Shown here: positions 1 through 64,000 of the stretch, one piece after another | How the letters are laid out: the number at the start of each line of letters is the position of its first letter | Numbering within the stretch: the first letter of the stretch is position 1 | From: a virus | Lineage: Duplodnaviria; Caudoviricetes | Length of the DNA: 64,000 bases | IMG/VR virus record: IMGVR_UViG_3300042363_000275 | Coordinates: 1 to 64,000 of that record | Strand: one strand, 5' to 3' | Translations under genes and position numbers: made by a program | Notes under the pieces: generated by a model | What the model was told of the DNA's origin: nothing | Databases searched by the model: none | The model's input: only the letters and a program-made list of their open reading frames with translations

Positions 1-76
1 CAATACTCCATAACAAATTAACAACGGACAAGAAACATTATACTACGAACAATCGCAAAAGTAAACCAGGCAAGAA

Positions 77-217
77 TTACAGGCTATGCAGCGGGAATCG
101 CTGCCGCAAGAATGCGAGTGCTTCTTGCTTGCTGCCAAACTTACCTGAGATCGGAGTCTGATGCCGACCTCGGACAATGTACCAACCACCTAACAACTTG
201 TTGAATACAATCTTCAT
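77..217 (-). CDS. Hypothetical protein, 46 aa (MKIVFNKLLGGWYIVRG...)
   Basis: Translated by hand; ATG overlaps the TAA of 217..546 (TAATG). Confidence 0.5.
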   Translation of the reverse strand: MKIVFNKLLGGWYIVRGRHQTPISGKFGSKQEALAFLRQRFPLHSL

Positions 218-546
218 TACTTCACCACCAGAGCAGCGTCGCGCGCTTTCTTGGCGTCCATCACTCTTCGGAGAAAATTGGTCTCAGGAATCAGGTCAAG
301 ACGGTCAGGCTCAACGAGCGTCATCTCATCCTCATGAATCCAAGCCAGCGTGTTATCTTCATTCAAGAGATACACATTGAAATTTTTTTGCGCGACTCGA
401 CCATGGTCGTGACTCTCCTCGGCACAAGAACTGAGAACAATTGCATTGCCTCTGTTGCGCCGCGAACCAAGTCCGTCGATGACCACCAAATCACCATGAA
501 AAAACTTCTGGTAAATCGGTTTGAGTTTCTTCACTTTCTTACTCAT
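217..546 (-). CDS. Hypothetical protein, paralog of 15213..15560
   Basis: ORF track; shared KFFxGDLVxI and LVExDRLDLxPE motifs. Confidence 0.7.
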   Translation of the reverse strand: MSKKVKKLKPIYQKFFHGDLVVIDGLGSRRNRGNAIVLSSCAEESHDHGRVAQKNFNVYLLNEDNTLAWIHEDEMTLVEPDRLDLIPETNFLRRVMDAKKARDAALVVK

Positions 547-575
547 TAGTCCATCCTCGAGCCAGCGTAGGCTCT

Positions 576-842
576 TTAGAGCCGCTCGCTGGGATGGGGA
601 TTCCCGCTGCCATCGTAGAAGTCGTTGTAATCAGGGTTGCAGTTCGCGGCGTCGTTCATGTCGCGACTGACAAGCCACTCGCGGAGACGAGTCCATCGCG
701 CCTTCTTCCCATCGGTCAGACTCTTGCGAGCCAGAACCGCATCCACCCGAACAAGCGCATCAGTAGCACTGACCTCGCAAGCCACAACCAGAGCCTTGAT
801 GTCGCTGGCACTCGCCAACGCAAGAGGATTCGTGGTAGTCAT
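576..842 (-). CDS. Hypothetical early protein
   Basis: ORF track; abuts the upstream gene. Confidence 0.6.
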   Translation of the reverse strand: MTTTNPLALASASDIKALVVACEVSATDALVRVDAVLARKSLTDGKKARWTRLREWLVSRDMNDAANCNPDYNDFYDGSGNPHPSERL

Positions 843-1222
843 TAGGCGAGACCTCGCTCAGCGTTCATCGCAGCAACCTGCGCAGCCGTCCACACAACAC
901 CCTTCGTCGACTTCCTCGTCGCCTTCTGAGCGCGAGCAAACTCACGCTGCTTCAGAGCCTCGAGCCGCGCCTCAGCCTTCGCGATCCGCGCAGCCACACG
1001 CTCCGCACGCTTCGCGTCGCGAGCAACCTTCGTCGCTGCACGAGCATCTTCCTTCACGACGCGATTAATCTGCGTTTCGCGACGGATCGCACCGCGCATC
1101 TCCTTGATGTATCGGCGCGACACCTTATTCTCTTCAAGTGCACGCTTGATAAGAGCGACGCGATCCTTAACAGTCGCGATCTCGGCGTCGCGCTTCGCCT
1201 TCATTTCGTTTAGAGTCAACAT
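842..1222 (-). CDS. Hypothetical basic, probably coiled-coil early protein
   Basis: ORF track; first gene after the promoter at 1274-1302; GGAAG SD-like sequence. Confidence 0.7.
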   Translation of the reverse strand: MLTLNEMKAKRDAEIATVKDRVALIKRALEENKVSRRYIKEMRGAIRRETQINRVVKEDARAATKVARDAKRAERVAARIAKAEARLEALKQREFARAQKATRKSTKGVVWTAAQVAAMNAERGLA

Positions 1223-1273
1223 ATATCTTTCTTCCTATTTCGCGGCGAGAACCATTTCTCACCCTATACAACC

Positions 1274-1302
1274 ATTATACTATTGCACCCAAGAATTGTA
1301 AA
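1274..1302 (-). promoter_or_regulatory. Early sigma70-type promoter (GTTTACA-17-TATAAT)
   Basis: TTTACA, 17 nt, TATAAT; resembles the T4 early promoter consensus. Confidence 0.8.
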
Positions 1303-1320
1303 CCAGTAAAACTCTAATGA

Positions 1321-1407
1321 AATCAATGACTTACCCGAAGTCTAATAAAATCAATGACTTGCGCAATAGTAGCCCAAACAGGAAACTGTAATGAAATCAA
1401 TGACTTG
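1321..1407. promoter_or_regulatory. Three IHF-consensus boxes (AATCAATGACTTR)
   Basis: Matches to WATCAANNNNTTR at 1321-1333, 1349-1361 and 1395-1407. Confidence 0.65.
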
Positions 1408-1515
1408 CGTGTGCTCCTGCAGGCTCCTGTGGAGTCCTTGGAGGGGCGACTTAAATGGGGGATATTAGGGTCGCCCCCAGAACGGGGGACGCCAATAGAG
1501 AGTCTGGTGAAGAAT

Positions 1516-1591
1516 TGGTAGCGGGGGGTGGCTCTGCCCCACCGACATCAGGATTATGAGTCCCGCACTCTGCTAACTGAGTTACCCCGCA
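1516..1591 (-). tRNA. tRNA-Met(CAT), probably initiator, atypical T-loop
   Basis: Cloverleaf; CT-CAT-AA loop; 1:72 mismatch; encoded CCA; T-loop GGCAGAG. Confidence 0.75.
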
Positions 1592-1606
1592 ATTTCAATT
1601 CTATCT

Positions 1607-1723
1607 CTATTTAGGTTTCTGTTCTTCTTTCTTCTTTCCGAAGATGCGCTCCCAGCTATCATCAAACTGTTTGCGCGGAACACTCAATGGTCTAGGCTTG
1701 CTTCCTTTGCCGCCAGTACTCAT
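1607..1723 (-). CDS. Small hypothetical protein, 38 aa (MSTGGKGSKPRPLSVPRKQFDDSWERIFGKK...)
   Basis: Translated by hand; ATGA overlap with the HNH gene. Confidence 0.55.
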   Translation of the reverse strand: MSTGGKGSKPRPLSVPRKQFDDSWERIFGKKKEEQKPK

Positions 1724-2292
1724 GATACATTTCTCCAAACACGACTGTTCTTTGGAATGCTTGCCTTTAGATATTCCATTTGATCAGCAAGCACTCTACG
1801 ATTCTTCAGCAAGATTCTTTCATGAACAGTCGGCGCATAAGGAACATAGAGAAGATGCATCTTGGCTTCTTCTGGAGTCTTCCATCCCTTACGGTGATTA
1901 CATGTACGGCATGCTGTTACGCAATTAGTCCAGTGATTGCTACCACCACGCGACTTCGGATGAACATGGTCAATCGTCAATTGACTCGTGCTGAATTCAT
2001 TTCCACAATATGCACATAGATGCTGGTCTCGAGCATACAATGTCATGCGATCGGCGAACACTGTTTGTGTGTTGTAGAATTTATCACCAAGCAATGGACC
2101 ACTCACACCAATGATGCAAGAGATGTCAATGCGTGACTGTTCACCATGCTCATTGTGTCCACCAAGCATGGTTTTCATCTTCTCGCCCAATTCCCAGATA
2201 ACCTTCTTCTTGGCATAATAACATGTTGCCATTTCGAAGTTTACCCAGTCTTTAGGCATACCACCTTTGTCTACAACTAACACTAACGACAT
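1720..2292 (-). CDS. HNH endonuclease (McrA-like, CxxC zinc knuckles)
   Basis: CAYCG..TIDHVHPKSRGG..NCVTACRTCNHRKG. Confidence 0.9.
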   Translation of the reverse strand: MSLVLVVDKGGMPKDWVNFEMATCYYAKKKVIWELGEKMKTMLGGHNEHGEQSRIDISCIIGVSGPLLGDKFYNTQTVFADRMTLYARDQHLCAYCGNEFSTSQLTIDHVHPKSRGGSNHWTNCVTACRTCNHRKGWKTPEEAKMHLLYVPYAPTVHERILLKNRRVLADQMEYLKASIPKNSRVWRNVS

Positions 2293-2312
2293 ATTCTCCT
2301 CTACATTATATA

Positions 2313-2389
2313 TGGTGCCTTCGGACAGATTCGAACTGTCACTGATTAGTTCCTAAGACTAACGCCTCTGCCAGTTGGGCTACGAAGGC
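2313..2389 (-). tRNA. tRNA-Leu(TAG) with short variable loop
   Basis: TTAGT-CT-TAG-GA-ACTAA; TTCGAAT T-loop; A73-CCA. Confidence 0.9.
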
Positions 2390-2395
2390 AAAATT

Positions 2396-2485
2396 TGGCG
2401 GAAGCGGAAGGATTCGAACCTTCGTGACCCGTTAAGATCTGCTTGTTTTCAAGACAAGTGCAATCATCCACTCTGCCACGCTTCC
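2396..2485 (-). tRNA. tRNA-Ser(TGA)
   Basis: CTTGT-CT-TGA-AA-ACAAG; long variable arm; G73-CCA. Confidence 0.95.
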
Positions 2486-2808
2486 TAATTGTTTAGTTTA
2501 TTATATTCCTTCCTGACGAACGAGTCAAGTGCATCTACAATCTTTCTAATTCTATATATTTGATTACCACCAGTTGATTCCAAAGTTTCTGCTTTTAAAG
2601 CATGCAGCATCATCTCAAGATCGTATCCTGAGATTTCTTTTGCTCTAATTTTTACTAATAGATTTCTGTATGCTTTTGCCTGTGGATATACTTGTGAGTT
2701 GTATGAGAAGCCAGATGCTGATGCACCTTTGTTTTCCAACGCATCACATAGCATATCTACATGTGGTTGAAGATCTTCGAATTTAAATTTTTTCGGAGCA
2801 TCGCTCAT
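2485..2808 (-). CDS. Hypothetical protein
   Basis: ORF track; ATGA overlap. Confidence 0.6.
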   Translation of the reverse strand: MSDAPKKFKFEDLQPHVDMLCDALENKGASASGFSYNSQVYPQAKAYRNLLVKIRAKEISGYDLEMMLHALKAETLESTGGNQIYRIRKIVDALDSFVRKEYNKLNN

Positions 2809-2987
2809 ACTTCAGATTTAACTGGACCCCACTTTCCAACAGGGCACTTTGTATTTGCCCATTGTGTTTTAAGTTTAAGAATACAGCCACACTTTCTGCA
2901 AACACTGAGTTTGTTGTGTTCGCAGGTTGCGCAGATATTCATTCGTTCCTGTTGAATCTCTGGTGTTGTTCTTAAATTGTCAAACAT
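2805..2987 (-). CDS. Small Cys-rich protein (DUF6171-like)
   Basis: RxxICxxC..CxxCGC..CPxGKW pattern. Confidence 0.6.
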   Translation of the reverse strand: MFDNLRTTPEIQQERMNICATCEHNKLSVCRKCGCILKLKTQWANTKCPVGKWGPVKSEV

Positions 2988-3002
2988 AACACTTCTCTAA
3001 AT

Positions 3003-3076
3003 TGGAGCGGGATGAGAGAATCGAACTCTCGACCGAAGATTGGAAATCTGCTGTTTTACCATTAAACTAATCCCGC
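3003..3076 (-). tRNA. tRNA-Gly(TCC)
   Basis: TT-TCC-AA loop; T73-CCA. Confidence 0.95.
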
Positions 3077-3080
3077 ATTC

Positions 3081-3165
3081 TGGTGCGACTGGTCGGACTC
3101 GAACCGACATTCCTAACGGAGGCAGATTTTAAGTCTGCTGCGGATACCGATTTCGCCACAGTCGC
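3081..3165 (-). tRNA. tRNA-Leu(TAA)
   Basis: GCAGA-CT-TAA-AA-TCTGC; long variable arm; CCA. Confidence 0.95.
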
Positions 3166-3170
3166 AAAAA

Positions 3171-3749
3171 TTACTTCAACGACTCCATAATGTCATTGTA
3201 TACTTGATCTTGCTTGTCATGTACAAGTTCCCAAATATTCTCAGACCAAAGTTCATTATAAACTTCACTCTGTTCTTCTTGATCAAGTTCCTTGAGCGAC
3301 GGAACCATCTGCTCCATCATCTCTGTGATTTCGCCGTCTTCACCCCACTCACATCCATCAATCATTCCATCTTTGTTGTAAACATATACACCAAAGAAGT
3401 TTGGCATTTCGTCTTCATACATGACGGACGCGATGAAGTCGGGGTCAACAGAAACAATCTGCTCAAAGAGCCACTCTAATCCTGCTTGCGGAAAACTCCA
3501 AGCAGAAACTGTATTGAAATAATCTTCACCACGATCTTCGAAGTAACACCACTTCGGTCCAATGTTTTCTAAATTCCAGTCATACTTATCTGTAATTTCT
3601 GGATCAAGACCGAAGATGTCACTGAACCACTCATAAATGACTGCTTTGTCAGATCCAGTTCGAACGCGCGAGTATAGTTCTTGCAACTTTGCTTTGCCAG
3701 CATCGTTGAGTTTCTCAAAACGAACATGAGTGTTTACATGATTTGCCAT
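3171..3749 (-). CDS. Hypothetical protein, YubB/DUF1281 ferredoxin-like resemblance
   Basis: [18 protein letters not shown] resembles the YDW..NWGTKW..TAWSPP motif. Confidence 0.55.
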
Positions 3750-3767
3750 AATATATCCTCAATAAAA

Positions 3768-3844
3768 TGGTCGGACAGAGAGGATTCGAACCTCCGACCC
3801 TCTGCTCCCAAAGCAGATGCACTACCAGGCTGTGCTACTGTCCG
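3768..3844 (-). tRNA. tRNA-Pro(TGG)
   Basis: TCTGC-TT-TGG-GA-GCAGA; CCA. Confidence 0.95.
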
Positions 3845-3855
3845 ATTGTTTATAT

Positions 3856-3884
3856 ATTATACTATATCTAGTCACAAAAGTAAA
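3856..3884 (-). promoter_or_regulatory. Internal early-type promoter (TTTACT-17-TATAAT)
   Basis: Hexamers with 17-nt spacing upstream of tRNA-Pro. Confidence 0.7.
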
Positions 3885-3885
3885 G

Positions 3886-3962
3886 TGGTGGGACCACTTG
3901 GACTTGAACCAAGAATCAACAAATTATGAGTTTGCTGCATTAACCAATTATGCTATAGTCCC
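3886..3962 (-). tRNA. tRNA-Ile2(CAT), lysidine type
   Basis: CT-CAT-AA loop; overall resemblance to E. coli ileX-type tRNA; CCA. Confidence 0.8.
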
Positions 3963-3967
3963 AAGAG

Positions 3968-4058
3968 TGGTCCTTGTCCTGGGTAACGATCCCAGCCGTG
4001 AACGGTAATCTGCCGCTAAAGAGTTTATAAATCTCTCCTGCACCCTGTGCTGACAAGG
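3968..4058 (-). tRNA. Atypical tRNA with TAT anticodon, long variable arm and 3-nt D-loop
   Basis: Acceptor CCTTGTC/GACAAGG; TT-TAT-AA loop; T-arm CTGGG-ATCGTTA-CCCAG; A73-CCA. Confidence 0.7.
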
Positions 4059-4075
4059 ATATTGTTCAATAAAAA

Positions 4076-4151
4076 TGGCACGCTCGGCAGGATTCGAACC
4101 TGCGACCCCAAACTTAGAAGGTTTGTGTTCTATCCCCTGAACTACGAGCGC
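4076..4151 (-). tRNA. tRNA-Arg(TCT)
   Basis: CAAAC-CT-TCT-AA-GTTTG; CCA. Confidence 0.95.
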
Positions 4152-4155
4152 AAAA

Positions 4156-4243
4156 TGGCGGAAGGCAGTGTACTCGAAACACATTCCTGTTTAGGAACAT
4201 TTTGTTTAGCAAACAAATGTGAACCCTGTTCACTTTACCTTCC
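4156..4243 (-). tRNA. tRNA-Ser(GCT)
   Basis: TT-GCT-AA loop; long variable arm; G73-CCA; D-arm GTGAAC-AGG-GTTCAC. Confidence 0.9.
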
Positions 4244-4247
4244 AATA

Positions 4248-4324
4248 TGGCGACTCGGATGGGACTTGAACCCACGACCTCATGCGTGACAGGCATGTGA
4301 ACTAACCAACTGTTCTACCGAGCC
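4248..4324 (-). tRNA. tRNA-Asp(GTC)
   Basis: CATGC-CT-GTC-AC-GCATG; CCA. Confidence 0.95.
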
Positions 4325-4328
4325 AAAA

Positions 4329-4403
4329 TGGAGCAGGATATCGGATTCGAACCGATGGCATTCTCGTTGGCAACGAGACATTCTACCACTGAATTAATCC
4401 TGC
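4329..4403 (-). tRNA. tRNA-Gly(GCC)
   Basis: TT-GCC-AA loop; CCA. Confidence 0.95.
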
Positions 4404-4407
4404 GAAA

Positions 4408-4481
4408 TGGTGGATCCAAAAGGTAACGCTCCTTTGTCTTTCGATTATCAGTCGAATGTACTTCTTTTGTACTATGGATCC
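4408..4481 (-). tRNA. tRNA-Ile(GAT), atypical D- and T-loops
   Basis: TTCGA-CT-GAT-AA-TCGAA; D-loop AAAAGAA; T-loop AGCGTTA; CCA. Confidence 0.85.
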
Positions 4482-4487
4482 GAAATG

Positions 4488-4564
4488 TGGCACCCCATGA
4501 AGGACTTGAACCTCCGACCTCGATGTCCGTAGCATCGCGTTCTAATCCACTGAACTAATGAGGC
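4488..4564 (-). tRNA. tRNA-Arg(ACG)
   Basis: CGATG-CT-ACG-GA-CATCG; CCA. Confidence 0.95.
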
Positions 4565-4650
4565 GTAATAAATCCCAGTCGATCCACCCTGGATCTTCTC
4601 TCGCTTCTGGGTGCAGCGCTACCGATTAACGATGGTAGAACCGTCGCGAT

Positions 4651-4725
4651 TGGTGCCAAGTGTTGGTATCGCGCCAACCTATCAAGTTCTTCAGACTTGC
4701 GCTAATCTATCTCAGCTAACTTGGC
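4651..4725 (-). tRNA. tRNA-Phe(GAA), atypical T-loop
   Basis: CAAGT-CT-GAA-GA-ACTTG; T-loop CGCGATA; CCA. Confidence 0.85.
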
Positions 4726-4842
4726 GAATTCTTTTACAGGGCAGACCTTTGTTACCTGTCTATGTGCGTACGACACCAACTGCGTTGTTAAGTTATCGCA
4801 ATGTGGAAGGGTAATTACTCCTATTCATTGCTTTTTACAAAT

Positions 4843-4917
4843 TGGAGTGACAGACTGGACTCGAACCAGCATGAAGAAGTTTTGCAGACTTCTGCCTGAC
4901 CTTTCAGCCACCGTCAC
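4843..4917 (-). tRNA. tRNA-Cys(GCA)
   Basis: GAAGT-CT-GCA-AA-ACTTC; T73-CCA. Confidence 0.95.
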
Positions 4918-4926
4918 ATGTTAAAA

Positions 4927-5002
4927 TGGTAGAAACAGTGAGACTCGAACTCACGATAAACACCGTATGAAGGTGGCGCATTAGCCGCTATGCTATGTTT
5001 CT
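4927..5002 (-). tRNA. tRNA-Met(CAT), elongator type
   Basis: TT-CAT-AC loop; paired 1:72; CCA. Confidence 0.8.
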
Positions 5003-5006
5003 ATAT

Positions 5007-5081
5007 TGGGGTGATGACTGGGACTCGAACCCAGATATACCAGGATCACAACCTGGGGACTTACCATTAGTCAACCATCAC
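5007..5081 (-). tRNA. tRNA-His(GTG)
   Basis: CCAGG-TT-GTG-AT-CCTGG; C73-CCA. Confidence 0.95.
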
Positions 5082-5086
5082 ATAAT

Positions 5087-5189
5087 TGGTGGACTGTGTG
5101 GGTAACACTACCACAGTGGCTAGTTTGTTTCTTACAGCCCATTCTATCTTGTTATAGGGACTACCAACCTTCACTGTCTAACTCAGCCC
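5087..5189 (-). ncRNA. tRNA-like RNA with alanine-type acceptor (G3:U70, A73, CCA) and no canonical anticodon loop
   Basis: 5' GGGCTG pairs with 3' CAGTCC-A-CCA; T-arm-like TGTGG..CCACA; spaced like the neighbouring tRNAs. Confidence 0.6.
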
Positions 5190-5195
5190 AAAGAA

Positions 5196-5254
5196 TGGCG
5201 GCATTCACTTTCGTCTTCCGTGCAGAACCAAGCGCACGGACCTGGCTGAATGCC
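5196..5254 (-). ncRNA. 59-nt armless tRNA-like RNA ending in GCCA
   Basis: 8-bp stem GGCATTCA/TGAATGCC plus G-CCA; internal stem TCCGTGC/GCACGGA. Confidence 0.6.
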
Positions 5255-5258
5255 TAAT

Positions 5259-5404
5259 TGGTGTGACAGGGTAGGAGTCGAACCTACATAACCATAGACC
5301 TGCGCAGGTCATTTTGGTGCCAGGCTCACTGACTGGCGTGACTCTCCAAGAGTTTATTCGACATAACTCTATTCTTCACCGCCTGCACATTGTACAAACA
5401 TCAC
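5259..5404 (-). ncRNA. 130-146-nt multi-hairpin tRNA-like RNA with canonical T-arm and CCA
   Basis: GTAGG-TTCGACT-CCTAC T-arm; ..TGTCAC-A-CCA end; internal hairpins AGAGTT/AACTCT, GCCAG/CTGGC, GACCT/AGGTC. Confidence 0.6.
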
Positions 5405-5409
5405 ATAAT

Positions 5410-5496
5410 TGGTGGACAGGGCTAGATTCGAACTAGCGTAACCCATTGGGTGATTGATTTACAGTCAATTGGATTTAACCACTCTCCCACCTGTCC
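5410..5496 (-). tRNA. tRNA-Tyr(GTA)
   Basis: ATTGA-CT-GTA-AA-TCAAT; long variable arm; CCA. Confidence 0.95.
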
Positions 5497-5501
5497 AAAA
5501 A

Positions 5502-5575
5502 TGGCTGAGGGACCTGGACTCGAACCAGGACTCTCTGGGTCAAAGCCAGATGATCTGCCATTAATCTATCCCTCA
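5502..5575 (-). tRNA. tRNA-Gln(TTG)
   Basis: TCTGG-CT-TTG-AC-CCAGA; CCA. Confidence 0.95.
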
Positions 5576-5582
5576 AAAAAGA

Positions 5583-5691
5583 TTTGCTGCTTGCACTCTA
5601 TGCTATCGACTCAACTGCTTTACAATTGATTACAGTTTATTGTGATAGTTACATAACGCTCGATCTAGCCTCTGGGCTTACAAGCAACAAA
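5583..5691 (-). ncRNA. Candidate structured ncRNA between tRNA-Val and tRNA-Gln
   Basis: 13-bp closing stem TTTGTTGCTTGTA/TGCAAGCAGCAAA with two G-U pairs; inner stems AGCC/GGCT, ATCGA/TCGAT, AACTG/CAGTT. Confidence 0.45.
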
Positions 5692-5693
5692 AT

Positions 5694-5769
5694 TGGTACT
5701 CGGTGACGGGTTCGAACCGCCGACATTCTGGATGTAAACCAGACACTCTACCAACTGAGTTAACCGAGC
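5694..5769 (-). tRNA. tRNA-Val(TAC)
   Basis: TCTGG-TT-TAC-AT-CCAGA; CCA. Confidence 0.95.
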
Positions 5770-5773
5770 AAAA

Positions 5774-5848
5774 TGGTGGACCGTGGGAGAATCGAACTCC
5801 CTTCTCTGCGATGCAAACGCAGCATAATACCCAGTATACTAACAGCCC
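5774..5848 (-). tRNA. tRNA-Ala(TGC)
   Basis: TT-TGC-AT loop; G3:U70; A73-CCA. Confidence 0.95.
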
Positions 5849-5853
5849 AAAAA

Positions 5854-5928
5854 TGGCTGGCGCGGGTGGGATCGAACCACCGACAGGCTGATTAACAGTC
5901 AGCTGATCTACCGCTGATCTACGCGCCA
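5854..5928 (-). tRNA. tRNA-Asn(GTT)
   Basis: GCTGA-CT-GTT-AA-TCAGC; CCA. Confidence 0.95.
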
Positions 5929-6036
5929 AAATAGCTGCGGTGTAAGTAACCACCGCTCCTGCTCTTTTCTTTAGGTAGAGTCACACACCGTATCCCATTA
6001 TTAAGTGCGGGAGTTCTCACACTATGCATTAGGAAA

Positions 6037-6110
6037 TGGCATCCCGCCACAGAATCGAACTGCGACCAAGAGTTTTGGAGACTCGTATGCTACCACTACA
6101 CCAGCGGGAA
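6037..6110 (-). tRNA. tRNA-Trp(CCA)
   Basis: CT-CCA-AA loop; G73-CCA. Confidence 0.9.
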
Positions 6111-6122
6111 ACAATCACAAAA

Positions 6123-6196
6123 TGGTAGGAGTAGAGGGAATCGAACCCTCGTCGAAGGATTAAAAGTCCTATGCTAGACCTTCCAGCTATACTCCC
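6123..6196 (-). tRNA. tRNA-Lys(TTT)
   Basis: CT-TTT-AA loop; CCA. Confidence 0.95.
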
Positions 6197-6214
6197 AAAA
6201 AACATAACAAAAAT

Positions 6215-6290
6215 TGGTGGGTCTAACAGGATTCGAACCTGTATCAAACTGGGTAAGAGCCAGATATAATTGCCATTATACGATAGACCC
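6215..6290 (-). tRNA. tRNA-Lys(CTT)
   Basis: CT-CTT-AC loop; CCA. Confidence 0.9.
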
Positions 6291-6295
6291 GAAAT

Positions 6296-6370
6296 TGGCG
6301 TTCCCTACGAGATTCGAACTCGTGTACTCACCGTGAAAGGGTGACATCCTGACCGCTAGATGAAGGGAAC
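6296..6370 (-). tRNA. tRNA-Glu(TTC)
   Basis: TCACC-CT-TTC-AC-GGTGA; CCA. Confidence 0.95.
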
Positions 6371-6380
6371 ATAAAAACCA

Positions 6381-6462
6381 TATTGAAACACACTAGAAGT
6401 AATATTAACGACCTTTACTTTTATCACTGGGACGGTCAAGCAGGGTCTAATGTGCTTCAATA
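6381..6462 (-). ncRNA. Candidate structured ncRNA between tRNA-Thr and tRNA-Glu
   Basis: 17-bp closing stem TATTGAAGCACATTAGA/TCTAGTGTGTTTCAATA with two G-U pairs; inner GACC/GGTC. Confidence 0.45.
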
Positions 6463-6537
6463 TGGTGCCTCCACTCGGAATCGAACTGAGTTCTCAGGCT
6501 TACAAAACCCGTGCATCACCATTTATGCTTTGAAGGC
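6463..6537 (-). tRNA. tRNA-Thr(TGT)
   Basis: CGGGT-TT-TGT-AA-GCCTG; CCA. Confidence 0.95.
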
Positions 6538-6682
6538 GAATCTTGACATCTGCCCCAACTCCCGCAGATATCGGTGGCTTCCCACGCAAGAATATGCGCT
6601 TCGAAACCTTACCCAGAAACCTAATTTTTAAAACAGCAAGAGCAATCGCAGCGGACGCTCTATCTATCAACTCAATACAGTC

Positions 6683-6743
6683 ATTATACCGCTACAAGAG
6701 TCGAAAGTAAAACATAAAAAACTTTAATAAAATCAATAACTTA
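6683..6743 (-). promoter_or_regulatory. tRNA-operon promoter (TTTACT-17-TATAAT) with upstream IHF-consensus box
   Basis: Hexamers at 6706-6711 and 6683-6688; AATCAATAACTTA at 6731-6743. Confidence 0.75.
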
Positions 6744-6910
6744 CGAAGTCCCTCACAAAAGGTCGCTGTTTTCAAGTGCGAGAGGGAAACTCATAGGCAC
6801 TTTAAGACTTCAAGTCCTACCTCAAGAAAATGAGGGCGTCGCGAATCACGCTAGAAATTGCTGTACTTATAGTGTATTATATAGTACAATTCAAACAAAA
6901 TCAAACAAAA

Positions 6911-7078
6911 TTAATCATTTTCTTTAGTGAAAGAATTTTCATTGATGTAAGAGATAAAACCCCGAACTTGCCAAACGACAAGAGCAGCACATACCCAACC
7001 CGTCACTGTTCCACGCTCTATGACTGCAAAAACTGCTGACCAAACAAGAATGAAAACATCAATTAAAAAAAGAACCAT
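6911..7078 (-). CDS. Small membrane protein, 55 aa (MVLFLIDVFILVW...)
   Basis: Internal ATG of ORF 6911..7126 overlaps the upstream TGA; hydrophobic. Confidence 0.45.
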   Translation of the reverse strand: MVLFLIDVFILVWSAVFAVIERGTVTGWVCAALVVWQVRGFISYINENSFTKEND

Positions 7079-7275
7079 CACACATACTCCGTGACCTTGT
7101 CCAGACGCTTCATGGGGAAAGCACACTTGCTTTCATTGCGCATCTGCCTTTGATATTCTATCGTGCAATCAAAACAAATGTCAAGAGTCTTAGTATTCTT
7201 GACTTCTTGCAGTTCTTGTTGATAGACTTCCCACTGAAAGTCTGTGAAGCATTTTGGTTGCTCGAGAATCATCAT
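7078..7275 (-). CDS. Hypothetical protein
   Basis: ORF track; ATGA overlap. Confidence 0.6.
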   Translation of the reverse strand: MMILEQPKCFTDFQWEVYQQELQEVKNTKTLDICFDCTIEYQRQMRNESKCAFPMKRLDKVTEYV

Positions 7276-7637
7276 GTTTGATAGAATCCCGTATTATGAC
7301 GAAGCGGATTCTCTTTTTCGTGTTTTTTGGCTCTATCTGCAAGATCTTTCTCAATCATATCTTGCAATTCTTCGTCTGACATTTGATCAAAACTTTTCGC
7401 ATGTTCGCGCACCATCTGTTCAAATTGACGAAACAGTTTATCAAATCTCAGTTCATAGAGTTCACGCATACCAATCAGTGCATTAGCAATCTGGTCGTGA
7501 GACATATCATTCTCAAGGGCACCTTCTGCAAGATCCTTTAGATCCGTCGTGACATTCCAGCAAGACATAATCTGCTGCTCGAAATCAAACCGATTGAAAG
7601 GAACTGCAAACTTTTCAGGTATATCAATTGTTGTCAT
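7272..7637 (-). CDS. Hypothetical protein
   Basis: ORF track; coupled to neighbours. Confidence 0.65.
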   Translation of the reverse strand: MTTIDIPEKFAVPFNRFDFEQQIMSCWNVTTDLKDLAEGALENDMSHDQIANALIGMRELYELRFDKLFRQFEQMVREHAKSFDQMSDEELQDMIEKDLADRAKKHEKENPLRHNTGFYQT

Positions 7638-7815
7638 TTGTCTTCACCTCTTCAAAATCAAACCACTCACAAATTTCATTTAACACAGCCTGTTCAATTG
7701 CATCGCGAATTGCTTCAGGGTCTGGAGTTACAGCATGCTTATGCGCACGATTCCAGCCCAGCATCACACCAGTCTCAACACACTGTGTAATTAGATTATA
7801 CTCTTTTGCTTTCAT
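7624..7815 (-). CDS. Hypothetical protein (probable start MKAKEY)
   Basis: ORF track 7624..7848 trimmed to the ATG overlapping the upstream TGA. Confidence 0.6.
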   Translation of the reverse strand: MKAKEYNLITQCVETGVMLGWNRAHKHAVTPDPEAIRDAIEQAVLNEICEWFDFEEVKTNDNN

Positions 7816-8069
7816 TTGCTCCCCCTCGCACGGATTTTGGTGGCGCACCGCTGCGCGATGCCTTCGATGCTAGCCTCCGCGTCGCAGATTTCCGCACACG
7901 CCTCCCGCTCGGCTGCTGCGACGAGGGCGGCGAAGCGTTCAAGTTCGTCGTAAATCGAGTCATCGCAAAATCCAAAAAAAACACCGCCTGTTTTCTTTAT
8001 GCATTCTTCGGCGGTCAGGGTAAAAAATCCCGCTTCCTTCGCCATCCTAATGATGTCCTCGCGTGTCAT
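7812..8069 (-). CDS. Hypothetical protein, AALVAAAEREACA family, copy 1
   Basis: ORF track; paralog of 8066..8323. Confidence 0.7.
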   Translation of the reverse strand: MTREDIIRMAKEAGFFTLTAEECIKKTGGVFFGFCDDSIYDELERFAALVAAAEREACAEICDAEASIEGIAQRCATKIRARGSK

Positions 8070-8209
8070 TTGCTCCCCCTCGCACGGATGGCAGCGGCGC
8101 AGTTTTCGTCCTCGTCGCGCCGAATGTCATCTCTCTGCCAATAGCCAACTCTTTCTTCACACACCCGCGCACACGCCTCCCGCTCGGCTGCTGCGACGAG
8201 GGCGGCGAA
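7893..8209. repeat. Perfect 42-nt direct repeat (7893-7934, 8168-8209); also a 24-nt repeat (7812-7835, 8066-8089)
   Basis: Read directly from the sequence. Confidence 0.9.
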
Positions 8210-8323
8210 CTTCTCATTCCACAACGGAAGAAATTCGTCGACTCGTTCCGTCCAATCTGGTGGGAAATTCTGGTCACACCAAGCATCAGTTGCAGTCACA
8301 AGTTCTTCGATTCTATTGCTCAT
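8066..8323 (-). CDS. Hypothetical protein, AALVAAAEREACA family, copy 2
   Basis: ORF track. Confidence 0.7.
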   Translation of the reverse strand: MSNRIEELVTATDAWCDQNFPPDWTERVDEFLPLWNEKFAALVAAAEREACARVCEERVGYWQRDDIRRDEDENCAAAIRARGSK

Positions 8324-8766
8324 TCAACCAACTCCAAAACAAATTCACCATCTTTCACGGTGACATTCACAAACTTACCACCACTTGAGCGAGTGTAGTC
8401 GCGACCACCATCGATAAAATGTCCACCCTTCTGAACGAAGTCATGGCGATAACGACTGACAATCACTTCACCGTTATCAGTCAGAATGCCAACAATTGTC
8501 TCGCTGAAGGCAAACTTTGCATCTGTGATATACGGTCTACCATCTCTTTTATTGAGAAACAATCCGAAGTAATGGGAGTGACCCTTCGACAAATCAGGAT
8601 TTGGCTGATAGAATACATCGACTGGAGTTTCGTTCCATTGACCATCTGGCTTTTTGGTCACCCAGTACCCCATATACTTGGCACCGTAATGTGCCTCGGC
8701 GCGAGCGATACCGCTCTTGGTCAGATGATAACCTTCTTCGGGAGTCTTGATAAACATTTTACTCAT
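8320..8766 (-). CDS. Hypothetical phage protein (YRHDF..IDGGRDY motif)
   Basis: ORF track; directly downstream of a promoter. Confidence 0.7.
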   Translation of the reverse strand: MSKMFIKTPEEGYHLTKSGIARAEAHYGAKYMGYWVTKKPDGQWNETPVDVFYQPNPDLSKGHSHYFGLFLNKRDGRPYITDAKFAFSETIVGILTDNGEVIVSRYRHDFVQKGGHFIDGGRDYTRSSGGKFVNVTVKDGEFVLELVE

Positions 8767-8772
8767 ACTTCT

Positions 8773-8801
8773 ATTATACTATAGCAAGAGTTAGAAGTCA
8801 A
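8773..8801 (-). promoter_or_regulatory. Sigma70 promoter (TTGACT-17-TATAAT)
   Basis: Near-consensus hexamers, 17-nt spacer. Confidence 0.8.
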
Positions 8802-8822
8802 GGGTTATTCTTGGCATCAATG

Positions 8823-9446
8823 TTAGCCGTGTGTAAACCTAAACCCAAATTGATTTAACACAAGTTCACCATCTTGATATCCAGCCTCTTTGGCATGTTC
8901 ATCGCAGAGAGTGCGAATCCATCCACCGTTTCGAAGTTTACCAGACGAGCCACAGACTTCACAGGTCACAGCACTCATCGATTCTGCCATGCTTTCTACA
9001 CCACGACAATAATCATCACCGCCAAAATAGTAGAAACGCAGTGTTCCAAACTTCTCTTTGATCTGAGTGGCAATAACTTGAGGACACGCTTCGGGAACTC
9101 TTTTACACTGCGGTTCAATATCTTCAAGAGCCTCTGCAGCCTTCTTTATGCCATAATCACTTGGCTCTTTTACATTTTCGCCATATGTAAAGTATATTTG
9201 CAGAGGGCGAACATCGCCTCTCACTGCACGATGCAAAGCACGATTGTAACGCAATGCTGTTGCTCTTTGGTCTCGACTTTGATCGATGTGCCATTGAATA
9301 ATGGAACATGCCTTATCAAGGATGTCATACCAACCATCGCCACATTCAAATCCCCAACACATGGCTGTATCGCGCATGTTGCCATTGCGATCCCGAAAGA
9401 TCTTCGGATACTTCTTACACAGTGCTTCGTCTAGTTCTTTACGCAT
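8823..9446 (-). CDS. Hypothetical phage protein (GFECGDGW..QIKEKFGTLRFY)
   Basis: ORF track; motif pattern typical of T4-like aquatic phage hypothetical proteins. Confidence 0.75.
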   Translation of the reverse strand: MRKELDEALCKKYPKIFRDRNGNMRDTAMCWGFECGDGWYDILDKACSIIQWHIDQSRDQRATALRYNRALHRAVRGDVRPLQIYFTYGENVKEPSDYGIKKAAEALEDIEPQCKRVPEACPQVIATQIKEKFGTLRFYYFGGDDYCRGVESMAESMSAVTCEVCGSSGKLRNGGWIRTLCDEHAKEAGYQDGELVLNQFGFRFTHG

Positions 9447-9753
9447 TGTTATCTCCCTTAATCGGAACTATAGAATTATGAATTTCCATGTAACCGCAAT
9501 CCATACCTGCGCCATACATGTCTGGACCAAATCCAAACACATTATAAAGAATATATCGATATGAACCTTGGTCAATGATTTCGCCTTGATAAATTCGTTT
9601 GCATACAGCATAGAATGCATCTTGGCGTTCTTTCTCAGTCAAACCATTCCACCAAGCATCGTTCTCAACTTCGTACTGCTCTTTGCGCTTTTCCATCTCT
9701 TGACCGAGTTCAGTCAATGTGGCTAGAGCCTTTGTGACTTTTTCATTAGTCAT
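9439..9753 (-). CDS. Hypothetical protein
   Basis: ORF track. Confidence 0.65.
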   Translation of the reverse strand: MTNEKVTKALATLTELGQEMEKRKEQYEVENDAWWNGLTEKERQDAFYAVCKRIYQGEIIDQGSYRYILYNVFGFGPDMYGAGMDCGYMEIHNSIVPIKGDNNA

Positions 9754-10093
9754 TTTTCAATCCCCAATTGACATTCAGCCAGTCAGTATCTTCTGGCATC
9801 ATTTGTATATTCTCTTCTCCGAGTGTTTTTTGCCATTCAGTGTACTTGCTGAAAGTCAATGTGCTCAATCGATATGAATTTTTATGGCAACGATAGACGC
9901 TGCCGCTCTCACCATGGACAAGCCAGTGACTTCCATCATCTTCAAATTTGGTGATGCCACTGTTCAATCTCCAAGCATCAGCTTGAGCATATCCACCGAC
10001 CCATCCAGACAGCAAACGATAGAAAATCTCATTATCATCTTTAATGCTGACAATGCGAAGAACAACCCAACAGTCTGGTGTGTACTCCATCAC
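9746..10093 (-). CDS. Hypothetical phage protein (YTPDxWV..WRLNSGI)
   Basis: ORF track. Confidence 0.7.
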   Translation of the reverse strand: MMEYTPDCWVVLRIVSIKDDNEIFYRLLSGWVGGYAQADAWRLNSGITKFEDDGSHWLVHGESGSVYRCHKNSYRLSTLTFSKYTEWQKTLGEENIQMMPEDTDWLNVNWGLKND

Positions 10094-10284
10094 TCAACTC
10101 CAAAATGTTCTTTGATCACAATTCCGCAATGTTCACCAAAAGCCATGTCGTGCCCTTTGCTCTCGCTAAAACAAATTTGGGCACATTCCTTAACAATCAA
10201 CTCGGCGAACTTTTCAATATCTTCTTCAGTCCAGTGTCTTTCGCACTGGACAGACTTAGCAAGTTCTTTGATTCTATTGTTCAT
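10090..10284 (-). CDS. Hypothetical protein (EKFAELIVKEC)
   Basis: ORF track; distantly resembles 7812/8066. Confidence 0.65.
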   Translation of the reverse strand: MNNRIKELAKSVQCERHWTEEDIEKFAELIVKECAQICFSESKGHDMAFGEHCGIVIKEHFGVE

Positions 10285-10520
10285 TTTCTATCCAATCCAT
10301 TCCAACATTTAATCAACTGGTCTTGTGCGTTACGCAGGTGCCAGAAATCAGCATTGAGGGATAGTTCCATTCCACAATGTTCATCCTTGTCTTTAGTACA
10401 TTCTATATAAAGTGTTTGCCAGTCTTTACCGTAACACTCGGTAGTACCACTAGCATCTAAACGAGCAGATGAGCCACACATTGGACAAGGTAGAATTTCT
10501 TCGTTCATCACACCACCCAA
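10281..10520 (-). CDS. Lar-like zinc-finger protein (restriction alleviation family)
   Basis: LPCPMCG..C....CG...WN pattern. Confidence 0.55.
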   Translation of the reverse strand: MGGVMNEEILPCPMCGSSARLDASGTTECYGKDWQTLYIECTKDKDEHCGMELSLNADFWHLRNAQDQLIKCWNGLDRK

Positions 10521-10867
10521 TAAGTTTGTTCAGTCTCGCGAACCCAAAAGACAATGTTGAATGCTTCTGCATCCCACTTCGAGTTCGGTGCATGTTCTGC
10601 AAGAACCTGTGCAGTTGTTTGCAGTCCACCCAAATACGATTCACCGAAAGAAGCAAGACGCTTTTGATAATCATCTTGCTCATCATCGAACCAACCAAAC
10701 TCTGCTTGAAACGCATCACAGTGATCGCAAGATCCAAACGAACCTTGTACCCAACCACGCTCACCCTTGTATTCAACAAGCGCAACCCATGAGCCTTGCC
10801 AGTCACCAAACTCCTGAAACGCAATCACCTTTGCGCCAGCAGCAACCAATGCATCTTGATATGACAT
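10508..10867 (-). CDS. Hypothetical protein
   Basis: ORF track. Confidence 0.65.
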   Translation of the reverse strand: MSYQDALVAAGAKVIAFQEFGDWQGSWVALVEYKGERGWVQGSFGSCDHCDAFQAEFGWFDDEQDDYQKRLASFGESYLGGLQTTAQVLAEHAPNSKWDAEAFNIVFWVRETEQTYWVV

Positions 10868-10870
10868 AAA

Positions 10871-11011
10871 TTACTCACCAAAATTCTGTTTCAATCCGCA
10901 ATGCGGACAATATAATTCCTTCGGCTTCCAATCATCACTGCTTGCGATGCTCCACCAATTACGGCAAGAGTCGCAAACGAAATGCCAGATTGTCTCTTTA
11001 GAGATGCTCAC
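10871..11011 (-). CDS. Zinc-ribbon protein, 46 aa (GTG start)
   Basis: Translated by hand: CDSC..CPHCG; GTGA overlap. Confidence 0.55.
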   Translation of the reverse strand: MSISKETIWHFVCDSCRNWWSIASSDDWKPKELYCPHCGLKQNFGE

Positions 11012-11166
11012 TTCCCAGTCCCACCGCAAGCATAGCAAACATACAGGCAACCAGTACCCTCTTCGACACCGTGGTCACCAAACCCACCGCAACTTTCGCA
11101 GTAGTCAGGTGCCTCTTCAACAGAGAGCCACTGACTGTACTCGGCATACTCGGCATTGTAGTTCAT
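11008..11166 (-). CDS. DnaJ-like CxxCxGxG zinc-finger protein, 52 aa
   Basis: Translated by hand: CESCGGFG..CYACGGTG. Confidence 0.55.
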   Translation of the reverse strand: MNYNAEYAEYSQWLSVEEAPDYCESCGGFGDHGVEEGTGCLYVCYACGGTGK

Positions 11167-11339
11167 TTTCTATTATCTCGGTCAAGAATAAACTCTACAA
11201 CCTTTATCTGATATGCAAACCGAATCGGTTCGTGTTTCGGATTAGCAATGTCATCTCCGAATATTGCTATTGCTTTATCTGTAACCAACCTCGCGAAATT
11301 GTTTTTTACAGACTCTGGGCTGTATATTTCTTCAGTCAC
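11163..11339 (-). CDS. Hypothetical protein, 58 aa (GTG start)
   Basis: Translated by hand; fills the gap with 4-nt overlaps on both sides. Confidence 0.45.
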   Translation of the reverse strand: MTEEIYSPESVKNNFARLVTDKAIAIFGDDIANPKHEPIRFAYQIKVVEFILDRDNRK

Positions 11340-11743
11340 TTCTTACTCACCGCACCCACATGCTTACAGTCACGGCGAAACTCGAAACCCTTACACGAGC
11401 AATTGAATTTGCCATTGACTCGAGTCACAAGATATACCTTTTCCTTCGACTTCACCTTCCATGCTTTTGTCTCGGTAGAAACCTGACTTGCGCCACCGAC
11501 GATATACTCAATCTTGATAACATGCTGTGACTTTGCATTGTACTCACTCACAGGATGGTCAGGTGCGCCTGTCTCAACTGCGAAATAAAACGGATCGTTG
11601 AAGATGGACTTTACAACAAGACCTTCGCGTGTCATCGTGACATAATTGTCATACTCACCACGATAAGCATAAGTGTTCGGATACATTGTAGTTACACGAA
11701 CACGCGAGCCAACATTAGGAACTGCAACTGGCATATTAAGCAC
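11336..11743 (-). CDS. SWIM zinc-finger protein
   Basis: CSCKGFEFRRDCKHV. Confidence 0.75.
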   Translation of the reverse strand: MLNMPVAVPNVGSRVRVTTMYPNTYAYRGEYDNYVTMTREGLVVKSIFNDPFYFAVETGAPDHPVSEYNAKSQHVIKIEYIVGGASQVSTETKAWKVKSKEKVYLVTRVNGKFNCSCKGFEFRRDCKHVGAVSKK

Positions 11744-12089
11744 CTGTCCATCGATGATTGTTATAAGAACTCACCTCAAGCACATTACCACGCGCAAAGT
11801 TCTTCGCGGGAGCAGCCCAAGAAGCAGCCTTCAGAATGTCACCAAACTGAAACTTGCCATGCGGCTGAATGCAGATGAAACTGTGGACCGAACGCGAACC
11901 CCATGAAGACATCACAACCTTGATAAACTTGCGCCCACGCTCAAACCACACATCATACTTACCATCGATGGCACCAAACTGTCCCGCAGTGGCGCTGCTC
12001 ACAAGATCCTTGTTCCAACGATTGTAATCTTTGATCAAATGATCAGCGTACATCGTGAGCGCAATATCCAAATCATGTTCAGGCATCAT
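11736..12089 (-). CDS. Conserved T4-like hypothetical protein (probable start MMPEHD)
   Basis: GRKFIKV..SVHSF..KAASWAAPAK motif; ORF 11736..12302 trimmed to avoid overlap with 12091..12462. Confidence 0.7.
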   Translation of the reverse strand: MMPEHDLDIALTMYADHLIKDYNRWNKDLVSSATAGQFGAIDGKYDVWFERGRKFIKVVMSSWGSRSVHSFICIQPHGKFQFGDILKAASWAAPAKNFARGNVLEVSSYNNHRWTGA

Positions 12090-12090
12090 A

Positions 12091-12462
12091 TTAGTACCCC
12101 ACATAAACAGAGCCAGAGAGATAACCATACCGCACACCGAGATGATACTCGAGATATTCGACATCGCCATTGGTGTCATACTTGGCATGGAGATGCCGAA
12201 TTGCATCCTCACGGCGGATACGGTACTTTGAGCACATGGTCGCGATTTCCTTCTCGAGCCGAGCCTCAGCATCAATCTGCCTGTGACGCTCTTCAAGGGC
12301 ACTCATTCGCACCCACTCGAGTAGATTATCCCAGATAACTTGCTTGCCATCGTCGGTAGCAGTATCCCATTGATACCAAAAGGAATCTCCTGGGCGCATA
12401 TTGTATGCATCCTTGTAGATGTCCGAGACGATATCTTGGTCGAATGTGTATTGCTTTTCCAT
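12091..12462 (-). CDS. Hypothetical early protein
   Basis: ORF track; directly after a promoter. Confidence 0.7.
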   Translation of the reverse strand: MEKQYTFDQDIVSDIYKDAYNMRPGDSFWYQWDTATDDGKQVIWDNLLEWVRMSALEERHRQIDAEARLEKEIATMCSKYRIRREDAIRHLHAKYDTNGDVEYLEYHLGVRYGYLSGSVYVGY

Positions 12463-12468
12463 ACAACT

Positions 12469-12528
12469 ATTATCGTATAAACCGATAAAAAGGTAAAGAG
12501 AAAAAACTCTAATGGAATCAATAACTTG
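12469..12528 (-). promoter_or_regulatory. Early promoter (TTTACC-17-GATAAT) with IHF-consensus box
   Basis: Hexamers at 12492-12497 and 12469-12474; AATCAATAACTTG at 12516-12528. Confidence 0.65.
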
Positions 12529-12626
12529 CGTGTGCCCCTGAAACCTCCTGCAATCGGTTTGCAGCGGTCCTCTACAGGTGGATAGGTTGGGTTGGGGTCA
12601 GCCTGGAAACGGCTGCAATGAGTCCG

Positions 12627-12812
12627 TTATCGGGGGTCGTTGTCAAACTCATCGAACAGGTCTTCTTCGTCTTCCATTTCTGCATCATCTTGCACTTTGT
12701 TGGGGTTGAACCGCCAACGAGACTCATCCTTAAGACGACGCTGCTTTAGACCTTCAGTATCGCGATTGTAGTTCTTGTTCTCACGATACTCATACTTCTT
12801 CTTGCTAGACAT
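12627..12812 (-). CDS. Hypothetical charged protein
   Basis: ORF track. Confidence 0.6.
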   Translation of the reverse strand: MSSKKKYEYRENKNYNRDTEGLKQRRLKDESRWRFNPNKVQDDAEMEDEEDLFDEFDNDPR

Positions 12813-12813
12813 A

Positions 12814-13347
12814 TTACTTACTCAAACGCTCCTCTTTTAATTTCGCACAAAAGATTCTATACAAACCCCACTCGCGCCCATAGGCTTCGATTTCCCATGG
12901 ACAATCAAAATACTTTTCTTCGTCCATGTAATGTGAGGCATCAAAGAACAATCCCTTGAATCGGACATCACCGCTCTTATAGTCAAACAACTCATTGTTG
13001 AGATATTGCTTGACGTGAGTCAGTTCATGTCCAAGATCAATGAGAATATTCTTCAATCTTGTTTGTGGCTTCTTGCCCAATTTATTAATGCGTTTGTAAT
13101 TGAGAACAACAGTAAACTTCTTGTTGCCTTCTTCGTCTAGACCGTCGTGAGTAACCCACGCTTTGTATGTCTTTAAGTCAAGAAGATCCGCAGCAGTTTT
13201 CATCTCATCTTCGCCAAGAACTTTGATGTTGATTTTTGCTCTTTTTTGAACCGATGGGCGGACCATACGATTTAGAACAAATCTAGAATACTTCCGAATC
13301 ATGGCAGAATCGGACTTCTTGAGATAATTGCTAGTGACTGCAACCAT
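12814..13347 (-). CDS. Zinc metallopeptidase-like protein (HExxH)
   Basis: GHELTHVKQY..PWEIEAY. Confidence 0.75.
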   Translation of the reverse strand: MVAVTSNYLKKSDSAMIRKYSRFVLNRMVRPSVQKRAKINIKVLGEDEMKTAADLLDLKTYKAWVTHDGLDEEGNKKFTVVLNYKRINKLGKKPQTRLKNILIDLGHELTHVKQYLNNELFDYKSGDVRFKGLFFDASHYMDEEKYFDCPWEIEAYGREWGLYRIFCAKLKEERLSK

Positions 13348-13348
13348 T

Positions 13349-14449
13349 TTACTCCACTCGCAGTAGGATTGTATCCTTATTGATTCGACCGTTCAGTTCC
13401 ACAGGCTTGGAATTAATCTCGCCCATCACCTTACGCAATACAACCTTACCACCATCCAAGACTCGGGACAGAACATCCTTCGGCTTGCGGAGAGTTTTGC
13501 TCACCGACTCACCATATTTATAGTTCTGAATGGCTGAACCCTTTACATCCAGACCCGCTGCATCGGCGGCTACATAGACGCCCAATCGCCGAGTCTTGGT
13601 ATTATAAATCCACAACTTCTCGGCTCCGATAATCTTCACAGGATCGATCGAAACCAACTTGTTATCGATATCGTCCTTCTTGAACTTGAGATTTTTAATC
13701 TTCTTCTCAAAGGAGATTGGCTTCTTCTTGCGCGGCTTACGAGCAGCACTCTTGTTAGATGCCAACTTCTCAGCATCGGTCGCAATCAGACCAAAGAACT
13801 TCGCGCCCTCGATCATCTCTTTGCGAGGACGAGGATACGATTCTTTCACATACTCATCCTTGGACTCAATAATCTCAATCCAGTCAGCAGTACGCTTCTT
13901 GAAGTATTCTGCAATCTTCGAAGCATGCATTGGCTTGACTTCGTTCTCAATCATCCATGTGTAGGGAACAAATCCCACCCCAGATTGTCTGTGCCAGACT
14001 TCGTCGAACTTGGCTTCGAGTTCCATGACGAAGAAGTCGACTTTGGACTGGACTCGCTCTTGGATTGAGACGACGTTGCTGGTATTGACGACTGGGACTC
14101 CAAGATTCTTTTCAGTGACAATCTTGTCCAGGCGACCTCGAAATACATCCATGCGCTCCTTAAAATTGTTGAAAGTGGTATCAGGAACCCATGCGCCACG
14201 ACTGAGGCATCGCGCCACCCATCCGTCGACGATGTTCCAGGAATCGTTGAGATAATCTGCTGCTTGCTTTTGCAGCGGAGTGATCTCATTGTTCTTGACA
14301 AGATACTCAATCAGATACTTGCGAGCATCTTTGTTGTTCTTGTTATCGGTGTACCACTGAAATGCGCGAACCAATTCAAATTGGCTGCAAGGCTCAGTGC
14401 GCTTTTCCCAGGTGGGTTCGGGAACAACCTTTGGTATGTACTTTGCCAT
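13349..14449 (-). CDS. Conserved T4-like hypothetical protein
   Basis: LWIYNTKTRRLG..KTLRKP..NGRINKDTILL C-terminus. Confidence 0.8.
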   Translation of the reverse strand: MAKYIPKVVPEPTWEKRTEPCSQFELVRAFQWYTDNKNNKDARKYLIEYLVKNNEITPLQKQAADYLNDSWNIVDGWVARCLSRGAWVPDTTFNNFKERMDVFRGRLDKIVTEKNLGVPVVNTSNVVSIQERVQSKVDFFVMELEAKFDEVWHRQSGVGFVPYTWMIENEVKPMHASKIAEYFKKRTADWIEIIESKDEYVKESYPRPRKEMIEGAKFFGLIATDAEKLASNKSAARKPRKKKPISFEKKIKNLKFKKDDIDNKLVSIDPVKIIGAEKLWIYNTKTRRLGVYVAADAAGLDVKGSAIQNYKYGESVSKTLRKPKDVLSRVLDGGKVVLRKVMGEINSKPVELNGRINKDTILLRVE

Positions 14450-14456
14450 ATAAACT

Positions 14457-14485
14457 ATTATACCTTTACAAATTTAATTTGTCAA
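14457..14485 (-). promoter_or_regulatory. Consensus sigma70 promoter (TTGACA-17-TATAAT)
   Basis: Exact hexamers and spacing. Confidence 0.85.
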
Positions 14486-14641
14486 CAGCAATAATTAGGA
14501 TTGCTTGCTCACGGCTTGACCTACTTCGATGCCCACGCCATAAACCTGCGCCAGACCCAAGCCAACACCCGTTCAAGTACGCTCACGGCTTCACCTCCTT
14601 AATCGCGTCGATGGCATATTCGGCATATTCGGCATTGTAGT

Positions 14642-14869
14642 TCATTGCTCAAACCTCATGTTCCACTCTTTCATTCTCTGCCAATGCGGAGAAGTCGATT
14701 TCCTTCCCTTCGGAGTTTCGCAAACATACCCAGCATCACTACCGCACTTGGGGCATTTCACATGGCGTGTGGCGTCGGTATAACGCCATCCTGTGAGTTG
14801 ACCGCCAATCGTGTGGCGTGGCGTTGAATCGTATTGCGTCCAACCCATATGGGGATGGCGATTCATCAC
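14642..14869 (-). CDS. Small zinc-finger protein (CxxC..C..H)
   Basis: CPKCGS..VC..PHWQR. Confidence 0.6.
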   Translation of the reverse strand: MMNRHPHMGWTQYDSTPRHTIGGQLTGWRYTDATRHVKCPKCGSDAGYVCETPKGRKSTSPHWQRMKEWNMRFEQ

Positions 14870-15216
14870 TTTATTAACCCATAACGATGCTTGATGTCTC
14901 TAATGACCTCAGCCAAGATTTCTTCTTTCGCTTCGCATCGGATATAGTATTCTTCTTCTTGGTAGTGTTGCGGTTTAGCGTAGTATCCGCGCTCATACTC
15001 CAAATCTGATAACACCTCCTCAAAACAATCTGGAAAATCGCAATCAGGCTCTCCGATTCTGCGACACTCCGAGCACGGCTCACCCTCATCAAGTGCACGC
15101 CTGACCGTATCCGAAACGGTCAGCGACTCGCTGTTTTTTTCGCGCTTCGCTGCTTGTGTGCGGCGACGAGACTGCAACGCCGCAAATGCTGCTGCTCCCA
15201 TGTAGTGAACGCTCAC
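14866..15216 (-). CDS. Hypothetical protein
   Basis: ORF track; GTGA overlap. Confidence 0.6.
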   Translation of the reverse strand: MSVHYMGAAAFAALQSRRRTQAAKREKNSESLTVSDTVRRALDEGEPCSECRRIGEPDCDFPDCFEEVLSDLEYERGYYAKPQHYQEEEYYIRCEAKEEILAEVIRDIKHRYGLIK

Positions 15217-15560
15217 GGCTTCACCTCCGTCGCCTTCGACTTCTTCAAATTCTCATCGCGCTCTTTCTTGGCTCGGAGAGACTTGGAGATTCTGTGATTC
15301 TCAGGCAGCAAGTCAAGACGGTCAATCTCGACGAGTTCAAGACACTCCTCAGGATACCAAGAAGAATCATTCTTTCGTTCGATGATATGAAGAATATACT
15401 CTTTGTGGGCACCCACGGTCGCGCCGCCCTGGTCAGCATCTGAGCCAATAACAATCGCCAGACCACTAGAAAAATGACTCATCCACGGAGGGAGATTTGA
15501 AATCATCACCAAGTCACCTTGGAAAAACTTTTGAACCTTCACATTCTTGCTCTTCATCAC
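15213..15560 (-). CDS. Hypothetical protein, paralog of 217..546
   Basis: ORF track; shared motifs. Confidence 0.7.
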   Translation of the reverse strand: MMKSKNVKVQKFFQGDLVMISNLPPWMSHFSSGLAIVIGSDADQGGATVGAHKEYILHIIERKNDSSWYPEECLELVEIDRLDLLPENHRISKSLRAKKERDENLKKSKATEVKP

Positions 15561-15575
15561 TCTTCTCCTCTAAAA

Positions 15576-16445
15576 TTAGGCAGCGTTGCGGAAGCAGGTC
15601 TGCTTCGCGAGTTTCTGCCAGTTCTTTTTGTCCATCTTATACAGACCAGAGATCTTGACAACCATACGCAGCGACAACTCACGCAGCCGCTCCATGTTGT
15701 TCTCGATAAACTCAAGAATCATCGTCTGCTCAGCAGCGTTGAAGCCACGGTCACGCAGCATGCCACCACGGACAACCTGTCGAATGCGAACGATATAATC
15801 CATCTTCGTCTTCATCGCAAGATCAAGATAGTGCGACCGAGAAACGAGAGCCTGGAAGTGCGGAGCCAACTTGTTGCCCGACTCAATCATCGCATCGAAA
15901 TCGTAGTTGGTGATGAAGATGATGCTACCCTGGAATTCAAACTTCTCGGGGATGCTCTCGCCTTCCTCATCTTCTTCCTTCTCGATGGACTTTGACAGCC
16001 AGTGAAGAACGCGACGCTCGGTCGAGTCACATGCACCCTTCAGAAGATTCATGCTCACATCATCGTAGAAAACCGAGTCCGAGTCGTCGAACACCAGAAC
16101 AGAATTCGGATGGCGCGTTTCGTACAGCAACTTGTACAACGCAAGAGGACGCACATAACCCTTGATATAGGTCACGCTATGACCCTTCTGCTCAAGTTCA
16201 GTCAACTTGGCTTCGACCGTGAAGGACTTGCCGAGACCAGCAGGACCAGAAACGATGAGCGAGCGATTGATGCCCTTGCCTGTCGCCTCTGACATAATTG
16301 CGAGAGCCTCGAAACGGTCGGCGAGTTTGGATTCAATCTCGGCGACGGTCTCAACGCGAACAGGCTTTACAACCTGAGTCGCGAAATTGACAGCCTGACG
16401 CTTGCGCGTCATACGGAAACCAGACTTGGGAACGCCACGAGGCAT
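15576..16445 (-). CDS. P-loop AAA-type ATPase
   Basis: Walker A GPAGLGKS; Walker B VLVFDD. Confidence 0.85.
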   Translation of the reverse strand: MPRGVPKSGFRMTRKRQAVNFATQVVKPVRVETVAEIESKLADRFEALAIMSEATGKGINRSLIVSGPAGLGKSFTVEAKLTELEQKGHSVTYIKGYVRPLALYKLLYETRHPNSVLVFDDSDSVFYDDVSMNLLKGACDSTERRVLHWLSKSIEKEEDEEGESIPEKFEFQGSIIFITNYDFDAMIESGNKLAPHFQALVSRSHYLDLAMKTKMDYIVRIRQVVRGGMLRDRGFNAAEQTMILEFIENNMERLRELSLRMVVKISGLYKMDKKNWQKLAKQTCFRNAA

Positions 16446-16477
16446 CAGATATTCACCTTGTTATTCATCATAAGACT

Positions 16478-16537
16478 ATTATCGGTTATTCTTGCTAAAA
16501 AGTAAATAAGAATAATTCTAATAAAATCAATAACTTA
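16478..16537 (-). promoter_or_regulatory. Early promoter (TTTACT-17-GATAAT) with IHF-consensus box
   Basis: Hexamers at 16501-16506 and 16478-16483; AATCAATAACTTA at 16525-16537. Confidence 0.65.
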
Positions 16538-16580
16538 CGCAAGTCCTTCCAGACCTCCTGCAATCCTATTGCAGCGGTCT

Positions 16581-16607
16581 AAAAAAAGGGGGACCCGAAG
16601 GTCCCCC
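16581..16607 (-). terminator. Rho-independent terminator with CUUCGG tetraloop
   Basis: GGGGGACC-TTCG-GGTCCCCC followed by T7. Confidence 0.9.
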
Positions 16608-16613
16608 AGGCAA

Positions 16614-16823
16614 TTACTCCGTGATAATATCGGTCGTTTCGCCGCTACCGTCGTCGGTAATCTCTTCGACCCAGCGTGTTAGTTCGCTCTCGCGGTATAA
16701 CTTGAGTGCCTTTTCGCGGCTCTTGGTCGTGAGAATTTGCTTATTCCCTCTGACTCGCGCTCCTGTAATTGGGTGGTTGACTATGGCGTTTTCGTATACT
16801 TCGTAATAGATTTTCATACTCAA
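16614..16823 (-). CDS. Hypothetical protein
   Basis: ORF track; lies between a promoter and a terminator. Confidence 0.7.
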   Translation of the reverse strand: MSMKIYYEVYENAIVNHPITGARVRGNKQILTTKSREKALKLYRESELTRWVEEITDDGSGETTDIITE

Positions 16824-16825
16824 CC

Positions 16826-16885
16826 ATTATAGTACAAAACCTATAATTTGTAAACACAAAAAACTCTAATAAAATCAATGACTTG
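16826..16885 (-). promoter_or_regulatory. Early promoter (GTTTACA-17-TATAAT) with IHF-consensus box
   Basis: Hexamers at 16849-16854 and 16826-16831; AATCAATGACTTG at 16873-16885. Confidence 0.75.
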
Positions 16886-16891
16886 TGCAAA

Positions 16892-17941
16892 CTATTGATT
16901 TTTATAGATATATTCTACAAATTGGCTCGCCGACTTTTTCCAGTTCTTATCTTTTACGCTCAGATGAGTTGAGCCGCGATCAACTTCGAGGGCGAAACAA
17001 ACAGCAGTAGACAAATCTACATCAACGAACCCATTCACACCATTTTGAATTTGATCAATTGGTCCTGTTACTGGGTAAGCAGCTACTGGTGTTCCGCATG
17101 CCATCGCTTCAAGAATCACGATTCCATAAGTGTCTACTCTACTTGGAAATACAAACACATCTGCGAGTTGATAACATCTTGCCAACTCTTCACCGAATTT
17201 ATATCCAAGAAATCGAATGTGTGGATATTTCTTTTGCAATTTCTTTCTATATGGTCCATCACCGACGATAACTTTAATAACTTCTACCGATGGCGCAACG
17301 CAACTAGAAACATCTAATTCACAAAATGCATCTAGATTCTTTTCTTTACTCACACGCCCAGCGTATAATAGAACAACTCTGTTGTCCTTGTATTTGTCAT
17401 TGAATCGAAAATGGAAGTCATATCCCTTATCAAGAACAACTGAGTTCCAATTTGAATTTTCTTTCGCGTTAGATTCAGAGGAACACATCACATACTTTGC
17501 GTTCTTATGAAACCAGTTGAAGTACCATTTAGTCCACGAAACTGGAACACCGAACATCTCATTAAAGAACTCTGGGAACTTCGTATGGTAAGAAGTCGTA
17601 TACTGTATTCCAAGTTTCTCAAGAACTCGTTTGGCTTGTAGACCAAGAATGCCTTCCGTGGCAATGTGGTACTTTGTGTCATATCCTAGCATATGCCAAT
17701 GCTCATCTCGCGTTTCAATTATTTTAAACATCTTCTTGTAACTGCAAAATGGAAGCGGCACTTCTTTATAGAATGGCACTTTGATATTGCTGAATAATCC
17801 TGGATGAATAACATCAACTGTTATTTCAGGAGGCAAATTTGCAATAATGTTCTTATAGGTGGTTACAACACCATTTACTTGCGGTTCCCAAGCATCTGTA
17901 ATGAGAACTATTTTCGTCCGAGCCATTCTATAATCTCCCAT
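16892..17941 (-). CDS. GT4 (GT-B) glycosyltransferase, Agt-like DAG glycolipid synthase candidate
   Basis: ITDAWEPQVNGVV N-terminus; GRVSKEKN; FPSRVDTYGIVILEAMACGTPVAAYPV. Confidence 0.85.
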   Translation of the reverse strand: MGDYRMARTKIVLITDAWEPQVNGVVTTYKNIIANLPPEITVDVIHPGLFSNIKVPFYKEVPLPFCSYKKMFKIIETRDEHWHMLGYDTKYHIATEGILGLQAKRVLEKLGIQYTTSYHTKFPEFFNEMFGVPVSWTKWYFNWFHKNAKYVMCSSESNAKENSNWNSVVLDKGYDFHFRFNDKYKDNRVVLLYAGRVSKEKNLDAFCELDVSSCVAPSVEVIKVIVGDGPYRKKLQKKYPHIRFLGYKFGEELARCYQLADVFVFPSRVDTYGIVILEAMACGTPVAAYPVTGPIDQIQNGVNGFVDVDLSTAVCFALEVDRGSTHLSVKDKNWKKSASQFVEYIYKNQ

Positions 17942-18651
17942 GTTCCGTCATAATGTTCAACTAATGCTGTGCAGGATTCTACCCAGTCTCCATCGTTCAT
18001 GTATTCAATGCCGTTGATTGTTTTAATCTCTGCTCTATGAACATGACCGCAGATTACGCCATCGGCTTTTTGCTTTTTGCAATAATCTGTAATTAGATCT
18101 TCGAAGTTGTTTACATACGAAACCGCTTCTTTCGTTTTGTTCTTAAGATACTGGCTTAAACTCCAATGTGGCATGTTAAACCAGTTACGAACTTTACTTA
18201 CAAGGACATTTAATTTTAACAAAACATTATACAGCATGTCGCCAAGATGGTATAGCCACTGAAGTTTGGTTCTTAATACACCATCGAATAGATCGCCATG
18301 AATCACCATATAGGTTTTGCCATTGACACCCTCATGGCGGCATTGATTCACAAGATCGATGTTGCCAAAATGAATGTCGAATGGCAATAGATCGCGAAAT
18401 GCATCGTCGTGATTGCCAACAACATAGGTGACTTTGGTATTGTTCTTTGCGGCTTTGAGAATTTTACGAATCACATCAGTGTGTGATTGCAGCCAATAGA
18501 ATTTTCTTTTTAACCGCCAGCCGTCGATAATATCGCCGACGAGATATAGATTTTCGCTTGAGTTATTTTTCAAAAAATCGCATAGCAAATCGGCTTTACA
18601 TCCCCGAGATCCTAGATGGACATCGGAAATAAAGATTGATTTGAATTGCAT
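17908..18651 (-). CDS. plcP: PlcP-like metallophosphoesterase (family often annotated LpxH-like)
   Basis: FISDVHLG..LVGDIIDGW..GNHD..IHGDLFD..CGHVH..NDGDWVESCTALVE. Confidence 0.75.
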   Translation of the reverse strand: MQFKSIFISDVHLGSRGCKADLLCDFLKNNSSENLYLVGDIIDGWRLKRKFYWLQSHTDVIRKILKAAKNNTKVTYVVGNHDDAFRDLLPFDIHFGNIDLVNQCRHEGVNGKTYMVIHGDLFDGVLRTKLQWLYHLGDMLYNVLLKLNVLVSKVRNWFNMPHWSLSQYLKNKTKEAVSYVNNFEDLITDYCKKQKADGVICGHVHRAEIKTINGIEYMNDGDWVESCTALVEHYDGTWEIIEWLGRK

Positions 18652-18676
18652 TGGAGACTCCCAGAACTGGAGTCAG

Positions 18677-18710
18677 TATATAGCGCAAAAATATTACGAT
18701 TAGATTAAAA
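18677..18710 (-). promoter_or_regulatory. Putative Pho-box promoter
   Basis: TTTTAATCTAATCGTAAT, 10 nt, TATATA; same geometry as E. coli pstS but degenerate. Confidence 0.35.
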
Positions 18711-18829
18711 TTCGGTTCATCTTCCCCCCACTGCGCAATGGGTGCTAGATTGTACTTTTCTAGCGGGATCCTATAAAACTCAGCGCCGTGCGCATGACCT
18801 CTACACCGAAAGGTTGAGGCGAGTGTTGT

Positions 18830-18836
18830 TATTTAG
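18830..18836 (-). promoter_or_regulatory. T4-like late promoter motif (CTAAATA)
   Basis: Variant of TATAAATA; similar motifs at 36672-36678, 38682-38688 and twice near 57286-57301. Confidence 0.45.
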
Positions 18837-18840
18837 TAAA

Positions 18841-19095
18841 TTATCCCATTGAAACTGACTTGACATTGTTAACTTTAAACGAGCGCCATCCATTTGCGTC
18901 TAGATCCCACACAGACACATTATCATTACTAGATTGACGAGCAACGACTGTTCCATTAGTCTTTGGTGCATTAGGAATATGCTCGCTCAACAATGTACAC
19001 TTCATGATGCGCTCTTCACCGTTGACCTTTGTGAAGGTCACAGTAACAATATTATTTCTCAACAACTCATTTAAATTTTCTTTGTCGAAAATCAT
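18841..19095 (-). CDS. SH3/WYL_2-like small phage protein
   Basis: VTFTKVNGEERIMKCTL..VWDLDANGWRSF. Confidence 0.75.
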   Translation of the reverse strand: MIFDKENLNELLRNNIVTVTFTKVNGEERIMKCTLLSEHIPNAPKTNGTVVARQSSNDNVSVWDLDANGWRSFKVNNVKSVSMG

Positions 19096-19454
19096 ACTTG
19101 CTTCACCAATTGTTTAATTGTATTGTTAGGAAATTGCCAATTTACAAGGATTGCTTTAAACATACTTTTAATTGTCTTTTTAGGTACTGACTTATCCTTG
19201 ACCATCATACCATTATACCCTGCTTTCGCTTGATTGTCAATAAAAAACTTCACATCACCAATATATGCACACAAAATTTCAGCAGAGTTATGATCGTTTT
19301 CTTTATAAGTTAGGACATGATACTTGTAGCCCAATTCATCTGGCTCGGTGTATCTGTCTTTGTATGAGTATACCGTGGAGTCAACATTAGCAAAATTATT
19401 TTCTTGTGTGACATGCCATAATGCACCGTCACAAGAGTCGAATTCTACTGCCAT
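19092..19454 (-). CDS. Hypothetical protein
   Basis: ORF track. Confidence 0.65.
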   Translation of the reverse strand: MAVEFDSCDGALWHVTQENNFANVDSTVYSYKDRYTEPDELGYKYHVLTYKENDHNSAEILCAYIGDVKFFIDNQAKAGYNGMMVKDKSVPKKTIKSMFKAILVNWQFPNNTIKQLVKQV

Positions 19455-19464
19455 TTTAGTTGCC

Positions 19465-20025
19465 TCATATCTTTAGTTGTTGCGTTTGCTTATCAAGCAT
19501 ATATTTCGCAATATACCAAGCGTCAACAATGTCCGTAGTTGGGGATCCAAGTTTCGTCGTAGGAGATATTATACTATGTAAATCTACAAGAGTATCCTTT
19601 ACAAATACATCATACATCTTTTCTTTTGTAGCGTTGCCCTTTCCAGTTGCATATTTCTTGATAACAGTTGGTGGCACTGTAAAGAAACGGTATCCTTGTT
19701 TGTATAGCATGTATTTAAGGATGCCGCAATTTTCAGCAAGATTAAACACCCTACCTTTAGAGCCGAAAGAATAATCTTCAATGAGGATTACAACTTCTTC
19801 TCTATCAAAACCTGATAAAATGCCCAGAACCCAAGAAGCAATATTTTCGTATCGCTCTTGGTCTGTTAGATATTCTGGATGCTGGTCGCCAAGAATATTG
19901 TGAAATTTTCCTTGGACTGTTTTTCTATCGTTTAGAAAATAGAAAAAACTATTTGTAAATGTCTTATCGCGACTAATGCAAACGCAGGGAGAAGTTAGAC
20001 TGTAATCAATTCCAACGACGATCAT
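19465..20025 (-). CDS. RuvC-like (RNase H fold) nuclease or resolvase
   Basis: VVGIDYS..ILIEDY..PPTVIKKYATGKGNATKE..DIVDAW. Confidence 0.8.
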   Translation of the reverse strand: MIVVGIDYSLTSPCVCISRDKTFTNSFFYFLNDRKTVQGKFHNILGDQHPEYLTDQERYENIASWVLGILSGFDREEVVILIEDYSFGSKGRVFNLAENCGILKYMLYKQGYRFFTVPPTVIKKYATGKGNATKEKMYDVFVKDTLVDLHSIISPTTKLGSPTTDIVDAWYIAKYMLDKQTQQLKI

Positions 20026-20269
20026 CTTCTTCGTCGTCTAAACGATTAATGATGTCATCTTGCTCGTCTAGATAATCCTCATCATTGTCATCATTAAAGT
20101 CTAATTCTTCGCTCTCGTTATCATAGAAATCGCCACAGAATGGGCAATGACTTGGTGAATAACTCACTTCATCATCGTCATATGATAAAGCAAATGAAGA
20201 TCCACAATTATCGCATGTTAGTTTTAGATCAGGCATTGTTTTTAACCTCGTAATCGTATCTATCGTCAT
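20006..20269 (-). CDS. Zinc-ribbon protein with acidic tail
   Basis: CDNCGS..CPFCG; true start may be MPDLK (20236). Confidence 0.7.
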   Translation of the reverse strand: MTIDTITRLKTMPDLKLTCDNCGSSFALSYDDDEVSYSPSHCPFCGDFYDNESEELDFNDDNDEDYLDEQDDIINRLDDEEDDRRWN

Positions 20270-20876
20270 CAGAGAGAACCCACTTGGCTGTATTCTCTAC
20301 AGACCACATTTGCGTTCCAAGTTTTCGTTCAATAAGATTTTGTCCAGGCTTCGTAACAAAGGACGGCTCAAATGCGCGGCAGCGATTGTTTGGCTGAATT
20401 GCAAAATTACCATCATCAAGTTTAATCACATGACCACATTTATGTTGCCCTGGGACTTCGCTAAACCCAAGATCTGCAATGTTCTTGTCTTCATGCGCCC
20501 AGTCTAGCGTAAACATATAAGTCCCTTCATTCCATTTCTTGTTTCTATCAATATACTTCATACGCTTATTGATCAAGAAATCGAACTGCGTAACTCCAAT
20601 GTATGAACTGAAAGAATCCCACAGAACTAGATTATATAGCGACGCTTGCGGCGCAGGAGTCTTATGACAGAAAGCGTGTATCGGCATGCGAAACCAAAGC
20701 CCTTCGTCTTCCATGATGAAATGAAAAAGTGGGGCACGATGCGGTATCGACGCCACACCGAATATAAGGACTGGAAGATATGAGTCTTTCGCTTCATCGA
20801 ACTCTGGTCTGTTCTGAAGAAAGTTAGTCCGCACATAACATTCTATGGGCGGTATGTTAGCGTTTATGTATGCCAT
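20229..20876 (-). CDS. Conserved hypothetical protein (probable start MAYINANIPP)
   Basis: ORF 20229..20963 trimmed to avoid overlap with 20881..21684. Confidence 0.75.
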   Translation of the reverse strand: MAYINANIPPIECYVRTNFLQNRPEFDEAKDSYLPVLIFGVASIPHRAPLFHFIMEDEGLWFRMPIHAFCHKTPAPQASLYNLVLWDSFSSYIGVTQFDFLINKRMKYIDRNKKWNEGTYMFTLDWAHEDKNIADLGFSEVPGQHKCGHVIKLDDGNFAIQPNNRCRAFEPSFVTKPGQNLIERKLGTQMWSVENTAKWVLSDDDRYDYEVKNNA

Positions 20877-20880
20877 AGGT

Positions 20881-21684
20881 TTATATAGCTCCGATGTTTT
20901 GTAACAACAAATTTGTATGTTGTTTAAACCTATTGTTGTTGGAGTACAATTTCCAGTTGTCATTAATCAACAATTCACCGATTAGATCTATCATTTCTTT
21001 TGGTGTGGAAAATTCGCGTATTAAATTATTAAAATAGTTTTTATTGGATCGTTCGCTAATAACACATTTGCTATTAGTTAATGCATAAAAAATTCTAGTT
21101 TGTTGTTGCCTAGATTCAGCGTCACTTGGGTTTAAATTTAATATAATCTTGCTTCTAGCAATATATTTATCTAAATTATCACCCCAAGCGTTATGGGCAT
21201 AAACAAATGACGACTTCAAAACTGTATCGAAATGAGACATATATGAATTATAAAATGCGTCGTAAATAAAATTCATTCTTCTTGGAAACATAGTGCCATA
21301 AAATAAAACATCTATATCTGGATTAGTTGAATTTTTAATTTTTTCTAATGATTTAGAATATAAACACGGTTTATGTTTAGCATTAATACCATATTGCTTC
21401 AATATTTTAATATTATCTAGATCATAATCCCAAACTTCATCTGCTATTTTTAAATTGTCAACAATGGTTTCAATAAAATGCATATTTGACTCTATCAGTG
21501 GCTCTAATTGGTAGATTATTATTCTTTTATTTCCCACTAGTGGTTTAAATTCATCAATAGAATGTTTAAAATGTGAACCAACAATAATTGATGCATCATC
21601 AATATTTTTCGCGTAATTGTCATCTAGCATCTTGGCTATATCAGCCCAATGATCTCCATAAAAATTAGTCCATAGATATTTCAT
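20881..21684 (-). CDS. CgeB/Glyco_trans_1_2-like glycosyltransferase-related protein
   Basis: DVLFYG..RR..SKIILNL..RIFYAL..CVISE; AT-rich. Confidence 0.55.
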   Translation of the reverse strand: MKYLWTNFYGDHWADIAKMLDDNYAKNIDDASIIVGSHFKHSIDEFKPLVGNKRIIIYQLEPLIESNMHFIETIVDNLKIADEVWDYDLDNIKILKQYGINAKHKPCLYSKSLEKIKNSTNPDIDVLFYGTMFPRRMNFIYDAFYNSYMSHFDTVLKSSFVYAHNAWGDNLDKYIARSKIILNLNPSDAESRQQQTRIFYALTNSKCVISERSNKNYFNNLIREFSTPKEMIDLIGELLINDNWKLYSNNNRFKQHTNLLLQNIGAI

Positions 21685-21695
21685 TTATACATCTC

Positions 21696-23414
21696 TTAAT
21701 CAAAGAAGAAAAGATGGAACAATCTGGAATTTATTATCGATTGACCAAAATATTCATTAGCAGCATGTATACACTTTGCATCAAAAAGAACCAATCGATT
21801 AAATACATTTCCAGCCGTATCTACAAGTTCAAATTTAGATCTATCGTAGTATCCGCCATTAAATGCATATTCTGCTCCTACATCAGTTTCACATCTGGCA
21901 CCAGTCGCTTTGTGCGCGAATAATGATGTTCCGCTTTGGTATGGTGCGCCAGGAGTTAAGTAAATCATTCCAGCCCAAGTTTGGTTGTCCCAGTGATACA
22001 CTAACGCATCTTCTGGTGTGCAATACTGGAACACACCATTCATTCCATGCTCATCCCACACAGTAATCTTTTTACCAATAATCTCTTCAAACCTCTGACG
22101 CATCTGTGGCGTTTTGTACGACTGAGTTCTTTTACCCTTGTAGTATCGCAGATCCTCAGTGTATTCTAATTGCAAGGCAAAGTTTCTAACCAGTTCTGGG
22201 TCATCATAAAAGTCATCAACAATAAACATTCGCTTCGTGTTTTCTTTCTTTACAGCAAATACAGTTCCAAGATGAAGCGTTGTATACTGCGCAGTCAACT
22301 CACTTGCAATTTTATGCAAGTATTGCGGGTGTGTACCAGTGTCATGATAAAGGTTTTGATTAATGAGAAAGAAAAACTCTGGGAAAGGATTCTTCCGTTC
22401 TGGTTGCATCAGTTTTTCTGTGCATTGAACCATCCTTCGATAATCCATCAACTCCCAATATGTTTCGGCGAGATTAACAAGGTGGTCGTTTCTTGGTGGG
22501 GCAAACTGTTCTGATTCTTTGTAGAATTCAATTGCCTTGTAATGCTCGTCTAGAAACCTATATGCATTACCAATACTGTTCATAGCAAAGTAAGCCATTT
22601 CGTCAATATTTTTTGCTTTCTTCGTATTGCTATAATCGTGCGTATAGTCTAAGATTTGTTGAAAATAAAATATGCAGCGGCGAGCATATTCCTTCTGGTG
22701 AATGTCTTTTAGTGGGAAAAAGTTACCACGATAGCAATCTTCATACGACTTACCAATATACCAAAAATGATACAGGTCAGTCAACATTGTTCCTTCGCGA
22801 ATTAATCGCTCTTCTAACTTTAACGCATCGCTAACATATTTCGTTGGAACGGTATAACTTTCTCCCTGCATCACACCGCCAATTAATCTAAACTTATATC
22901 CTAGATTTTTGCGTTCAAAGTTTTCACCAACACCTTCTATGTCTAGATAGATGGTCTCATGTGCTGGATCGTGATTGAAACGCCACGGTAACTTGGCGTT
23001 CCAGATCCATGCTCTGAAATAGATTAGAGGGTCAGCAATAGATGTTACATGAAATGCTTGAGTAGAATGATTGTCAAACGGCGACCAATCAAAGTCACTA
23101 TCGACGATTAATGTCTCGTCGCAATCCATCTTCATAATCCAGTCACAGCCATGTTCTGTTTGGCGGCACTTCTGTAAGAGATGGTCACGATTCCAACCGA
23201 AGTTTACCCAGCCTTCTTCAACTTGGTAAACAAATCCTGGGATATTGTACTTTTCCTGCCATGCCTTTACAACTTCTGGTGTTCCATCCGTAGAACCATT
23301 ATCCTGTAGAATCCAGTAATCGATATACGGAGCAACAGATTCTAGCATCTTCCCGATGTTCTGCGCTTCATTCTTGAACATCGAGATCATTACAATTTTA
23401 GTTTTCTTGTTCAT
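21696..23414 (-). CDS. GT2 glycosyltransferase + TPR-like region + DUF6445-like 2OG-Fe(II) oxygenase fusion
   Basis: KNEAQNI..DNGSTDGT..MDCDE; C-terminal IVDDFY..HWD..FNRLVLFD..HAA..RLFHLFFFD. Confidence 0.75.
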   Translation of the reverse strand: MNKKTKIVMISMFKNEAQNIGKMLESVAPYIDYWILQDNGSTDGTPEVVKAWQEKYNIPGFVYQVEEGWVNFGWNRDHLLQKCRQTEHGCDWIMKMDCDETLIVDSDFDWSPFDNHSTQAFHVTSIADPLIYFRAWIWNAKLPWRFNHDPAHETIYLDIEGVGENFERKNLGYKFRLIGGVMQGESYTVPTKYVSDALKLEERLIREGTMLTDLYHFWYIGKSYEDCYRGNFFPLKDIHQKEYARRCIFYFQQILDYTHDYSNTKKAKNIDEMAYFAMNSIGNAYRFLDEHYKAIEFYKESEQFAPPRNDHLVNLAETYWELMDYRRMVQCTEKLMQPERKNPFPEFFFLINQNLYHDTGTHPQYLHKIASELTAQYTTLHLGTVFAVKKENTKRMFIVDDFYDDPELVRNFALQLEYTEDLRYYKGKRTQSYKTPQMRQRFEEIIGKKITVWDEHGMNGVFQYCTPEDALVYHWDNQTWAGMIYLTPGAPYQSGTSLFAHKATGARCETDVGAEYAFNGGYYDRSKFELVDTAGNVFNRLVLFDAKCIHAANEYFGQSIINSRLFHLFFFD

Positions 23415-24751
23415 ATTTTTACTGGGTGTGGTCTACGCTTATCAGACTTAATGGCAACTAGCCAAGCATCTGTGATTGCAATATTATCGCTTCGTGGTTC
23501 CCACCAAAAGGTATCAAGTTTAAATTCCTGAAACCGAATCTTGTCGTTACGAATAAACATTGCCTTATCTTTTCTGGTGTAATACCAGAAGCAGTTCTCG
23601 TTCCAGTAACTCACATGCGTTGGGTCTTGAAATGCGCCGCGACCATCTGTTGAAGGCACCTGTATGAATACCCAACCATCATCAGCAAGAACACGGTAGA
23701 TCTCAGCCATAATCTTGTGTTTATCGTTAAGATGCTCTATAATATGCGAAGCGTTGATTACACCAACGCTGTTATCTGGAAGCGGAATGCCATTATTAAG
23801 GTCAGCGGTAACATTACCATCTTCTAAATCAATATTGATATTGCATCCAGCCCGAGGATTAATTCCTCCGCCTAATTCTACAATATCCAACCCTCTGTCT
23901 TTCGCATCTTTACACGCAAGATCCCATGCATACTGCTTAAACAACTCTCTAGTTGTATCTTGAATTGCTTGATTTCTTTCTAACCAAGTATTGTTACCAG
24001 TAATCCTGTAAACATACAGGGGCTTATTGATATGATGCATCTTGGTGTTCAAGTATGTGCGAATAACCAATTCATGATCATCGCATATATCTAGATTTAC
24101 ATTATGACCACCAATGGACACATAAACACTTTTACGCCATGCTCGAACATGGTCAGGCGCATACCAGATATACGCCATGCTGTGGCTTGTTGGTGCAAAA
24201 GAATTCATTGAGTAATGTTCTTTGCCACGCCACATGACTTTTTTATAAGTCCACCCATAATGAGCATCGTATGGTGTAAATTCATTGTTTACATGATAGG
24301 TGATACTATCACTGTATACAAATCCAACAGTAGGATCTTGAAATGCTTTGTATAATTCTTCTAAGCAATCTGGTGTGAGCATATCATCATGATCGACCTC
24401 AACAAGAACATCACCTGTTCCTAGATGAAAGGCTTTGTTCTTATTGAAGCCGATTTTAGAATTGATCTCATCACTCACAACAATTTTAATGCGCTCATCA
24501 GACTTAATGGCAACTAGCACTGGGTAATTTACTAGAGCATCCAAACCACCTTCCACACCATTCAAATAAATCACCCACTCCCAGTTCTCATAAGTTTGAG
24601 CAACAAGACTCTCATACAAGTCACCCAGAAACGAGTTCTTCAGGTGAGTGGGTGTTATAATGCTAAATTTCACAGTTCGCAGACTCCTGCCGAGCAAGCC
24701 AATTCTTTTGCTGAAGTTGTTGTATCTGTTTCTTCCATAAACTCTACCCAA
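23411..24751 (-). CDS. GT2 glycosyltransferase + class I SAM-methyltransferase-like fusion
   Basis: FSIITPTH..EVDHDD; ELGGG..ASHIIEHL..VPSTDGRGAFQDPTH; true start may be downstream of the ORF start. Confidence 0.75.
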   Translation of the reverse strand: MGRVYGRNRYNNFSKRIGLLGRSLRTVKFSIITPTHLKNSFLGDLYESLVAQTYENWEWVIYLNGVEGGLDALVNYPVLVAIKSDERIKIVVSDEINSKIGFNKNKAFHLGTGDVLVEVDHDDMLTPDCLEELYKAFQDPTVGFVYSDSITYHVNNEFTPYDAHYGWTYKKVMWRGKEHYSMNSFAPTSHSMAYIWYAPDHVRAWRKSVYVSIGGHNVNLDICDDHELVIRTYLNTKMHHINKPLYVYRITGNNTWLERNQAIQDTTRELFKQYAWDLACKDAKDRGLDIVELGGGINPRAGCNINIDLEDGNVTADLNNGIPLPDNSVGVINASHIIEHLNDKHKIMAEIYRVLADDGWVFIQVPSTDGRGAFQDPTHVSYWNENCFWYYTRKDKAMFIRNDKIRFQEFKLDTFWWEPRSDNIAITDAWLVAIKSDKRRPHPVKI

Positions 24752-26556
24752 TTGATATCCACATTTTGGCGAGCAAGAAGTTCGTTATACAACGATTCAT
24801 CAATTTCTTCGTAAGGTGCTTGACGATATGAACCGTTGTCGCGTGGGAGGAAAGAAACACCTGAAAGAATCGAGATGTTCTTGTAAACCCATGCACCAAC
24901 TTCCATCCACTCATCATCACCAACATATACAGTGATAGATGGCTTGTGTTCACACCAGTGGTCTTGATAGATCTTCCAAAGTTCCAACTGTTCAATCGCA
25001 GTCATGTCGTTGCGTGTAACAGAGTTCTTTGGTGCCTTCATTGGGAATGAGAACACCCAATTTGACTTGCTGTAGAAATCTTCCTCAGCAAAGTATCCCT
25101 TGTTAATCATAAACTGAGCAAGAGGATCCTTCATATCAGCCCTAACTCTACGAATATAATATTGGGCATAGCGTGGGTGAATGCCTGAAGCGGAATCAAC
25201 CAACTGTGATACAGTACCTGAAGGTTTGACGCAAGTAATTGCAGCCGACTGTGGAACACCAAGAGCATGTGCGAATTCCTTATTTGTTTCAACGCAATGA
25301 AGTCTGATAGCATCCAATGCATCAGCAAGTTTTTGTGATGGCTTATTAAGCAACTTGTTATCACAAATACCAGTAAAGGAAACGCCAAGCAGTCTTTCTT
25401 CATCGCAATTATTCTTCCACTTCTTATTGATGTAGCGGAAGTCTGTTAGCGTTGACTGAAGTGTACCAATGATTGTAGCGAGACGTGCCTTACGCTTCAA
25501 TGATTCAACATCATCGTTTGCGCGAACAACGATCTCAGAAAGATTACAGAACTCAAATGGGCGCAAGATAATTTCAGAACATGGGTTTGTGCCGAACTCA
25601 TGCTTCGGATCACGACGACCGTTCTTTGCAGCAACAGCCTGTGAAGCAGCACGAGAAAAGATACCACGCTCGCCAGACTTTGACATATAAAGAGCATGCC
25701 ATTCATTCATGAATGTATCCATGTCTACTCGTTTGTCATACACTGCCGAAATATTTGCAAGTGCTCTTTGCCCATTGTGCGTCCACCAGTCACCTGACTT
25801 TGCATGACGCAACTGGTCATCGTTGAGGTCAGTTAGAGAAATGAGAGCAGAACGGCGAACACCACCGCAAACAACAATATCAGCAATCTTGCATACAATG
25901 TCATGGCACTCCAAGGTAGACAGTTTCCTGCCTCTTGCCTTTGTAAAGATATTGAGAGTGAATTTGAATAGATCGACCAATGGTTCTGGACCAGATGCGC
26001 GACCACCAAATACCTTTAGACGCTCACCTGCTGGGCGAACCTTTGATACATCCCACTTCGCGATCTTACCAGAATACAGAAGCGAAACGATTTCACGATA
26101 AGCAGAAGCCCAGCCAATCTTAGAATCAGCAACGACAACGGTTGTGTCTGTTTCGTGTAGTTCTTCTGGAACTTCTGGAAGTTTGTTAGTGTACTTTGAT
26201 TCAACAGAGAAACCAACACCTGTTCCGCACATTAGAACATACATGATTTCATCAAATGCTTTTGTATTATCAATGGCAACATACGAGCAATTATAACCAG
26301 CGACTTGATCCTTTTCCAAAGCAGGTCCTGCGGTCATCAAGCAACGCATTGATGGCATGACTTCTAGGTTTAAAATAGCAGTGCGCAATTCATCCCAAGG
26401 AACTTTCTTATTGTTGTCTGTTTTGCTCTTAAAATAACTGATGTATCTGTCAACAGTTTCATCCCATGTTTCTCGACGACCTAGATCATCGTTGAATCGT
26501 GCATATCTGGAAATGTGAATGAAATCTTGATAGATGCTAGGAAGTCTCGTAGCCAT
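24670..26556 (-). CDS. nrdJ: Class II (B12-dependent) ribonucleotide reductase, monomeric type
   Basis: PSMRCL; GYNC; TNPCSEI; CNLSE; TCVKPSGTVSQL; C-terminal CxxxxC. Confidence 0.9.
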   Translation of the reverse strand: MATRLPSIYQDFIHISRYARFNDDLGRRETWDETVDRYISYFKSKTDNNKKVPWDELRTAILNLEVMPSMRCLMTAGPALEKDQVAGYNCSYVAIDNTKAFDEIMYVLMCGTGVGFSVESKYTNKLPEVPEELHETDTTVVVADSKIGWASAYREIVSLLYSGKIAKWDVSKVRPAGERLKVFGGRASGPEPLVDLFKFTLNIFTKARGRKLSTLECHDIVCKIADIVVCGGVRRSALISLTDLNDDQLRHAKSGDWWTHNGQRALANISAVYDKRVDMDTFMNEWHALYMSKSGERGIFSRAASQAVAAKNGRRDPKHEFGTNPCSEIILRPFEFCNLSEIVVRANDDVESLKRKARLATIIGTLQSTLTDFRYINKKWKNNCDEERLLGVSFTGICDNKLLNKPSQKLADALDAIRLHCVETNKEFAHALGVPQSAAITCVKPSGTVSQLVDSASGIHPRYAQYYIRRVRADMKDPLAQFMINKGYFAEEDFYSKSNWVFSFPMKAPKNSVTRNDMTAIEQLELWKIYQDHWCEHKPSITVYVGDDEWMEVGAWVYKNISILSGVSFLPRDNGSYRQAPYEEIDESLYNELLARQNVDINWVEFMEETDTTTSAKELACSAGVCEL

Positions 26557-26568
26557 GATTGCTCCTTA

Positions 26569-27228
26569 TTATTCTTGTGCGATGAATTGTGTTGATAGAG
26601 GGAATATTTCAGCAATAACCTTGGCGCACTCTTTCGCGATATCCATATGTTCTTTTTGAGTGCCGTTACCGCTTCGGAGTTGTATATAGTGAATCCAAGA
26701 TCTTAATGTACCGCTCATGTACATACGGGACATAGTTAATCCCTCTGGAAGAACAGCACGAGCCTGTTCTTTAGCAATATTGTTATCGATTGCCCATCTG
26801 TAGACTTGTTTTACATGGTCAAGTAATTCTTGTTGCTTTCTATTCCATTCATACTGTACAAATAATTCTGCGCCAGAAATAGAATTTTGGCGGTTAGTTG
26901 GGTCTTGAAGTCTCGCTTCTCGGGTAACAAATTCCAGGTCCTTTGTTGGGTCTGCGTAACGCTGCGAGAACTCCTGAAAAGAAAACGAGCGATGGCGAAG
27001 AATCTGACGAGCAATGTCTCTAGTTGTTTCAATTTCTAGACACATTGTTGCCATTTCTAGCGGTGACCAGTGCTGATGCTTCACCAGATACTTGATCAAT
27101 TTCTCAGCAGTTTCACTGTTTAATTGATTAGAGGGATTGGAGACTCTTGCGCAATAAGCAACAAGGTCCGTTGGTGTCTCCAATCCCTCTAAAACTGGTT
27201 TACTATATGATACTAATTGTACTTTCAT
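26569..27228 (-). CDS. thyX: Flavin-dependent thymidylate synthase
   Basis: HWSPLE..RQILRHRSFSFQEFSQRY. Confidence 0.95.
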   Translation of the reverse strand: MKVQLVSYSKPVLEGLETPTDLVAYCARVSNPSNQLNSETAEKLIKYLVKHQHWSPLEMATMCLEIETTRDIARQILRHRSFSFQEFSQRYADPTKDLEFVTREARLQDPTNRQNSISGAELFVQYEWNRKQQELLDHVKQVYRWAIDNNIAKEQARAVLPEGLTMSRMYMSGTLRSWIHYIQLRSGNGTQKEHMDIAKECAKVIAEIFPLSTQFIAQE

Positions 27229-27229
27229 A

Positions 27230-27490
27230 TTAAAAATCCTTCACATTAAAAATTTGTGTTTGTAGATGCTTAACTTCTTTCCAACCACCTTCAGCAGCCA
27301 AAGTTTGTGCACGAATAGAGGCATCGGCGTAATCCATAAACTTGCTATCATCAAACCACCACCACTTATCTAAAAAGAATTTTGGTTTGCGGCGATATTC
27401 AACATACCAATGTCCAGCATGAAACTGCAGTCTTACTTGAGTGATCGGATTTTTTACAATTTCTAAACCGAGGTCTGATAGATTACTCAT
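27230..27490 (-). CDS. Hypothetical protein
   Basis: ORF track. Confidence 0.6.
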   Translation of the reverse strand: MSNLSDLGLEIVKNPITQVRLQFHAGHWYVEYRRKPKFFLDKWWWFDDSKFMDYADASIRAQTLAAEGGWKEVKHLQTQIFNVKDF

Positions 27491-27491
27491 G

Positions 27492-28568
27492 TTAACACCT
27501 TTTCCAACTTGTAAAGGTTAATTTTGCAGATAAACCTTTGTGCGTATTTCTATCTATAATATCTTTTATCTCGTCTGAAGTCAAACCATTTTGTATCATT
27601 TCGTTAATATCTTTCCCAGGGACATCGTCTGGAAACAAACAAACAGAATGACCAGCGTCAATTGATTTCTCAATCTGCTTTACAATATCTTTATTTCTTC
27701 TTTCGTTATCGTAGACCAGAACAGTATCTAGTTCTGGAAAAATTGCTGCCACGCCGCCCAAATTGCTATCACCAGAGGCAACACAATTCGGCAAGAAATA
27801 AGAATCAAACTGTCCTTCAACGACATAGATTCTATCTTCTTTCCGTACACGGTGCAATCCAAACACCTTTTTCTCATCTGACACCTTTACAGTGACATAC
27901 CGAATCTTGGATTCAGACAATGCCCTTCCTGCGACGTTTGTAATCTCACCCTTTTCGTTGGTGTAAAGGAGAACTATACGATCGTCGTTTGGGACCTCGT
28001 CTTTACCATGATTGGGAAACTCTTTGTCTAGGAAATCAAAAAATTTGGGGACAAATAGAATCTCGCCCCAGAACTTCTCAGGAATCTTCCTATTTTTTAT
28101 ATAGTCACGAGCATAGTGCTCTTCAGGAAGATTTACTATACTATAATGTTCAAACGCTCGCCATGTTCTATCCAGGCTTTCAACTGGCTCTGGATCTGTT
28201 CTGGTGTTGTTGCCTGATGACTGGAATCGGGCATAGGCGTTTCCTTTGAGGTGTTCGAAGTCAGGCTTTTTGTAGTTGTGATTTCCTGTTTCGCCATTAG
28301 AATATCGTTCCAAGATGTACTGTTTGTAGGTTGTACCGTCGGTGTATTCCAAAAACTTTGCGAACGTCGTCGACTTGCCGCAGTTGTGGCAAATGAAGAA
28401 GTAGTCGTTGGACTTGCGATAAACATAGCCTCTCGCCTTTAGTTTGTTCTTCTTTGAATCGCCGCAGTAAGGGCAACGAAAGTTATAGAGATCAGTTTGC
28501 TTTTGCTTAAACTGTTCTAACTTTGATGATACAAAACCTAAAAATTTTCTGTCAATGTAAACAGACAT
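27492..28568 (-). CDS. gp61: T4 gp61-like DNA primase
   Basis: CPYCGDS..CHNCG zinc finger; TOPRIM VVEGQFDS; DNE; KDINEM. Confidence 0.95.
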   Translation of the reverse strand: MSVYIDRKFLGFVSSKLEQFKQKQTDLYNFRCPYCGDSKKNKLKARGYVYRKSNDYFFICHNCGKSTTFAKFLEYTDGTTYKQYILERYSNGETGNHNYKKPDFEHLKGNAYARFQSSGNNTRTDPEPVESLDRTWRAFEHYSIVNLPEEHYARDYIKNRKIPEKFWGEILFVPKFFDFLDKEFPNHGKDEVPNDDRIVLLYTNEKGEITNVAGRALSESKIRYVTVKVSDEKKVFGLHRVRKEDRIYVVEGQFDSYFLPNCVASGDSNLGGVAAIFPELDTVLVYDNERRNKDIVKQIEKSIDAGHSVCLFPDDVPGKDINEMIQNGLTSDEIKDIIDRNTHKGLSAKLTFTSWKRC

Positions 28569-28609
28569 AAAACCATCACAAAATTCACCAACGGATTAAA
28601 CATTATATA

Positions 28610-28954
28610 CTATTTTATTTCGAAAGGCAACCCTAACTTGGATAAAATCCATCCAATAACAACCGCTCCACCCATCACCAACCAACGCCATTTGTTCAGA
28701 TCTTCGATCTTTTGTTTTTCAACTTCGTGGTGCAGTTTCATTTCTTGCCGAAGTGCTTTGATCTCATCCATAATAGATGACTCAATCTCTTCGATCTTGT
28801 TATGAACTTCACGGAGTTCGTCGTTATGCTGCTTCTCAAGTTTATCAAGAGTACGATCGAACTTTTCGTAGATGACTGAGAAGAAAGAAATCTTCTCTCG
28901 CATTGCAGCGACCTCAGTCTCTATTTTACTGAGTTTGTTCTCAAAGTCAACCAT
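28610..28954 (-). CDS. Coiled-coil protein with C-terminal transmembrane helix
   Basis: ORF track; WRWLVMGGAVVIGW. Confidence 0.65.
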   Translation of the reverse strand: MVDFENKLSKIETEVAAMREKISFFSVIYEKFDRTLDKLEKQHNDELREVHNKIEEIESSIMDEIKALRQEMKLHHEVEKQKIEDLNKWRWLVMGGAVVIGWILSKLGLPFEIK

Positions 28955-29150
28955 TGTTTTCTATCCCGTACATGTGCTTGAGCAAGTATTGTCTGGTTTT
29001 GTTATTCTTGTTTTTACAGATCTCATCACTCACCTTTGTTTCCCATATAAACGGAAACAAACCATGTACTAGCAAAATAAATGCCCACTTCCAAGATCGG
29101 AGTAGATGCTTTATGTAGGATATATTATTGTCCTGCAGGTGTGACATCAC
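28947..29150 (-). CDS. Small membrane protein (DUF6356-like)
   Basis: SYIKHL..LVHGLFPFIWET. Confidence 0.5.
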   Translation of the reverse strand: MMSHLQDNNISYIKHLLRSWKWAFILLVHGLFPFIWETKVSDEICKNKNNKTRQYLLKHMYGIENNG

Positions 29151-29343
29151 GAAGTAATTCTGATTGCGCTGGTGCCGCTGGAATTATTGTCTTGAGTGGC
29201 TTTGGTGGCGCCATCAATTCTTTTGGTGGTTCAGGCATTTCTATCTTTGGCACCAAACGAGTCAATGGATTTGCGCAACCAGCAAGAAACAAAAGGGAAA
29301 GTGCTAGAATATACTTCATTTCGCTGCCTCCCCTTTCTTCCAT
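29125..29343 (-). CDS. Outer-membrane spanin candidate (Rz1-like lipoprotein)
   Basis: Lipobox LAGC; Pro-rich; overlaps an i-spanin-like gene. Confidence 0.7.
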   Translation of the reverse strand: MEERGGSEMKYILALSLLFLAGCANPLTRLVPKIEMPEPPKELMAPPKPLKTIIPAAPAQSELLRDVTPAGQ

Positions 29344-29870
29344 GGCATTTCTGGTAGTTTAATATCCAAGCCACGGTCTGCGTTTTGTTTATCTACGGAT
29401 GCTTTTGTTTCAAGAATCCATGATTGCAAACTTACTAGTTGCTGAGCGTTTTGCAAACAGACAGAATAGTTTGCCAATACCGTACCAAGTGCCTGATTGT
29501 CTTTTACAACTGAATCCGTATCATCAGTTGTCATTTCAGGATTGAGTTCCTCGCCCTTTACGCTAGTGTCATGCAAGTAAACCCAACCGTTTGTTAGATT
29601 GAATTTGCCTGGAACTTGCTGTTCAGCAGCATCACGATAAATTGTTTCTCTTTGAGTGACAACTTTAATCTTGTCAACATACTCAGTAACAACTCTTTCC
29701 TTGATGTTTCTTTGCTCTTTTTCAAGTTCAATCTTCAGTTGCTCTGCTTCGTTTGCAGCCTTCTGAACCATAACTTCGCCAGCGTCAGTGCCTTTCTTGT
29801 AGCCAGCAGCAAATGCACCGCCAACTATAAGAACAACTGCGAGGATTTTATATGGTAACGGTATAAGCAT
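29316..29870 (-). CDS. Inner-membrane spanin candidate (Rz-like)
   Basis: N-terminal TM helix, coiled coil, two Cys-free/one-Cys periplasmic tail; adjacent lipoprotein. Confidence 0.65.
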   Translation of the reverse strand: MLIPLPYKILAVVLIVGGAFAAGYKKGTDAGEVMVQKAANEAEQLKIELEKEQRNIKERVVTEYVDKIKVVTQRETIYRDAAEQQVPGKFNLTNGWVYLHDTSVKGEELNPEMTTDDTDSVVKDNQALGTVLANYSVCLQNAQQLVSLQSWILETKASVDKQNADRGLDIKLPEMPWKKGEAAK

Positions 29871-29879
29871 ATGCCACCT

Positions 29880-30299
29880 TTATTCGCACCAACTTTGCTT
29901 CTTTTCACCAAAGTATGCTCGAGCATGACCATTCTTGATCAATAGTTCAGATAATTTTTGACCATCGACAATTAGATCACCGAGCACACGCCCACCGAAC
30001 TTGTCATGCTCTTTCAATTCAATCTGAATCTTTTTAGCATTGGCGACAAGGTTCTTGGTGAAAGCGCTGGCTTTTTCGGCTGCAGCAGCCTCTGCTGGGC
30101 AAGCTGCGCGACCACCCTTTTCTGGAGTATCAACACCAAGAACGCGCAAACTTAATTGCGGCTTGAGTGGTGCTGGTAAAAATGGTGCTTCGAACACCAC
30201 CGTGTCTCCATCACTGACTTTCAATATCTTGAAGTCATAAGGATTTGCAGCTGCAACACTGGAGAACGCAAACAATGAAAGGGCAAGTAACCGCTTCAT
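29880..30299 (-). CDS. Secreted thermonuclease (SNase family)
   Basis: Signal peptide; DGDT..RVLGVDTPE..DKFGGRVLG..LIKNGHA. Confidence 0.85.
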   Translation of the reverse strand: MKRLLALSLFAFSSVAAANPYDFKILKVSDGDTVVFEAPFLPAPLKPQLSLRVLGVDTPEKGGRAACPAEAAAAEKASAFTKNLVANAKKIQIELKEHDKFGGRVLGDLIVDGQKLSELLIKNGHARAYFGEKKQSWCE

Positions 30300-30529
30300 T
30301 ACTTTGCCTTCTTTGCGCGTGGCTTCTTAACCTTCTCTGTAACCTTCTCTGTAACCTTTTCTGCGACCTTCACTGCTTCTGTTTTTGCTTCAACAGCAAC
30401 TTCTTTTGCAGCAACGACGACGTCTTTGTGATCGACAACACCGTCATCATTCTTGTCTGGATCCTTAACTAATTTCCAAACAACCCAAACAGCAAAAGCA
30501 AGTAATATTAATACAACTAATGTTTCCAT
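30299..30529 (-). CDS. Small membrane-anchored protein
   Basis: N-terminal TM helix; DKNDDG; Lys-rich tail. Confidence 0.65.
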   Translation of the reverse strand: METLVVLILLAFAVWVVWKLVKDPDKNDDGVVDHKDVVVAAKEVAVEAKTEAVKVAEKVTEKVTEKVKKPRAKKAK

Positions 30530-30542
30530 CGTAAACTCCTAA

Positions 30543-30767
30543 TTATTTTTTAGCGAATTTCTCCGCGACAGTAGTACCAAGTCCAGCCACAACAATCATC
30601 ATCATAGAATCATACATAAATTGTTCCACTGTAAAATCCCAGAACAAGTTAAGCACGAATGCCAATGCAACTAAAAAGGTTGCTATAAAAGTTATTACAC
30701 GCTTTGAAGATACAGAGCCATTGACTCCATCTGCAAGCATGGATTTGATGTTTCCGAGAATGTCCAT
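30543..30767 (-). CDS. Two-TM protein, holin-like candidate
   Basis: SSKRV then two hydrophobic helices and a basic C-terminus. Confidence 0.55.
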   Translation of the reverse strand: MDILGNIKSMLADGVNGSVSSKRVITFIATFLVALAFVLNLFWDFTVEQFMYDSMMMIVVAGLGTTVAEKFAKK

Positions 30768-30776
30768 TTGGATCTC

Positions 30777-32810
30777 CTATTTAGAAGTGGCACGATAAAC
30801 TCCGTCCCAATTCACAGGCGGTTTGCCATCCATTCTCTCGTCCATCATCTCATAGTATTTAGCCATTTCACCATCCCATAACACTTTCATTGCAGGGACC
30901 AAATTCCTAGCAATTTTCCAGTTACCTGCACGATAATGTAACAGGAAGTTTTCGTGCATATAGAGAGCTGATTTGTCGTCATCAGGCGCGATCGTGAAGA
31001 TCTTTACAGGTTCAGTTTTACCCTTCACCGCAATTAGATCTAATTCGATAACTGGGAACTCACCCTTCACATACTCTGCAGTTTTAGGACCAATGACAAT
31101 TTTAACACCATAAGGTTTAGATTGACCTTCGAGGCGAGCTGCTAGGTTAACTCCATCTCCCAAACAAGTGTAGTCAAACCTTTGTGTAGAACCCATATTG
31201 CCAACAACCACAGTATCGGTATTAATACCCAATCCCATGCCGAATGCTGGAACACCTTCTTTAGCAATTTCTTCATTGAATTTCTCCAGATCCTTGAGCA
31301 TTGCTAAACCAGTACGAACAGCATTCTTTGCGTGCTGTGCATCATCCAATGGTGCATTCCAAAATGCCATCTGAGCATCGCCGATATACTTGTCCAGCGT
31401 GCCTTGATTTTCAATAATCCTTGCAGTCATTGCCGTCATATAACGATTCATGATTGCAGTCAGACCTTGAACATTCTTGCCGTAGTGCTCAGAAATTGTT
31501 GTGAATCCACGCACATCAGTAAACATGATTGAAAGTTCACGTGACTCACCGCCGAGTGCAAGTAACTCTGGATTCTTTTGTAGTTTTTCAACCATAGCTG
31601 GTGAAAGATAAGTGCCAAACTGCTTCTTAATTTGTTGCTTCTGTAGGAACTCAGAAACAAACTTCACACCATAAGCATGAAGTGCAACAAGAATTAATCC
31701 TAAAGTAACAGCTGTTGGATCAAATAAGAACAACGAAGTCTTAAACGCATACAAACTATATGCTACACCAGAGCCAATTAGAATCACAGTTGATGCGAGT
31801 CCAACATAAACCCAACGCGATAGCCCTATTAGCAATAGACCAGCAAGTAAAAGTGCAAGAATTTCAAGTGACTCTGCATAATCTGGACGCTGAATGTTCA
31901 CGCCGTTAATCATCGTTGCCACAACAGCAGCTTGCATATCCTGCGGCATCACTGGACCAATTGCTGTCGGCACTGGGTTTGCTAAACCTGCTGCAGAAAC
32001 ACCAACGATAACTAATGCACCGTCAAATTTTTCTGGTAGATCTACCATCGAAACCTTTTTATTCTTTTGCGACCAGTCTACCCACACACGACCATAAGAG
32101 TCTGTTGATACTGGACCGAACTGTGGAATGCGCATTTTCTCAACACCAAACTCATTCAGTTTAACTTGAAAGTTTGGATCACCTGCCATCACACGGAGGA
32201 TTTCTAAAGATAGATGTGGATAAAGAATGCCATTAACAGAAACAATTAATGGCACTCGACGATTCACACCGTCAATTTCTGGAAGAGTGTGTGTTGCACC
32301 AACGCCTGCTGCAGCGTTTTCGAGTTCAGGAATATTCGCAATGATTCCTGGATACTGTAAAATCGTATCTTCGAACTCAGAACCAATAATTGCTGCGCCT
32401 GGATTTTTCGGCGAGTTCTTTGTTGCTGTTGATGGAACATTTGGAAGAATAACTGGTGCTTGTTGCATCACATCGAGTAATGCTTGGTCACCACCTAGAC
32501 GATCAGATTCTGGCATGAGCACATTGAAAACAACTAACCCTGCGCCCCGATTATAAAGTTCAGCAATTAAATTTGCATACACATCACGCTTAAATGGATA
32601 TTGCCCATACTTTTCCAAAGCAGCTTCGTCGATGTTTACGGTATAAACATTGTTTTCTGTTACTGGTTTGTTTGCAATAAGAGTATCAAAATATCGGAGT
32701 CGGACGGACTCTACGAATTGAGGGTCAGATACTCTGATAGATAATACTATAGCAAGAGTTAATAACGCAGTCCAAGCACTGAGTGCAACTTTATTCAATA
32801 ACTTTTTCAT
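30777..32810 (-). CDS. CHASE2-domain class III adenylate cyclase
   Basis: N-terminal TM; periplasmic CHASE2-like region; 3 TMs; MFTDVRGFT, DKYIGDA, FDYTCLGDGVNLAARLE. Confidence 0.92.
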   Translation of the reverse strand: MKKLLNKVALSAWTALLTLAIVLSIRVSDPQFVESVRLRYFDTLIANKPVTENNVYTVNIDEAALEKYGQYPFKRDVYANLIAELYNRGAGLVVFNVLMPESDRLGGDQALLDVMQQAPVILPNVPSTATKNSPKNPGAAIIGSEFEDTILQYPGIIANIPELENAAAGVGATHTLPEIDGVNRRVPLIVSVNGILYPHLSLEILRVMAGDPNFQVKLNEFGVEKMRIPQFGPVSTDSYGRVWVDWSQKNKKVSMVDLPEKFDGALVIVGVSAAGLANPVPTAIGPVMPQDMQAAVVATMINGVNIQRPDYAESLEILALLLAGLLLIGLSRWVYVGLASTVILIGSGVAYSLYAFKTSLFLFDPTAVTLGLILVALHAYGVKFVSEFLQKQQIKKQFGTYLSPAMVEKLQKNPELLALGGESRELSIMFTDVRGFTTISEHYGKNVQGLTAIMNRYMTAMTARIIENQGTLDKYIGDAQMAFWNAPLDDAQHAKNAVRTGLAMLKDLEKFNEEIAKEGVPAFGMGLGINTDTVVVGNMGSTQRFDYTCLGDGVNLAARLEGQSKPYGVKIVIGPKTAEYVKGEFPVIELDLIAVKGKTEPVKIFTIAPDDDKSALYMHENFLLHYRAGNWKIARNLVPAMKVLWDGEMAKYYEMMDERMDGKPPVNWDGVYRATSK

Positions 32811-33901
32811 TAGTCACCTTGTATAACGCTGATTCTAGATCCACCTGCTGGATCGTTGATTTCAATTAAAAAAGATTTACCATTACTGTCAATGAGTAGA
32901 GTTTTTCCTTCGTCTTTTTGAAAGCGAACATCCACAACACTATTTAACGTCCTTACAAGACGGATCTGGTCACCAGAAAGAATTGAAGTAATCTGCGTGC
33001 TAGAATCTAAACCAAAAATAGTTCCGCAAAGTTTAGTTCCTTCGCGTGTTTGGCAGTCGCCACCACTAAGAGAATCATCTAGAAAATCTTCGCCTAAGAA
33101 GTTTGCGTCTATAGCATTAATATCTAGGTCAGAATCTGCAAGCGCATCTTCTTTGAGATCATCTTTTGCTAGATAATCAATATCTAATTCTGAAAGATCT
33201 AGGATATTCTTTTTAGAAGCCTCTATGTCCTCTTGAGCAATAATTTCTCCTGGCGGCGAAACAATCAACATATTATCAATCATATCTAATGATAAACTTA
33301 ATATGACTGGTTGAGTTGGTCGGCTGTCCATTGTCGCGACCATAGTTGCTTGGTATGCGCGATTTAATATCACCGTTCCTGCTGCGTTTGATACTGTAAT
33401 TTCTCCAACTGAGCCATCAGGCTCTGGTAGTAAAATGATTAAACTTTTGCCAAAATCATCAACCGTGGTGGCGAAATCTGTGCCACGAACTGCGATGGTG
33501 GCTGTTGGAGTTTTGAGATTAATATTTGCCTTGTTAATCTTACCGCCCTGCCCCGTGGCAAACCGAACAGTGCCACTGGCAAATTTTAGTGCCATTTTAG
33601 ATGTGGCAGGGTTTCCGCTGTAAACGAAGTCGTCGATAATCAACTTCGAGTGCTCGGTAATCTTCACATTTGAATCGTCAACAAATCTAATTTCCACGCG
33701 ACCATTACCAGTCTGGACATTATCCATCTGCTCAATGGGGAGAGCAAGTTTACCGCCAAACTTTGTAGCCTTGCGAATAACCTCGCTGTTCCCCTTGAGA
33801 TCAGATATTTGCCCTATACTAGCATGGACCACCTGCATTACACTGGTTAATAGTAATAGTGTTACTATTGCCAGTATGCGTGACATTAACTGCGTCCACA
33901 T
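32810..33901 (-). CDS. FecR-domain periplasmic protein
   Basis: Signal peptide (start probably 33883); VQTGNGRVEIRFVDDS..TPTATIAVRGTDF. Confidence 0.8.
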   Translation of the reverse strand: MWTQLMSRILAIVTLLLLTSVMQVVHASIGQISDLKGNSEVIRKATKFGGKLALPIEQMDNVQTGNGRVEIRFVDDSNVKITEHSKLIIDDFVYSGNPATSKMALKFASGTVRFATGQGGKINKANINLKTPTATIAVRGTDFATTVDDFGKSLIILLPEPDGSVGEITVSNAAGTVILNRAYQATMVATMDSRPTQPVILSLSLDMIDNMLIVSPPGEIIAQEDIEASKKNILDLSELDIDYLAKDDLKEDALADSDLDINAIDANFLGEDFLDDSLSGGDCQTREGTKLCGTIFGLDSSTQITSILSGDQIRLVRTLNSVVDVRFQKDEGKTLLIDSNGKSFLIEINDPAGGSRISVIQGD

Positions 33902-34520
33902 TGGTTGTGCTCTTTTGATTGATAGTCAATGTATTGCTATTTCCTGTGACGGTAACATCTGCATTTTTACCTGCTAATCCGTCTTGAGTCATAGTCATAG
34001 TGTTTGTATCACCAGCAATATCTACATCATTAACGACGTCGTCGGCATTGATGTTAGATGTGTAGGTGTTACCGTCGCCAGTAATATCAATCGTTTGAGT
34101 TGCACCTGTAGCAGAAGCTGTTGTACCCTGATTAAAATTCAATGTATTTGAATCACCAGTTACAACTAGAGTCTTTTCAGAACCTGCAACATCGCCGCTA
34201 TCGCCCACATCGTAGTTGATAGTATTGCCGTCGCCTGTTACTGTGACATCTTCTACAACATTGTCAGCCTGTTCAATTTTACCAGTGATGTTGTTATTGT
34301 TGCCATTTTGATCAATGTCAACATCCATTGCATCACCTTGAATTGATACACGAGCTTGCTCAGAGCCAATGCGGTTGTTTTGACCTTTTTGGCGAATATT
34401 AATATTACTATTGCCACCAACTTGGTCGATGTAAATCGAATTCGTTGTTGACTGACTATATGCTAAAGAACTTGCAACAAAACAAGACATAACAAATAAT
34501 GCCTTGATTGCATTTTTCAT
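33819..34520 (-). CDS. Curlin-like repeat protein (CsgA/CsgB-like)
   Basis: Signal peptide; repeated QxGxxN and TGDxN beta-arch units. Confidence 0.7.
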   Translation of the reverse strand: MKNAIKALFVMSCFVASSLAYSQSTTNSIYIDQVGGNSNINIRQKGQNNRIGSEQARVSIQGDAMDVDIDQNGNNNNITGKIEQADNVVEDVTVTGDGNTINYDVGDSGDVAGSEKTLVVTGDSNTLNFNQGTTASATGATQTIDITGDGNTYTSNINADDVVNDVDIAGDTNTMTMTQDGLAGKNADVTVTGNSNTLTINQKSTTNVDAVNVTHTGNSNTITINQCNAGGPC

Positions 34521-35308
34521 TTATCTGTCTCCTGATACTTCCAGTATCCCTTTTTTATACCCTGTTCTATTAGTTCTAAAACAGCTGCTTCGATGGCAGT
34601 TTTAACAGCCATTGTATTGGCTTCGTTTTCTGTCATCCCACCTTCTGCTTCGACTAACCTTGTGCCCACATCAACAAATCGAAATACTGAAATATCTCGA
34701 CCGACCGAAAGGACAGTCTTTGATATGTTCACCGTCATCAGTATCTCGCCAGTGTTTGTCGACACTGCTCTTAGAGCCACGACAACTTGATCCTTTCGGT
34801 ACACAGTTGTTGCTCCTATACCCAAGTATCGCGCACCTGCGCCACCAGTTAAAATATTGGTGTCGTAGCCAATAATGCCACCTTGCAGCATAATTCCCGC
34901 AAATAACATAGGTTCGAGTTTATTCGCTTCTTTACCAAGATATTCTTCACGCGTCTGTCTTACAATTTGACGCTCTTTAGCCAAGTCATCTACACGATTT
35001 CTCTCTACCACTTTAAACCAAGCCCCACCTCCTGCATTTTTTAGTGCATCAATCAACAACGCAGTTCCACCTTGTGTGACTGCACTTGATAAACTTGCAA
35101 CACCACCAGCATCTTTACGCTGTCCTGTTAAATCAGGAAAGTCGTAAACGGCTACCACTGCCTGTTTTTCTGGTGGTGCAACTTTTTCTAATCCTGTTAA
35201 TGACTGGGCTTTAACTACTTCTGGTTTGTCCTGCATTTCCAGGATACCATTTCCTATAGACATACATCCAGTCAAAAACAATAAACTTAAAAACAATAAA
35301 CTTCTCAT
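34517..35308 (-). CDS. csgG: Curli secretion channel lipoprotein CsgG
   Basis: Lipobox LTGC; VAVYDFPDLTGQRK; WFKVVER; GGIIGYDTN; GAGARYLGIG. Confidence 0.9.
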   Translation of the reverse strand: MRSLLFLSLLFLTGCMSIGNGILEMQDKPEVVKAQSLTGLEKVAPPEKQAVVAVYDFPDLTGQRKDAGGVASLSSAVTQGGTALLIDALKNAGGGAWFKVVERNRVDDLAKERQIVRQTREEYLGKEANKLEPMLFAGIMLQGGIIGYDTNILTGGAGARYLGIGATTVYRKDQVVVALRAVSTNTGEILMTVNISKTVLSVGRDISVFRFVDVGTRLVEAEGGMTENEANTMAVKTAIEAAVLELIEQGIKKGYWKYQETDK

Positions 35309-35796
35309 TAGAACTTAAACCCGCTGAGTGGAATGATAATTTCTGTTGTATTACCTAGTGAATCAGTAATTGTAAGTTTAATCTCAGTATCCGTTTTCTC
35401 ATACTTGATAGTGTTACCGTCAAGCGAAAAGGTTCCATTGGCAGCACCTTGCTGACCAAATAGATTATTTGTCAATTGCTGCGCTAACTGAGAATAGATT
35501 CTTGATTGTAGATTGTTCAAAAAACGATTTAGAATACTATTCTTTTCCTCCAATGCCGCAGACTTTAATTCTGCCTCCAATTTATCTCGAATGGCTTTCT
35601 TACGAGTAAACTCTTGATTCTCAATTGTCAACCATTGAGCACCAGCACCCTGTCCACTAAAGGAAGGGTTCTTAAATTGATGAACAAGCTCTGTACTTTG
35701 CGCGCTACTTGCTAGGAGCAACGGCAGGATCAGGAGAATCTTTTTTCTCATCGACTTTTTCCTCTTTATCTTTACCCGCAGAAAGTTCGAACTCAA
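35308..35796 (-). CDS. csgF: Curli assembly protein CsgF
   Basis: Signal peptide then TELVHQFKNPSFSG; C-terminal TEIIIP. Confidence 0.85.
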   Translation of the reverse strand: MSSNFLRVKIKRKKSMRKKILLILPLLLASSAQSTELVHQFKNPSFSGQGAGAQWLTIENQEFTRKKAIRDKLEAELKSAALEEKNSILNRFLNNLQSRIYSQLAQQLTNNLFGQQGAANGTFSLDGNTIKYEKTDTEIKLTITDSLGNTTEIIIPLSGFKF

Positions 35797-36086
35797 GGGT
35801 TAGAATTTTTGCTATTTCGAATTTTATTTTGCATTTCATTTTGTCTGTGATCCTCATGCAGCTGTAAAACCACACTCACTTTCTGTTGTAAACGAATCAT
35901 GTCGTTATCAAGCATGCGAATACGATCGATTAGAGCCACTAAAATCATATTAGTTTCCCCAATCAATGGCATCAATTTAGTTGTAACGAATTGATAGATG
36001 AAGTAAACAAAATAACCCATGCCGACTGAAGATACAATCGGAAAGCCATATTGTTTGATCAAATCAGTAATTGCTTGCGGATCCAT
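35793..36086 (-). CDS. Small membrane protein
   Basis: YGFPIV..TM; similar to 36279..36566. Confidence 0.7.
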   Translation of the reverse strand: MDPQAITDLIKQYGFPIVSSVGMGYFVYFIYQFVTTKLMPLIGETNMILVALIDRIRMLDNDMIRLQQKVSVVLQLHEDHRQNEMQNKIRNSKNSNP

Positions 36087-36355
36087 TATTCGTCTCTCAC
36101 AAGAGTTATTTTACCGAAGTCGTCAATATGAACCGTGAACTTGTCGCCTCTTTTAACGTCTAATTGCATAGGCATTAATTTATCATCAAATTCTATGTTT
36201 TTGCCATTTACAGTGAACTCATAGTCCATAAATGTAATTTTATGAAATGGTTTCCAAGATGTAAATGGAACGAATTCGTTAGTCTTTTCTTGCATCATTT
36301 TTACCATCCGCTCTAGCGATACGATCCAAGTCAGGGCGCAGCCCCAACGCCGCAC
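36086..36355 (-). CDS. Hypothetical protein (start uncertain)
   Basis: ORF track; 5' part overlaps 36279..36566. Confidence 0.45.
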   Translation of the reverse strand: MRRWGCALTWIVSLERMVKMMQEKTNEFVPFTSWKPFHKITFMDYEFTVNGKNIEFDDKLMPMQLDVKRGDKFTVHIDDFGKITLVRDE

Positions 36356-36566
36356 TCACCACAGAGTCAACGCGAATGATGTCATGATTCATTGTTTTTA
36401 CGCGATTGTCAAGACCTTGAATAATAACTTGCATGCCCTTGATCGCTTTAACCACCGATTCAAGGATGTAGTTTATTACAAAGTAGACAAAAATGCCAGC
36501 CACGAGAGCTGCAGCAATAGGAAAGCCGACGTCGGCTATAATACCAAAGATAACATCGTAGTTCAT
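36279..36566 (-). CDS. Small membrane protein
   Basis: VGFPIA..TM; similar to 35793..36086. Confidence 0.7.
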   Translation of the reverse strand: MNYDVIFGIIADVGFPIAAALVAGIFVYFVINYILESVVKAIKGMQVIIQGLDNRVKTMNHDIIRVDSVVSAALGLRPDLDRIARADGKNDARKD

Positions 36567-36674
36567 TATGACCCCATTTAGCCTTTTCAGGTGTGAGTGA
36601 TTACCACAACCACATAACGGTCATAATAAGTCAATCAGCAAGGGGAATGATTTAGAGAATAATATGCTCTATAT

Positions 36675-37967
36675 TTAGTAAACTTCGCGCCAAGTTACAG
36701 TGCACCAAACATCTACTGGGCTTGTAATTGCTTGTACTACAACTACGAATATTTCGCTATTTGAGGAATCGTAATTTTGAGCGATAAAATTCTTTTTTGC
36801 TGAAGTTGGCTGCGTTGTACTGGACAAACCGATTCCCTTCGAGCTGCCTCCAGGAGAACTCGTACCCACAAACCCACCAGAAATGGCTTCACCGCCAACT
36901 ATTGCAGTCCCAGTAATGTTATACTCTACTGCCGAATTAGCATGAACTGAATTCCAAGTAGAATTTGCTAATGTAAGATCTGCAACACTATCCAGTTTTC
37001 TCAATTCCCAAACACCAGGATTTTGTTCTGCGTAAAGATTAATATCACCAATACGAACAGTTGCGCGATTTTGATACCCACGGAATGAGTTCTTCAATCG
37101 AATAGCCATAATCGGTCGAGTATTACCCACTCCAGTTATTGTAATCTTCGTATTGCCTGTTGCAACGTGCCAGTCTTGACCTGCTTCGACATATCCACCC
37201 TCGGAAATTACAGTCGAGCAAATTTGATCAAAAAACCCACCAGTCGTTGCGCCTGTATTGAATATTTCGCATCGAACAGGTAAGTTTGGATTGCTCATAT
37301 AAACAGTAGGTAAAACATTGCTATTGTGAAATTCATGAGCAACAACTAACTGTCCATCATGCACAAATCCACAACGCACGCGACCAACACCCAACCATTG
37401 AAAATCTGTAAAGAAAATTTGAGTTTTGGTGATATCTAAATTAAACGAACCATTTCCGCTAGGACCAGAAATACTCGTATTGCAAGTATTCTTGTTCCAT
37501 TGACTCTGATATACTCGACGATCATCGCTAGGTGTGCCGCTGGTATCTGTTCGAATGGTAAAACTTAATGCACCATTTGCAGATTGTTCTAGATAAATGC
37601 CATTGTTTGAATCAAAGTATCCAGTTCGTTTTACCACATTAATCGCATTCGCATAGAAATTAAATGTTGATTTAATCAGCTGGCTTTTTCCAGGCTGATA
37701 CTGGTGATACATCTTAGTTTGATGGATTACACTACTAGCTGGATTATTTGATGTTGTTAATCTAGCAGCGGCTTGTTGATTTTGAAAGGTAACAGTGCCA
37801 CCATTAGTAATGGTATCGCGAAAGTTTGGATCCAAACCATAAACATGTTTGTAATCATTGAGCGTAAATGCATCAGAAATACGAAGTCTTCCAAACGCAT
37901 CAAGGTTTCCACTGTCATCATATCTAATTGCGTCATCTAATAGGTAAGTCATTATACGATTCTCCAA
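36675..37967 (-). CDS. Probable virion structural protein, beta-rich
   Basis: DAFGRLR..YQPGKS..QWLGVGRVR motifs typical of T4-like aquatic phage structural proteins. Confidence 0.65.
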   Translation of the reverse strand: MENRIMTYLLDDAIRYDDSGNLDAFGRLRISDAFTLNDYKHVYGLDPNFRDTITNGGTVTFQNQQAAARLTTSNNPASSVIHQTKMYHQYQPGKSQLIKSTFNFYANAINVVKRTGYFDSNNGIYLEQSANGALSFTIRTDTSGTPSDDRRVYQSQWNKNTCNTSISGPSGNGSFNLDITKTQIFFTDFQWLGVGRVRCGFVHDGQLVVAHEFHNSNVLPTVYMSNPNLPVRCEIFNTGATTGGFFDQICSTVISEGGYVEAGQDWHVATGNTKITITGVGNTRPIMAIRLKNSFRGYQNRATVRIGDINLYAEQNPGVWELRKLDSVADLTLANSTWNSVHANSAVEYNITGTAIVGGEAISGGFVGTSSPGGSSKGIGLSSTTQPTSAKKNFIAQNYDSSNSEIFVVVVQAITSPVDVWCTVTWREVY

Positions 37968-38677
37968 CCGTTACGGTAGATTAATTGAACACCACCGTTG
38001 TTAATTCTTATTTCTGCGCCACCTGGATCGTTATCAACATTGCCGTCAATTTTAATTGGATATAACTGAGCGTTTCCAGATTCATCTTTAATTATAACCA
38101 TTCTGCCAGAAACTGGTGTTGATGGTAAAGTGATAGTTGTATATGATGCATTATTAACGCCGATATAATAATCACTGTTTGCAACAACATAAGTATTTGA
38201 GTTTACTATAGTTGTATTATGAACAATCTCAGAGGGATTGATGTCGTCTAGGACGAACCATCCATTTGAAAACTTCATAAACTTGCCTTCGCCAACAGTA
38301 TTGCGGTCGAAGTCATCAGCGTCAAATACACGAACTATACCAGTGCCGCCACCACCCCATGAAAGCGTAGAAATTTTTTGCATCATCTCAGCGATGGTGC
38401 GACGCATACCTTCTATTTCTTTATCTTTAAAATAATTAGTATTTGCGTTTGCAGTTGCCAGCACATTTGAAACTTGCTGCACTAAATCGTTTGTATTTGG
38501 AACGAGATCTGTTTTTGCTGCAACGACAGGTGCGATTTCTTTCAGGGTTATCTGCTCATTGAGATAACCAGACTCCCCGTTCCTTTTTTTCTTTATTGTT
38601 TCTAAAACAAACTTATCATCAACATTAGACTTTTTCTTCGAGAGAAGTTTTTTTAGGATTTCGTCTTTTTCGTTCAT
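37952..38677 (-). CDS. Hypothetical protein with fibre-like C-terminal domain
   Basis: ORF track; TITLP..GRMVIIKDESG. Confidence 0.65.
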   Translation of the reverse strand: MNEKDEILKKLLSKKKSNVDDKFVLETIKKKRNGESGYLNEQITLKEIAPVVAAKTDLVPNTNDLVQQVSNVLATANANTNYFKDKEIEGMRRTIAEMMQKISTLSWGGGGTGIVRVFDADDFDRNTVGEGKFMKFSNGWFVLDDINPSEIVHNTTIVNSNTYVVANSDYYIGVNNASYTTITLPSTPVSGRMVIIKDESGNAQLYPIKIDGNVDNDPGGAEIRINNGGVQLIYRNGWRIV

Positions 38678-38691
38678 GACTTATTTATCGC

Positions 38692-41600
38692 TTAAAACAG
38701 CAAGAACATATTACTGAAATTTTCACCAACAACAGCGATTGGATAATACACGATAATTATACCACCAGATTGTCCAGCAGTTCCTGGATTTGCGAAATCG
38801 CTATCAGTAGCACCAGAACCACCAGCACCACCACCAATATTCAATTCATCTCTGACGCCTGGACCAACTGCACCGCCACCACCGCCGCCACCAGCACCAC
38901 CGATGCTACCTAAAATATCATAACTAGCTCTGCCTCGTTCTCTGCCACCAGATATTCCACCGAATGTTGTTCCCAAACCACCTATTCCGCCAGCGCGAGT
39001 TCCAGCAAAATTATTTCCACCTGTGCCTGGAGTCACTGTAGATGCGTTTGTGCCGTTGGTTCCTCCACTTGAACCACCGCCGCCAGCACCAGCGCATGTG
39101 CTTGGAGCGCCACCAATAGTACCTGTGCCGCCATTTGCGCCAGCACCATTTGGTCCGCCTGATCCACCGCCACCACCACCAGAGGAATTGTTAGTTGCAG
39201 ATGCAGCACCTCCACCCAAGCCACCAATGCCTCCATTGGCTGTAGCACCTGTGCCGCCTGTTCCTGCTGTAGTGGTTGAAGCTGTTATTGATGACCCACC
39301 ACCACCATTAGCAGTGTAAATGCTTGCAAAGGTTGTATTGCCACCAGCACCTCCACTGCTGCTAAGATTATTAGCTGAACCCGCTGCTCCACCTGAACCT
39401 ATACTATAGGACAGTGAACTTCCAGGAGTTGATGTTAAGTTTAGAACTTGTGTGTATCCACCACCACCGCCGCCAGCAGAACCTAATCTATTTCCAGAAG
39501 AATTAGGAACATAAGAACCAGAAGAACCACCACCAGCACCGTAAATGTGTATAGCATTATTTGAATTATTCCAATCAGCGGGAACTGTGAATGAAGTTCC
39601 ACTGGTAATGTAATATACAACAGGAGCACTGTTACTATATTCTTGGAACACAGCACCCAATGTATCGCCATTGTTTATAGAATTAGCCAGATATAATCGC
39701 CATGGCGTAGTTCCATCACCTGAGAATGTATTGGCAGTATTGGTGATGAAAACAATGCTGTTGGTTTGAACATAACTTGCAGTTTGAATGCTAGAATTAG
39801 ATATAATAACATTTGCTCTAAATGGTGCAGCAGTTGCAGTTGTTGGACCTAAATCTAATACTTTGTTACTTGCGCTACCACCAACTATACCCGCAAAAGT
39901 AACAGTATTGCCAGTTGGAAGAATTATGCTGGCATTAGCCGTTGTATTTGCATAACTCGATTTGATGCGGTTGAAGGTGTTAAGTCCAGTGATTGTTAAA
40001 GCACCAGCACCACCTTGATCAATATCACAATTATAGATCGCGTTGTTACCAACGAATGTTTTGGCTGTCGCAGCGGTCAATGATATGGTACCTGTACCTG
40101 TTCCTGCTGTCGTTGTAAATCCAGCAGGAACGGCATTATTGAATGTTGTTGCTGATGCTGTAGGACAAACAAGTGTTCCGCCATTAAATGTTAAGTTCTT
40201 AGTTCCAGCAGCAGTCGTATAAGATGTACCAACTGTCAGCGTGTAACCATTAAGGTCGATTGTTCCATTAGTGTGTGTAAATGCTCGTGTTGAGCCTATG
40301 GTGAAATTGCTGAGTAATTGGAAGGTTCCGTCAGCACCGTCAACAATCACTGGGAAATCTAGTGTTCTGCCACCAGTAGATAATGTTTTTGAACCAGAGC
40401 CAACAAAACTTGTAACGCTGGTACCTGCTGACAATGAACCGCCAGTGGATGGTATTGTAAAATTACCGTAGATAAATCTGGTGCTATTACCAAATGTTCC
40501 AAGAAACCCAGTTAAATCAAAATTATTATACGAGCCAATTAATGCATGTGCATCTGTTGCTATTGCTAACGCTATGCCCGCAGGAATGACAGTAGATACA
40601 TCAGTACCAGTTCCACCAACTCCAGAAACAATAGCGCTGTTAAAAGCACCACCAGCACCGCCAGTAGAAGTAAGTGTTGTGCCATCAAATGTTACTGTTG
40701 TGTTTCCACCTGCTGAGCCATTATTAGCTCCCGAACCACCAGCGCCACCCGTTCCAATACTATAAGTGATAGTTCCAGTGTTGGCGCTAGACATTAATGA
40801 AATGCCGCCAGCCCCACCACCACCACCTGCAGTAGCATCTGTTGTTGCACCAGCACCACCACCACCTGCACCAATAGCCCAAATTTTAATAAAGGTGGTG
40901 TTTGCAGGGATGCTATAACTTGTGCCAGATGTTAAGACATTATATGTTGGCGTTCCACTTACAGTCATTTGCAATACGATTGCACCATCACCACCAGTTC
41001 CACCTGTTCTTGCAGTACCATTAAATCCTGCTGCGCCACCACCACCACCACCTAAGAAGCCATTACCGCCATTACCGCCATAGTAACCAGCACCACCACC
41101 ACCTGCACCAAAGCCAGTGGCGTTACCACCATTGATTGCATTAGCAGGACTAGTGGCTGTTCCACCAGCAGTGCCTGCACCACTACCGATTGTATATCCA
41201 GCGGCAGTTACTGCCGTAAACAACGAATTACCGCTAGCAGTATTCGCAGCACCGCCTGTGTATCCACCATTCACATCAACAGTTGTACCAACACCGCCGC
41301 CAATACCACCACCACCGCCACCACCATCATCGCTAGATTCAGCGTTACCATTGCCACCAGTAGTGGTAATTATTTCGAGTGTTGTGACGCTAAAAATATT
41401 ATTTGAATTCGCTCCCGCAGTTCCACCAATGTTAAATGTTCTTGTGCCAGTAGCACCATTGTATGCGCTAACAATTCTAGGTGTACCAGTGTAACTAAAA
41501 TTTGTCATAGTAGTAAGATCTACTATTGTAGCATTGTTTCCTACTAAAGTAATTCGACCAGTAGTGCCAAATGCAACAGATCTTACACCAGTGCCACTAC

Positions 41601-44600
41601 TACTGAATGTTGCAGCAGATAGCGTAAGATTGTTTAGGTTCAGAGCACCCGCTGTAAGTGTGAATGTTCTAGTAGAACCTAGCGTCAAATTATTTAAAAA
41701 GTTAAGTGTGCCACCAACACTGTTGCAGGTAATTGGAAAATCTATGGTACGCTGAATGTTTATGTCAACTGATATACCAGCTGTAATGCTTGTGACTAAA
41801 GCGCCAGCAGTAAAAGTTCCGCCAGATGCAGGTATGGTTAAATTTCCATAAAGTGATCTTGTAGAATTATCTATTGTGCTAGTATTGTTTGTAAAATCAG
41901 CATTATAATATACACCAGATAATGTAACAGTATCCGTAGCAGGGGTAATTACAAGTCCAGTGCCGCTGCTACCAAAACTTAAATCAAACACATTTGTAGA
42001 TGTCGCGCCAGCTGTACCGCCAATATCAAATGTTCTTGTACCAGTTGCACCGTTATATGTACAGTAAATTCTAGGCGTACCAGTATAAGTAAAATTGGTT
42101 ATATTAGTCATACTTACAGTAGATGCACTGTTACCAACCAGTGTAATTTGACCTGTGGTGCCAAATGCTATTACTCTAGTAGTGGTAGCACTAGAATCTA
42201 AAAATCCAGCAGTAAGCGTAAAATTATTTAAATTAAGTGTACCATTTTCTAATGTTACTGTTCTTGCTGAACCTAGTGTTAGTGCACCTGCTAGCACAAA
42301 TGTTCCACCAACACCATCAAATGTCATCGGGAAATCAAGTGTTCTGCCGTTAGTTGTAATCGTTGCAGTGCCAGTATCACTAAATGTTGTAACACTAGTG
42401 CCTGCTGAGTATGTTCCACCAGAAGCAGGTATAGTTAAATCGCCAAAAATAGATCTTCTTGTACTACTTAATGTTCCTGTAAATCCAGTGAAGTCTATGC
42501 TATTGAAGCCACCTGTAAGTGCTATTGTATCAGTTGCAGGCGTGATCACAAGTCCAGTGCCGCTGCTACCGAAACTCACATCAAATATATTTGTGGATGT
42601 AGCGCCAGCTGTACTGCCGAAAGTAAATGTTCTAGTGCCAGTAGCGCCGTTATATGTACTGTAAATTCTAGGAGTGCCAGTATATGTGAAACTGGTCATA
42701 CTCGTCATGAGTACAATATTTGTACCGTTACCAACCAGTGTAATTTGACCTGTGGTGCCAAATGCTATTACTCTAGCAACGCTACCAGAAGAACTTAAAG
42801 TTGCAGCAGTAAGTGTAAAATCATTTAAATTAAGTGTACCATTGTCTAATGTTGCTGTTCTTGTTGAACCTAGTGTTAATGCACCTGCTAGCACAAATGT
42901 GCCGCCTACACCAGCAAAAGTAATAGGAAAATCAAGTGTTCTGCCATTCGTAGTAATAGTTTCAGTGCCAGTACCAGCAAAAGTGGTAATATTTGTACCT
43001 GCCGTAAACGTGCCGCCACTGGCAGGCACAGTTAAATCACCAAAAATAGTTCTTGTTGTATTACTTAATGTTCCTGTAAATCCAGTCAAATTAACTGTAT
43101 TAAAACTACCAGTTAATGCAACAATATCAGTTGCACTTGGACTCAATACAATGCCAGTAGTTCCACTAGTAGCAACATTATATCCTGCCGCTTGCGCTTC
43201 TGTAAAGCCTGTTACAATGGTGCGTGTGCCAACACTACCAGTATATGTAGAATTAATATAAACAGTACCAGATGTTGTAAAATTGGTTGCTGTAGTAACA
43301 TTAAAGATTGTTACACCATTGCCAGTCAACGCCAGCTGACCAGTGCCAAAGTTTAATGTTCTGGAACTAGAACCACTGCTACCGAATAATGTAGTGGTTA
43401 ATGTGAATGTACTTAATGCTAAAGTGCCTGCTGTAAATGTATAACCACTTGCTGAACTTGTAGTAATATTAAATGGTAATGTAAACGATCCACTAGTATG
43501 TGTAAATGGTAATGTTGTTGTAAAACTACCTGTACCTGTGTTTAATAGTGTTGGTGTGCCTGTTGATATTGTAATACCAGCAGCAGAAATAGTTTTGCTG
43601 TTTATATCAAACGAACCATTGCTTAATGTCAGTTGCCTAGTTGCACCTAGTGTTAGGTTGTTTGCTAATGTCCAGGTAGCAGTGCTAGTTGCGCTGCCAA
43701 ATGTCCATGGAAAATCATAAGTGAAGCCAGCAATATTATTAATCGTAAAACTGCCACTTGTAGCAGCAAATGTCCATGCATTTGCACCAGCTGTAAATGT
43801 AGTAGTTCCGTTTGTGGTTAAGTGAGTAAATGCTCCATAAATTATCAAGTTAATATTACTTACTGTTTGCACACCATTTACGATTAAATTTCTTACAACA
43901 TTACTTGCTGAAAATGCATAGGTTGTACCTGTCACAGTATTCAATAAACTAAAACTTATTGAGTTTGCTTCTGACGGTGCGCCTGTATTAATAGTTTTGG
44001 TAACTCCTGTGCCAGTGGTTACACATTCTACTAGTGGAGTTCCGCTTATTGTAAGGTTAGTTGTTGTTCCAGTAGTCCAAATTGTGCTTGTTGTTGCACT
44101 AGTTAATACAATTTTACCTGTACCAAAATTCAATACTCTTGTATTGCTATTGCTTGAGTTGAATAATCCTGTCGTTAATGTATGACTACCTAATGCCAGT
44201 GTACCTGATGTAACTGTAAAAGTGCTTGTGCTACTTAATGTTAGATTATCTTGTAATGTTTTTGTTCCACCTGCTCCACTTACTGTCATACTGCAATTAA
44301 AAGTTGTGCCGCCGCTTGTAATTGTTTTTGATGTAGTCGCTGATAATGTTATGGTGCCAGTACTATTCCATGTAGTTGTACCTGCTGTAATTGCTACATT
44401 ACCTGCTACTGTTAATGTTGGGGTAGTACCAGTAGCAAATGTTACTGTACCTGTGCTAACTGTTATATCTAAACAGGCTAATGCGCCTGTCATGGTTACA
44501 GTATATGTGCCTGCCTGGTCAAAGAAAACACTATCTGCTACTGTCGGCACGCTGGCACCACTGGGACCGCCGCTGCTGGCGCTCCAGTTAGTTGTGCTTG

Positions 44601-44646
44601 TTGTATTCCATGTGCCTGTGCCACCAACCCAATATCTATCTGCCAT
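38692..44646 (-). CDS. 1984-aa tail fibre/adhesin with ~199-aa repeats and Gly-rich domains
   Basis: T/G/S-rich beta repeats with 597-nt periodicity; GAGGGG Gly-rich domains. Confidence 0.8.
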   Translation of the reverse strand: MADRYWVGGTGTWNTTSTTNWSASSGGPSGASVPTVADSVFFDQAGTYTVTMTGALACLDITVSTGTVTFATGTTPTLTVAGNVAITAGTTTWNSTGTITLSATTSKTITSGGTTFNCSMTVSGAGGTKTLQDNLTLSSTSTFTVTSGTLALGSHTLTTGLFNSSNSNTRVLNFGTGKIVLTSATTSTIWTTGTTTNLTISGTPLVECVTTGTGVTKTINTGAPSEANSISFSLLNTVTGTTYAFSASNVVRNLIVNGVQTVSNINLIIYGAFTHLTTNGTTTFTAGANAWTFAATSGSFTINNIAGFTYDFPWTFGSATSTATWTLANNLTLGATRQLTLSNGSFDINSKTISAAGITISTGTPTLLNTGTGSFTTTLPFTHTSGSFTLPFNITTSSASGYTFTAGTLALSTFTLTTTLFGSSGSSSRTLNFGTGQLALTGNGVTIFNVTTATNFTTSGTVYINSTYTGSVGTRTIVTGFTEAQAAGYNVATSGTTGIVLSPSATDIVALTGSFNTVNLTGFTGTLSNTTRTIFGDLTVPASGGTFTAGTNITTFAGTGTETITTNGRTLDFPITFAGVGGTFVLAGALTLGSTRTATLDNGTLNLNDFTLTAATLSSSGSVARVIAFGTTGQITLVGNGTNIVLMTSMTSFTYTGTPRIYSTYNGATGTRTFTFGSTAGATSTNIFDVSFGSSGTGLVITPATDTIALTGGFNSIDFTGFTGTLSSTRRSIFGDLTIPASGGTYSAGTSVTTFSDTGTATITTNGRTLDFPMTFDGVGGTFVLAGALTLGSARTVTLENGTLNLNNFTLTAGFLDSSATTTRVIAFGTTGQITLVGNSASTVSMTNITNFTYTGTPRIYCTYNGATGTRTFDIGGTAGATSTNVFDLSFGSSGTGLVITPATDTVTLSGVYYNADFTNNTSTIDNSTRSLYGNLTIPASGGTFTAGALVTSITAGISVDINIQRTIDFPITCNSVGGTLNFLNNLTLGSTRTFTLTAGALNLNNLTLSAATFSSSGTGVRSVAFGTTGRITLVGNNATIVDLTTMTNFSYTGTPRIVSAYNGATGTRTFNIGGTAGANSNNIFSVTTLEIITTTGGNGNAESSDDGGGGGGGIGGGVGTTVDVNGGYTGGAANTASGNSLFTAVTAAGYTIGSGAGTAGGTATSPANAINGGNATGFGAGGGGAGYYGGNGGNGFLGGGGGGAAGFNGTARTGGTGGDGAIVLQMTVSGTPTYNVLTSGTSYSIPANTTFIKIWAIGAGGGGAGATTDATAGGGGGAGGISLMSSANTGTITYSIGTGGAGGSGANNGSAGGNTTVTFDGTTLTSTGGAGGAFNSAIVSGVGGTGTDVSTVIPAGIALAIATDAHALIGSYNNFDLTGFLGTFGNSTRFIYGNFTIPSTGGSLSAGTSVTSFVGSGSKTLSTGGRTLDFPVIVDGADGTFQLLSNFTIGSTRAFTHTNGTIDLNGYTLTVGTSYTTAAGTKNLTFNGGTLVCPTASATTFNNAVPAGFTTTAGTGTGTISLTAATAKTFVGNNAIYNCDIDQGGAGALTITGLNTFNRIKSSYANTTANASIILPTGNTVTFAGIVGGSASNKVLDLGPTTATAAPFRANVIISNSSIQTASYVQTNSIVFITNTANTFSGDGTTPWRLYLANSINNGDTLGAVFQEYSNSAPVVYYITSGTSFTVPADWNNSNNAIHIYGAGGGSSGSYVPNSSGNRLGSAGGGGGGYTQVLNLTSTPGSSLSYSIGSGGAAGSANNLSSSGGAGGNTTFASIYTANGGGGSSITASTTTAGTGGTGATANGGIGGLGGGAASATNNSSGGGGGGSGGPNGAGANGGTGTIGGAPSTCAGAGGGGSSGGTNGTNASTVTPGTGGNNFAGTRAGGIGGLGTTFGGISGGRERGRASYDILGSIGGAGGGGGGGAVGPGVRDELNIGGGAGGSGATDSDFANPGTAGQSGGIIIVYYPIAVVGENFSNMFLLF

Positions 44647-44649
44647 AAT

Positions 44650-44856
44650 TTATTGACCTTCTAGTGGGGCTTCAGTAGGCGATTCATCGATTGGTGTTGT
44701 TTCTAGTTGAGCGTTGTCGATGTACGACACCCAAGCATCTCTACGAGCTTCTTTCATAGCCTCAATTTCAACATCAGTGTATAATTGGTCGTCTGGTAAA
44801 TCTAATGAGTCGCTGAATTTACCATACTTTGTGTCATATTCAAAATTAATCTTCAT
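44650..44856 (-). CDS. Small acidic tail-associated protein
   Basis: ORF track; lies between fibre genes. Confidence 0.6.
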   Translation of the reverse strand: MKINFEYDTKYGKFSDSLDLPDDQLYTDVEIEAMKEARRDAWVSYIDNAQLETTPIDESPTEAPLEGQ

Positions 44857-44872
44857 ATGATACTTCCTTCAA

Positions 44873-47053
44873 TTATACTTGTGTTGTTACTGCAATTACA
44901 TCCCAACGAGTGTCAGCAGAATTATATATGCAACCAATATATGACATTTTATTTGCTGTTGTTGATGTAGGCAATACTGTACCAATAACAGTATATGTTG
45001 AATTCCAAGTCAATGCGCGGTTTGTTCCATTGTCGAGCAATCTAATTGTGAGTTTATTTCCATCGACTGGAACACCCACTGGCGCATTAATTGTTAACGC
45101 TTGTGCCAATGCTGTAATATTGTACTGGTCACCAACTGCGACATTAGGTGTTATTGAAGCTGCATCTGCAACAGAGATAACACGAGGATTGACGCGAGTA
45201 GAATCAACAACAACAAACTTTCCATTTCCAGCAACATCTAGTGTCGCTGTTGGGGTTGATGTTCCAATACCAATGCTAGTATTGGTATCAAAGATTAAAC
45301 TATTCCCTAATGTTGTTGCACCAATATATTTTGCTATATTGTTAGTTGTACCACTAGAAACACCAGCACCACTTGCGCCTTGAACGCCTTGTGCTCCAAC
45401 TTCACCTTGAACACCCTGCGCGCCTATTGCTCCTTGAACGCCACTTGCTCCTTGAACACCAGCAGCACCCTGCGCACCGACTGCTCCCTGAACACCTTGC
45501 GCGCCGACTACTCCCTGCGCGCCTATCTCGCCTTGAACACCTTGAGCACCAGTTGCGCCTTGTGCTCCGACTGCTCCCTGAGCACCAACAAAACCTTGTG
45601 CTCCAGTAGCACCTTGTGCACCAACATCACCCTGAGCACCAGTTACGCCTTGTGCTCCAGCAACACCTTGTGCGCCAACAGCACCCTGAATACCTTGTGG
45701 TCCTTGTGTTCCAGTATCACCCTTGTCACCAGTACGAACAAATGTCATAATAACATTAGTGCTGTTTGGGAAATTTGATTCAGTTAATGTTGTATTCAAT
45801 CCAGCAACAGGAACAACGAACCAGTCAGCAACATGAAGATGAGTACCGTTAATATTGAAGAATGTGTATTCTAGAACATTTGCAGAATTTGCAATCTTGA
45901 ATGTGCCTTTGATTGTCGACGTCGAGTCATCGATTGTATTCAAGTAATTGAAAACATTTCCACTTAAACGATCGATGTTATCAATATACATCTCAGTCGC
46001 AGATAGCAATGTTGTATTGTTAAACTTAACAAAGCCAGCCGTTGGATCTGTGTTTGCTGTATTGGTGTTGAAAACATATTCGAATGTTGCGCCACCAAAT
46101 TCGCCAGTGGCACCTTGTACACCCTGTGCACCTTGAATGCCCTGCGCTCCAGTTCCTGTCGCGCCTTGAACACCTTGAGCACCTTGGACGCCTTGAGCAC
46201 CAGCAGCACCCTGTGCTCCAGTTCCTGTCGCACCTTGAACACCTTGAGCACCTTGGACACCTTGAGATCCTGTCGCGCCTTGAACACCAGCTGCTCCCTG
46301 TGCGCCGACTGCTCCTTGAACACCCTGAGCACCAGCTGCTCCCTGTGCGCCTACAGCACCCTGTGCGCCAACAGCACCTTGTGCACCTTGGATGCCCTGC
46401 GCTCCAGCTGCTCCTTGGGCACCTACATCACCTTGCGCTCCAGTTCCTGCTGCACCCTGAACACCCTGGAATCCTTGCGATCCAGCGGCACCTTGAGCGC
46501 CTTGAGCACCAGTTCCTGCTGCACCCTGAACACCTTGTGCTCCAGCAATACCTTGATGCCCCTGAGAACCTTCACCACCATCATTACCTTGCGCGCCTTG
46601 AACACCTTGAGCACCTTGAGCACCTTGAGCACCTTGAGCACCAGCTGCGCCTTGGAATCCTTGTACGCCAGTTGCACCTTGCACGCCCTGAGCACCTTGA
46701 ACACCAGCTGCGCCTTGTGCGCCTACATCACCTTGAGCACCGATAACACCTTGAGCGCCCTGAAATCCTTGAACGCCAGTAGCACCTTGAGCGCCTTGTC
46801 GACCTTGCGCGCCTTGAAAACCTTGGTGTCCCTGATAGCCTTGGTATCCTTGATAACCTTGCGAACCGAAGGCACCATTACCAGAGATTAACGATGTCCA
46901 GTTAAGAAACCCTTGTCCATCTGTGGTTAATACTTGACCATTAGTGCCATCTACACTCGGCAGAATAAATGTGGCGCCACCAGCATTTTCGGAAACAGTT
47001 AATGTTACCTGACCAGTATTTGCACCTTCTAGAATAAGACTTGCGCTAGACAT
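44873..47053 (-). CDS. Collagen-like (GxQ)n tail fibre protein
   Basis: Two Gly-X-Gln tracts separated by a globular insert. Confidence 0.85.
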
Positions 47054-47065
47054 TGAGTATTCCTA

Positions 47066-47998
47066 TTATGCCAAAATTTTCCACTTCGAAGTTTTAGGTA
47101 TTTTAAACACCACCGACCTATTTAGTTTTATGGGACCAGTGCTTGTGGCGTTTTTATTTGTTGATACTGTATAACTTTGTTTGACCGCATTTTCGTTCTC
47201 GTCAATAGGTGCTGCAGCTGTTCTAAATGATTCAGTAGAGATAGTTACTGGTGGAGTATTTGATTCTTCAGATGTTTGCCCAATAATTAACCCACCACCA
47301 GAAGTATCAGCACTAATCGTTGTTCCACCAAGAGTAATTGTATTACCACTCAAGAATAGATCTTTAAATCTTCTATCAGGAGAACCAAGGCTAAACACTT
47401 CATCTAGATCAGGAATGATATCGCGTTTCGCAATAAGATCATCCAGGTCACTCATTCTAACAGCACCGCCACCGCCTCCTGTGGCTATACTATTATTAAA
47501 CCTTTTTTGTAGCATGTCAAGTTTTTTCTGTAAATTCTCAAACTCTTTTTGTAGAAGTACAGATTTATCTTCTTCTTCAGCTACAGCCTCAACTATTTTT
47601 GGAACATCAACAATTGGTTCGCTTTTGCTCTTAGACAACTCACGAATCATGTAGATTAATGATTCTTCTTCTAACTCATAAAGTTCCATAATATCGATGT
47701 CTGTGGTCATCTCCTCGATAACATCGATAAGATCTTCCTTGGATAGACTTTCCAGTGCCTTCGTTAGCCTTGGATTAGAATCCGTTTTAAGAATCTTGAC
47801 TGGAGATTCAATGACAGGTTGAACAATAGGTTCAACTGCCATCTGCACTTCAATCTTTGGCTGCTGGATCTGTTCTTTGAAGAATGCCTTACTTAATTCT
47901 TCTTCTCTTTTGATAGATTCAAGAAGTGCTAGGTCAACAGGCTGACCAAAAAGGCGCATCATCTTGACTAGGAGTTTCTTCTCCTCCAGCGTTTTCAT
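47066..47998 (-). CDS. Hypothetical protein
   Basis: ORF track; DIIPD..SLGSPDRRFKDLFLSG fibre-like segment. Confidence 0.65.
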   Translation of the reverse strand: MKTLEEKKLLVKMMRLFGQPVDLALLESIKREEELSKAFFKEQIQQPKIEVQMAVEPIVQPVIESPVKILKTDSNPRLTKALESLSKEDLIDVIEEMTTDIDIMELYELEEESLIYMIRELSKSKSEPIVDVPKIVEAVAEEEDKSVLLQKEFENLQKKLDMLQKRFNNSIATGGGGGAVRMSDLDDLIAKRDIIPDLDEVFSLGSPDRRFKDLFLSGNTITLGGTTISADTSGGGLIIGQTSEESNTPPVTISTESFRTAAAPIDENENAVKQSYTVSTNKNATSTGPIKLNRSVVFKIPKTSKWKILA

Positions 47999-48002
47999 AT
48001 TC

Positions 48003-49151
48003 TTAAGAAACTAATCCAGGCTTGTATACAGTTTTTCCGTTTACAGTTACTGCTGTGAGTAATTGCTTGCGATTTGTACCCTTAGAAGTATACGATGCAT
48101 GTACCCATCCAGAATTAGGACCTTCTTTCGGGTCATAAAATTCTAGAATAACCTGATCGAAATCGCAGTTTTGACTTACCCATTTAGCAAGTTCTGGGTT
48201 GGCTAATCCGTCGATTTCAAAGTCGACAGCCTCGCCGTTGCAATGCTGAGACTTACTAGACCCACCAACAGCAGAATTAAGGGCAGGACCACGATACCCA
48301 GAATTAATGCGGACAGGCTTGCCAAAATGTTTACGAACAGGCTCAAGGATTTTTTCACAGACAATTTTAAGGTTTTGCGCATGTTCAGGTCCAGGTGTGT
48401 TATCAATGCGTTTGCGAATAGCAGTTTCTGACTTGGTAAACTCTTTAAGATTGAAGTGCTCAGACAACTGCATATCTGCTGTAACTGCAGCAGGAGCTGC
48501 TTTTGGTGCAGTCACTACTGCTGGTGCAGGAGTTGCACTAGTTGCCCAGCCAATATACTTCTTTGTCTTTTCAGAGCGATCGGCTAGACCATGTGTTCCA
48601 CCGTTAATCTTTTTGGTGATGGATAAAATAGCAGCATCAGTCACGCCTTGATCACAGATTGCCCAGAGTTTATTGCGCTCAAAGAAAAACATTGCTGATT
48701 CGAATGCTAGTTCTGTAGCAACAAGATCTGGGTTAGACATTACATCTGGACGCTTGCAGTAATCAGCAAAGGCTTTGTAGTTATCCTTACCTGTTAATTG
48801 TAATGCTCCGCGACCGCGATATCTCCAACCATCACCCGAGGATTCTGGTCCATTGCCCATACGAGACGCATACACGCGGTTAGCAATCTTTTCTGGCTTG
48901 CGCTCATACTGTGAAGCAATAGCATCTGATGGGAAATACTTCCCAAAGATTCCTCGAAGACCCTTTGTAGAGTAATTCAAGTTTTCTGAGAATGCCTTAA
49001 ACCCACCTGTTTCGTGTGCTGTTTGAGCAAAAAAGTGAGCAGCACGAACAGGTGTTAGTTTGTAGTAAGCCATTGCTGCTTTAAAGGTTCCTGCTCCCCA
49101 GGAACCATCAGCAGAAATACCAATCTTAGTCTGTAGATTCTTAAGACTCAT
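48003..49151 (-). CDS. Endolysin: GH19 lysozyme-like domain + M15A zinc peptidase
   Basis: AHFFAQTAHETGGF..YRGRGALQLTG..INGG; NSGYR..SQHCNGEAVD..WVHASY. Confidence 0.88.
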   Translation of the reverse strand: MSLKNLQTKIGISADGSWGAGTFKAAMAYYKLTPVRAAHFFAQTAHETGGFKAFSENLNYSTKGLRGIFGKYFPSDAIASQYERKPEKIANRVYASRMGNGPESSGDGWRYRGRGALQLTGKDNYKAFADYCKRPDVMSNPDLVATELAFESAMFFFERNKLWAICDQGVTDAAILSITKKINGGTHGLADRSEKTKKYIGWATSATPAPAVVTAPKAAPAAVTADMQLSEHFNLKEFTKSETAIRKRIDNTPGPEHAQNLKIVCEKILEPVRKHFGKPVRINSGYRGPALNSAVGGSSKSQHCNGEAVDFEIDGLANPELAKWVSQNCDFDQVILEFYDPKEGPNSGWVHASYTSKGTNRKQLLTAVTVNGKTVYKPGLVS

Positions 49152-49159
49152 GTTTCACC

Positions 49160-49492
49160 TCAGGCGATATGATCGTCGATTTCTTCAACTGCGTCTTGAA
49201 CAGTTTCTTGTAATGGTGACTCTGGTGTTGGATCGGCTGGCTTGTCTTTCTTATCTTCGCCAAGTTTAGCAATCTGCATTCCACCGAGTAGACCAACGAA
49301 CGCACCGATTACGGTGTTAAATGCTGGTCCGATGATTGCAAAGATATCCTTGTTATCTACCTGCTCATTAGGTAAGAAAATGCCAACCATGAGAATAAGA
49401 ACAACAATAAGCACAATACTTGCTAGTGTACCGACTGTTACCTTTAAAATCCAATTCTTTAAACCTTGTTCAGCTGTTTGTAGTAAATCCAT
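49160..49492 (-). CDS. Two-TM membrane protein (possible holin)
   Basis: Two hydrophobic helices; adjacent to the endolysin. Confidence 0.55.
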   Translation of the reverse strand: MDLLQTAEQGLKNWILKVTVGTLASIVLIVVLILMVGIFLPNEQVDNKDIFAIIGPAFNTVIGAFVGLLGGMQIAKLGEDKKDKPADPTPESPLQETVQDAVEEIDDHIA

Positions 49493-49497
49493 TGTAA

Positions 49498-49848
49498 TTA
49501 CCTCTTACCGTATTTTAAATATACCATGGCGCCAGTCAATTCATCCTCGAGGATGATCGGCGCATCCCTATTTTCTTTCGCGTATTGACGAATGGCTTCG
49601 CCAATCTCATCACGACCAACATAACTAGAGTAATGTTCAAATTTCTTTTTGCCTAGTTTTGCTTTATTAAATGCGTCTGAAGAAACAACGAATACTTCTT
49701 TACCAGCAAATTTTTTGCGGCGAAGCATGCTTCCTTTAGTCGTAACACCCTTTGGTACTGGTGGCGTGTCTGGTTCTAATCCAGCAATCTGCCCACTGCC
49801 AACAGTGTTAACAATTGTTTCTTCTTTGATTTGCTTTAATCTTTTCAT
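49498..49848 (-). CDS. Conserved hypothetical protein
   Basis: ORF track. Confidence 0.7.
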   Translation of the reverse strand: MKRLKQIKEETIVNTVGSGQIAGLEPDTPPVPKGVTTKGSMLRRKKFAGKEVFVVSSDAFNKAKLGKKKFEHYSSYVGRDEIGEAIRQYAKENRDAPIILEDELTGAMVYLKYGKR

Positions 49849-50237
49849 TAGATGTTTCTTAATATGCTGACCAGTCTGCCGTCTAATTGAATATCGCTCG
49901 ATCGAATATCTTTACCATCGATGCCCTTAATTATATTTGGCATAGCTGAAGTGAACACTAGAAAAGTCTTTAATGCGCTATAATCGCTTTCGCTAATACG
50001 CAAAAATAATATTCTTGTGCTCGCCTCTACACCAAATACATTCTGGCACAATATAAGATGGTTTAACAGTAACCTTTCTTTTATCTCTCCAGTCAAACGA
50101 TAACGGTGAAGTAATCGTTTAATATATCTAAATGTTTTGTAATCGTCATCGAATTCACTTTGTATGCAGTTAGGCTTATCATAGCACTTGGCTGCATATA
50201 ACAAAACATTGGACTCATTCAATTCATCAAAAAGCAT
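49848..50237 (-). CDS. Conserved T4-like hypothetical protein
   Basis: ELNESNVLLYAAKCY..FRYIKRL..LLLNHLI. Confidence 0.8.
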   Translation of the reverse strand: MLFDELNESNVLLYAAKCYDKPNCIQSEFDDDYKTFRYIKRLLHRYRLTGEIKERLLLNHLILCQNVFGVEASTRILFLRISESDYSALKTFLVFTSAMPNIIKGIDGKDIRSSDIQLDGRLVSILRNI

Positions 50238-50240
50238 AGA

Positions 50241-50711
50241 TTAATATTCGTTCGTGTTACCTGCATCATCATCGCGCTTACGATACCAGTCTGAATGTCT
50301 TACTGGCATCTCTTCGCGATCCCCGAGAACTTCCTCGGAGTCCATATTTAATAGATCTTCCAGCTCGTCGTTTGATACGACTTGAGCATAACCGTCAACG
50401 AATCCATCTTCTCCAGTGTCATAAACGACATAGAGATGATAGTCTGATTCGCCTAGCATATAAACTAGTTCGGCACCAAGATCTAAAAAGTTATTGGTTG
50501 CAGACTGCGGTAGCGGGAAACCAAATTTTTCTGTAACACCACGCAATTGGTTTAAAAAGATAGGTGCATTTTGATATGGTTTTTCAGTCAACGCATCAAG
50601 TTCACTGTTGATCTGATCTAAATTTTCTTCTAGATAACGCGCATCGATCTGAATAACATCATCAAATGCTTCGTTTAAAAAGTCATTGAATGTTTGCATC
50701 TTTCTCACCAT
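50241..50711 (-). CDS. Acidic protein with capsid-targeting-like N-terminus
   Basis: MQTFNDFLNE resembles T4 IPIII MKTYQEFIAE. Confidence 0.6.
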   Translation of the reverse strand: MVRKMQTFNDFLNEAFDDVIQIDARYLEENLDQINSELDALTEKPYQNAPIFLNQLRGVTEKFGFPLPQSATNNFLDLGAELVYMLGESDYHLYVVYDTGEDGFVDGYAQVVSNDELEDLLNMDSEEVLGDREEMPVRHSDWYRKRDDDAGNTNEY

Positions 50712-51129
50712 TTAATTGTGGCTTCATGTCTATCTTATTTTTCTTGCCTTTAGCAAATTTAATTGCTTTGAGTGCAACATCGGCTTCTTTTTGTTTCTTT
50801 CGTTCGTAATCGGCAGCTGCACTTCCTGCTTGTTTTGTATTTTTTCGATTTGCTCTGGCTTCCAGATCAAATTTTTGCTGAGCAGCTTTTACATATGGCT
50901 TCATTTCTTCGTTCATCTCGCCTTCCATATAATTAGCTGCTGTAAGGATATAATCCTCAGCAAGTGTAATCTTGCTTTGAACCCACTCAGGTAAATTTGA
51001 GTCAGGCTTCAACATGTCATGAAGACGCTTTGCGTTGGCTAGAATGCTGCGAAGCTGAGACTTCGCCATGTCGCCTTCGTAATCGTATTCACCTTTATCT
51101 TCAGCGGATCGTTCAATTGCGTCTGTCAT
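50683..51129 (-). CDS. Conserved hypothetical protein
   Basis: YEGDMAKSQL..LPEWVQSKIT. Confidence 0.7.
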   Translation of the reverse strand: MTDAIERSAEDKGEYDYEGDMAKSQLRSILANAKRLHDMLKPDSNLPEWVQSKITLAEDYILTAANYMEGEMNEEMKPYVKAAQQKFDLEARANRKNTKQAGSAAADYERKKQKEADVALKAIKFAKGKKNKIDMKPQLNGEKDANIQ

Positions 51130-51130
51130 T

Positions 51131-53512
51131 TTATTTACCCATCTTTTTTGCAGCGGCTGACTTTAAGCGAGCCTTGAGCACATCACCGAAAGTAATTTTG
51201 GTCTTATCGCCGTGATGCGCAGCGAGCGACTTTTCCTTTGGAGTTACAGCAACTTTACCTTCGGCTTCTTCTTTCGCAAGACTCTTTAGGTTGCCCTTAA
51301 CATCTTGTTTTGAATAGTCGCCACCAGATAGTTTTGATATGCGGCGAGCATACTTATTCGTCACAGCAGCGTCACGGCGTGTAGTTCCTACAGATGCTTT
51401 AACATCTTTAGCGCGAGGTGTGAGTGCTTGCTGAGTAGCAACAAAACTATTGCGAGCATTTACTTCATCCACCTGTTCGACTTCTTCTTTCATTGCCTTC
51501 ATTTTATCAAGTTTGAGTCCAGCCAAATAGCGTCCACCGCCATCGTTTGGCGACATTTTACTGATTTTTCTTTCTAGTTCTTTTATTTCTTTATCGCGAT
51601 TGATTGAATCCAAATAGCGTCCACCATAATCGTCTGTTTTTGTTTTATTTCGATTAACTTCATCCACCTGCTCGGTTTCTTCGTTTGTTCCACGCTTTTT
51701 CGCGTAGTAAGCACCTAGAGCCTGTTGAATACGCTCTTTCTTGCTCTTCCCAGCAAACTTTGGATTGTCTGACTTGACGAAATCGCTAATCCACTTTGAT
51801 GCTGGATCAGCAGCTGTTAGTTTTTCTTCGATGTACTTCATAGTGGATTCCTCGGTTTCTTCTTTCTTTAGTTTTGTCATAACTTCTGATGGGGACATTT
51901 TACCAGATGCAAGTTTATTTTGCATTCTTTCGGTGTCTTTTTGCTTCAATAAATCTAGCCCACGCTGACGGCTCAATGCACTTCTTTGTTGTTCTTGATC
52001 AAATGCACGACCCAACTTTTCTGCTGCACTCATACGGCGACGAGCCTCATCCATCTGCTCGACTTCTTCTTGAACTTTGACAAGTTTAATGTCTTTGTAC
52101 TTACGGCTCTTTGTCATTTTATAATGCGTGCTTAGAGCATCAGCCTTTTTAGGATGCACTTTTGATCTAAAGGTTTCTTTATCTTTTGTGGTTCCGACAA
52201 CCTGATAGCCAGCCTCATCAATCGTAGGACCATCAAGTTCAACGCTATCACCAACATATCTACGTCCTGGTTCATATACAGGAAATGGTTTTGCTGGTTG
52301 AGATGCATTGAACTTTTTAGTCAATTGTTTTTGAGCAAATTTTCGTGCTGCATTAGTGTTTTGAAGTTTTCTAAGTGGATTTGGGTCACCAGCTTTGTCC
52401 GCAGCTAGAGCAGAATCGACGGATTTCATCGTAAGTGGTCTTTTTTCTCTACTCACTTTGAGATACTTTTTGTAATCAATTTCATCAATTTGCTCGACTT
52501 CTTCTGCAACTGTTGGTTTTACAAATGGCTTTACATGAACAACTTCATAGTGTTTGGCCATGCTGCTACCAAATATTTTGGCAAACTTGCCGTGAGCACC
52601 TTTTTTGCTATCTGAGTTAACTGGAACTTCAAAGTGATCTTTTACATCCGATGGAGCACTTTTTTTTGGTCTTAGATAGGCAACATGCGAGTTCATTAAT
52701 CTGCCTCTGCCTTGCTCGACTTCTTCTTTCATTCTATTGATATATGATTTGAATTTGTCGGCAACAGTATCCCCTTTATGTCTGCTTATGTTGACAGGCT
52801 TGCCATGCAAACTACCACGGACTGTGTCGTCTTCCTTGTCATGTTCTAGCCAGCCAACTTCTTTATTCTTAACAGAGATACTAAAGTGTCGCATCTTTGG
52901 GTTTGCTTCTGAATTTTTGAATACAGGAGATTCTTTAGGTTCAATTTTATACCTACGAGCTTCATCCATCTGCTCGACTTCTTCTTTCTTCAATCCTGCC
53001 TTCATTGCCCTGCGAGCAAGAGCGCGAACATAGCGATACCCTTCTGGTTGCTTTCCTGCTGGCATCTTTGGCTTTGTTTTTACTGGACCACCAAGAGCTG
53101 CTTCAGCTTCTTTCTTGGTGACTTCGTCGATTTGCTCGGCTTCTTCGTTAGTGTAACGAACTAGAGCAACCTTTGGATTATATCCTGCTTTGATGCCCTT
53201 GATGATTTCCTTTGCGCTGCTTTGACCGACACCAGCCATTGAACTGCTGCCACCAGATCCACCAGCGCCAATTGGTTGGCGACCACCTTTTTCGTAGTAC
53301 GCTTTTTGGCGCGCAGCATTCATTGCACGAATAGATTGTGGCGCAGCTGTCATCTGCTTTCTAGGTGCAGGAGCGACAACTCGTTTCGCAGCAGCTGCAG
53401 ATCTACCGCCTTCGACTTCTGAAGGCATCGTCATGTTATTCTTTTTATACCATGCCTTTTGAGCAGCCTTTGACATCTTATGCAATAATGCTGGAACTTT
53501 TACGTCTGCCAT
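51131..53512 (-). CDS. Probable head-internal polyprotein with EE[VT]EQxDE linkers
   Basis: Basic modules separated by repeated acidic linkers. Confidence 0.7.
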   Translation of the reverse strand: MADVKVPALLHKMSKAAQKAWYKKNNMTMPSEVEGGRSAAAAKRVVAPAPRKQMTAAPQSIRAMNAARQKAYYEKGGRQPIGAGGSGGSSSMAGVGQSSAKEIIKGIKAGYNPKVALVRYTNEEAEQIDEVTKKEAEAALGGPVKTKPKMPAGKQPEGYRYVRALARRAMKAGLKKEEVEQMDEARRYKIEPKESPVFKNSEANPKMRHFSISVKNKEVGWLEHDKEDDTVRGSLHGKPVNISRHKGDTVADKFKSYINRMKEEVEQGRGRLMNSHVAYLRPKKSAPSDVKDHFEVPVNSDSKKGAHGKFAKIFGSSMAKHYEVVHVKPFVKPTVAEEVEQIDEIDYKKYLKVSREKRPLTMKSVDSALAADKAGDPNPLRKLQNTNAARKFAQKQLTKKFNASQPAKPFPVYEPGRRYVGDSVELDGPTIDEAGYQVVGTTKDKETFRSKVHPKKADALSTHYKMTKSRKYKDIKLVKVQEEVEQMDEARRRMSAAEKLGRAFDQEQQRSALSRQRGLDLLKQKDTERMQNKLASGKMSPSEVMTKLKKEETEESTMKYIEEKLTAADPASKWISDFVKSDNPKFAGKSKKERIQQALGAYYAKKRGTNEETEQVDEVNRNKTKTDDYGGRYLDSINRDKEIKELERKISKMSPNDGGGRYLAGLKLDKMKAMKEEVEQVDEVNARNSFVATQQALTPRAKDVKASVGTTRRDAAVTNKYARRISKLSGGDYSKQDVKGNLKSLAKEEAEGKVAVTPKEKSLAAHHGDKTKITFGDVLKARLKSAAAKKMGK

Positions 53513-53785
53513 TTATGATTCCTCGATCTTTACTGTAAGATCATTTGTCCCACGTTTTATTCTATGAAAAGTTTTTGCGGGAATAAAAAACTTATCGCCT
53601 TTAATTAATGGTATTGGAAGTTTATTTTCTAATTGAACTTCCCAACCAGAACCTTCTATAACCTCAATATATCTACCCTTTTCGTCACGATGCCAGACCA
53701 ATTCTTCTGTTAAAACATCGTGTTTGAATGTACGCACAAAACTCGATTTATTTAGTTGTTCGTCAATATATGGCTTTACCACCAT
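53513..53785 (-). CDS. Cupin-like small protein
   Basis: WHRD..E..GW..FFIPAKTFHR. Confidence 0.6.
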   Translation of the reverse strand: MVVKPYIDEQLNKSSFVRTFKHDVLTEELVWHRDEKGRYIEVIEGSGWEVQLENKLPIPLIKGDKFFIPAKTFHRIKRGTNDLTVKIEES

Positions 53786-56124
53786 ATCTTGCCTGAATTG
53801 CTAAAGAATCTTGGATAACGACATGCCCAATAAGACGCGCTGGTCTTATCCTTATTGGTTAAGCAACGATGGCGAGCAACGAATGACTTTGTTGCTCCTG
53901 GATCATTGAACTTCTTTGCCATTCCAGACTGACTGAAGCGGACTTTCTTGACGCCACCATCACCAGTGCGAACATAAACCGCACCACCGCCACCTTCGCG
54001 CCATGGCTTACCAATGCCCTTGCCATCAGTTTTATCTTCTTCATTTACAGGAACGCAGTTGGGAACCATTCGGTTGCCCTTCTTCTTTAATCCTTTTTGT
54101 GTATACCCAGACCAACAGGCTTCTTCTAAACCTTCTTCTACTGGATAATCTAGGACAACTTGTTGCCCTTCAAACTCGGCAATTTCGCCAATGTTTGAAT
54201 TAAGCATATCCCTTTCCCACTCGTCTTTTGGAGCATAATTGCCTTCAGAATAAAGGCGTCTGGCTTCAGAGATCATTTCAAAAAACATCTCTGACCCTGG
54301 ACGGAAAGCATTTTCAGTAAACGAGATTTTATTTTCTAGATGGTATTGGACAGCTTCTTCCAAAGTAATATCTTCGCGCACATACGAACCGCTCGTAACG
54401 ACTGGTAGACCATCCAAAGCAGCATCTCTTGCATTAGGTGGAACTGTTTGCGACTTTTTCTTTTTGGATGATTTTGCCAATGTTGGTGTTAGATCTACGG
54501 CTTCTTCGTAGTTTTCTGGACAGCAATCCATCTCTTGTTCAAACATCTGATCAATATCTTCTCTTAGATCTTTATCAGCACCATGATAAGTGCCTTTACC
54601 TTTAGAGATATATGAGTTCACGCGAGCATGACCCCACTGTGATGGCGTGGTTCCTGGGCGGTGACCAGAGTTCCAAGCAGCAACGCCACGACGATACACC
54701 TTTCTTAAAGTAGAAACTGAGATTCCTGACTTGGCTGCTTTTGCTGATAAAGACTTATCTGCCGCACCTTCGTCGACTGTTTCCTCAGAAACACGACCCG
54801 TTTCTTTTCTCTTGTTCATAACAGCAGTGATGTTTCCACTGCGAGCTATGCGACGAATCTTTTTCTCATTGGCTTCGTCCATCATCTTACGGACTTTTAG
54901 TGTATACTTGCTTGGCTTTGTTTTGGCAGTTGCATCGCCAGGAGCTGGTTCGTATGCACGAGGATCGCTGTCAGAAAGTTTTGCCTTTTCTCTCCAATGT
55001 GATGCTCTAGCCTTCGCCGTTGATGCACTCAATCCAGCAACATACTTCTTTGGCAATCCAGACGCTTTATCTTTTGCAACTGATGGCAACTTTTTTTCAG
55101 ATAATGCCAGCCCTCTTTCTACTAGACGCTCCAGTAGTTTTTCGATCTGGCTTGCGAACATAATCTGTTCCATTTGACTAGATTCGTTTAGATTAATTGA
55201 ATTATTAAACACGAAGCAATCTAGTTCTTCTGATAGTTTTTCAGAACGATACCACTTTTCTAAACGCTTGTTTTCTGGTAGTGGATCTGCTCGTTCATCA
55301 TTACGAGCGCGAGAAACTTTGTTAGTTACAGAAACATATACAGTATCAAACTCATAGCCTTCGAGCATAGTCTTAACGAGTTCAATCTTATCCGCGTCAG
55401 CAGCACCATTGACGACAATGTTTGCATTTGATTCCAATAGTTCAGAGGCTTTACCCGAAAGCACTTGGTCTAGTTGAACCTCAACAAGATCAAATCGAGA
55501 AAAGATATTCTTCAGGACATAGTCCTTTCCGCTACCTGGACCGCCAAGTAGGAAAATGCCGATTGGTGAATTTGTTTCTTCGCTCATTGCTTTTTTTACC
55601 TTATCATGTATTGATGCACCGAGTTCTTTGTTACTGTAATGGCTAACAAACTCGTCGCGTTTACCTGCCTTAACTAAACCACGAAGTTTAGAAGCAGACA
55701 TACCTTCTGCACCCTCTGCGTCTGGATCTCGTTGACCAGCAGACTTAACTTCGACTTTTTTAATTCCTGGAAATTCTTTCTTTCTATATTTATTGAGTAA
55801 AGTGTGGAACTCTTTTACTCGATCAGAACCCACAACCATTGTTACATGCGTGTGACCTTTAGATTCTAGATGCTTCATTGCATCAATTGCAGTTTTAACT
55901 TTGCTATTAGATACAACATTGGCATTCGGGAATAAATTTCTTAACGCGCCTGCCTTTTCGCCGTGTGACAATGGATTTTTTCTAGAATCTTGTGTGTGCG
56001 ATGGGAAAATGTAATGCTTGCCACCACTTTCCTCAGCATGTGATTGAACAGCAGATACAAGTTTACCATGACCTGCTTCGGTTGGTGGGTTAAATCTGCC
56101 AAAAGTAAATGTTGCTTTACTCAT
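53776..56124 (-). CDS. Cytidylyltransferase-like (HxGH superfamily) + P-loop kinase-like + accessory domains
   Basis: TFGRFNPPTEAGHGKL..VVGSDR..SASKLR; GGPGSGKD. Confidence 0.8.
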   Translation of the reverse strand: MSKATFTFGRFNPPTEAGHGKLVSAVQSHAEESGGKHYIFPSHTQDSRKNPLSHGEKAGALRNLFPNANVVSNSKVKTAIDAMKHLESKGHTHVTMVVGSDRVKEFHTLLNKYRKKEFPGIKKVEVKSAGQRDPDAEGAEGMSASKLRGLVKAGKRDEFVSHYSNKELGASIHDKVKKAMSEETNSPIGIFLLGGPGSGKDYVLKNIFSRFDLVEVQLDQVLSGKASELLESNANIVVNGAADADKIELVKTMLEGYEFDTVYVSVTNKVSRARNDERADPLPENKRLEKWYRSEKLSEELDCFVFNNSINLNESSQMEQIMFASQIEKLLERLVERGLALSEKKLPSVAKDKASGLPKKYVAGLSASTAKARASHWREKAKLSDSDPRAYEPAPGDATAKTKPSKYTLKVRKMMDEANEKKIRRIARSGNITAVMNKRKETGRVSEETVDEGAADKSLSAKAAKSGISVSTLRKVYRRGVAAWNSGHRPGTTPSQWGHARVNSYISKGKGTYHGADKDLREDIDQMFEQEMDCCPENYEEAVDLTPTLAKSSKKKKSQTVPPNARDAALDGLPVVTSGSYVREDITLEEAVQYHLENKISFTENAFRPGSEMFFEMISEARRLYSEGNYAPKDEWERDMLNSNIGEIAEFEGQQVVLDYPVEEGLEEACWSGYTQKGLKKKGNRMVPNCVPVNEEDKTDGKGIGKPWREGGGGAVYVRTGDGGVKKVRFSQSGMAKKFNDPGATKSFVARHRCLTNKDKTSASYWACRYPRFFSNSGKIWW

Positions 56125-57257
56125 ATGATACTCTTTTGTCCTCGTAGCACTGCAGATCTTGCTCTGTTAAGTTTACTAAACTCCTCACGATCTACAACTT
56201 TTAATCCTTTCGCAAAGTAACCTTCTGGTCCAGATTCTTTACCGCTAATAGAATGCGAATATTCGCCACTTGCAGTTTTATTTAAACCGCGAGCAAGCAG
56301 ATTAGTTGCTTTTTGCGTGTTATGATGAATATCGAATGTAGTTTTAAACGCAGCAGAATTGTTCTTTACATGCTCCAGTGCAGAGTCACGAGCAGCGGCT
56401 TTAGCGTTCTTGGCTTTCTCAGTTTTAACTTTGTCGATTTCTTTTGCCCATCTGTTTGTAAGATGGCGAGTGTATCCCTGAACAGTTGGCTTTTCGCCAG
56501 AGTCGACTGTTGAGTTTACATAGGTTCTGAGTGTTGCTTCGTGACCAGCAAGATGCTCATAGGAATGACCTTTCATCAGTTTTTGAGCAGCCGCTAATCT
56601 TTCCACAACGGCTTTACGATCTTTTGGGCTTAACCTTTGTTCTTCTTTACCGATAGCATGTTTAACTAGATGAACATCTGGATGTTCTCCAAACTCCGAC
56701 TGATCCGTGATAGGTGTTGCCTTTTTGTTTCTACCTTTTAACTCAGTGTGGACTGTGATGCTGAGTTTAGACTTGGCTAGTTTTTTACCTTCTGGAGAAT
56801 TTTTATCGACGGCATACTTAATAGTGTTTGGAGTGTGTGAGATCTTACCATCGGTTTCTTCACGAGTTTCTGGAGTGGACATAAATCCACCTTGCCACTC
56901 GCCAGCTCTTTTAGGAAGAACCTTGTAGCCGTGTGCTAGAATGGCTTTAAGCGGCTCAGCAAGGTATGGTTTTTTGCCATGCTGAGTGTCGACGTCGGAT
57001 GCAGTGTAGTTATACTTGGCGCCTGGACCCTTGTATTTTACGCCAACGCGACCGTCTTTTTCGCGGACGATCTGGAATGACATTTTGTCATCGATTTTGC
57101 GTGTAATTGGAGTCCTTCCGAGAGCAACGCCTCGGAGAGCAGTGAGTGCTTGAGATGCTGGTTTTGAACCGTCAAATGTGCGATCAGAGGGATGCTCTAG
57201 ATGCTGGATTCCTACGGCTTTAGACGCCTCTGTTAAAAAGGCAGAGAACTGTAACAT
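56121..57257 (-). CDS. Conserved hypothetical protein (DUF6267-like), capsid-targeting-like N-terminus
   Basis: MLQFSAFLTE; HLEHP; KVVDREEFSKLN. Confidence 0.65.
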   Translation of the reverse strand: MLQFSAFLTEASKAVGIQHLEHPSDRTFDGSKPASQALTALRGVALGRTPITRKIDDKMSFQIVREKDGRVGVKYKGPGAKYNYTASDVDTQHGKKPYLAEPLKAILAHGYKVLPKRAGEWQGGFMSTPETREETDGKISHTPNTIKYAVDKNSPEGKKLAKSKLSITVHTELKGRNKKATPITDQSEFGEHPDVHLVKHAIGKEEQRLSPKDRKAVVERLAAAQKLMKGHSYEHLAGHEATLRTYVNSTVDSGEKPTVQGYTRHLTNRWAKEIDKVKTEKAKNAKAAARDSALEHVKNNSAAFKTTFDIHHNTQKATNLLARGLNKTASGEYSHSISGKESGPEGYFAKGLKVVDREEFSKLNRARSAVLRGQKSII

Positions 57258-57297
57258 ACTCTCTCCACACTGTGGGATTACCTTTTATTTAGTATAT

Positions 57298-58071
57298 TTA
57301 GAGTTTCATACTTGCAATAGCGTTCTTGAGTGCATCTCGAATATCCGACATACCCTCATAAGCAGGAATGGTGCAGGTTGACCGCCCAGCTGCTGTTGCT
57401 GCCTTAAATTCTTCTGGAGTGTACCATTGCGGGTCAATCTTCATAAGATCCGCAAGTTCATGCATGTTTACAGAACCCTTATTTACCAGGTTATAGTACC
57501 CATTAGGCTCGTGTTCTTCCATAAGATTACAGGCGACGCTTACAGCCTCATCAAGATCTGTTAATGAGTTTTCGCCAGCATCAATTAACTTACCGTGTTT
57601 GGCGTAGTTATAGACCTTTGTAAGATAATTTTTAGACTCGTTGACACCAGTAAATGGCATACGAATACGATAAACCTGCGCTTTATCGCCAAGATAGACA
57701 TCTGAAACACCCTTGGATACTGAATAGATGCTACCAAAATAGTTTGGTGGAGCGTCCACATCATCAATATCACCCATGTAGATACACCCGCTGGAGAAAT
57801 GCGCCAAACGAGTTCTCCATCCACATGCATTAGCCAATAATGCTGGGAAAATTGCATTGGCGTCAATAGTACCCTGCTTGTCCAACTCACAGGCATCAAC
57901 ATTTGGGGTTCCCGTTTTACCAGCACAGTTTACAACCCAATCAAATGTGGTTCTTTCTATAGTATCGATTGCATCTTCATGGGAGCAAAATGTTACCACA
58001 TGCCCACGCTGAAGCAATTCCTTGAATACCTTTTTACCCGTCCATCCTCGACCAACTACTAGAAAATGCAT
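57298..58071 (-). CDS. NDP-4-keto-6-deoxyglucose 3,5-epimerase/4-reductase-like SDR (NRS/ER-like)
   Basis: GRGWTG; NCAGKTGTPNVDACE; SSGCIY; YSVSK; RIRMP. Confidence 0.7.
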   Translation of the reverse strand: MHFLVVGRGWTGKKVFKELLQRGHVVTFCSHEDAIDTIERTTFDWVVNCAGKTGTPNVDACELDKQGTIDANAIFPALLANACGWRTRLAHFSSGCIYMGDIDDVDAPPNYFGSIYSVSKGVSDVYLGDKAQVYRIRMPFTGVNESKNYLTKVYNYAKHGKLIDAGENSLTDLDEAVSVACNLMEEHEPNGYYNLVNKGSVNMHELADLMKIDPQWYTPEEFKAATAAGRSTCTIPAYEGMSDIRDALKNAIASMKL

Positions 58072-58073
58072 AA

Positions 58074-58958
58074 TTAAATCCTCGTGTGAATAATTTTGTA
58101 CAAATACTTACCATAATCCGACTTGGCATACTTATTAGCCTGTTCTTCAACTTGTTTCTGCGTAATCCATGCATGCTTGTAAGCAATCTCTTCGGGGCAT
58201 GCAATCATCGTTCCAGTTCTTTTTTGTACTGATCCAACAAAAACAGATGCCTCTGACAAAGACTCGAATGTCCCAGTATCAATCCATGCAACACCACGAT
58301 TCAAAAACTCAACTTTACAATCATGATTCTTCATGTACAATTTATTGATGTCAGTAATTTCCAGTTCACCGCGATGCGACGGTGTAATCTGCCAAGCATA
58401 GTCTACCACTTTATTATCATAAAAGTATAAACCTGTTACTGCATAATTGCTAGGTGGGTTGGCTGGCTTTTCGTGAACATCAATGGGATCATTGTTATCG
58501 TTAAACTCAACAACGCCGAATCGCTCAGGGTCACTGACATGATATGCAAATAGAGTACATCCTGTTCTGTTCCAGTTAGCATGAGCGAAACGATTAATCA
58601 AATCATTTCCATAGAAAATGTTATCGCCAAGAATAAGCGCAACATCATCCTTTCCGATCCATTCTTCGCAGATACGGAAACACTCAGCAATACCCTTTGG
58701 CTCTGGCTGGATTGAGTATGAGATATTGATGCCCCATTGAGATCCATCACCACAGAGTCGCTTGAATGCTTCTGCGTCGTTTGGTGAATTGACAATCATG
58801 ATATCGCGAATACCAGCCATCATCAATGTCGATAGCGGATAATACACCAGCGGTTTATCATAAACTGGCAGTAATTGTTTCGAAGTCACTTCGGTGCATG
58901 GGTACAAACGAGTGCCCATTCCACCTGATAAAATTATACCCTTTCTCATAGATACCAC
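58074..58958 (-). CDS. rmlA: Glucose-1-phosphate thymidylyltransferase
   Basis: GIILSGGMGTRLYP..SKQLLPVYDKP..RGELEITD..WIDTGT. Confidence 0.95.
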   Translation of the reverse strand: MVSMRKGIILSGGMGTRLYPCTEVTSKQLLPVYDKPLVYYPLSTLMMAGIRDIMIVNSPNDAEAFKRLCGDGSQWGINISYSIQPEPKGIAECFRICEEWIGKDDVALILGDNIFYGNDLINRFAHANWNRTGCTLFAYHVSDPERFGVVEFNDNNDPIDVHEKPANPPSNYAVTGLYFYDNKVVDYAWQITPSHRGELEITDINKLYMKNHDCKVEFLNRGVAWIDTGTFESLSEASVFVGSVQKRTGTMIACPEEIAYKHAWITQKQVEEQANKYAKSDYGKYLYKIIHTRI

Positions 58959-59893
58959 TCCACAGTTTTTCTCAAACCATCAAATATATTTGTTTTTGCT
59001 TCCCATCCAAGTTCATTTTTAAGTTTACTTGAATCCATCGAATAACGCAAATCATGACCCTTTCGATCATCCACAAAATTAATCCAGTTTTTATGTGTTT
59101 CTGGTGGCTTGCCCATGATATCCAAAATCATAGATACCATGCTTAGATTGTCACACTCAAATCCACCACCAATGTTGTACCGTTCACCACGCTTAAAGTT
59201 TTCGCCAATAGTTAAAAGTGCATCGCAATGGTCTTCAACAAATAACCAGTCACGAATATTAGAACCATTACCGTAAACAGGAATAGGTGTGTTGTTTTTG
59301 ATATGTTGAATGATTGTTGGAATAAACTTTTCTTTGTGCTGACGAGGACCATAGTTATTCGAACAGTTAGTTACAACTGCTTCTAGGTTATGCGTGTTTA
59401 CATACGAGCGAACTAGGTGGTCGCTGGCTGCTTTAGTTGCAGAGTATGGGTTGCGTGGGTCGTATGGCGTTGTTTCGCTGAACGAAGGATCATCTGGACC
59501 AAGACTTCCATAAACTTCATCAGTAGAAACATGGACTAACTTGCCGCCATATTTCTTGATGCACTTTAGAATGTTATGGGTGCCGTTAATATTGGTGCTA
59601 AGAAAGTCATCGTCACCACGGATAGAATTATCAACATGAGACTCAGCCGCAAAATGGAAAATAATATCTGGTTCATAGCTGGAATACATGTGCTCCAAAA
59701 ATTGAAGATTGCGAATGTCAACTCTCTTGACTTGCAATCGCCAGTCATCATAAAATTTATCTAGATTACTGCTGTTTGCAGAATAAGAGTAATTGTCGAG
59801 GACGACAATCTCATCCGAAGGATATTTTTTAAGGTGGGAGATTACAAAATTAGAACCAATAAACCCCAATCCACCAGTCACAAATGTAGTCAT
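58946..59893 (-). CDS. rmlB: dTDP-glucose 4,6-dehydratase
   Basis: TGGLGFIGS; AAESHVDNSI; STDEVYG; YSATK; NNYGPRQHKEK; DRKGHD. Confidence 0.95.
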   Translation of the reverse strand: MTTFVTGGLGFIGSNFVISHLKKYPSDEIVVLDNYSYSANSSNLDKFYDDWRLQVKRVDIRNLQFLEHMYSSYEPDIIFHFAAESHVDNSIRGDDDFLSTNINGTHNILKCIKKYGGKLVHVSTDEVYGSLGPDDPSFSETTPYDPRNPYSATKAASDHLVRSYVNTHNLEAVVTNCSNNYGPRQHKEKFIPTIIQHIKNNTPIPVYGNGSNIRDWLFVEDHCDALLTIGENFKRGERYNIGGGFECDNLSMVSMILDIMGKPPETHKNWINFVDDRKGHDLRYSMDSSKLKNELGWEAKTNIFDGLRKTVEWYL

Positions 59894-59903
59894 AAAACCT
59901 CAA

Positions 59904-61115
59904 TTATTTTGCAATAACATATTTCGCTGAGTAATCACTTCCAGATGCTGCAGCAACTATAAATGATTTTATTAATTTAGTTGATTTTCCACTGCGCGCA
60001 TTACTCACAAGATAATCTTTTATCTCTTTATTTGGTCCAGAATCAGTAAAATACTTTTTACTCAAATCATTTCTAATTTCTCTGTATCGAATACCTTCTG
60101 GAGAATCTTTTGGTTCTTTCTTAAGATCTTTTAATTTTTTTGTTGCTTCTTCTGCAAAACCTCGTTTAGCTGTTTGCATAGATAATTCTAATTTATTACC
60201 AAATTGAGAATCAACTGATTTTGCCACGTCAATTATTTTATTTCCTGAGAGTGAACCACCTCGCGCCCCACCCTTTGACCGTATTTCCATTTTATATGTT
60301 CCACCAGAAAATGTGCCTGTCGCAGCATCATGACGAATCACAATATCTGTGGATTTATCGGTCTTACTTATCTCCACAACTAATGATCTTGCATCTTCTG
60401 CTTTACCACCAATGCCTGCAAATATATATGGCAGTTCACCACCACCCTCAAAGTTAACTTTAACAACTTCAACCTCTCCTGTTTGCTTCTTTAAAGAAAG
60501 TGGAAGAAGATCTGCAGAATCAATCATACCTGAGATCATTCCATTAAGTTCTTCAAATGTTATTTTTGGCTGTTTTGAAACTGCCACAGCCAACTTTTTT
60601 TTTGCTACTGGGGTTGCAAAGTAAATATCTGCTGGACTCCACTTATTAATATTACCAAATGCTTTTGATGGACCTTCGACTTCTTTTAAGATTTTATTTG
60701 CTCGTGAAAATAGAGTTTGGATATTACCCATAACTTCATCATCACCACGAACATAAATGATATTACTCCAGTTGACATTTTTAATTCTATTGAATTTTTG
60801 ATTGATATTACCAACTTCTACTAAAACCTGTTTTGCAATATGCATAGAGGAATGAAACCAAGTTTTATCAGAAATTAAAAACTTTTCAATGTCTGCTAAA
60901 GAAACTCCAGGCGTATTCACATTAGTTTTATATGCTTCTTTTATAACTTGCGTTATATTTTTTTGTCCAGGAGGATTATATTTGGCAGTGAAATCTTCAT
61001 AAGTCTTATAAACTTTTTTATCAAAAACTTTTGTTGATTCTCTATGTCCCAAATAATCTGCTAATGCACAGAATAACGCTTGGGCTGCTTCTTGGAGTGC
61101 CGTTTTATCTGCCAT
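59904..61115 (-). CDS. Hypothetical AT-rich protein, possibly nuclease-like
   Basis: ORF track; NKWSPADIYF motif. Confidence 0.55.
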   Translation of the reverse strand: MADKTALQEAAQALFCALADYLGHRESTKVFDKKVYKTYEDFTAKYNPPGQKNITQVIKEAYKTNVNTPGVSLADIEKFLISDKTWFHSSMHIAKQVLVEVGNINQKFNRIKNVNWSNIIYVRGDDEVMGNIQTLFSRANKILKEVEGPSKAFGNINKWSPADIYFATPVAKKKLAVAVSKQPKITFEELNGMISGMIDSADLLPLSLKKQTGEVEVVKVNFEGGGELPYIFAGIGGKAEDARSLVVEISKTDKSTDIVIRHDAATGTFSGGTYKMEIRSKGGARGGSLSGNKIIDVAKSVDSQFGNKLELSMQTAKRGFAEEATKKLKDLKKEPKDSPEGIRYREIRNDLSKKYFTDSGPNKEIKDYLVSNARSGKSTKLIKSFIVAAASGSDYSAKYVIAK

Positions 61116-61731
61116 TTTTATAAACCTTCTTTAAAAACTTTTTCCAAACTTTAGGATCTTGATCCCGAAAGTTTTTGCGATACATAAAGATGGCTTCAGA
61201 ATTTCTCCAGCCAATCGTATGCGCTTTTCGTAATTTATTTAGCGCAACATTATCGAACTTTGTTTCGAATGCATAAGCATCTATTTCATCAGTCGAACCC
61301 AGATACATCATCTGATAATCGCGTTCTACATCTTCTACTTTATATGGTGCAGGTGTAATTTTATACTTTCTCTTGATGTTTTGCTGTCGATGACGCAGCT
61401 CATGAAAAAGCACTTTGGTGACATTGACTGACAAATTTTTAGCACCCTTTGGTGTCATGGTCACTGACAGTTTATCAGATGGAAGGCTAAGATAGATGTA
61501 AATGCAGTCGGGGATACCCATAAAACGAGACTGGTATAAACCAGAAACAAGTATTGGATAATCTGCATAATACTTTTCATCGTATCGACTGGAAGCAAAT
61601 ACAACTTTATCCTTCTCAAAAAGTTTGTTGAGTTTACGAATCAGAGGTGCAATTCTTTTTTCGCCAACCCAATTATCAATTAAGTCAGCAATCTGCTTTT
61701 GGCGTTTATGCACATCCTTCATAATTCTCAT
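61105..61731 (-). CDS. Zinc metallopeptidase-like protein (HExxH)
   Basis: FHELRHRQQ..DEIDAYA. Confidence 0.7.
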   Translation of the reverse strand: MRIMKDVHKRQKQIADLIDNWVGEKRIAPLIRKLNKLFEKDKVVFASSRYDEKYYADYPILVSGLYQSRFMGIPDCIYIYLSLPSDKLSVTMTPKGAKNLSVNVTKVLFHELRHRQQNIKRKYKITPAPYKVEDVERDYQMMYLGSTDEIDAYAFETKFDNVALNKLRKAHTIGWRNSEAIFMYRKNFRDQDPKVWKKFLKKVYKNGR

Positions 61732-63104
61732 ACTTTTAGATTCTTAAACTTATCTGTGCTTCGACCACGATCAAAGGCTGGCTTTGAGTTGTTTTCCTGC
61801 ATCACTGAATCTTGGGCTTTCTGTTCAAGATCGTACAACTTCATCTTGGCTCTGTCAACTCCAATCGTAAATCGTTTATGGAGGTTGGGATCGTTATAAC
61901 GATTTTTAAGTTGCTTGACGAGTAACTGATTAAGTTGCTGCAACTCTTCAGTGCTAACAAGAGCAAACATAAAGTCAGCAGTCGCAGGTAGACCGAACGA
62001 TTCAGAAGTATCTTCGAGTCCAGGATCCGAGTTACTGAACCCTGAACGAGTTGTTTGAGTTGCAGAAACAATCGGGACATTATTCTCCACCGCAAGACCG
62101 CGCAGTTCTTCGGCGATAGCCTTGATGTAAGTATAACTGTTTACATTCGCACCCGCCTTAATTCTAGACGATGCGCAAATATTTAGGTAGTCAATGAAGA
62201 TTATATCTGGGCGGAAGTTCTTCTTCAGTGCAAGATCGTTAATCAATGCGCGGAAGTGAGCAGGATTCGCAGACGCAGTTGGATATTCTTTAATAATTAA
62301 CTTGCCTTTGACAGAACCCCTGAGTTTACCCATTCGCTTCTCATACATGTCTTTCGGCATGTTCATGAGATCGTCAAGAGAAACATTGAGGAGATTAGCG
62401 TCGATTCTTTCAGCAATCTTCTCCTCAGCCATTTCTAGAGTAATGTATAGAACATTGTAGTTCTGCGTCAGGCAACCAGCAGCCACATGACACATAAACA
62501 GAGACTTGCCGACACCAGTACCTGCAAGAGCAATGTTAAGGGTCTTTTGTGGTAATCCACCTTTAGTGATTTTGTTGAAATATTCAAGATCGAAGGGGAT
62601 TCTTTTTTCGACGCGATGATAAAAATCGTAGCGATCAGCGTAACTATCCAAAAAATCATGACCAATGTGAGGATCGAAACTAACCCCCAGAGCATCAGAC
62701 AAAAGAGTAGGAATGCTTCCTTTGCCCCTTGCTTGATCTTTGCCATCCAGGATCTGAATGGAATCCATGATGGCATTGTAAATCGCTTTTTCTTGGCAGA
62801 ACTTTTCTGTAGTGTCAAGAAGCCACTCGAGTTTTTGCTCTGACTTGTCATTCGAGATTTCCTTTAGGAGTTCGAGTGACTTATTTAACTCACCCTCTGT
62901 GAGTTTCGTAGATTCTTTAAGGCTGATCTCCAGCGCTGCTTTCGGAGGCAGACTGTTGTACTTTAGAATGAACTCTTTTATTTCTTCGAATACCTTTCTT
63001 TCGTGGCTTTCTGTCAGATACTCTTTCTTCAGAAAGGGCAGAGTCTTCCTCATGAAAGACTCGTTCCGCATCAGATTCGACAAAATTAGTGTTTCTGTTT
63101 TCAT
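61728..63104 (-). CDS. gp41: T4 gp41-like DnaB-family replicative helicase
   Basis: AGTGVGKS; ITLEMAEE; IKEYPT; IDYLNIC; SATQTTRSG; KQLKNRY. Confidence 0.95.
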   Translation of the reverse strand: MKTETLILSNLMRNESFMRKTLPFLKKEYLTESHERKVFEEIKEFILKYNSLPPKAALEISLKESTKLTEGELNKSLELLKEISNDKSEQKLEWLLDTTEKFCQEKAIYNAIMDSIQILDGKDQARGKGSIPTLLSDALGVSFDPHIGHDFLDSYADRYDFYHRVEKRIPFDLEYFNKITKGGLPQKTLNIALAGTGVGKSLFMCHVAAGCLTQNYNVLYITLEMAEEKIAERIDANLLNVSLDDLMNMPKDMYEKRMGKLRGSVKGKLIIKEYPTASANPAHFRALINDLALKKNFRPDIIFIDYLNICASSRIKAGANVNSYTYIKAIAEELRGLAVENNVPIVSATQTTRSGFSNSDPGLEDTSESFGLPATADFMFALVSTEELQQLNQLLVKQLKNRYNDPNLHKRFTIGVDRAKMKLYDLEQKAQDSVMQENNSKPAFDRGRSTDKFKNLKV

Positions 63105-63432
63105 CTATTACCCTTGTGGCGTGTTCTACCGAATCAGTAATTATATTACGAAGTATGGCAGAAGTAAAGTTCTTAAACTTATTAGATTCTACATTACAAA
63201 GATTAGGATTAGAGATAATTGAAATATTGTATGACATTTCATTATCACTGGACATATGGATATCAGTAATCTCAAATATGACACCAGGATATTTCTTGAT
63301 TATCTTAATAGCAATAGCATCTTTGTTTGAAAGATCTAGAAAAAGATCGTAGTCTCTACCAAACTTTAAGAACTTTCTTGCTTTCCAAAATTGGAATTTC
63401 GCAATTAAATCTTCAAACATCTTCTTCCTCAA
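62917..63432 (-). CDS. Hypothetical protein at the T4 gp40 position (probable start 63420)
   Basis: Synteny uvsX - ORF - gp41; 3' end overlaps gp41 by 188 nt. Confidence 0.5.
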   Translation of the reverse strand: MRKKMFEDLIAKFQFWKARKFLKFGRDYDLFLDLSNKDAIAIKIIKKYPGVIFEITDIHMSSDNEMSYNISIISNPNLCNVESNKFKNFTSAILRNIITDSVEHATRVIDENRNTNFVESDAERVFHEEDSALSEERVSDRKPRKKGIRRNKRVHSKVQQSASESSAGDQP

Positions 63433-64000
63433 CAGTCACAGCAGAACCAAAGGAATAGTTTTCACGTACCCAATCCTTAAACGAATCATTTTCAAGTATC
63501 GTGTCCCAGAAGTCAGAGGATTCCGTGTCAGCAAATCGCCACTTCTTATTCTCAACTTCACCAGTGGTGGTGTTTACGCGAGCATACCAACCATTTGATG
63601 GCTTGATGACATGACCAGATTCAAGTGCCATATCCATGAGCCCAGAAAACCTGCTAACACCACCATCAAAACGGACAGAAACAGGGATTTTTGCCTTTTC
63701 GCGAACATAACGAGACTTTTCTACATTGATGATATAAGAATACCCTACAAGGTCAGCGCCTTCCTTTTCCTGCTGACGACCTAGGATATAGATATTGTCG
63801 GCAGAGTAATAAGAACCTGTACCACCGCCGACGATTGCCTTCGGGAACATACCAATTTCCATATAGGTGTGATTGACCACAACCATCGGGATATCCTTTA
63901 GCGTAAGGTGCGGTGTGACCATACGGAACAAAGACTTAATCTGCTTGGCGCGAGTCATGTCACCAACAGACTTTTGCTCAAGAGCATCTTCAACTTCTTT
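63413..64000 (-). CDS. uvsX: UvsX/RecA-like recombinase, 3' part (runs off the window)
   Basis: DMTRAKQIKSLFR..VVNHTY..GGGTGSYYSAD..VEKSRYVREK; frame open to the window edge. Confidence 0.92.
   Translation of the reverse strand, partial: KEVEDALEQKSVGDMTRAKQIKSLFRMVTPHLTLKDIPMVVVNHTYMEIGMFPKAIVGGGTGSYYSADNIYILGRQQEKEGADLVGYSYIINVEKSRYVREKAKIPVSVRFDGGVSRFSGLMDMALESGHVIKPSNGWYARVNTTTGEVENKKWRFADTESSDFWDTILENDSFKDWVRENYSFGSAVTVEEEDV

Follow-up and report, generated by a model that had tools for sequence, protein, structure and literature searches.

Phage tRNA clusters are usually taken as codon-supply or anti-defence tRNA sets. In phage T4, the RNAC and RNAD molecules (species 1 and 2 RNAs) are freed by tRNA-processing enzymes, and in E. 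coli the 3'ETS of leuZ, a spacer of a tRNA operon, reportedly acts as an sRNA sponge, as Lalaouna et al. are said to have described in 2015. This 3'ETS base-pairs with sRNAs through Hfq. Operons encoding rRNA, in turn, carry a boxB-boxA-boxC leader for Nus/SuhB antitermination. T4 RNAC and RNAD have been described as small stable RNAs of the phage tRNA region with an unknown role (PMC3014915), and the GOLLD and ROOL RNAs are phage-borne and frequently lie close to tRNA islands, with which they may be co-transcribed (PMC5737381). Both GOLLD and ROOL are described as large, with GOLLD members often exceeding 800 nt, and form homo-oligomers that are assembled via kissing loops (PMC12286853).

The DNA stretch analysed here (the window; 64,000 nt) contains on its minus strand, at positions 4565-6711, an array of tRNA genes headed by a promoter and interspersed with inserts other than tRNAs, which belongs to an uncultured aquatic T4-like phage (Table 1). 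ARAGORN identified 24 tRNAs in the window and Rfam 26, in agreement with the minus-strand tRNA array described in the initial annotation. The single promoter proposed there accounts for the array from 6711 to approximately 3900, beyond which additional promoter-like sites are located at 3884-3856 and 2528-2500. The TTTACTT...TATAAT form of the promoter is also found ahead of the homologous leader in most relatives, and promoter and leader recur together across 24 distinct sequences; in the majority a tRNA comes directly after.

With a probability of about 0.7, we read the region as one long untranslated polycistronic transcript that is both a tRNA operon and a delivery vehicle for small structured RNAs. 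Transcription would initiate at the 6711-6683 promoter, and the leader hairpin and boxA-like site would probably recruit the host Nus antitermination complex, which, by analogy with rRNA operons, would let the untranslated RNA evade Rho. RNase P would cleave every tRNA 5' end and RNase E/exonucleases would trim past the encoded CCA, so that the inter-tRNA pieces would be released, as expected from established tRNA processing. Some inserts (I1 and most I3 relatives) are shut by a 16-20 bp stem, the 5' arm of which opens with the CCA of the upstream tRNA, and the cargoes would be exchangeable modules, with a palindrome in I5b similar to that of I3. As with T4 RNAC and RNAD, these would be small RNAs from a phage tRNA region, but here several families are present, together with CCA-anchored clamp stems, swappable cargo and an antitermination-type leader. 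The leuZ 3'ETS is likewise a by-product of tRNA processing, functional in the leuZ case, and differs in its mode, Hfq-mediated pairing with sRNAs.

Table 1. Features of the tRNA array and its inserts, in order of transcription.
Feature	Position	Strand	Basis
Promoter-like site TTTACT-17-TATAAT	6683-6711	-	10/12 consensus matches
Leader, boxA-like antitermination site and covarying three-stem element	6538-6667	-	24 distinct sequences
Leader hairpin, boxB-like position, stem AGAGC/GCTCT, conserved GUCC..GCGA loop	6639-6661	-	compensatory changes
boxA-like element GCTGTTTTAAA	6627-6637	-	consensus comparison
Three-stem leader element: UGGGUAAGG, P1, P2 (UAUUC loop), P3 (GGGAGUUGGGG loop)	6543-6615	-	model R1
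I1 clamp cassette	6371-6465	-	fold z -4.05; 19-bp clamp
I1 5' arm, first bases = CCA of tRNA-Thr	6447-6465	-	sequence
I1 cargo	6397-6446	-	sequence
I1 3' arm	6378-6396	-	sequence
I2, orphan spacer	5929-6036	-	z -1.3
I2 terminal hairpin	5937-5956	-	flagged terminator-like
I3, member of widespread structured RNA family	5576-5693	-	z -2.9; model R2
I3 P1	5681-5691 with 5583-5593	-	pairing
I3 P2 loop with GAUC	in 5658-5670	-	structure model
I3 P4 apical loop UAAUCAAUUGUAAAG, palindrome CAAUUG	within 5618-5633	-	structure model
19-nt direct repeat GTCCACCAATTATGTGATG	5399-5417; second copy 5076-5094	-	sequence
I4 unit AB, 130-nt tRNA-Tyr-derived RNA	5259-5388	-	alignment to tRNA-Tyr genes
Unit AB hairpin insertions (D-loop; variable arm)	5350-5373; 5297-5310	-	fold
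Unit AB altered anticodon loop CAGUGAG	within 5320-5336	-	alignment
I4 unit C, 59-nt armless minihelix, GCCA end	5196-5254	-	z -2.6
I4 unit D, 103-nt tRNA-like RNA	5087-5189	-	direct sequence reading and fold
I5a, orphan unstructured spacer	4726-4842	-	z +0.3
Non-canonical tRNA-Phe(GAA), T-loop CGCGAUA	4651-4725	-	Rfam tRNA 45.7 bits
I5b, two-hairpin RNA module directly 3' of CCA end	4565-4650	-	six sequences
I5b 5' palindrome UCGCGA	4644-4649	-	sequence
I5b conserved hairpin	4619-4638	-	comparison

The inserts are free of ORFs of at least 60 aa, as previously noted, and the frames of 30-56 aa in the insert region overlap tRNAs or, by sequence inspection, are without a ribosome-binding site. 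The initial annotation had allowed that all inserts might match known Rfam families, but Rfam 15 yielded zero family matches for any window insert at E values up to 5, including the covariance models of GOLLD, ROOL and YrlA, and only tRNAs were recovered in the window at gathering and permissive thresholds. For the region, megablast and blastn searches of GenBank phages yielded tRNA matches alone; neither the leader nor the I3-family consensus/representative had a match there, and none of the cultured relatives carries these RNAs. The long closing stems containing G.U pairs that had been described are present at 6378-6465 (19 bp, two G.U) and 5583-5691 (11 bp, one G.U), with fold z scores on the transcribed vs the other strand of -4.05 vs -1.65 and -2.9 vs -0.9, respectively. 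The earlier count of at least five structured inserts is too generous: statistical or comparative evidence backs only the leader, I1, I3 and I5b. The structures of I2 and I5a are no better than those of their shuffles and homologues were not found: just the last 34 nt of I2 recur (in L009), and I5a is found solely in L166, where it is identical. I2 and I5a are probably plain spacer or recombination debris. Covariation, strand-specific G.U pairs and wide distribution in related phages together support the view that the tRNA operon holds other functional non-coding RNAs which tRNA processing would free, for four elements (leader, I1, I3 and I5b); the support does not extend to I2 and I5a, and for the trio of tRNA mimics in I4 it is weak.

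In the leader, a hairpin and then a boxA-like sequence lie just past the promoter of a long operon that is not translated, an arrangement resembling that of rRNA operons. The hairpin (helix 1) shows compensatory changes in 5/5 pairs among the 24 distinct sequences. Measured against the boxA consensus GYTCTTTAANA (PMC5725501), from which that of the host may differ, 7/24 homologues carry a perfect copy and 13/24 a copy with one mismatch (20/24 with at most one mismatch), all of these copies lying at one fixed position, compared with a chance background per 60 nt of 0.0012 and 0.0087, respectively. The copy in the window differs from this consensus, which may not be the host's, by two mismatches. 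Where the rRNA operon leader has boxC, none was recognised here, and a distinct conserved three-stem element, ending 5 nt ahead of tRNA-Thr, takes its place. In this element (model R1, alignment A3), pairing is seen in 88.5% of cells, both-side changes occur in 14/25 pairs, the score was matched by 0/500 shuffles (a control that ignores phylogeny), and the G.U:A.C ratio is 54:17; an Rfam match was not found. A leader G-quadruplex was ruled out as the second G-tract is not conserved, as was a short ORF starting from the ATG of the P3 stem, which relatives lack. The leader could plausibly be an antitermination and processing element alone. This would fit the unlikely alternative that the conserved elements are purely cis-acting signals for tRNA maturation or transcription (antitermination, RNase III/RNase E entry, spacers), with the excised pieces degraded and playing no role in trans.

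Insert I1 is a cassette whose arm pattern recurs, around cargo that is unrelated, in phage contigs of IMG/VR numbering at least 119. A total of 175 physical clamp cassettes were identified, 166 of which are located within 1.5 kb of a tRNA. Their cargoes are mostly singletons (approximately 101 are left once mirror duplicates are removed), and no homologues of the I1 cargo were found, only the arms align. Even in the relative G001, the conserved array blocks of which are 86-97% identical to the window, the I1 cargo is replaced. Palindromes as a general trait of cassette cargoes were ruled out (59% vs 59% in shuffles). That almost identical arms in widely differing phages enclose different cargo, that close relatives show a mosaic of modules and that a 19-nt direct repeat flanks I4 would all suit a DNA-level origin of the stems, as MITE-like inverted repeats or as homology handles for the shuffling of modules between phage tRNA arrays. 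The stems would then be mobile or recombination elements without RNA function. However, the clamp cassettes have a G.U:A.C ratio of 286:13 on the tRNA-sense strand, although tRNA orientation was not a criterion of the search, and DNA inverted repeats would lack such a strand bias. Stems of the I3 family, moreover, vary in sequence with pairing retained, and we regard a purely DNA-level explanation as improbable. DNA-level and RNA-level roles of the stems could coexist.

These data show that the clamp stem is under selection at the RNA level, where its most likely functions are those of a stalk for RNase III processing and of a clamp that protects the ends. I1 offers about two turns of near-perfect double-stranded RNA formed from its flanks, with 19 contiguous pairs including CCA:UGG. 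The closing stems of the I3 family comprise 16 pairs (95.8% pairing), but that of I3 in the window only 11, without the CCA. A role in RNase III processing therefore suits I1 more than I3. Long stems likewise join both ends of RNAs due for excision in the RNase III stalks of rRNA, here as predicted from sequence. Neither a phage RNase III gene nor a CCA-adding enzyme was found on the contig, which is 45% complete; a host enzyme could serve. Natural RNase III sites have no strict sequence consensus and specificity is not readable from sequence (PMC5371410). Clamp stems that are positioned exactly at tRNA junctions and pair with the tRNA CCA, together with the unconserved I1 cargo, also fit a purely cis-acting role, as does the release of a tRNA by RNase III reported for the E. 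coli metY-nusA-infB operon in a reference within PMC5371410. Yet many tRNA junctions in relatives carry only 1-14 nt without any insert, and tRNA maturation can therefore do without these elements.

The I3 interior, conserved far past the closing stem, also argues against signals acting in cis only. A pattern scan for I3 matched at least 119 contigs, yielding 85 distinct members, with one copy per locus in the 85 loci searched. Inner helices were missed via misalignment in raw MAFFT alignments with RNAalifold, and the sequences were realigned with covariance models. In the resulting model (R2, alignment A6), 91.5% of positions are paired, compensatory changes occur in 25/28 pairs, the score was matched by 0/500 shuffles (again ignoring phylogeny), covariation is 0.59 vs 0.175, and the family G.U:A.C ratio is 76:17. 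The sequence of the stems varies while pairing is maintained, and the interior contains invariant unpaired motifs and three covarying inner helices. The apical loop of every member contains a self-complementary stretch of 6-10 nt: palindromes of at least 6 nt, position-specific, are found in 85/85 members, compared with 21% of shuffled loops, and represent 24 distinct sequences, so that the palindrome is kept while its sequence varies, as expected for a kissing loop. Since the apical loop is always self-complementary, the most likely outcome for I3 is the formation of homodimers or multimers through kissing loops, and a possible second palindromic loop (P2) could permit multimers.

The HIV-1 dimerisation initiation site similarly has a 6-nt self-complementary apical loop with A-rich unpaired flanks, and its palindrome varies among variants yet stays palindromic; I3 differs in its context, a phage small RNA, and possibly in its second palindromic loop. 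Kissing-loop RNA dimers have also been reviewed (PMC7357161). Oligomers have been reported for GOLLD and ROOL, whereas self-association of I3, at approximately 90-120 nt, is predicted only from its palindromic loops, and the window is without an Rfam match to GOLLD (RF02032) or ROOL. I3-like elements from seven related loci likewise have no Rfam match at E values up to 0.1; Rfam recovered only tRNAs and one GOLLD from the related loci, this GOLLD copy lying approximately 0.4 kb from the I3-like element of L339. We tentatively propose, at slightly less than even odds, that I3-type RNA represents a class of small phage RNA that is both new and widespread (at least 119 contigs of uncultured phages). 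On this proposal, one self-complementary loop, or two, would drive self-assembly into dimers or closed multimers resembling the ROOL/GOLLD cages in miniature, and tRNA operons would deliver the RNA inside RNase III-type clamp cassettes that are exchangeable and preceded by a leader with rRNA-style antitermination. The decoy, sponge or anti-defence roles put forward initially are hypothetical; the sole functional clue, the self-association that the palindromic loops of I3 suggest, points in another direction.

A comparable palindrome is present in I5b, which was initially described as part of a 278-nt insert (4565-4842). This insert in part holds a real, non-canonical tRNA-Phe, which was not called by ARAGORN, matches RF00005 and shares 78-80% identity with annotated tRNA-Phe genes of T5-like phages; the I5b portion stands as a structured element. 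The I5b sequences derive from five distinct contigs (window included), each located directly past a CCA end (that of a tRNA where recognisable). The 6-mer is palindromic in 6/6 (UCGCGA, CUGCAG or UUGCAA), as would be expected for a kissing loop, and the second stem covaries (CCCAG/CUGGG, CCUGG/CCAGG, CUUGG/CCAAG). The downstream GCGAGA was ruled out as an intramolecular partner of the palindrome, as there is no covariation between them.

The three tandem CCA-ended tRNA-like units that had been described are present in I4, which the repeat pair brackets. All three end in NCCA on a terminal stem of 6-8 bp, and neither RF00005, even at E values up to 5, nor ARAGORN identified a tRNA in 5082-5409. 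Unit AB, in which the T-arm is intact and the 3' end reads ACCA, aligns to the tRNA-Tyr of L083 and L279 with 41 and 33 bits (shuffle maxima 27 and 31); its anticodon loop contains A33, and the 31-39 pair is broken. Unit C comprises an 8-bp acceptor-like stem and an 8-bp inner hairpin and showed no tRNA resemblance in the comparison. Unit D has the acceptor stem GGGCUG/CAGUCC (G1-C72, G2-C71, G3:U70, with A73 then CCA) and a T-like arm that is non-canonical, and it lacks a 7-nt anticodon loop; its 3' end is tRNA-Ala-like with a score no better than shuffles, and its fold is not significant (z -0.7). These acceptor features, without an anticodon loop, resemble the tRNA-like domain of tmRNA and alanine minihelices charged by AlaRS, but unit D is without a tag reading frame and has a non-canonical T-loop, and its charging would be a sequence analogy only. 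ARAGORN found no tmRNA in the window, where unit D shows an alanine-type acceptor only; relatives of this phage encode permuted tmRNAs.

Judged from these alignments and folds, the three I4 units (Tyr-like, armless and Ala-like) derive from tRNAs, are recent and lineage-specific, and have kept their acceptor ends; unit AB is derived from tRNA-Tyr and the tRNA descent of units C and D is putative. The initial annotation had named lack of conservation as grounds for rejecting its proposal, and these mimics are not conserved: I4 is missing in the two closest relatives, L117 (G001) and L183, in which Tyr is followed by 5 nt and then His, blastn against approximately 480 fetched loci found no homologues, and two pattern scans of IMG/VR recovered only sequences without tRNA-like context, read as chance matches in coding DNA. 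The trio could act as tRNA mimics, with conservation absent. The insertions and damaged anticodon loop of the Tyr-like gene, the unstructured orphans I2 and I5a and an HNH endonuclease gene located within the array might suggest that all inserts are decaying debris, i.e. tRNA pseudogenes and scars of homing endonucleases or recombination. Covariation and wide conservation exclude this for the leader, the I3 family, I5b and the clamp stems, however, and unit AB retains its acceptor stem, D-stem, T-arm and CCA, with insertions that are perfect hairpins, making debris as an explanation for all inserts very improbable.

Several non-canonical tRNAs in such arrays escape automatic tRNA finders, and the 'spacers' of phage tRNA clusters therefore merit re-examination. 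Rfam lacks four of the RNA families described here, namely the leader element, the clamp cassette, the I3 family and I5b. The covarying palindromic loop of I3 leads to the prediction of self-association, which would tie small RNAs to the RNA-only assemblies of GOLLD and ROOL, and the shared leader, shared clamp and swappable cargo suggest that phage tRNA clusters may serve as general expression platforms.

The array combines tRNA genes with a series of RNA modules. Its anatomy, the selection of stems at the RNA level, the conservation and covariation of RNA families, their palindromic loops and the exchange of modules among mosaic arrays are all directly visible in the sequences compared. The window covers the initial 64 kb of an IMG/VR contig of 74.9 kb, whose completeness CheckV puts at 45%. 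Its DnaB-type helicase shares 61-64% identity with those of T4-like cyanophages and Methylophilales phage Melnitz, and the source is therefore an uncultured aquatic T4-like phage. ARAGORN called 24 minus-strand tRNAs (2313-6537) and Rfam added two (4654-4725 and 1519-1591). Behind a promoter-like sequence, the order of transcription is leader, Thr, I1, Glu, Lys, Lys, Trp, I2, Asn, Ala, Val, I3, Gln, Tyr, I4, His, Met, Cys, I5, Arg and onward, with I1 to I5 denoting the non-tRNA inserts. CCA is encoded by every tRNA of the array, and insert-less junctions span 4-18 nt (mostly 4-6 nt) and are A/T-rich.

Two inner strong promoter-like sites are present, and the whole array probably comprises more than one transcription unit. 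The array also contains an HNH endonuclease ORF, a candidate homing endonuclease, and is interrupted by two further ORFs. Elsewhere, the window encodes a membrane protein (30777-32810, minus strand) with CHASE2 sensor and class III nucleotide cyclase domains (Pfam E 1e-37, 6e-18).

Coordinates and properties of features in the array and in related loci (L-numbers).
Feature	Position	Strand	Length (nt)	Properties
Promoter-like sequence	6711-6683	-		TTTACT-17-TATAAT
Leader	6676-6538	-		
I1			92	
I2			108	
I3			118	
I4			328	
I4 unit AB	5259-5388	-		aligns to tRNA-Tyr genes
I4 unit C	5196-5254	-		armless double hairpin, GCCA end
I4 unit D	5087-5189	-		acceptor GGGCUG/CAGUCC, G3:U70, A73
Direct repeat bracketing I4	5399-5417 and 5076-5094		19	
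I5			278	
Inner promoter-like sites	3856-3884 and 2500-2528	-		10 and 11 of 12 matches
HNH endonuclease ORF	1720-2292	-		PF14279, PF01844
Interrupting ORFs	3171-3749 and 2485-2808			no family match
Ala/Gln insert	L038:12488-12749			
Ala/Gln insert	L039:12989-13333			
tRNA-Lys(UUU)-like gene	L038:12065-12168, L039:12413-12515, L082:2551-2658			loop CUUUUAA, T-loop AGCGUUA

For comparison, 58 related IMG/VR loci were retrieved via a flanking protein (8320-8766) and more via motif scans and record look-ups. When fold z-scores were measured against dinucleotide shuffles on both strands, I1 (z -4.05; opposite strand -1.65), I3 (-2.9; -0.9) and the leader (-2.6; -0.6) outperformed the shuffles solely on the transcribed strand. 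The complete I2, I4 and I5 folded no better than dinucleotide shuffles; as separate sub-units, I4 unit C reached a z-score of -2.6, and the folds of I4 AB, I4 D, I5a, I5b (the two non-tRNA parts of I5) and I2 were not significant. A search of the window inserts against Rfam 15 with E-values up to 5 yielded zero family matches.

I1 is a clamp cassette, in which a long closing stem surrounds a cargo. Its stem pairs CCAUAUUGAAGCACAUUAG with CUAGUGUGUUUCAAUAUGG over 19 contiguous pairs, two of them G.U, and the CCA of tRNA-Thr forms its first three bases. The I1 3'-arm pattern was identified in at least 119 IMG/VR contigs, often in several copies per contig. In total, 175 physical cassettes with interiors of 25-177 nt were found, 166 of which have a tRNA within 1.5 kb. 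Non-Watson-Crick positions on the tRNA-sense strand comprise 286 G.U versus 13 A.C and, as the cassette search made no use of tRNA orientation, this bias is strong evidence that the clamp stem is selected as RNA. The cargoes are mostly unrelated; 211 strand-specific cargo reads fell into 154 clusters (~101 distinct without mirror duplicates), and a homologue search with the I1 cargo of the window found none.

The arrays are mosaic across relatives, with any junction being either empty (1-14 nt) or holding 90-1000 nt, and the order Thr-Glu-Lys-Trp-Asn-Ala-(Val)-Gln-Tyr is common to about ten phages. Array blocks of the related locus G001 are 86-97% identical to the window (74% for one short tRNA match); G001 has the same I1 arms around a different cargo, retains I3, lacks I4 entirely and carries other inserts elsewhere. 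A structured insert of ~230-260 nt starting with AAAUAUGCCCGAAGCC is conserved at the Ala/Gln junction of L038, L039, G004 and G003 and absent from the window, and a second conserved insert (~160 nt) occupies the Asn/Ala junction of G003, G004, L039 and L082. ARAGORN also called permuted (two-piece) tmRNA genes in L046, L056, L057 and L066. In L066 it further called a 'tRNA-Pyl' of 90 nt whose anticodon is CUA, possibly an amber suppressor.

I3 represents a conserved family. The closing stems of its blastn homologues have changed in a compensating way, and a pattern of its conserved core matched at least 119 further contigs. The family comprises 85 distinct members, which group into 31 clusters at ~86% similarity, with a single match per locus in all 85 loci searched. 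In the covariance-model-fitted alignment A6, 91.5% of cells are paired and both-side changes occur in 25 of 28 pairs, amounting to 484 cells changed on both sides versus 126 in shuffles; covariation scored 0.59, compared with 0.175 for shuffles and 0.07-0.12 with slid partners, and the G.U:A.C ratio is 76:17. The core consists of helices P1, P3 and P4 and the invariant unpaired motifs UGUAAGC, GUAAC, UGAG and AAUAGUGC, together with a short, poorly aligned P2 (56% paired). The closing stem begins at CCA in most members, and in L413 and L435 the I3 element is closed by the I1-type stem itself; I3 therefore belongs to this cassette system as one of its cargo families, with a short clamp (11 pairs) in the window.

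The apical loop of I3 P4 (15-19 nt) contains a self-complementary stretch of at least 6 nt in all 85 members (6 nt in 32, 8 nt in 51 and 10 nt in two), which occurs in just 21% of shuffled loops. The loop stays palindromic while its sequence varies, with 24 different palindromes including CAAUUG in the window, CUCGAG, UCUAGA, GUGGCCAC and CCGGCCGG. A palindrome without a spacer cannot fold on itself. Because of this, and because palindromy is kept despite sequence change, the simplest structural reading is that P4 loops would pair between two I3 copies to form a kissing-loop homodimer. The P2 region contains a 4-6 nt palindrome in 82/85 members versus 55% in shuffles (most commonly UGAUCA; GAUC in the window), which might provide a second contact and hence I3 multimers. 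General cassette cargoes have no palindrome excess (59% vs 59%), and the signal is therefore specific to the I3 family rather than a product of base composition. The phage RNAs GOLLD and ROOL, found near tRNA islands, form homo-oligomeric cages partly via kissing loops (PMC12286853); I3 resembles them as a phage RNA of tRNA arrays with predicted kissing loops. L339 encodes a GOLLD RNA (6249-6711; 197 bits) with an embedded tRNA ~0.4 kb downstream of its I3-like element.

Across IMG/VR and metagenomes, 24 distinct leader sequences were found, mostly with a tRNA directly after the leader. Downstream of the promoter it consists of a hairpin whose loop, GUCC..GCGA, is conserved and in which 5/5 pairs covary, a boxA-like sequence, and a three-stem element comprising UGGGUAAGG, P1, P2 (UAUUC loop) and P3 (invariant GGGAGUUGGGG loop). 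The gamma-proteobacterial boxA consensus is GYTCTTTAANA (PMC5725501). This consensus, which may not be that of the host, is matched perfectly in 7/24 leaders and with one mismatch in 13/24, against backgrounds of 0.0012 and 0.0087 per 60 nt, respectively. All matches lie at a single fixed position; the window copy, GCTGTTTTAAA, has two mismatches. In the model-fitted alignment, 88.5% of cells are paired (37-55% with slid partners), both-side changes occur in 14/25 pairs, the G.U:A.C ratio is 54:17, and 0/500 shuffles reached the covariation score or the paired fraction. With a boxA-like sequence behind a promoter-like site and hairpin, the region recalls an rRNA operon leader, and we infer a putative rRNA-operon-style antitermination leader followed by a conserved RNA element; Nus-dependent antitermination might occur given the boxA match.

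The three CCA-ended units that the initial annotation had described as tRNA mimics are present in I4; their tRNA-like ends hold, and no homologues were detected in the fetched loci (blastn) or in two IMG/VR pattern scans. Unit AB, a single gene rather than two, aligns to tRNA-Tyr of the relatives L083 and L279 above shuffle controls. It carries two hairpin insertions, one of 24 nt in the D-loop and a palindromic one of 14 nt in the variable arm, and its anticodon loop is altered from CUGUAAA to CAGUGAG, with A at position 33 and a broken 31-39 pair. The D-stem and T-arm are intact, and the acceptor stem has seven pairs with one bulge and an ACCA end. Unit D has a non-canonical T-like arm, lacks an anticodon loop and has an acceptor whose G3:U70 and A73 form the alanine identity set. 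The units appear to be tRNA derivatives that kept tRNA-like ends and might act as mimics, and I4 is young or lineage-specific, since homologue searches were empty and G001 and L183 contain only Tyr, 5 nt and His at this position.

I5 consists of I5a, an unstructured orphan with an identical copy solely in L166, a non-canonical tRNA-Phe(GAA) (T-loop CGCGAUA) missed by ARAGORN, and I5b. The conserved I5b hairpin is shared by six sequences, window included, which come from five distinct contigs and each have it directly 3' of a CCA end (of a tRNA where recognisable). Its 5' end is a 6-nt palindrome in 6/6 (UCGCGA, CUGCAG or UUGCAA), and its second stem covaries. For I2, support among the fetched loci is limited to a terminal hairpin common to L009, which is terminator-like in a simple scan.

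Further tRNA-like RNAs were identified on the minus strand. The 96-nt tRNA-Asp/tRNA-Arg spacer (4152-4247) adopts a class II tRNA fold (z -3.5) that has a long variable arm and a canonical T-loop, ends in GCCA and bears the anticodon GCU (Ser) within the loop UUGCUAA; missed by ARAGORN and Rfam, it best matches Ser(gct) among tRNAs and is conserved in G003, G004, L038 and L039. A class-II-like, tRNA-shaped RNA (3963-4075; z -2.5) has a 9-nt loop, AUUUAUAAA, the non-canonical T-loop AUCGUUA and an ACCA end, and homologues of 91-95 nt in other phages are called 'tRNA-Ile(tat)' by ARAGORN. In place of the usual UUCGAAU, the T-loop-like variant RNYGUUA (AGCGUUA, AUCGUUA, AGUGUUA) is present in this UAU RNA, in tRNA-Ile (4408-4481), in the I5b hairpin (4619-4638) and in unit D (5087-5120). 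Between Glu and Lys/Trp, L038, L039 and L082 carry as an insert a non-canonical tRNA-Lys(UUU)-like gene; ARAGORN missed it and called no Lys(UUU) in these loci.

A phage tRNA region is already known to yield small RNAs (T4 RNAC and RNAD; PMC3014915), which the inserts resemble in origin, and large RNAs are known close to phage tRNA islands (GOLLD, ROOL). The families of this array, including the leader and I3, are absent from Rfam 15 and were not found described in the literature searched; blastn with the leader and one I3-family representative gave no match in 50,697 GenBank phage records. In tRNA maturation, RNase P acts at 5' ends, and RNase E and exonucleases act at encoded CCA ends. Cutting of the flanking tRNAs would accordingly free the inserts, for which a role in trans, as decoy, sponge or anti-defence RNA, is hypothetical. 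RNase III, for which tRNA release from the metY operon has been reported (in a reference cited in PMC5371410), may, by analogy with rRNA stalks, cut the long clamp stems and leave the cargo clamped.

Follow-up and report, generated by a model that had tools for sequence, protein, structure and literature searches.

A tRNA-Ala-type acceptor end around a non-tRNA interior in a phage tRNA array: a probable lineage-specific relic of the T4 RNAC/RNAD kind

Small stable RNAs of unknown role have been known in phage tRNA clusters since T4. The roles of T4 RNAC and RNAD are still unknown (PMC3014915, PMC9697503). In the T4 genome, RNAD (species 2, 119 nt) and then RNAC (species 1, 139 nt) follow directly after tRNA-Arg, with spacers of 1 and 6 nt, and adjoin the homing endonuclease gene segB. 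A canonical T arm is present in rnaC, and an A next to the annotated end of rnaD (...CACC) completes a CCA in the genome. On the side of aminoacylation, AlaRS reads mainly the acceptor helix, as has been established for minihelix-Ala and for tmRNA; minihelix-Ala and microhelix-Ala are reportedly synthetic AlaRS substrates described by Francklyn and Schimmel in 1989. A tmRNA that consists only of the tRNA-like domain (TLD) is carried by mycobacteriophage DS6A, and inhibition of tmRNA by a TLD-like molecule, perhaps through titration of SmpB, has been described (PMC4131195).

The element described here (element A, 103 nt) lies in the tRNA array of a phage contig. The window, by which the whole analysed stretch of 64,000 nt is meant, covers the first 64 kb of an IMG/VR viral contig, which is 74.9 kb long and about 45% complete according to CheckV. 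Phage proteins encoded in the window include ribonucleotide reductase, a DnaB-like helicase, tail fibre proteins and a minor coat protein. The tRNA array occupies the minus strand between about 6537 and 1516 and comprises 26 tRNAs (24 called by ARAGORN and 2 more by Rfam); an ORF for an HNH endonuclease lies within it. The two tRNAs detected by Rfam only (4651-4725 and 1516-1591, both on the minus strand) carry anticodon loops with GAA (Phe) in one and CAU in the other, and were rejected by ARAGORN because of their unusual T arms. Element A was found in a 328-nt gap bordered by tRNA-Tyr (5410-5496) and tRNA-His (5007-5081). As a separate observation, this tRNA-His (5007-5086, minus strand) has C73 and no encoded G-1; a U from an AUUAU spacer precedes its G1. 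The features discussed below are collated in Table 1.

Table 1. Features of the locus, given as positions in the window and listed in the direction of transcription of the array.
Feature	Position	Strand	Basis or remarks
Promoter-like site TTTACT-17-TATAAT (10/12)	6683..6711	-	just upstream of the array
Phage tRNA-Ala(UGC), probable parent of the acceptor helix of element A	5774..5848	-	ARAGORN, acceptor comparison
Direct repeat, copy 2: tRNA-Tyr 3' end, AUUAU spacer and degenerate tRNA-His nt 1-17 (start of element C)	5388..5417	-	repeat alignment
Element C, 146 nt: tRNA-His-like 5' end, 3' acceptor strand identical to that of tRNA-Cys, canonical T arm, A73, CCA	5259..5404	-	sequence
Element B, 59 nt: perfect 8-bp terminal helix, G73, CCA, inner 8-bp hairpin	5196..5254	-	MFE -24.6 kcal/mol, z -3.0
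Element A, 103 nt: acceptor helix of the tRNA-Ala type with A73 and encoded CCA, enclosing a non-tRNA interior	5087..5189	-	sequence, fold
Outer 5' acceptor strand of A, GGGCUG (nt 1-6; G3 at 5187)	5184..5189	-	identical to tRNA-Ala nt 1-6
Long irregular hairpin of A (nt 13-77), apical loop AACAAG of 6 nt	5113..5177	-	MFE fold
Internal second copy of the tRNA-Ala 5' strand in A, GGGCUGU (nt 50-56)	5134..5140	-	identical to tRNA-Ala; pairs 7/7 with ACAGUCC
Inner 54-nt unit A2 (nt 50-103), possible self-contained minihelix-like remnant of tRNA-Ala	5087..5140	-	MFE -15.4 kcal/mol, z -2.6
T-like hairpin of A, UGUGG / 9-nt loop / CCACA (nt 75-93), loop not a T-loop	5097..5115	-	fold
3' acceptor strand of A, CAGUCC (nt 94-99; U70 equivalent at 5093), A73 (5090) and CCA (5087-5089)	5087..5096	-	sequence
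Direct repeat, copy 1: element A 3' end, AUUAU spacer and tRNA-His nt 1-17	5065..5094	-	repeat alignment

Element A was numbered in the RNA sense, with nt n corresponding to window position 5190-n. The original prediction had placed it correctly, with regard both to its coordinates and to its sense on the minus strand, which is that of the tRNA array. The acceptor that had been described, GGGCUG...CAGUCC-A-CCA with G1-C72, G2-C71, G3·U70 and A73, is present on the minus strand at 5189..5087. Its pairs in the element's own numbering are G1-C99, G2-C98, G3·U97, C4-G96, U5-A95 and G6-C94, followed by A100 (position 73) and C101-C102-A103, and the pairing probability of this outer acceptor, including G3·U97, amounts to 0.99 in the folding ensemble. 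Direct comparison bore out that the first six nucleotides are the same as those of the phage tRNA-Ala. The AlaRS signature that had been read from the acceptor is complete at the level of sequence (G3·U70, A73, G1-C72, G2-C71 and an encoded CCA) and is common to the phage's tRNA-Ala, with which C4-G69 is also shared. The description of the interior held as well: a 7-nt anticodon loop is absent, the fold containing no clean 5-bp stem with a 7-nt loop, and the MFE structure is a long irregular hairpin.

The folding energy of the complete element (-27.6 kcal/mol) was no better than that of dinucleotide shuffles (z = -0.62); with so ordinary a value, a structured RNA finds no support in thermodynamics alone. 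The T-like hairpin is the only stem that can be stacked on the 6-bp acceptor, which gives 6 + 5 = 11 bp, and the stacked conformer was calculated at -25.2 kcal/mol, that is, 2.4 kcal/mol above the MFE. A second 5' strand of the tRNA-Ala type occurs inside the element, and a fold that uses this inner GGGCUGU as the acceptor was calculated at -23.6 kcal/mol, which leaves the nested fold of the full 103 nt more stable by 4 kcal/mol. An extra AGUCC is found at nt 28-32. Because the 5' strand occurs twice and is accompanied by this additional AGUCC, element A has the look of two alanine-type units, either nested or in tandem.

The acceptor of element A, GGGCUGA / ACAGUCC-A-CCA, was compared with that of the phage's own tRNA-Ala, GGGCUGU / ACGGUCC-A-CCA, and was found to be identical in 13 of 15 acceptor and discriminator positions; if the inner copy (nt 50-56) is taken with the 3' strand and N73, the value rises to 14 of 15. 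Different tRNAs of the window array share on average 4.9 of these 15 positions, and 13 is reached only by two tRNA-Gly isoacceptors. When the comparison was made against 1,528 ARAGORN-called tRNAs from about 97 related arrays, matches of at least 13/15 to the outer strand were obtained with 13 Ala, 2 Met and 1 Lys tRNAs, and those to the inner copy with 7 Ala and 1 Lys. The best extended match in this set was the window's own tRNA-Ala; in other relatives, for example in L084, tRNA-Ala has exactly GGGCUGA as its 5' strand. Beyond its two ends, element A has no significant similarity to any tRNA of the array, local similarity remaining within the shuffle null. The AlaRS signature is real and, as the acceptor comparison suggests, inherited from a tRNA-Ala gene whose tRNA body has been replaced. 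A diverged duplicate of tRNA-Tyr had first been suspected because element A shares the 3' end of that tRNA; this candidate was rejected, since similarity past the last 8 nt does not exceed the null and both strands agree better with tRNA-Ala.

The resemblance to the tRNA-like domain of tmRNA, which had been the core of the original prediction, was not supported. Element A does have in common with this domain an acceptor stem with G3·U70, A73 and a 3' CCA. A canonical T arm and T-loop are absent: the T-loop motif G[UG]UC[GA]A does not occur in element A, nor do the strings UUCG and UUCA anywhere in it. The models of the tmRNA clan (RF00023, RF01849-51 and RF02544) gave no match at E<=10, and a search with all 4227 Rfam families, both at E<=10 and at gathering thresholds, detected no tRNA, tmRNA, mt-tmRNA or other family in the element. 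ARAGORN called neither a tRNA nor a tmRNA. As a tRNA (RF00005), element A likewise fails to qualify, as it shows no cloverleaf with 7-nt anticodon loop, D arm and T arm and was called by no detector.

For conservation of G3·U70 among homologues, proposed as a check at the outset, there was no sequence to compare: no homologue of element A was detected in related arrays, IMG/VR, metagenomes or bacterial genomes, and the two closest relatives lack the stretch of the array to which it belongs. INPHARED phages were searched with megablast and blastn, and no match to element A was obtained; only tRNA-Tyr matched. Exact scans of IMG/VR with three pieces of element A were empty, as was the scan of bacterial genomes. 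Searches of related loci with blastn-short and nhmmer (24, then 108 loci, about 1 Mb) yielded no homologue, and BLAST against ten full related contigs returned none, the matches being confined to the T arm of element C and trivial tRNA 3' ends. When element A and its MFE structure were made into a covariance model, a search of 975 kb at E<=10 gave no match except element A itself.

The metagenome scan gave a single match to element A, in L035, an unrelated, apparently cellular contig of 1.5 kb that contains an ORF with a PRTase domain and no tRNAs. Positions 315-339 of this contig are an exact 25-mer of element A nt -2..23 (window 5167-5191), and 40 nt upstream of it, positions 262-274 share a 13-mer with a second stretch of the gap, close to tRNA-Tyr (window 5392-5404 approximately). 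The two segments keep the order and strand that they have in the window and lie inside a 113-aa zinc-ribbon-like ORF. Simple descent from tRNA-Ala would leave the exact 25-mer unaccounted for. Element A is an orphan, found in this phage only, a status that could partly reflect the sampling of close strains.

There is a single way to tile the 328-nt gap as a whole into CCA-ended elements whose terminal helices are acceptor-like, and it gives three of them, namely C (146 nt), B (59 nt) and A (103 nt). The spacers between them measure 4-6 nt, like those between the true tRNAs of the array, and shuffled gaps could be tiled under the same lenient rule in 40 of 3000 cases (1.3%, p about 0.013). Element B has neither a D arm nor a T arm and folds better than its shuffles; no homologue of it was found in about 1 Mb of related arrays, and an exact IMG/VR scan with one piece of B was empty. 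Element C opens with a degenerate copy of tRNA-His nt 1-17 and has a 9-nt loop at the place of the anticodon loop; its only Rfam match was a weak one to Tymo_tRNA-like (14 bits). No ORF of at least 60 aa overlaps the 323-nt block formed by the three elements, and no minus-strand promoter or terminator was found inside it.

The block is bounded by a 30-nt direct repeat (87% identity, spacing 323), and the last 8 nt of element A lie inside this repeat. In L005 and L011, the two closest relatives that keep the neighbourhood (80% identity in a flanking protein for L005; a tRNA-His that reads the same as the window's in L011), tRNA-Tyr and tRNA-His stand 5 nt apart and the whole block is absent. 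To judge from these sequences, the block either entered this lineage by an insertion that duplicated the junction, or was lost from the others by deletion between the repeats. On both accounts it is dispensable and evolutionarily unstable. A 322-nt gap between tRNA-Met and tRNA-Cys in L005 was considered as an analogue of the block and was discarded because it is a small ORF.

Further members of the class were sought by tiling 450 inter-tRNA gaps in about 97 arrays. Four elements with G3·U70 and A73 that had been missed by ARAGORN were recovered from these gaps: two ordinary tRNA-Ala genes, one near-canonical tRNA and element A. A recurrent family of alanine mini-RNAs in this phage group was not found among the gaps.

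Among the related arrays, that of L022 contains, between tRNA-Lys and tRNA-Met (2991-3194, minus strand), a 52-nt mini-element with G3·U70, A73 and CCA, followed by a 146-nt CCA-ended tRNA-like element. Both are set off by an identical GUUUAU spacer, and the layout is strikingly parallel to that of the block in the window. The 52-mer has no interior in common with element A, was found only in L022 and is not a copy of the tRNA-Ala of L022; it is closest to GGA...UCC acceptors. These acceptors are common, and G3·U70 is one A-to-G transition away from them. Homology of the 146-nt element with element C, with which it shares short motifs, was rejected for want of a convincing alignment.

Several other unusual elements were observed in the spacers of the window array. 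The spacer between tRNA-Asp and tRNA-Arg holds an 88-nt element (4156-4243, minus strand) that resembles a divergent tRNA-Ser(GCU), with a UU-GCU-AA loop, G73, CCA and a long variable arm; its D stem is an odd one of 6 bp that closes a 3-nt loop. The element was missed by both ARAGORN and Rfam, and has close homologues in L017 and L019. In the Arg-Met spacer, a 91-nt CCA-ended cloverleaf-like element (3968-4058, minus strand; CCUUGUC...GACAAGG-A-CCA, T-like loop AUCGUUA) is identical to L005:14699-14789. ARAGORN calls a tRNA-Ile(UAU) of 92-94 nt in L011 and L022, so the 91-nt element may be an unusual long-arm tRNA-Ile(UAU). The Thr-Glu (6371-6462) and Val-Gln (5576-5693) spacers, both on the minus strand, are closed by terminal stems of 17 and 12 bp and fold with z values of -3.0 and -2.7, respectively. 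The Val-Gln spacer has a homologue in the Ala-Gln gap of L011, in which GCUUGU/GCAAGC is replaced by GUUUGU/GCAAAC, a compensatory change.

Comparable observations were made in the arrays of relatives. A conserved 116-nt element, CUAUCAG...AUGGUAG-C-CCA, stands beside tRNA-Ala in L005 (13396-13511), L011 (429-544) and L014 (10988-11103) and is absent from the window, in which tRNA-Asn and tRNA-Ala are 5 nt apart. Between tRNA-Glu and tRNA-Lys, L005 (12270-12376) carries an element of 104-106 nt with an 8-bp acceptor (GGAGUUGG/CCAGCUCC), a canonical T arm and a weak Rfam match to tRNA-Sec (22.5 bits); this slot is occupied by a 128-nt element in L014 and is empty in the window.

Taken with its setting, element A is most likely the leftover of a tRNA-Ala gene that is processed with the array, and not a ribosome-rescue RNA. 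A probability of about 0.55 is assigned to the reading that it is a lineage-specific relic derived from tRNA-Ala, co-transcribed and probably excised in the way of T4 RNAC and RNAD, with no conserved function indicated. According to this reading, the D arm, anticodon arm, variable region and T-loop of a tRNA-Ala gene would have been replaced by unrelated sequence, while the acceptor helix, discriminator and CCA were kept. The block C-B-A would have entered this phage between tRNA-Tyr and tRNA-His, or would survive only there, and it was probably made by recombination among similar tRNA ends and spacers. It would be co-transcribed with the array from the upstream promoter-like site. RNase P would then cut 5' of G1 of element A and 5' of G1 of tRNA-His, 3' exonucleases would trim the 5-nt AUUAU trailer back to the CCA, which the helix would protect, and a small RNA by-product would be released in the manner of RNAC and RNAD. 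Recognition by RNase P, and possibly by AlaRS, is plausible in view of the predicted 11-bp conformer 2.4 kcal/mol above the MFE and of what is established for minihelix substrates. Since AlaRS reads mainly the acceptor helix, the released RNA may, by analogy, be chargeable. What speaks against a relic is the contrast between well-kept ends (a helix of 6-7 bp, CCA and array-type spacers) and an unrecognisable interior, which could point to selection on the ends and hence to function.

Two alternatives concern the question of which part of element A, if any, is an RNA. Element A may be no discrete RNA at all, but scar DNA left by recombination, or a spacer, whose transcript is cut away and degraded, its terminal pairing being a by-product of duplicated tRNA ends. 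This is considered unlikely, although it ranks first among the alternatives. The orphan sequence, a folding energy not better than that of shuffles (z -0.62) and the position of the 3' 8 nt within the flanking direct repeat, where they are common to the ends of tRNA-Tyr and tRNA-Ala, agree with a scar, and single chance pairings of an acceptor plus CCA are common (estimated at about 0.2 per CCA site). A scar is harder to reconcile with three successive elements that tile the gap with array-type spacers (p about 0.013), with the likeness of both acceptor strands to tRNA-Ala, which goes beyond the repeated 3' end, and with the folding of element B (z -3.0) and of the inner unit of A (z -2.6), both better than shuffles. 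The latter value also bears on the second alternative, a somewhat more doubtful one, in which the real unit would be the inner 54 nt only (5087-5140), a remnant resembling a minihelix, with its tRNA-Ala acceptor paired perfectly over 7 bp; nt 1-49 would then represent either a leader or foreign sequence that was captured, and the likeness of the GGGCUG at their start to an acceptor strand would be accidental. The inner GGGCUGU is identical to tRNA-Ala in 7/7 positions and pairs 7/7 with the 3' strand, with which the outer strand pairs 6/7, and the exact 25-mer in an ORF of the unrelated contig L035, with the block-start 13-mer 40 nt upstream, falls in the part that would be foreign (nt -2..23). 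In the full-length RNA, however, the outer acceptor wins by 4 kcal/mol (probability 0.99); a 54-nt unit would leave a spacer of 55 nt, whereas the 4-6-nt rule of the array is obeyed only by a unit of 103 nt; and the outer GGGCUGA, followed by UUAG, also resembles 5' ends of tRNA-Ala.

A working, non-decoding tRNA mimic is less probable again. Such an RNA would be CCA-matured and charged with alanine by the AlaRS of the host, and would act either in the manner of a TLD-only tmRNA, by SmpB titration or untagged ribosome rescue, or as a decoy or sponge for host factors that recognise tRNA acceptor ends. It would draw on the full sequence-level alanine identity set with its encoded CCA and on a tRNA-like conformer with an 11-bp stack of acceptor and T-like stem only 2.4 kcal/mol above the MFE. 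A precedent exists in the TLD-only tmRNA of DS6A and in the inhibition of tmRNA by a TLD-like molecule (PMC4131195), and the 52-nt G3·U70/A73/CCA element between identical GUUUAU spacers in L022 could be seen as a companion. That companion is unlike element A inside, was not copied from the tRNA-Ala of L022 and is confined to L022; over the 450 gaps in about 97 arrays, no recurrent class of non-tRNA elements with G3·U70 and A73 emerged, and G3·U70 itself lies one transition from the common GGA...UCC acceptors. The absence of a T-loop and of UUCG or UUCA, of a match to tmRNA or mt-tmRNA models at E<=10 and of an ARAGORN tmRNA call argues against a mimic of the TLD type. Neither the roughly 1 Mb of related arrays nor the wider collections yielded a homologue, and the two closest relatives do without the block. 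The least probable proposal extends this role to the whole block: A, together with B and C, would be expressed, CCA-matured and, as an alanine-charged non-decoding aminoacyl-RNA, would sequester or distract host factors that recognise tRNA acceptor ends, for instance AlaRS, EF-Tu, SmpB or the nucleases and transferases of tRNA-targeting defence, as one case of a wider, undescribed habit of large phages of keeping alanine-type anticodon-less RNAs in their arrays.

With the tRNA-Ala-derived relic as the preferred reading, the locus illustrates one route by which RNAs may arise in tRNA arrays: a resident tRNA-Ala loses its decoding body and keeps the end that serves processing and charging, within a block that is flanked by repeats and missing from close relatives. 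Should relics of this sort be set free and charged, they would amount to natural minihelix-Ala molecules and might modulate trans-translation or tRNA-directed defence. For element A, a young and probably neutral by-product is what the evidence favours. Element A is useful mainly as a data point on the evolution of tRNA arrays, and as a caution against taking G3·U70 alone as a sign of function.

Four described systems can be compared with element A. TLD-only tmRNAs (that of DS6A and the CDS-less organellar tmRNAs, RF02544) likewise have no anticodon arm and an acceptor with G3·U70, A73 and CCA, and can be phage-borne; element A differs from them in that it has no T arm or T-loop and no match to the tmRNA clan, and in that its interior is a long irregular hairpin instead of a D-loop analogue with a T arm. 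With minihelix-Ala it shares the acceptor helix with G3·U70, A73 and CCA and, in the predicted stacked conformer, possibly an 11-bp coaxial stack with a hairpin loop; about 65 extra nucleotides are present in element A as a side arm, and the stacked conformer is not the MFE structure. The tRNA pseudogenes and degenerate copies of phage arrays are also derived from a resident tRNA, cannot be called as tRNAs, are lineage-specific and have flanking repeats of the kind typical of array rearrangement. Their usual pattern is scattered point decay, whereas in element A the ends (helix, CCA and spacers) are intact, the core is wholly replaced and the 5' strand is duplicated.

The closest counterparts are T4 RNAC and RNAD. 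They share no sequence similarity with elements A, B and C, and no alanine-type acceptor is seen in them; they have been shown to be expressed, whereas element A is a candidate RNA known from its sequence. Like element A, they are non-tRNA elements on the tRNA strand inside a cluster, with short spacers and tRNA-like ends, and the homing endonuclease gene beside rnaC and rnaD has a counterpart in the HNH endonuclease ORF of the window array. Element A is best classed with the array-embedded RNAs of the T4 RNAC/RNAD kind, as a variant that is derived from tRNA-Ala, is specific to this lineage and probably has no conserved function.

Follow-up and report, generated by a model that had tools for sequence, protein, structure and literature searches.

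The tRNA arrays of phages are commonly regarded as sets of tRNAs that serve codon supply or counter-defence. RNAs that are not tRNAs can be encoded there too, as in the tRNA cluster of T4, where the stable species 1 and species 2 RNAs (rnaC and rnaD) are co-transcribed with the tRNAs and matured by host tRNA enzymes; these RNAs, 120-140 nt in length and conserved among T4-like phages, are dispensable and of unknown function. Synthetic minihelices and microhelices serve as substrates of aminoacyl-tRNA synthetases, efficient charging being best known for the alanine helix with its G3.U70 pair, and the armless mitochondrial tRNAs of enoplean nematodes have a 5-bp anticodon stem and a 7-nt loop, are encoded without CCA and function with mitochondrial factors specialised for them. 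Simple hairpins are also processed by RNase P: model substrates with a hairpin loop are cut at the correct site by the E. coli RNase P RNA, which makes use of their RCCA end, and the hairpin-shaped pre-4.5S RNA is a natural substrate of the enzyme (PMC11143913).

The RNA described here was found in an uncultivated freshwater phage. The window, by which the whole analysed stretch of 64,000 nt is meant, lies within a 74.9-kb IMG/VR contig that is ~45% complete, and a fully assembled relative of this phage measures 173 kb. A tRNA operon occupies positions 1519..6537 on the minus strand, with 24 tRNAs called by ARAGORN and 2 extra tRNAs found by Rfam only; the only promoter-like sites upstream of the array on its strand are located at 6683-6711 and 6876-6904. 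All 20 amino acids are already covered by the 24 ARAGORN tRNAs together with the Rfam-only tRNA read as Phe. The CCA is encoded and the flanks are A/T-rich in 25/25 listed array tRNAs, the spacers being mostly 4-6 nt long and A/T-rich, and no gene for a CCA-adding enzyme (PF01743) was found in the 75-kb record, which represents ~45% of the genome.

Four minus-strand units missed by ARAGORN were picked up through Rfam or an acceptor-stem scan, namely tRNA-Phe(GAA) (4651-4725), a tRNA at 1519-1591, an 88-nt Ser(GCT)-like class II tRNA (4156-4243) and a 91-nt class II-like unit (3968-4058). Gene order and inserts vary greatly among the arrays of this phage group, in which HNH endonuclease ORFs are also inserted (1720-2292 in the window). 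A 118-nt structured spacer between tRNA-Val and tRNA-Gln (window 5576-5693, minus strand) is 90-96% conserved in the related loci L264, L268, L297 and L299; as it follows tRNA-Ala there, it moves as a unit within arrays. In L264, a close relative, tRNA-Gln and a second tRNA-Tyr gene, Tyr-2, are separated by a small inserted ORF (1655-2095, plus strand), which is Cys-rich and has a strong ribosome-binding site.

Between the tRNA-Tyr and tRNA-His genes of the window, a 323-nt insert carries three non-canonical CCA-ended units, A, B and C, of which the middle one, B (5196..5254, minus strand), is a 59-nt RNA devoid of D- and T-arms. The 5' strand of its terminal, acceptor-like stem (5247..5254) pairs with the 3' strand (5200..5207) through 8 Watson-Crick pairs with no mismatch (5254-5247 with 5207-5200). 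A joint of 6 nt (5246-5241) leads to an inner hairpin of 8 pairs (5217..5240), in which 7 Watson-Crick pairs and a closing G.U (5240-5233 with 5224-5217) carry a loop of 8 nt (5232-5225), or of 10 nt with the G.U pair open, and a second joint of 9 nt (5216-5208) leads back to the terminal stem. The molecule finishes with a discriminator G (5199) and an encoded CCA (5198-5196), together 5196..5199, so that the bases at its end are G1-C72, G2-C71, C3-G70 and G73, followed by CCA. The spacer ATTA (5255..5258) separates G1 from the CCA of A by 4 nt, and the spacer TTCTTT (5190..5195) places C 6 nt after the CCA of B, both on the minus strand. These A/T-rich distances of 4 and 6 nt fall within the 4-6 nt of the array, as had been proposed from the letters alone.

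RNAfold returned exactly this two-stem fold for B, with -24.6 kcal/mol and 30% of the ensemble (z = -2.38 versus shuffles), and the same fold was retained when the surrounding block of 328 nt was folded whole. As a chance test, dinucleotide shuffling was applied 3000 times to the block, or to all nine spacers of the array. Of these trials, 0.7-0.9% yielded a Watson-Crick stem of 8 bp with N-CCA behind it, and 0.03-0.07% yielded this stem and N-CCA together with an inner 7-bp stem. Therefore, the architecture of B is non-random, far beyond chance. The sequence-only reading had given the same sequence, coordinates, perfect 8-bp stem and 7-bp distal stem, and had seen here a two-helix, CCA-ended RNA without D- or T-arm in the slot of a true tRNA; the fold and the frequency of less than 0.1% among shuffles agree with it on all these points. 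By eye, the 5' joint could also form a pseudoknot with the loop of the hairpin (6 pairs including 2 G.U), but this was discarded because its connecting loops would be of zero length.

Compared with a canonical tRNA, B has an acceptor helix, a discriminator and a 3' CCA in a tRNA-gene slot, and it has only two helices, with no D-arm, no T-arm and no 7-nt anticodon loop, the last point being in line with the earlier view that its loop (8-10 nt) is not that of an anticodon. No Rfam family, the tRNA family RF00005 included, matched 5196-5254 even at E ≤ 10, in keeping with the earlier statement that no established bacterial or phage equivalent is known. ARAGORN in bacterial mode did not call B at the default or at the 80% threshold; in its metazoan-mitochondrial mode (-mt) it found 0 genes on B at default, and the calls obtained with relaxed thresholds were out of the frame of B. 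An acceptor/T-arm minihelix, in which a 5-bp T-stem with a 7-nt T-loop is stacked on the acceptor stem, is not formed either, the inner hairpin being offset from the terminal helix by the 6/9-nt internal loop, and by eye the loop does not fit the T-loop pattern. The inner stem was also considered as the apical motif of an SRP RNA, which was ruled out as no SRP match was obtained at E ≤ 10.

B lies between tRNA genes and on their strand, without a supported ORF or a promoter or terminator of its own, as would a non-tRNA RNA of a phage tRNA cluster. No promoter-like or terminator-like sites were detected within or beside it, the nearest signals being, on the tRNA strand, a promoter-like site (4659-4632) and, on the plus strand, a hairpin resembling a terminator within A (5297-5310). 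The single ORF across B is a plus-strand frame of 53 aa without a Pfam match.

Similarity to tRNAs was low. The acceptor stem of B was compared with those of 517 tRNAs from relatives, the best of which still showed 5/14 mismatches, and when B was aligned locally with 538 distinct tRNAs, the top score was 28, not significant against a null range of 23-33. The alignments to Ser tRNAs were marginal (9 and 18 of 500 shuffles scored as well), and an ancestry from tRNA-Ser(TGA) was dismissed when this match was lost after correction over the 538 tRNAs. B and the tRNA-Ser(TGA) of the phage have in common the 5' flank CAATTA, the first GG and the G-CCA end. With regard to an RNA anti-CRISPR, which would mimic a solitary CRISPR repeat, two patterns of the inner hairpin, exact or loose, were searched in GTDB genomes and gave single scattered matches, with no array-like multiples.

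No homologue of B was detected among GenBank phages by megablast and blastn, in IMG/VR with four exact or gapped patterns (stem, hairpin and loop-anchored), or in JGI metagenome contigs with one pattern. The matches of the palindromic stem pattern in IMG/VR, at least 117, were all due to chance, and the 4 matches of the strict pattern in GTDB lay in unrelated GC-rich coding DNA, about the number expected by chance according to our own estimate. A single-sequence covariance model (R1), run over 34 records of related viruses and 99 related loci, matched B only (95 bits), and B was absent from ~115 related arrays. The sequence-only reading had named the lack of a discrete product and of homologues with compensatory changes as what would count against it; on the second of these, only copies 100% identical to B were found, and none with compensatory changes.

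Short G-initiated units made of a 7-bp stem and N-CCA were rare among the 287 inter-tRNA gaps of relatives and distant jumbo relatives, consisting of B, the minihelix of C, a 40-nt unit in L362 and the GGTCGTT family. The unit of L362 (G027:C1, minus strand of the locus), a distant relative of 235 kb, is an armless 40-nt hairpin with an 8-bp terminal stem followed by A and CCA, located 2 nt upstream of tRNA-Gly(TCC) and unrelated to B in sequence. The conserved 56-58-nt GGTCGTT...ACCA unit of relatives is similar to B in length and in its 3' motif, but was rejected as a homologue because a larger conserved pairing encloses its CCA. It belongs to a conserved ORF-free region of ~300-370 nt which many relatives have between tRNA-Ala and tRNA-Val or tRNA-Gln and which the window does not have (L115:2225-2595, L122:2342-2397, L282:2806-2863, L272:1827-1901, L309:3128-3240 and L264:1294-1560). 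In this region, which has no Rfam match, the GGTCGTT...GTGACC-ACCA unit measures 56-113 nt owing to insertions at one site, and the CTCCCTG/CAGGGAG pairing spans the CCA of the unit.

In the closest relatives (L111/L348, L346, L349, L262 and L351), whose flanks are 92-99% identical to those of the window, the 323 nt are absent and tRNA-Tyr is joined straight to tRNA-His by a single repeat sequence; in further relatives, other genes again follow tRNA-Tyr. Identity between L351 and the window is 92.5% upstream of this joint and 98.8% downstream, and the jump, which falls exactly here, places the block at a mosaic boundary and marks a recombination joint within the tRNA array. Four contigs from other samples (carrier samples JGI 3300042483, 3300042389, 3300043436 and 3300042154), found through the exact protein of ORF 3171-3749, carry the block, all of them 100% identical within it and 99.98-100% identical over 5.4 kb, with a single SNP at 3080, outside the block. 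As the identical assembly was recovered in 5 samples (the window and these four), B is not an assembly artefact; the block is real, yet known from one genotype or strain only. The earlier argument that perfect stems speak against a decayed tRNA is weakened by this distribution: the stems are indeed perfect, but all the known copies belong to one 100%-identical strain and the relatives at 92-99% identity have no block, so that B may be young rather than conserved. Its absence from relatives also implies that B is dispensable for this type of phage as a whole.

The block is bracketed by an exact direct repeat of 19 nt, present only twice in the window. On the minus strand, both copies have the spacer ATTAT as their middle part. 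In copy 1 (5399..5417) it is preceded by the final 8 nt of tRNA-Tyr and followed by 6 nt identical to those that open tRNA-His; in copy 2 (5076..5094) it stands between the final 8 nt of C and the initial 6 nt of tRNA-His. Element A (5259..5404, minus strand), which ends in CCA and was not called by ARAGORN, was compared by eye with the Tyr-2 copy of L264 (2106-2192) and ~15 others. By this comparison, A is homologous to this class II tRNA-Tyr of relatives and clearly tRNA-derived. Tyr-2 normally follows tRNA-Gln in many relatives (copies in L264, L122, L268, L272, L281, L282, L284, L297, L303, L318 and L327) and has in common with A the D-stem, the T-arm and a few bases of the 5' flank. In A, moreover, a 24-nt hairpin interrupts the D-loop, the variable arm is enlarged (~28 nt), and the loop at the anticodon position has 9 nt on an intact 5-bp anticodon stem. 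By homology, its acceptor would start near 5383, not at 5404. A search for a donor in IMG/VR with the 3' end of A gave no match. Element C (5087..5189, minus strand) is also CCA-ended and includes a hairpin resembling a T-arm. An alanine-type minihelix makes up the last 54 nt of C (5087-5140); its acceptor stem is a perfect 7 bp, with G3.U70, A73 and CCA, and its first 7 nt are those of the phage tRNA-Ala; the 5' partner GGGCTG is present twice, at 5189 and at 5140. Most stems of both A and C are still paired.

The reading that we tentatively prefer, and which seems quite possible, is that B is an accessory passenger RNA freed by host tRNA processing, a non-decoding mimic of the acceptor end of a tRNA. 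B would be co-transcribed with the tRNAs of the minus-strand operon, RNase P would cut on its 5' side at G5254, and the 3'-trimming exonucleases would stop at the encoded CCA to leave a CCA-ended RNA of ~59 nt. As bacterial RNase P and the 3' exonucleases read ends of this type, a terminal helix of 8 bp with G-CCA behind it, such a release is likely, and the cleavage by RNase P is proposed because hairpin substrates and the use of RCCA have been published for this enzyme (PMC11143913). Without anticodon loop, D-arm and T-arm, B cannot decode; if it acts at all, it would do so by imitating an acceptor end for proteins whose recognition needs no more than a helix and RCCA. The stable fold, the geometry of a tRNA slot, the absence of own signals or ORF, the CCA-ended neighbours and the recurrence in 5 samples suggest the release of B. 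Against it stands the lack of the T-loop normally docked by the specificity domain of RNase P, which makes the efficiency of B as a substrate uncertain; in addition, no homologue was found in the collections searched and the relatives at 92-99% identity do without the block, so that selection is not implied.

The distribution that weakens the case for selection also brings in the main alternative, that B is functionless young debris of the rearrangement that produced the Tyr/His insert, transcribed only through its position in the operon; it would be either what is left of a scrambled tRNA or a hairpin made perfect by a template-switch mutation. This appears unlikely, although several observations are consistent with it: the perfect 19-nt repeat bounds the block at the 92.5% to 98.8% jump of L351, the ~115 related arrays have no block, the neighbour A is a redundant and altered copy of a tRNA-Tyr, and the carriers are one strain differing by the single SNP outside the block, so that perfect stems could reflect youth. 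Debris would hardly be expected to show two perfect stems with an exact N-CCA and tRNA-like spacing, a combination found in <0.1% of shuffles, and B has no significant similarity to the 538 tRNAs, which leaves no recognisable remnant; moreover, the two joints are not complementary, so that a single palindrome-forming event would be insufficient, and A and C have kept most of their pairing as well. The sequence-only reading had proposed that B is a minihelix charged with an amino acid, or else a decoy for toxins that attack tRNAs; the host toxins in view here are above all those acting on the acceptor end. This proposal starts from what B has on offer (G1-C72, G2-C71, G73 and CCA, with flank and ends in common with tRNA-Ser(TGA)). 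The toxin MenT1 is able to modify an acceptor stem in isolation, with its CCA (PMC10435456), toxins of the MenT/AbiEii family have been tied to phage defence by abortive infection (PMC7450476), and a counter-defence role is known for tRNAs carried by phages (PMC11455837). Presence/absence variation among near-identical strains is also typical of accessory counter-defence loci. Even so, we regard this proposal as rather improbable: B has neither the G3.U70 pair that makes minihelices good substrates of AlaRS nor an anticodon loop for anticodon nucleases, and its marginal alignment with Ser tRNAs disappeared after correction over the 538 tRNAs. Charging by SerRS requires, in addition, the geometry of the tRNA elbow and variable arm. 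A wider version takes A-B-C for a mobile cassette of three genes for tRNA mimics that do not decode: a Tyr-like RNA of expanded size (A), an armless helix with G73-CCA (B) and a minihelix of alanine type (C). These would be delivered through the tRNA operon and host processing, with B as a sacrificial acceptor end for host defence enzymes; this version is put forward as a doubtful idea. Its targets would be enzymes that recognise a helix plus CCA, such as nucleotidyltransferases of the MenT/AbiEii type and acceptor-stem nucleases, and a sacrificial role of B would explain its presence or absence between near-identical strains.

Two further readings dispense with the mimicry of an acceptor end. 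In one, B would be a cis-acting hairpin for processing or stability, for example a phage-type RNase III site, and not a released product. Its two 8-bp stems around a 6/9-nt internal loop, 59 nt in total, resemble the early RNase III sites of T7 (R1.1), in which two stems surround an asymmetric internal loop within ~60 nt, and species 1 RNA of T4 is reportedly cleaved by RNase III. However, 16 interrupted pairs are short for this enzyme, neither an exact G-CCA end nor a tRNA-type spacing of 4-6 nt is required for such a site, and the adjacent tRNAs already supply processing points, all of which make a cis-acting site very unlikely. In the other, B would be a working armless tRNA, possibly with its 8-nt loop adapted to a four-base codon. 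The topology of two stems and two connectors and the U at the second loop position are in its favour, but the loop is not one of 7 nt, a purine is missing 3' of the putative anticodon, ARAGORN -mt gave no call, the Rfam tRNA model did not match at E ≤ 10, and the array already serves all 20 amino acids. Since bacterial EF-Tu and ribosomes also require an acceptor/T-arm helix and an elbow, decoding by B can hardly be entertained.

If slot fillers consisting only of an acceptor end are real products, tRNA arrays would also be platforms for the expression and processing of tRNA mimics, and an acceptor-end decoy, if true, would represent a new class of RNA-based counter-defence. B adds one well-formed example without a T-arm, a singleton. 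The block-plus and block-minus genotypes of this phage constitute a natural pair of alleles.

Among the known systems, the similarity with the armless mitochondrial tRNAs of enoplean nematodes, to which B had been likened from its sequence, holds for the topology, with two stems, two short connectors and neither D- nor T-arm. It does not extend to the details, as B has stems of 8 and 8 bp instead of 7 and 5, a loop of 8-10 nt instead of 7 nt and an encoded CCA, and is not called by ARAGORN -mt. Synthetic minihelices and microhelices resemble B in their acceptor helix, discriminator and CCA without anticodon, whereas B has C3-G70 and G73, the helix of alanine type being located in its neighbour C instead. 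RNase P model substrates share with B the terminal helix and the RCCA end, which suffice for correct cleavage by this enzyme, and in B the helix comes directly after a short A/U-rich leader; these substrates stack the acceptor on the T-stem (~12 bp) and carry a T-loop, whereas the helix of B is broken after 8 bp and carries no T-loop. The species 1 and 2 RNAs of T4 are, like B, small non-tRNA RNAs encoded among phage tRNA genes; in contrast to them, B has 59 nt, two helices and a single strain as its source, and a sequence relationship is not expected. By analogy, the T4 species 1 and 2 RNAs and the hairpin substrates of RNase P may be considered the nearest functional precedents of B.

Follow-up and report, generated by a model that had tools for sequence, protein, structure and literature searches.

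A predicted plcP–agt lipid-renovation cassette with a Pho-box-like promoter in an uncultured aquatic T4-like phage

The closest described relatives of the locus analysed here are the bacterial plcP-agt lipid-renovation operons, for which a "type 2" gene layout (Sebastian et al. 2016; PMC4796936), the PA3219-PA3218 operon of P. aeruginosa (PMC8528852) and the BCAL2364-2365 operon of B. cenocepacia (PMC13691135) have been reported, and which are Pho-box-controlled according to published work. Host-derived genes of the Pho regulon are also carried by aquatic T4-like phages, the cyanophage and pelagiphage genes pstS, phoA and phoH, which are associated with Pho-box-like sites and act on external phosphate. 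With respect to gene control, the hairpins of the phage T4 genes e, soc and 49 reportedly mask the ribosome-binding site when transcription reads through from upstream, and a promoter located inside or beside the stem truncates the hairpin. No paper was found that describes a plcP-agt pair in a virus or such a membrane-lipid function of a phage, in agreement with the earlier note on this DNA, which knew of no established phage module of this kind.

The DNA originates from an uncultured T4-like aquatic phage (IMG/VR virus record IMGVR_UViG_3300042363_000275; 74,861 bp; CheckV completeness about 45%), and the window, that is the whole stretch of DNA that was analysed, comprises its positions 1 to 64,000. 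The window is clearly phage DNA: 24 tRNA genes and the genes for ribonucleotide reductase, primase, DnaB helicase, tail fibre, endolysin and virion proteins are located on a single strand, and the plcP-agt cassette is flanked on both sides by such hallmark genes. Megablast of 8 kb against isolate phages gave no match, and neither pstS nor phoH was found in the 74.9-kb record, which represents about half of the genome. The overlapping metallophosphoesterase and GT4 genes described in the earlier note were recovered as minus-strand open reading frames exactly where it had placed them. In the direction of transcription, the features are as follows.

18693..18710, minus strand: candidate Pho-box-like operator, heptamers TTTTAAT (18710-18704) and TCGTAAT (18699-18693), 11 nt apart, where a -35 box would be expected
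18675..18680, minus strand: -10 hexamer TATACT, immediately 5' of the hairpin and 12 nt beyond the second heptamer
18656..18674, minus strand: hairpin GACTCC-agttctg-GGAGTC, its 3' arm holding the Shine-Dalgarno (SD) sequence GGAG, 4 nt before ATG 18651
17908..18651, minus strand: plcP, 247 aa, PlcP-family metallophosphoesterase and predicted phospholipase C, with neither signal peptide nor transmembrane segment
16892..17941, minus strand: agt, 344 aa with the more likely start at ATG 17926 or 349 aa with ATG 17941, GT4 of the Agt/GTcp clade and predicted glycosyl- or glucuronosyl-diacylglycerol synthase
16823-16614, minus strand: open reading frame of 69 aa with its own promoter, between agt and the first downstream terminator
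16588..16607, minus strand: first intrinsic terminator downstream of the cassette, GGGGGACC-ttcg-GGTCCCCC followed by a T run, after the 69-aa open reading frame

The two reading frames overlap by 34 nt if agt starts at ATG 17941. The actual overlap is probably 19 nt, because a start at ATG 17926 agrees with where bacterial Agt proteins begin and has the stronger ribosome-binding site (GGGAG, 8 nt, ATG). The terminator at 16588..16607 is likely to form the 3' end of read-through transcripts and lies outside the conserved cassette.

The plcP product (P0002) matched the Pfam family Metallophos (4.7e-11), and its identity was 47.7% with the PA3219 orthologue from P. aeruginosa (2e-81) and 46.3% with the PlcP orthologue from S. 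meliloti (3e-90). The validated PlcPs share 46-47% identity, and the phage protein is thus as similar to them as they are to each other. In the tree it fell within the clade to which the validated PlcPs of S. meliloti and P. aeruginosa belong, and was split from LpxH with 99% support. The metal ligands (D10, H12, D40, N80, H118, H203 and H205) are complete, align with those of LpxH and are invariant in 35 homologues. Furthermore, the PlcP signatures GDIxDGW, GNHDE, HGDxFD, WSLSxYLKxKxKxAV and NxGDWVES are all present in the phage protein and in the validated PlcPs, and none of them occurs in the LpxH of E. coli or Porticoccaceae; GNHD alone is not diagnostic of PlcP, being also found in one Bacteroidota LpxH-type protein. 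As judged from these features, the phage plcP product is a member of the PlcP family, and phospholipase C activity, with release of diacylglycerol (DAG) from PE, PG or PC, is predicted for it. The structure model (pLDDT 81, pTM 0.75, with a low-confidence cap region at pLDDT 44-66) gave LpxH, a lipid-acting metallophosphoesterase with a helical cap for lipid binding, as all of its best 25 PDB matches. A PDB search with the sequence gave only E = 0.0095, to H. influenzae LpxH.

The agt product (P0001) matched Pfam Glyco_transf_4 at the N-terminus (4e-07) and Glycos_transf_1 at the C-terminus (2.6e-25), and is therefore a GT4 glycosyltransferase. It was 37.9% identical to P. aeruginosa Agt1 (6e-76), versus 26-28% to other GT4 paralogues; in published work, the Agt/GTcp clade shares less than 25% identity with other GT4s. 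In the tree it was separated from the GT4 paralogues with 100% support, within an Agt clade together with Agt1 of P. aeruginosa and the glycosyltransferases of Kordiimonas and Croceicoccus. In each of four bacterial genomes, moreover, its best genome-wide match was the glycosyltransferase adjoining plcP. The clade is characterized by a catalytic His-Asp dyad, in which Asp stands where GT4s usually have Glu, and by the donor motifs GRVAXEKN and FPSXTDTFG. The corresponding residues of the phage protein are H119, GRVSKEKN (195-202), FPSRVD270TYG (265-273), E278 and W334, where D270 is the Agt-diagnostic catalytic Asp at the position of the Glu of usual GT4s; non-Agt paralogues of the same genomes have ETFG. 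Among the DAG-site residues of GTcp (T162, R163 and W320), the Trp is conserved as W334, and the Thr-Arg pair reads D171-K172. At the second of these positions the validated Agt1 also has Lys (R-K), and other members of the clade have S, G or T before R. By clade and catalytic residues, the phage agt product is thus an Agt/GTcp-type GT4, predicted to synthesize MGlc-DAG or GlcA-DAG from UDP-sugar and DAG. The phylogenies that the earlier note had called for, against PlcP/LpxH and Agt, place both proteins as it had expected.

The phage pair resembles the bacterial operons in its protein families, in its gene order (plcP, then agt), in the candidate Pho-box-type site upstream and in gene overlap or abutment as in the P. 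aeruginosa operon, and its identities to validated members (46-48% for PlcP and 38% for Agt) are in the range found among these members. In contrast to the bacterial operons, the pair belongs to a T4-like phage of lytic type, lacks dagK, carries a predicted SD-hiding hairpin beside the promoter, and its proteins form clades of their own. The phage PlcPs are trimmed, without the N-terminal extension of 12-60 residues and the C-terminal tail of bacterial PlcPs, and the Agt lineage of the window differs from bacterial Agt by two short insertions as well as by DK for TR at the DAG site.

The candidate Pho-box-like site of the window scored 11/12 against two copies of TKTMAY at 11-nt spacing; its half-sites TTTAAT and CGTAAT are degenerate relative to CTGTCAT. 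Canonical or near-canonical Pho boxes are present at four loci (L033, L045, L048 and L083). Among 47 dereplicated viral loci, 17 reached a score of at least 11 upstream of plcP, compared with 14 of the 265 intergenic regions used as controls (Mann-Whitney p = 3e-9), a p-value that is indicative only because the scoring pattern was widened after the data had been seen and the 47 loci are related. Most of the 14 control matches were upstream of plcP genes with a shifted start call, so that the test is conservative; one of the few genuine matches was located upstream of a phage pstS.

Downstream of this site, TATA(A/C)T is conserved at the -10 position across lineage alignment A2. A TATA(A/C/T)T hexamer was recognized in 9 of 16 lineage representatives; the gap between this hexamer and the 5' arm is 0-1 nt, or the two overlap by 2 nt. 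A stem of 6-8 bp containing the SD sequence is kept in all 16 representatives, its outer pairs with compensatory changes; base pairs were counted by script, as the MAFFT alignment A2 misplaces the stems relative to each other. The folding energy of the hairpin alone is not significant (z = -1.2). Taken together, these elements suggest a Pho-box-like promoter, to which PhoB may bind, combined with a conserved SD-hiding hairpin. The arrangement is similar to that of T4 e, soc and 49: the -10 box immediately precedes the 5' arm of a hairpin that contains the SD sequence, and RNA from the proximal promoter, but not transcripts from upstream, would thus be translatable. It is different from these T4 genes, which use a late promoter, in that the proximal promoter, with its predicted transcription start, appears to depend on phosphate starvation. 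If real, this layout would tie phage gene expression to the nutrient state of the host despite pervasive read-through transcription.

A homologue is carried by at least 112 IMG/VR contigs. The survey of phage genomes for the pair, proposed in the earlier note, could be made on the 68 related IMG/VR loci whose sequence continues for 1 kb or more beyond plcP: a GT4 gene, agt, directly follows plcP in 43 of them, usually with the same overlap, and the pairing is therefore not due to chance. In 11 of the 68 loci pstS occupies this place instead, so that agt or pstS follows in 54. One of these pstS loci (L036) is syntenic with the window, and in the cultured pelagiphage Mosig plcP also adjoins pstS; a search with the homologue from Mosig matched no Pelagibacter genome. 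The replacement of agt by pstS in syntenic relatives, together with the Pho-box-type promoter, points to phosphate economy, and the phosphate link suspected in the earlier note thus gains support from genomic context.

The cassette is about 1.8 kb in length (around 16908-18712 of the window), and homology with the loci L012, L015 and L019 stops near 16908. The part of the genome that holds it is mosaic and variable, and the cassette moves among phages without the neighbouring glycosyltransferase genes. Such a location would also suit genes that had recently been picked up from a host and ride as passengers with no role in infection. This has next to no probability and is already contradicted by the selection analysis: across phage lineages with dS up to about 1.7, the median dN/dS of plcP is 0.04 and that of agt 0.10, indicating strong purifying selection on both genes. 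Viral clades were formed by both proteins (99% support for the GT4 clade; 29 of 31 rows viral in the PlcP clade), and the number of viral contigs carrying a homologue likewise argues against recent passengers. Because their bacterial sampling is biased by the search method, the trees do not identify a donor or the direction of transfer.

From these observations, the cassette is probably a phage-borne version of the lipid-renovation operon plcP-agt of bacteria, by which phosphorus of the host membrane would be turned to phage use. PlcP would be a Mn-type metallophosphoesterase of the cytoplasm, combining an LpxH-like core with a helical cap, and would remove the phosphate head group of host glycerophospholipids, leaving diacylglycerol, and Agt would transfer glucose or glucuronate from UDP-sugar onto that diacylglycerol, so that a phosphorus-free glycolipid would refill the membrane. 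Expression is probably tied to phosphate starvation of the host by the Pho-box-like direct repeat in place of the -35 box. RNA started at the proximal promoter would not include the hairpin's 5' arm and would thus have a free ribosome-binding site, and read-through transcripts from upstream would stay untranslated. As the net outcome, phosphorus of membrane lipids would likely be supplied to nucleotide and DNA synthesis of the phage while the envelope stays intact until lysis. The output of PlcP would be phospho-head groups rather than free phosphate, and host phosphatases would still be required.

Other roles for the pair have to be weighed against this phosphorus-saving one. If plcP encoded a true LpxH of lipid A synthesis and agt a glycosyltransferase of the lipopolysaccharide core, the pair would act on lipopolysaccharide, as suggested by automatic names such as "UDP-2,3-diacylglucosamine diphosphatase / LpxH", by virus surveys that place viral lpxH under lipopolysaccharide biosynthesis, and by the fold of the phage PlcP, which shares with LpxH the metallophosphoesterase core, the inserted helical lipid-binding cap and identical metal ligands. 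Against LpxH profiles, however, the phage protein reached only 41 bits with NF003743 (cut-off 134) and 33.8 bits with TIGR01854 (cut-off 190), whereas a genuine gammaproteobacterial LpxH scored 253 bits in the LpxH profile test. It is only 18% identical to E. coli LpxH, stands on the opposite side of the branch with 99% support, has PlcP-type instead of LpxH-type motifs, and its cap insert is 12 residues longer. Alphaproteobacteria generally have LpxI and not LpxH. A homologue with 45-55% identity was found in 145 of 401 sampled alphaproteobacterial genomes, a tally that includes one unpublished genome (G244) and on which no other claim depends. A role in lipopolysaccharide synthesis is thus extremely improbable and, at the level of sequence comparison, already contradicted. 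Grouping with true LpxH had been named beforehand, in the earlier note, as the outcome that would speak against PlcP, and the protein grouped with PlcP; its other expectation, an Agt-type GT4, is borne out by the Agt clade and the Agt-specific catalytic Asp. The target might also lie outside the lipids: with the glycosyltransferase genes nearby, the pair could, for instance, attach sugars to nucleotides, DNA or a surface glycan. Three more glycosyltransferase-like genes are indeed located 3-6 kb upstream of the pair (20881-24751), and the agt product gave a sub-threshold match to "GT4-conflict" (23 bits versus a cut-off of 26). A non-lipid target is still very unlikely, since the cassette moves independently of those neighbours, the agt product falls inside the Agt clade with its Asp signature, and the PADLOC defence models gave no match for either protein of the pair.

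The same two enzymes could alternatively serve the phage chiefly by altering the envelope, through a block of superinfection or re-adsorption, a change of receptor, or membrane stability during a long latent period in starved cells; effects on receptors or superinfection were also a side idea of the earlier note. Published work in which lipid composition alters both how phages attach and how grazing turns out would favour such a benefit, as would the release by PlcP of head groups in place of free phosphate, and the retention at most of the surveyed loci of agt, which makes no contribution to phosphorus release as such. The presence of pstS at the position of agt in close relatives and the Pho-box-type promoter argue instead for phosphate economy. 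An envelope change as the main gain is rather unlikely, but benefits to the envelope and to phosphorus supply are not mutually exclusive.

The viral "lpxH" of auxiliary metabolic gene (AMG) catalogues is routinely counted as lipopolysaccharide synthesis, and this misannotation is corrected here to PlcP. The known phage phosphate-stress genes pstS, phoA and phoH use phosphate from outside, and the PlcP-Agt module, although in relatives plcP stands in one block with pstS, would use and rebuild the membrane of the cell itself, adding an internal source. In lakes and oceans poor in phosphorus, this compact and widespread module would then let viruses alter the lipid composition of the cells they infect. 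It may even be, as a tentative proposal, that lipid renovation is a widespread and so far unrecognized class of phage auxiliary function, in which hundreds of aquatic T4-like phages carry the self-contained cassette, gated under phosphate starvation by Pho-box promoter and hairpin, convert phospholipid to glycolipid, pass membrane phosphorus into virus production and contribute to the pools of glucuronosyl- and glucosyl-DAG that have been measured in phosphorus-poor waters.

The named bacterial references used for these comparisons were taken from PLSDB records that are actually chromosomal, a set that is without the HTCC7211, MED193 and Agrobacterium sequences. Outside IMG/VR, the closest homologues (P0072, P0087 and P0103) are located on contigs of 214-357 kb, which may be of bacterial or jumbo-phage origin.

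The earlier note had described an overlapping pair of metallophosphoesterase and GT4 genes, and this pair was indeed identified on the minus strand of the window, together with the following features.

18651..17908, minus strand: plcP, ORF for metallophosphoesterase P0002, 247 aa
17941..16892, minus strand: agt, ORF for GT4 glycosyltransferase P0001, 349 aa
19240-19212, minus strand: putative sigma-70-type promoter, perfect TTGACA-17-TATAAT, inside ORF 19454-19092
20881-24751, minus strand: three consecutive glycosyltransferase-type genes (weak Glyco_trans_1_2 match; GT2 with TPR and DUF6445; GT2-methyltransferase fusion)
30777-32810, minus strand: cyclase gene, 677 aa, with distant kin in methylophage Melnitz and pelagiphage HTVC008M (39% identity to their adenylate cyclases)
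2313-6537, minus strand: array of 24 tRNA genes

The ORFs overlap by 34 nt when counted from ATG 17941; an alternative ATG at 17926, with a better ribosome-binding site (GGGAG, 8 nt, ATG) and matching bacterial Agt N-termini, gives an agt product of 344 aa and an overlap of 19 nt. No signal peptide or membrane-spanning segment was predicted in P0001 or P0002. The window is phage DNA, carrying on a single strand the 24 tRNA genes and the genes for ribonucleotide reductase, ThyX, primase, DnaB helicase, tail fibre, endolysin and virion proteins; the parent IMG/VR record is 74,861 bp long, with a CheckV completeness of about 45%. The segment 20877-21685 is missing from two near-identical phage contigs (L005 and L007).

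The assignment of P0002 to the PlcP family, and not to LpxH, is well supported by sequence. The top 25 PDB matches of its AlphaFold model (pLDDT 81, cap low-confidence) are all LpxH structures, so that P0002 shares the lipid-handling architecture of LpxH, but a true LpxH was rejected on score, identity and clade: on two NCBIfam equivalog models of LpxH, P0002 gave 41 bits for a cut-off of 134 and 34 bits for one of 190 (a genuine gammaproteobacterial LpxH, 253 bits), PDB sequence search matched H. influenzae LpxH at no better than E = 0.0095, and identity to E. coli LpxH is 18%. P0002 is 46.3% identical to S. meliloti PlcP and 47.7% to P. aeruginosa PlcP, these two validated proteins being 46.6% identical to each other, in agreement with the published 46-47% (Jones et al.). 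A tree of 60 rows separates three proteins of LpxH type at 99% support and places P0002 in a clade (29 viral and two MAG-contig rows) that is sister (91%) to the one with the validated PlcPs. The full set of PlcP-type signatures (GDIIDGWRL, GNHDD, HGDLFD with longer insert, WSLSQYLKNKTKEAV, GHVHRAEI, YMNDGDWVESCTALVEH) is present, and all seven metal ligands are kept, being invariant across 35 homologues. Homologues at 45-55% identity were found in 145 of 401 sampled alphaproteobacterial genomes (the 145 including one unpublished genome, G244). Alphaproteobacteria generally rely on LpxI instead of LpxH.

The references were taken from two PLSDB 'plasmid' entries of chromosomal appearance, a 3.7-Mb S. 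meliloti 'pSymB' (CP090106.1), in which the SMc00171 orthologue is the sole match, and a P. aeruginosa 'plasmid' (NZ_CP042268.1) with the plcP-agt1-cyaB neighbourhood, in which the operon adjoining cyaB corresponds to PA3219-PA3218. PlcPs nested in the viral clade or nearly equal to viral ones were also observed on contigs of Coraliomargaritaceae (L084, 212 kb), Crocinitomicaceae (L085/L163), Henriciella (L110) and Rickettsiales (L118; 93% identical to that of pelagiphage Mosig) MAGs; these contigs may be phage DNA binned with the wrong genome, prophages or host clues.

Membership of P0001 in the Agt/GTcp clade is likewise well supported. The defining traits of this clade are a His-Asp dyad whose Asp stands where GT4s usually have Glu, the GRVAXEKN and FPSXTDTFG motifs, three residues at the DAG site, and identity below 25% to GT4s outside the clade; Kordiimonas and Citromicrobium homologues are among its named members (Wei et al.). 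P0001 carries H119, GRVSKEKN, FPSRVD270TYG, E278 and W334; DAG-site 'TR' is D171-K172, the second-position Lys being common to validated Agt1. The diagnostic Asp position is Glu (ETFG) in GT4 paralogues of the same Kordiimonas and Croceicoccus genomes. The Agt-type identity claimed earlier was borne out by 37.9% identity to P. aeruginosa Agt1 (6e-76) versus 26-28% to paralogues, and by a tree in which 23 viral GT4s form a single clade (99%) inside the Agt clade (100%). In four pair-bearing bacterial genomes, the best genome-wide match to P0001 was the glycosyltransferase adjoining plcP, by at least 28 orders of magnitude in E-value. One viral Agt-clade protein (L039:6749-7699) has Glu (WETFG) at the diagnostic position; D256E in GTcp reduces activity by more than 90% (Wei et al.).

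As judged from sequence comparison, plcP and agt form a phage cassette that is conserved and under selection. In IMG/VR, a pattern-limited scan detected a homologue on 112 contigs, some of 100-260 kb, and agt lies directly downstream in 43 of the 68 loci with enough downstream sequence. Relatives of the window have a median dN/dS of 0.04 (plcP) and 0.10 (agt), at dS values reaching about 1.7. In three loci (L012, L015, L019), homology is confined to 16908-18712, covering promoter, plcP and agt, and the flanks differ. PlcP of L011, L013 and L015 is 96% identical to that of the window and the neighbouring Agt just 73%, so recombination seems to have taken place inside the cassette. In cultured phages the plcP half alone was detected, in pelagiphage Mosig (52% identical, adjoining pstS) and Synechococcus phage S-SRM01. 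The earlier note knew of no report establishing the pair as a phage auxiliary module, and full-text literature search, with most subscription journals outside its range, found no description of virus-encoded PlcP or Agt; two virus surveys placed viral lpxH (K03269) under LPS biosynthesis.

Phosphate-starvation control of the cassette is plausible. In 11 loci (L036:6001-7797; L030, L031, L035, L037, L038, L040-L042, L057, L063), with the same promoter-hairpin layout as agt-bearing loci, pstS is directly downstream of plcP; since L036 shares synteny with the window on either side of the cassette but has pstS in the place of agt, the second cassette gene alternates, at a single site in the genome, between agt and pstS. 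Upstream of plcP in the window, TTTTAAT and TCGTAAT with 11-nt spacing occupy the -35 box position, 12 nt before the -10 box TATACT. Pho-box-like scores (two TKTMAY, 11-nt spacing, maximum 12) of at least 11 were obtained upstream of plcP for 17 of 47 dereplicated viral loci and for 14 of the 265 intergenic regions that served as controls (p = 3e-9), an enrichment that is supportive but not conclusive because the pattern was widened after data inspection and the loci are related. Most high-scoring controls were plcP with a shifted start call; among the genuine ones are a pstS of a phage (TGTCATAAAATTGTTAC) and two class-3 lipases encoded close to plcP. L033, L045, L048 and L083 carry Pho boxes of canonical or nearly canonical form. 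Membrane phosphorus of the host would, as the best-supported reading of the cassette's purpose, be mined for phage replication with the envelope kept intact.

Several viral contigs have a class-3 lipase gene (Pfam Lipase_3) no more than 2 kb from plcP (L066:7696-8472, minus strand; L067:3763-4524, minus strand; also L068, L069 and L083), and two of these genes are preceded by a Pho-box-like site. The lipases may be a further means of lipid degradation by phages that is controlled by phosphate.

A hairpin, GACTCC-N7-GGAGTC, has its 5' arm directly after the -10 box and the SD within its 3' arm, and the SD stem is kept in all 16 lineage representatives with compensatory changes (ATGCTCC/GGAGCAT, AGTGCTC/GAGCACT, TGTTCTC/GGGAGCA). 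Transcription starting at the predicted site, 6-8 nt past the -10 box, would remove the anti-SD arm from the RNA, so that translation would be limited to transcripts from the cassette's own promoter; hairpin and promoter thus form a possible translation gate, similar to phage T4 genes e, soc and 49, which are translated only from a proximal promoter. The putative promoter at 19240-19212, upstream of a WYL_2-domain gene (19095-18841, minus strand), could be the source of read-through RNA into plcP.
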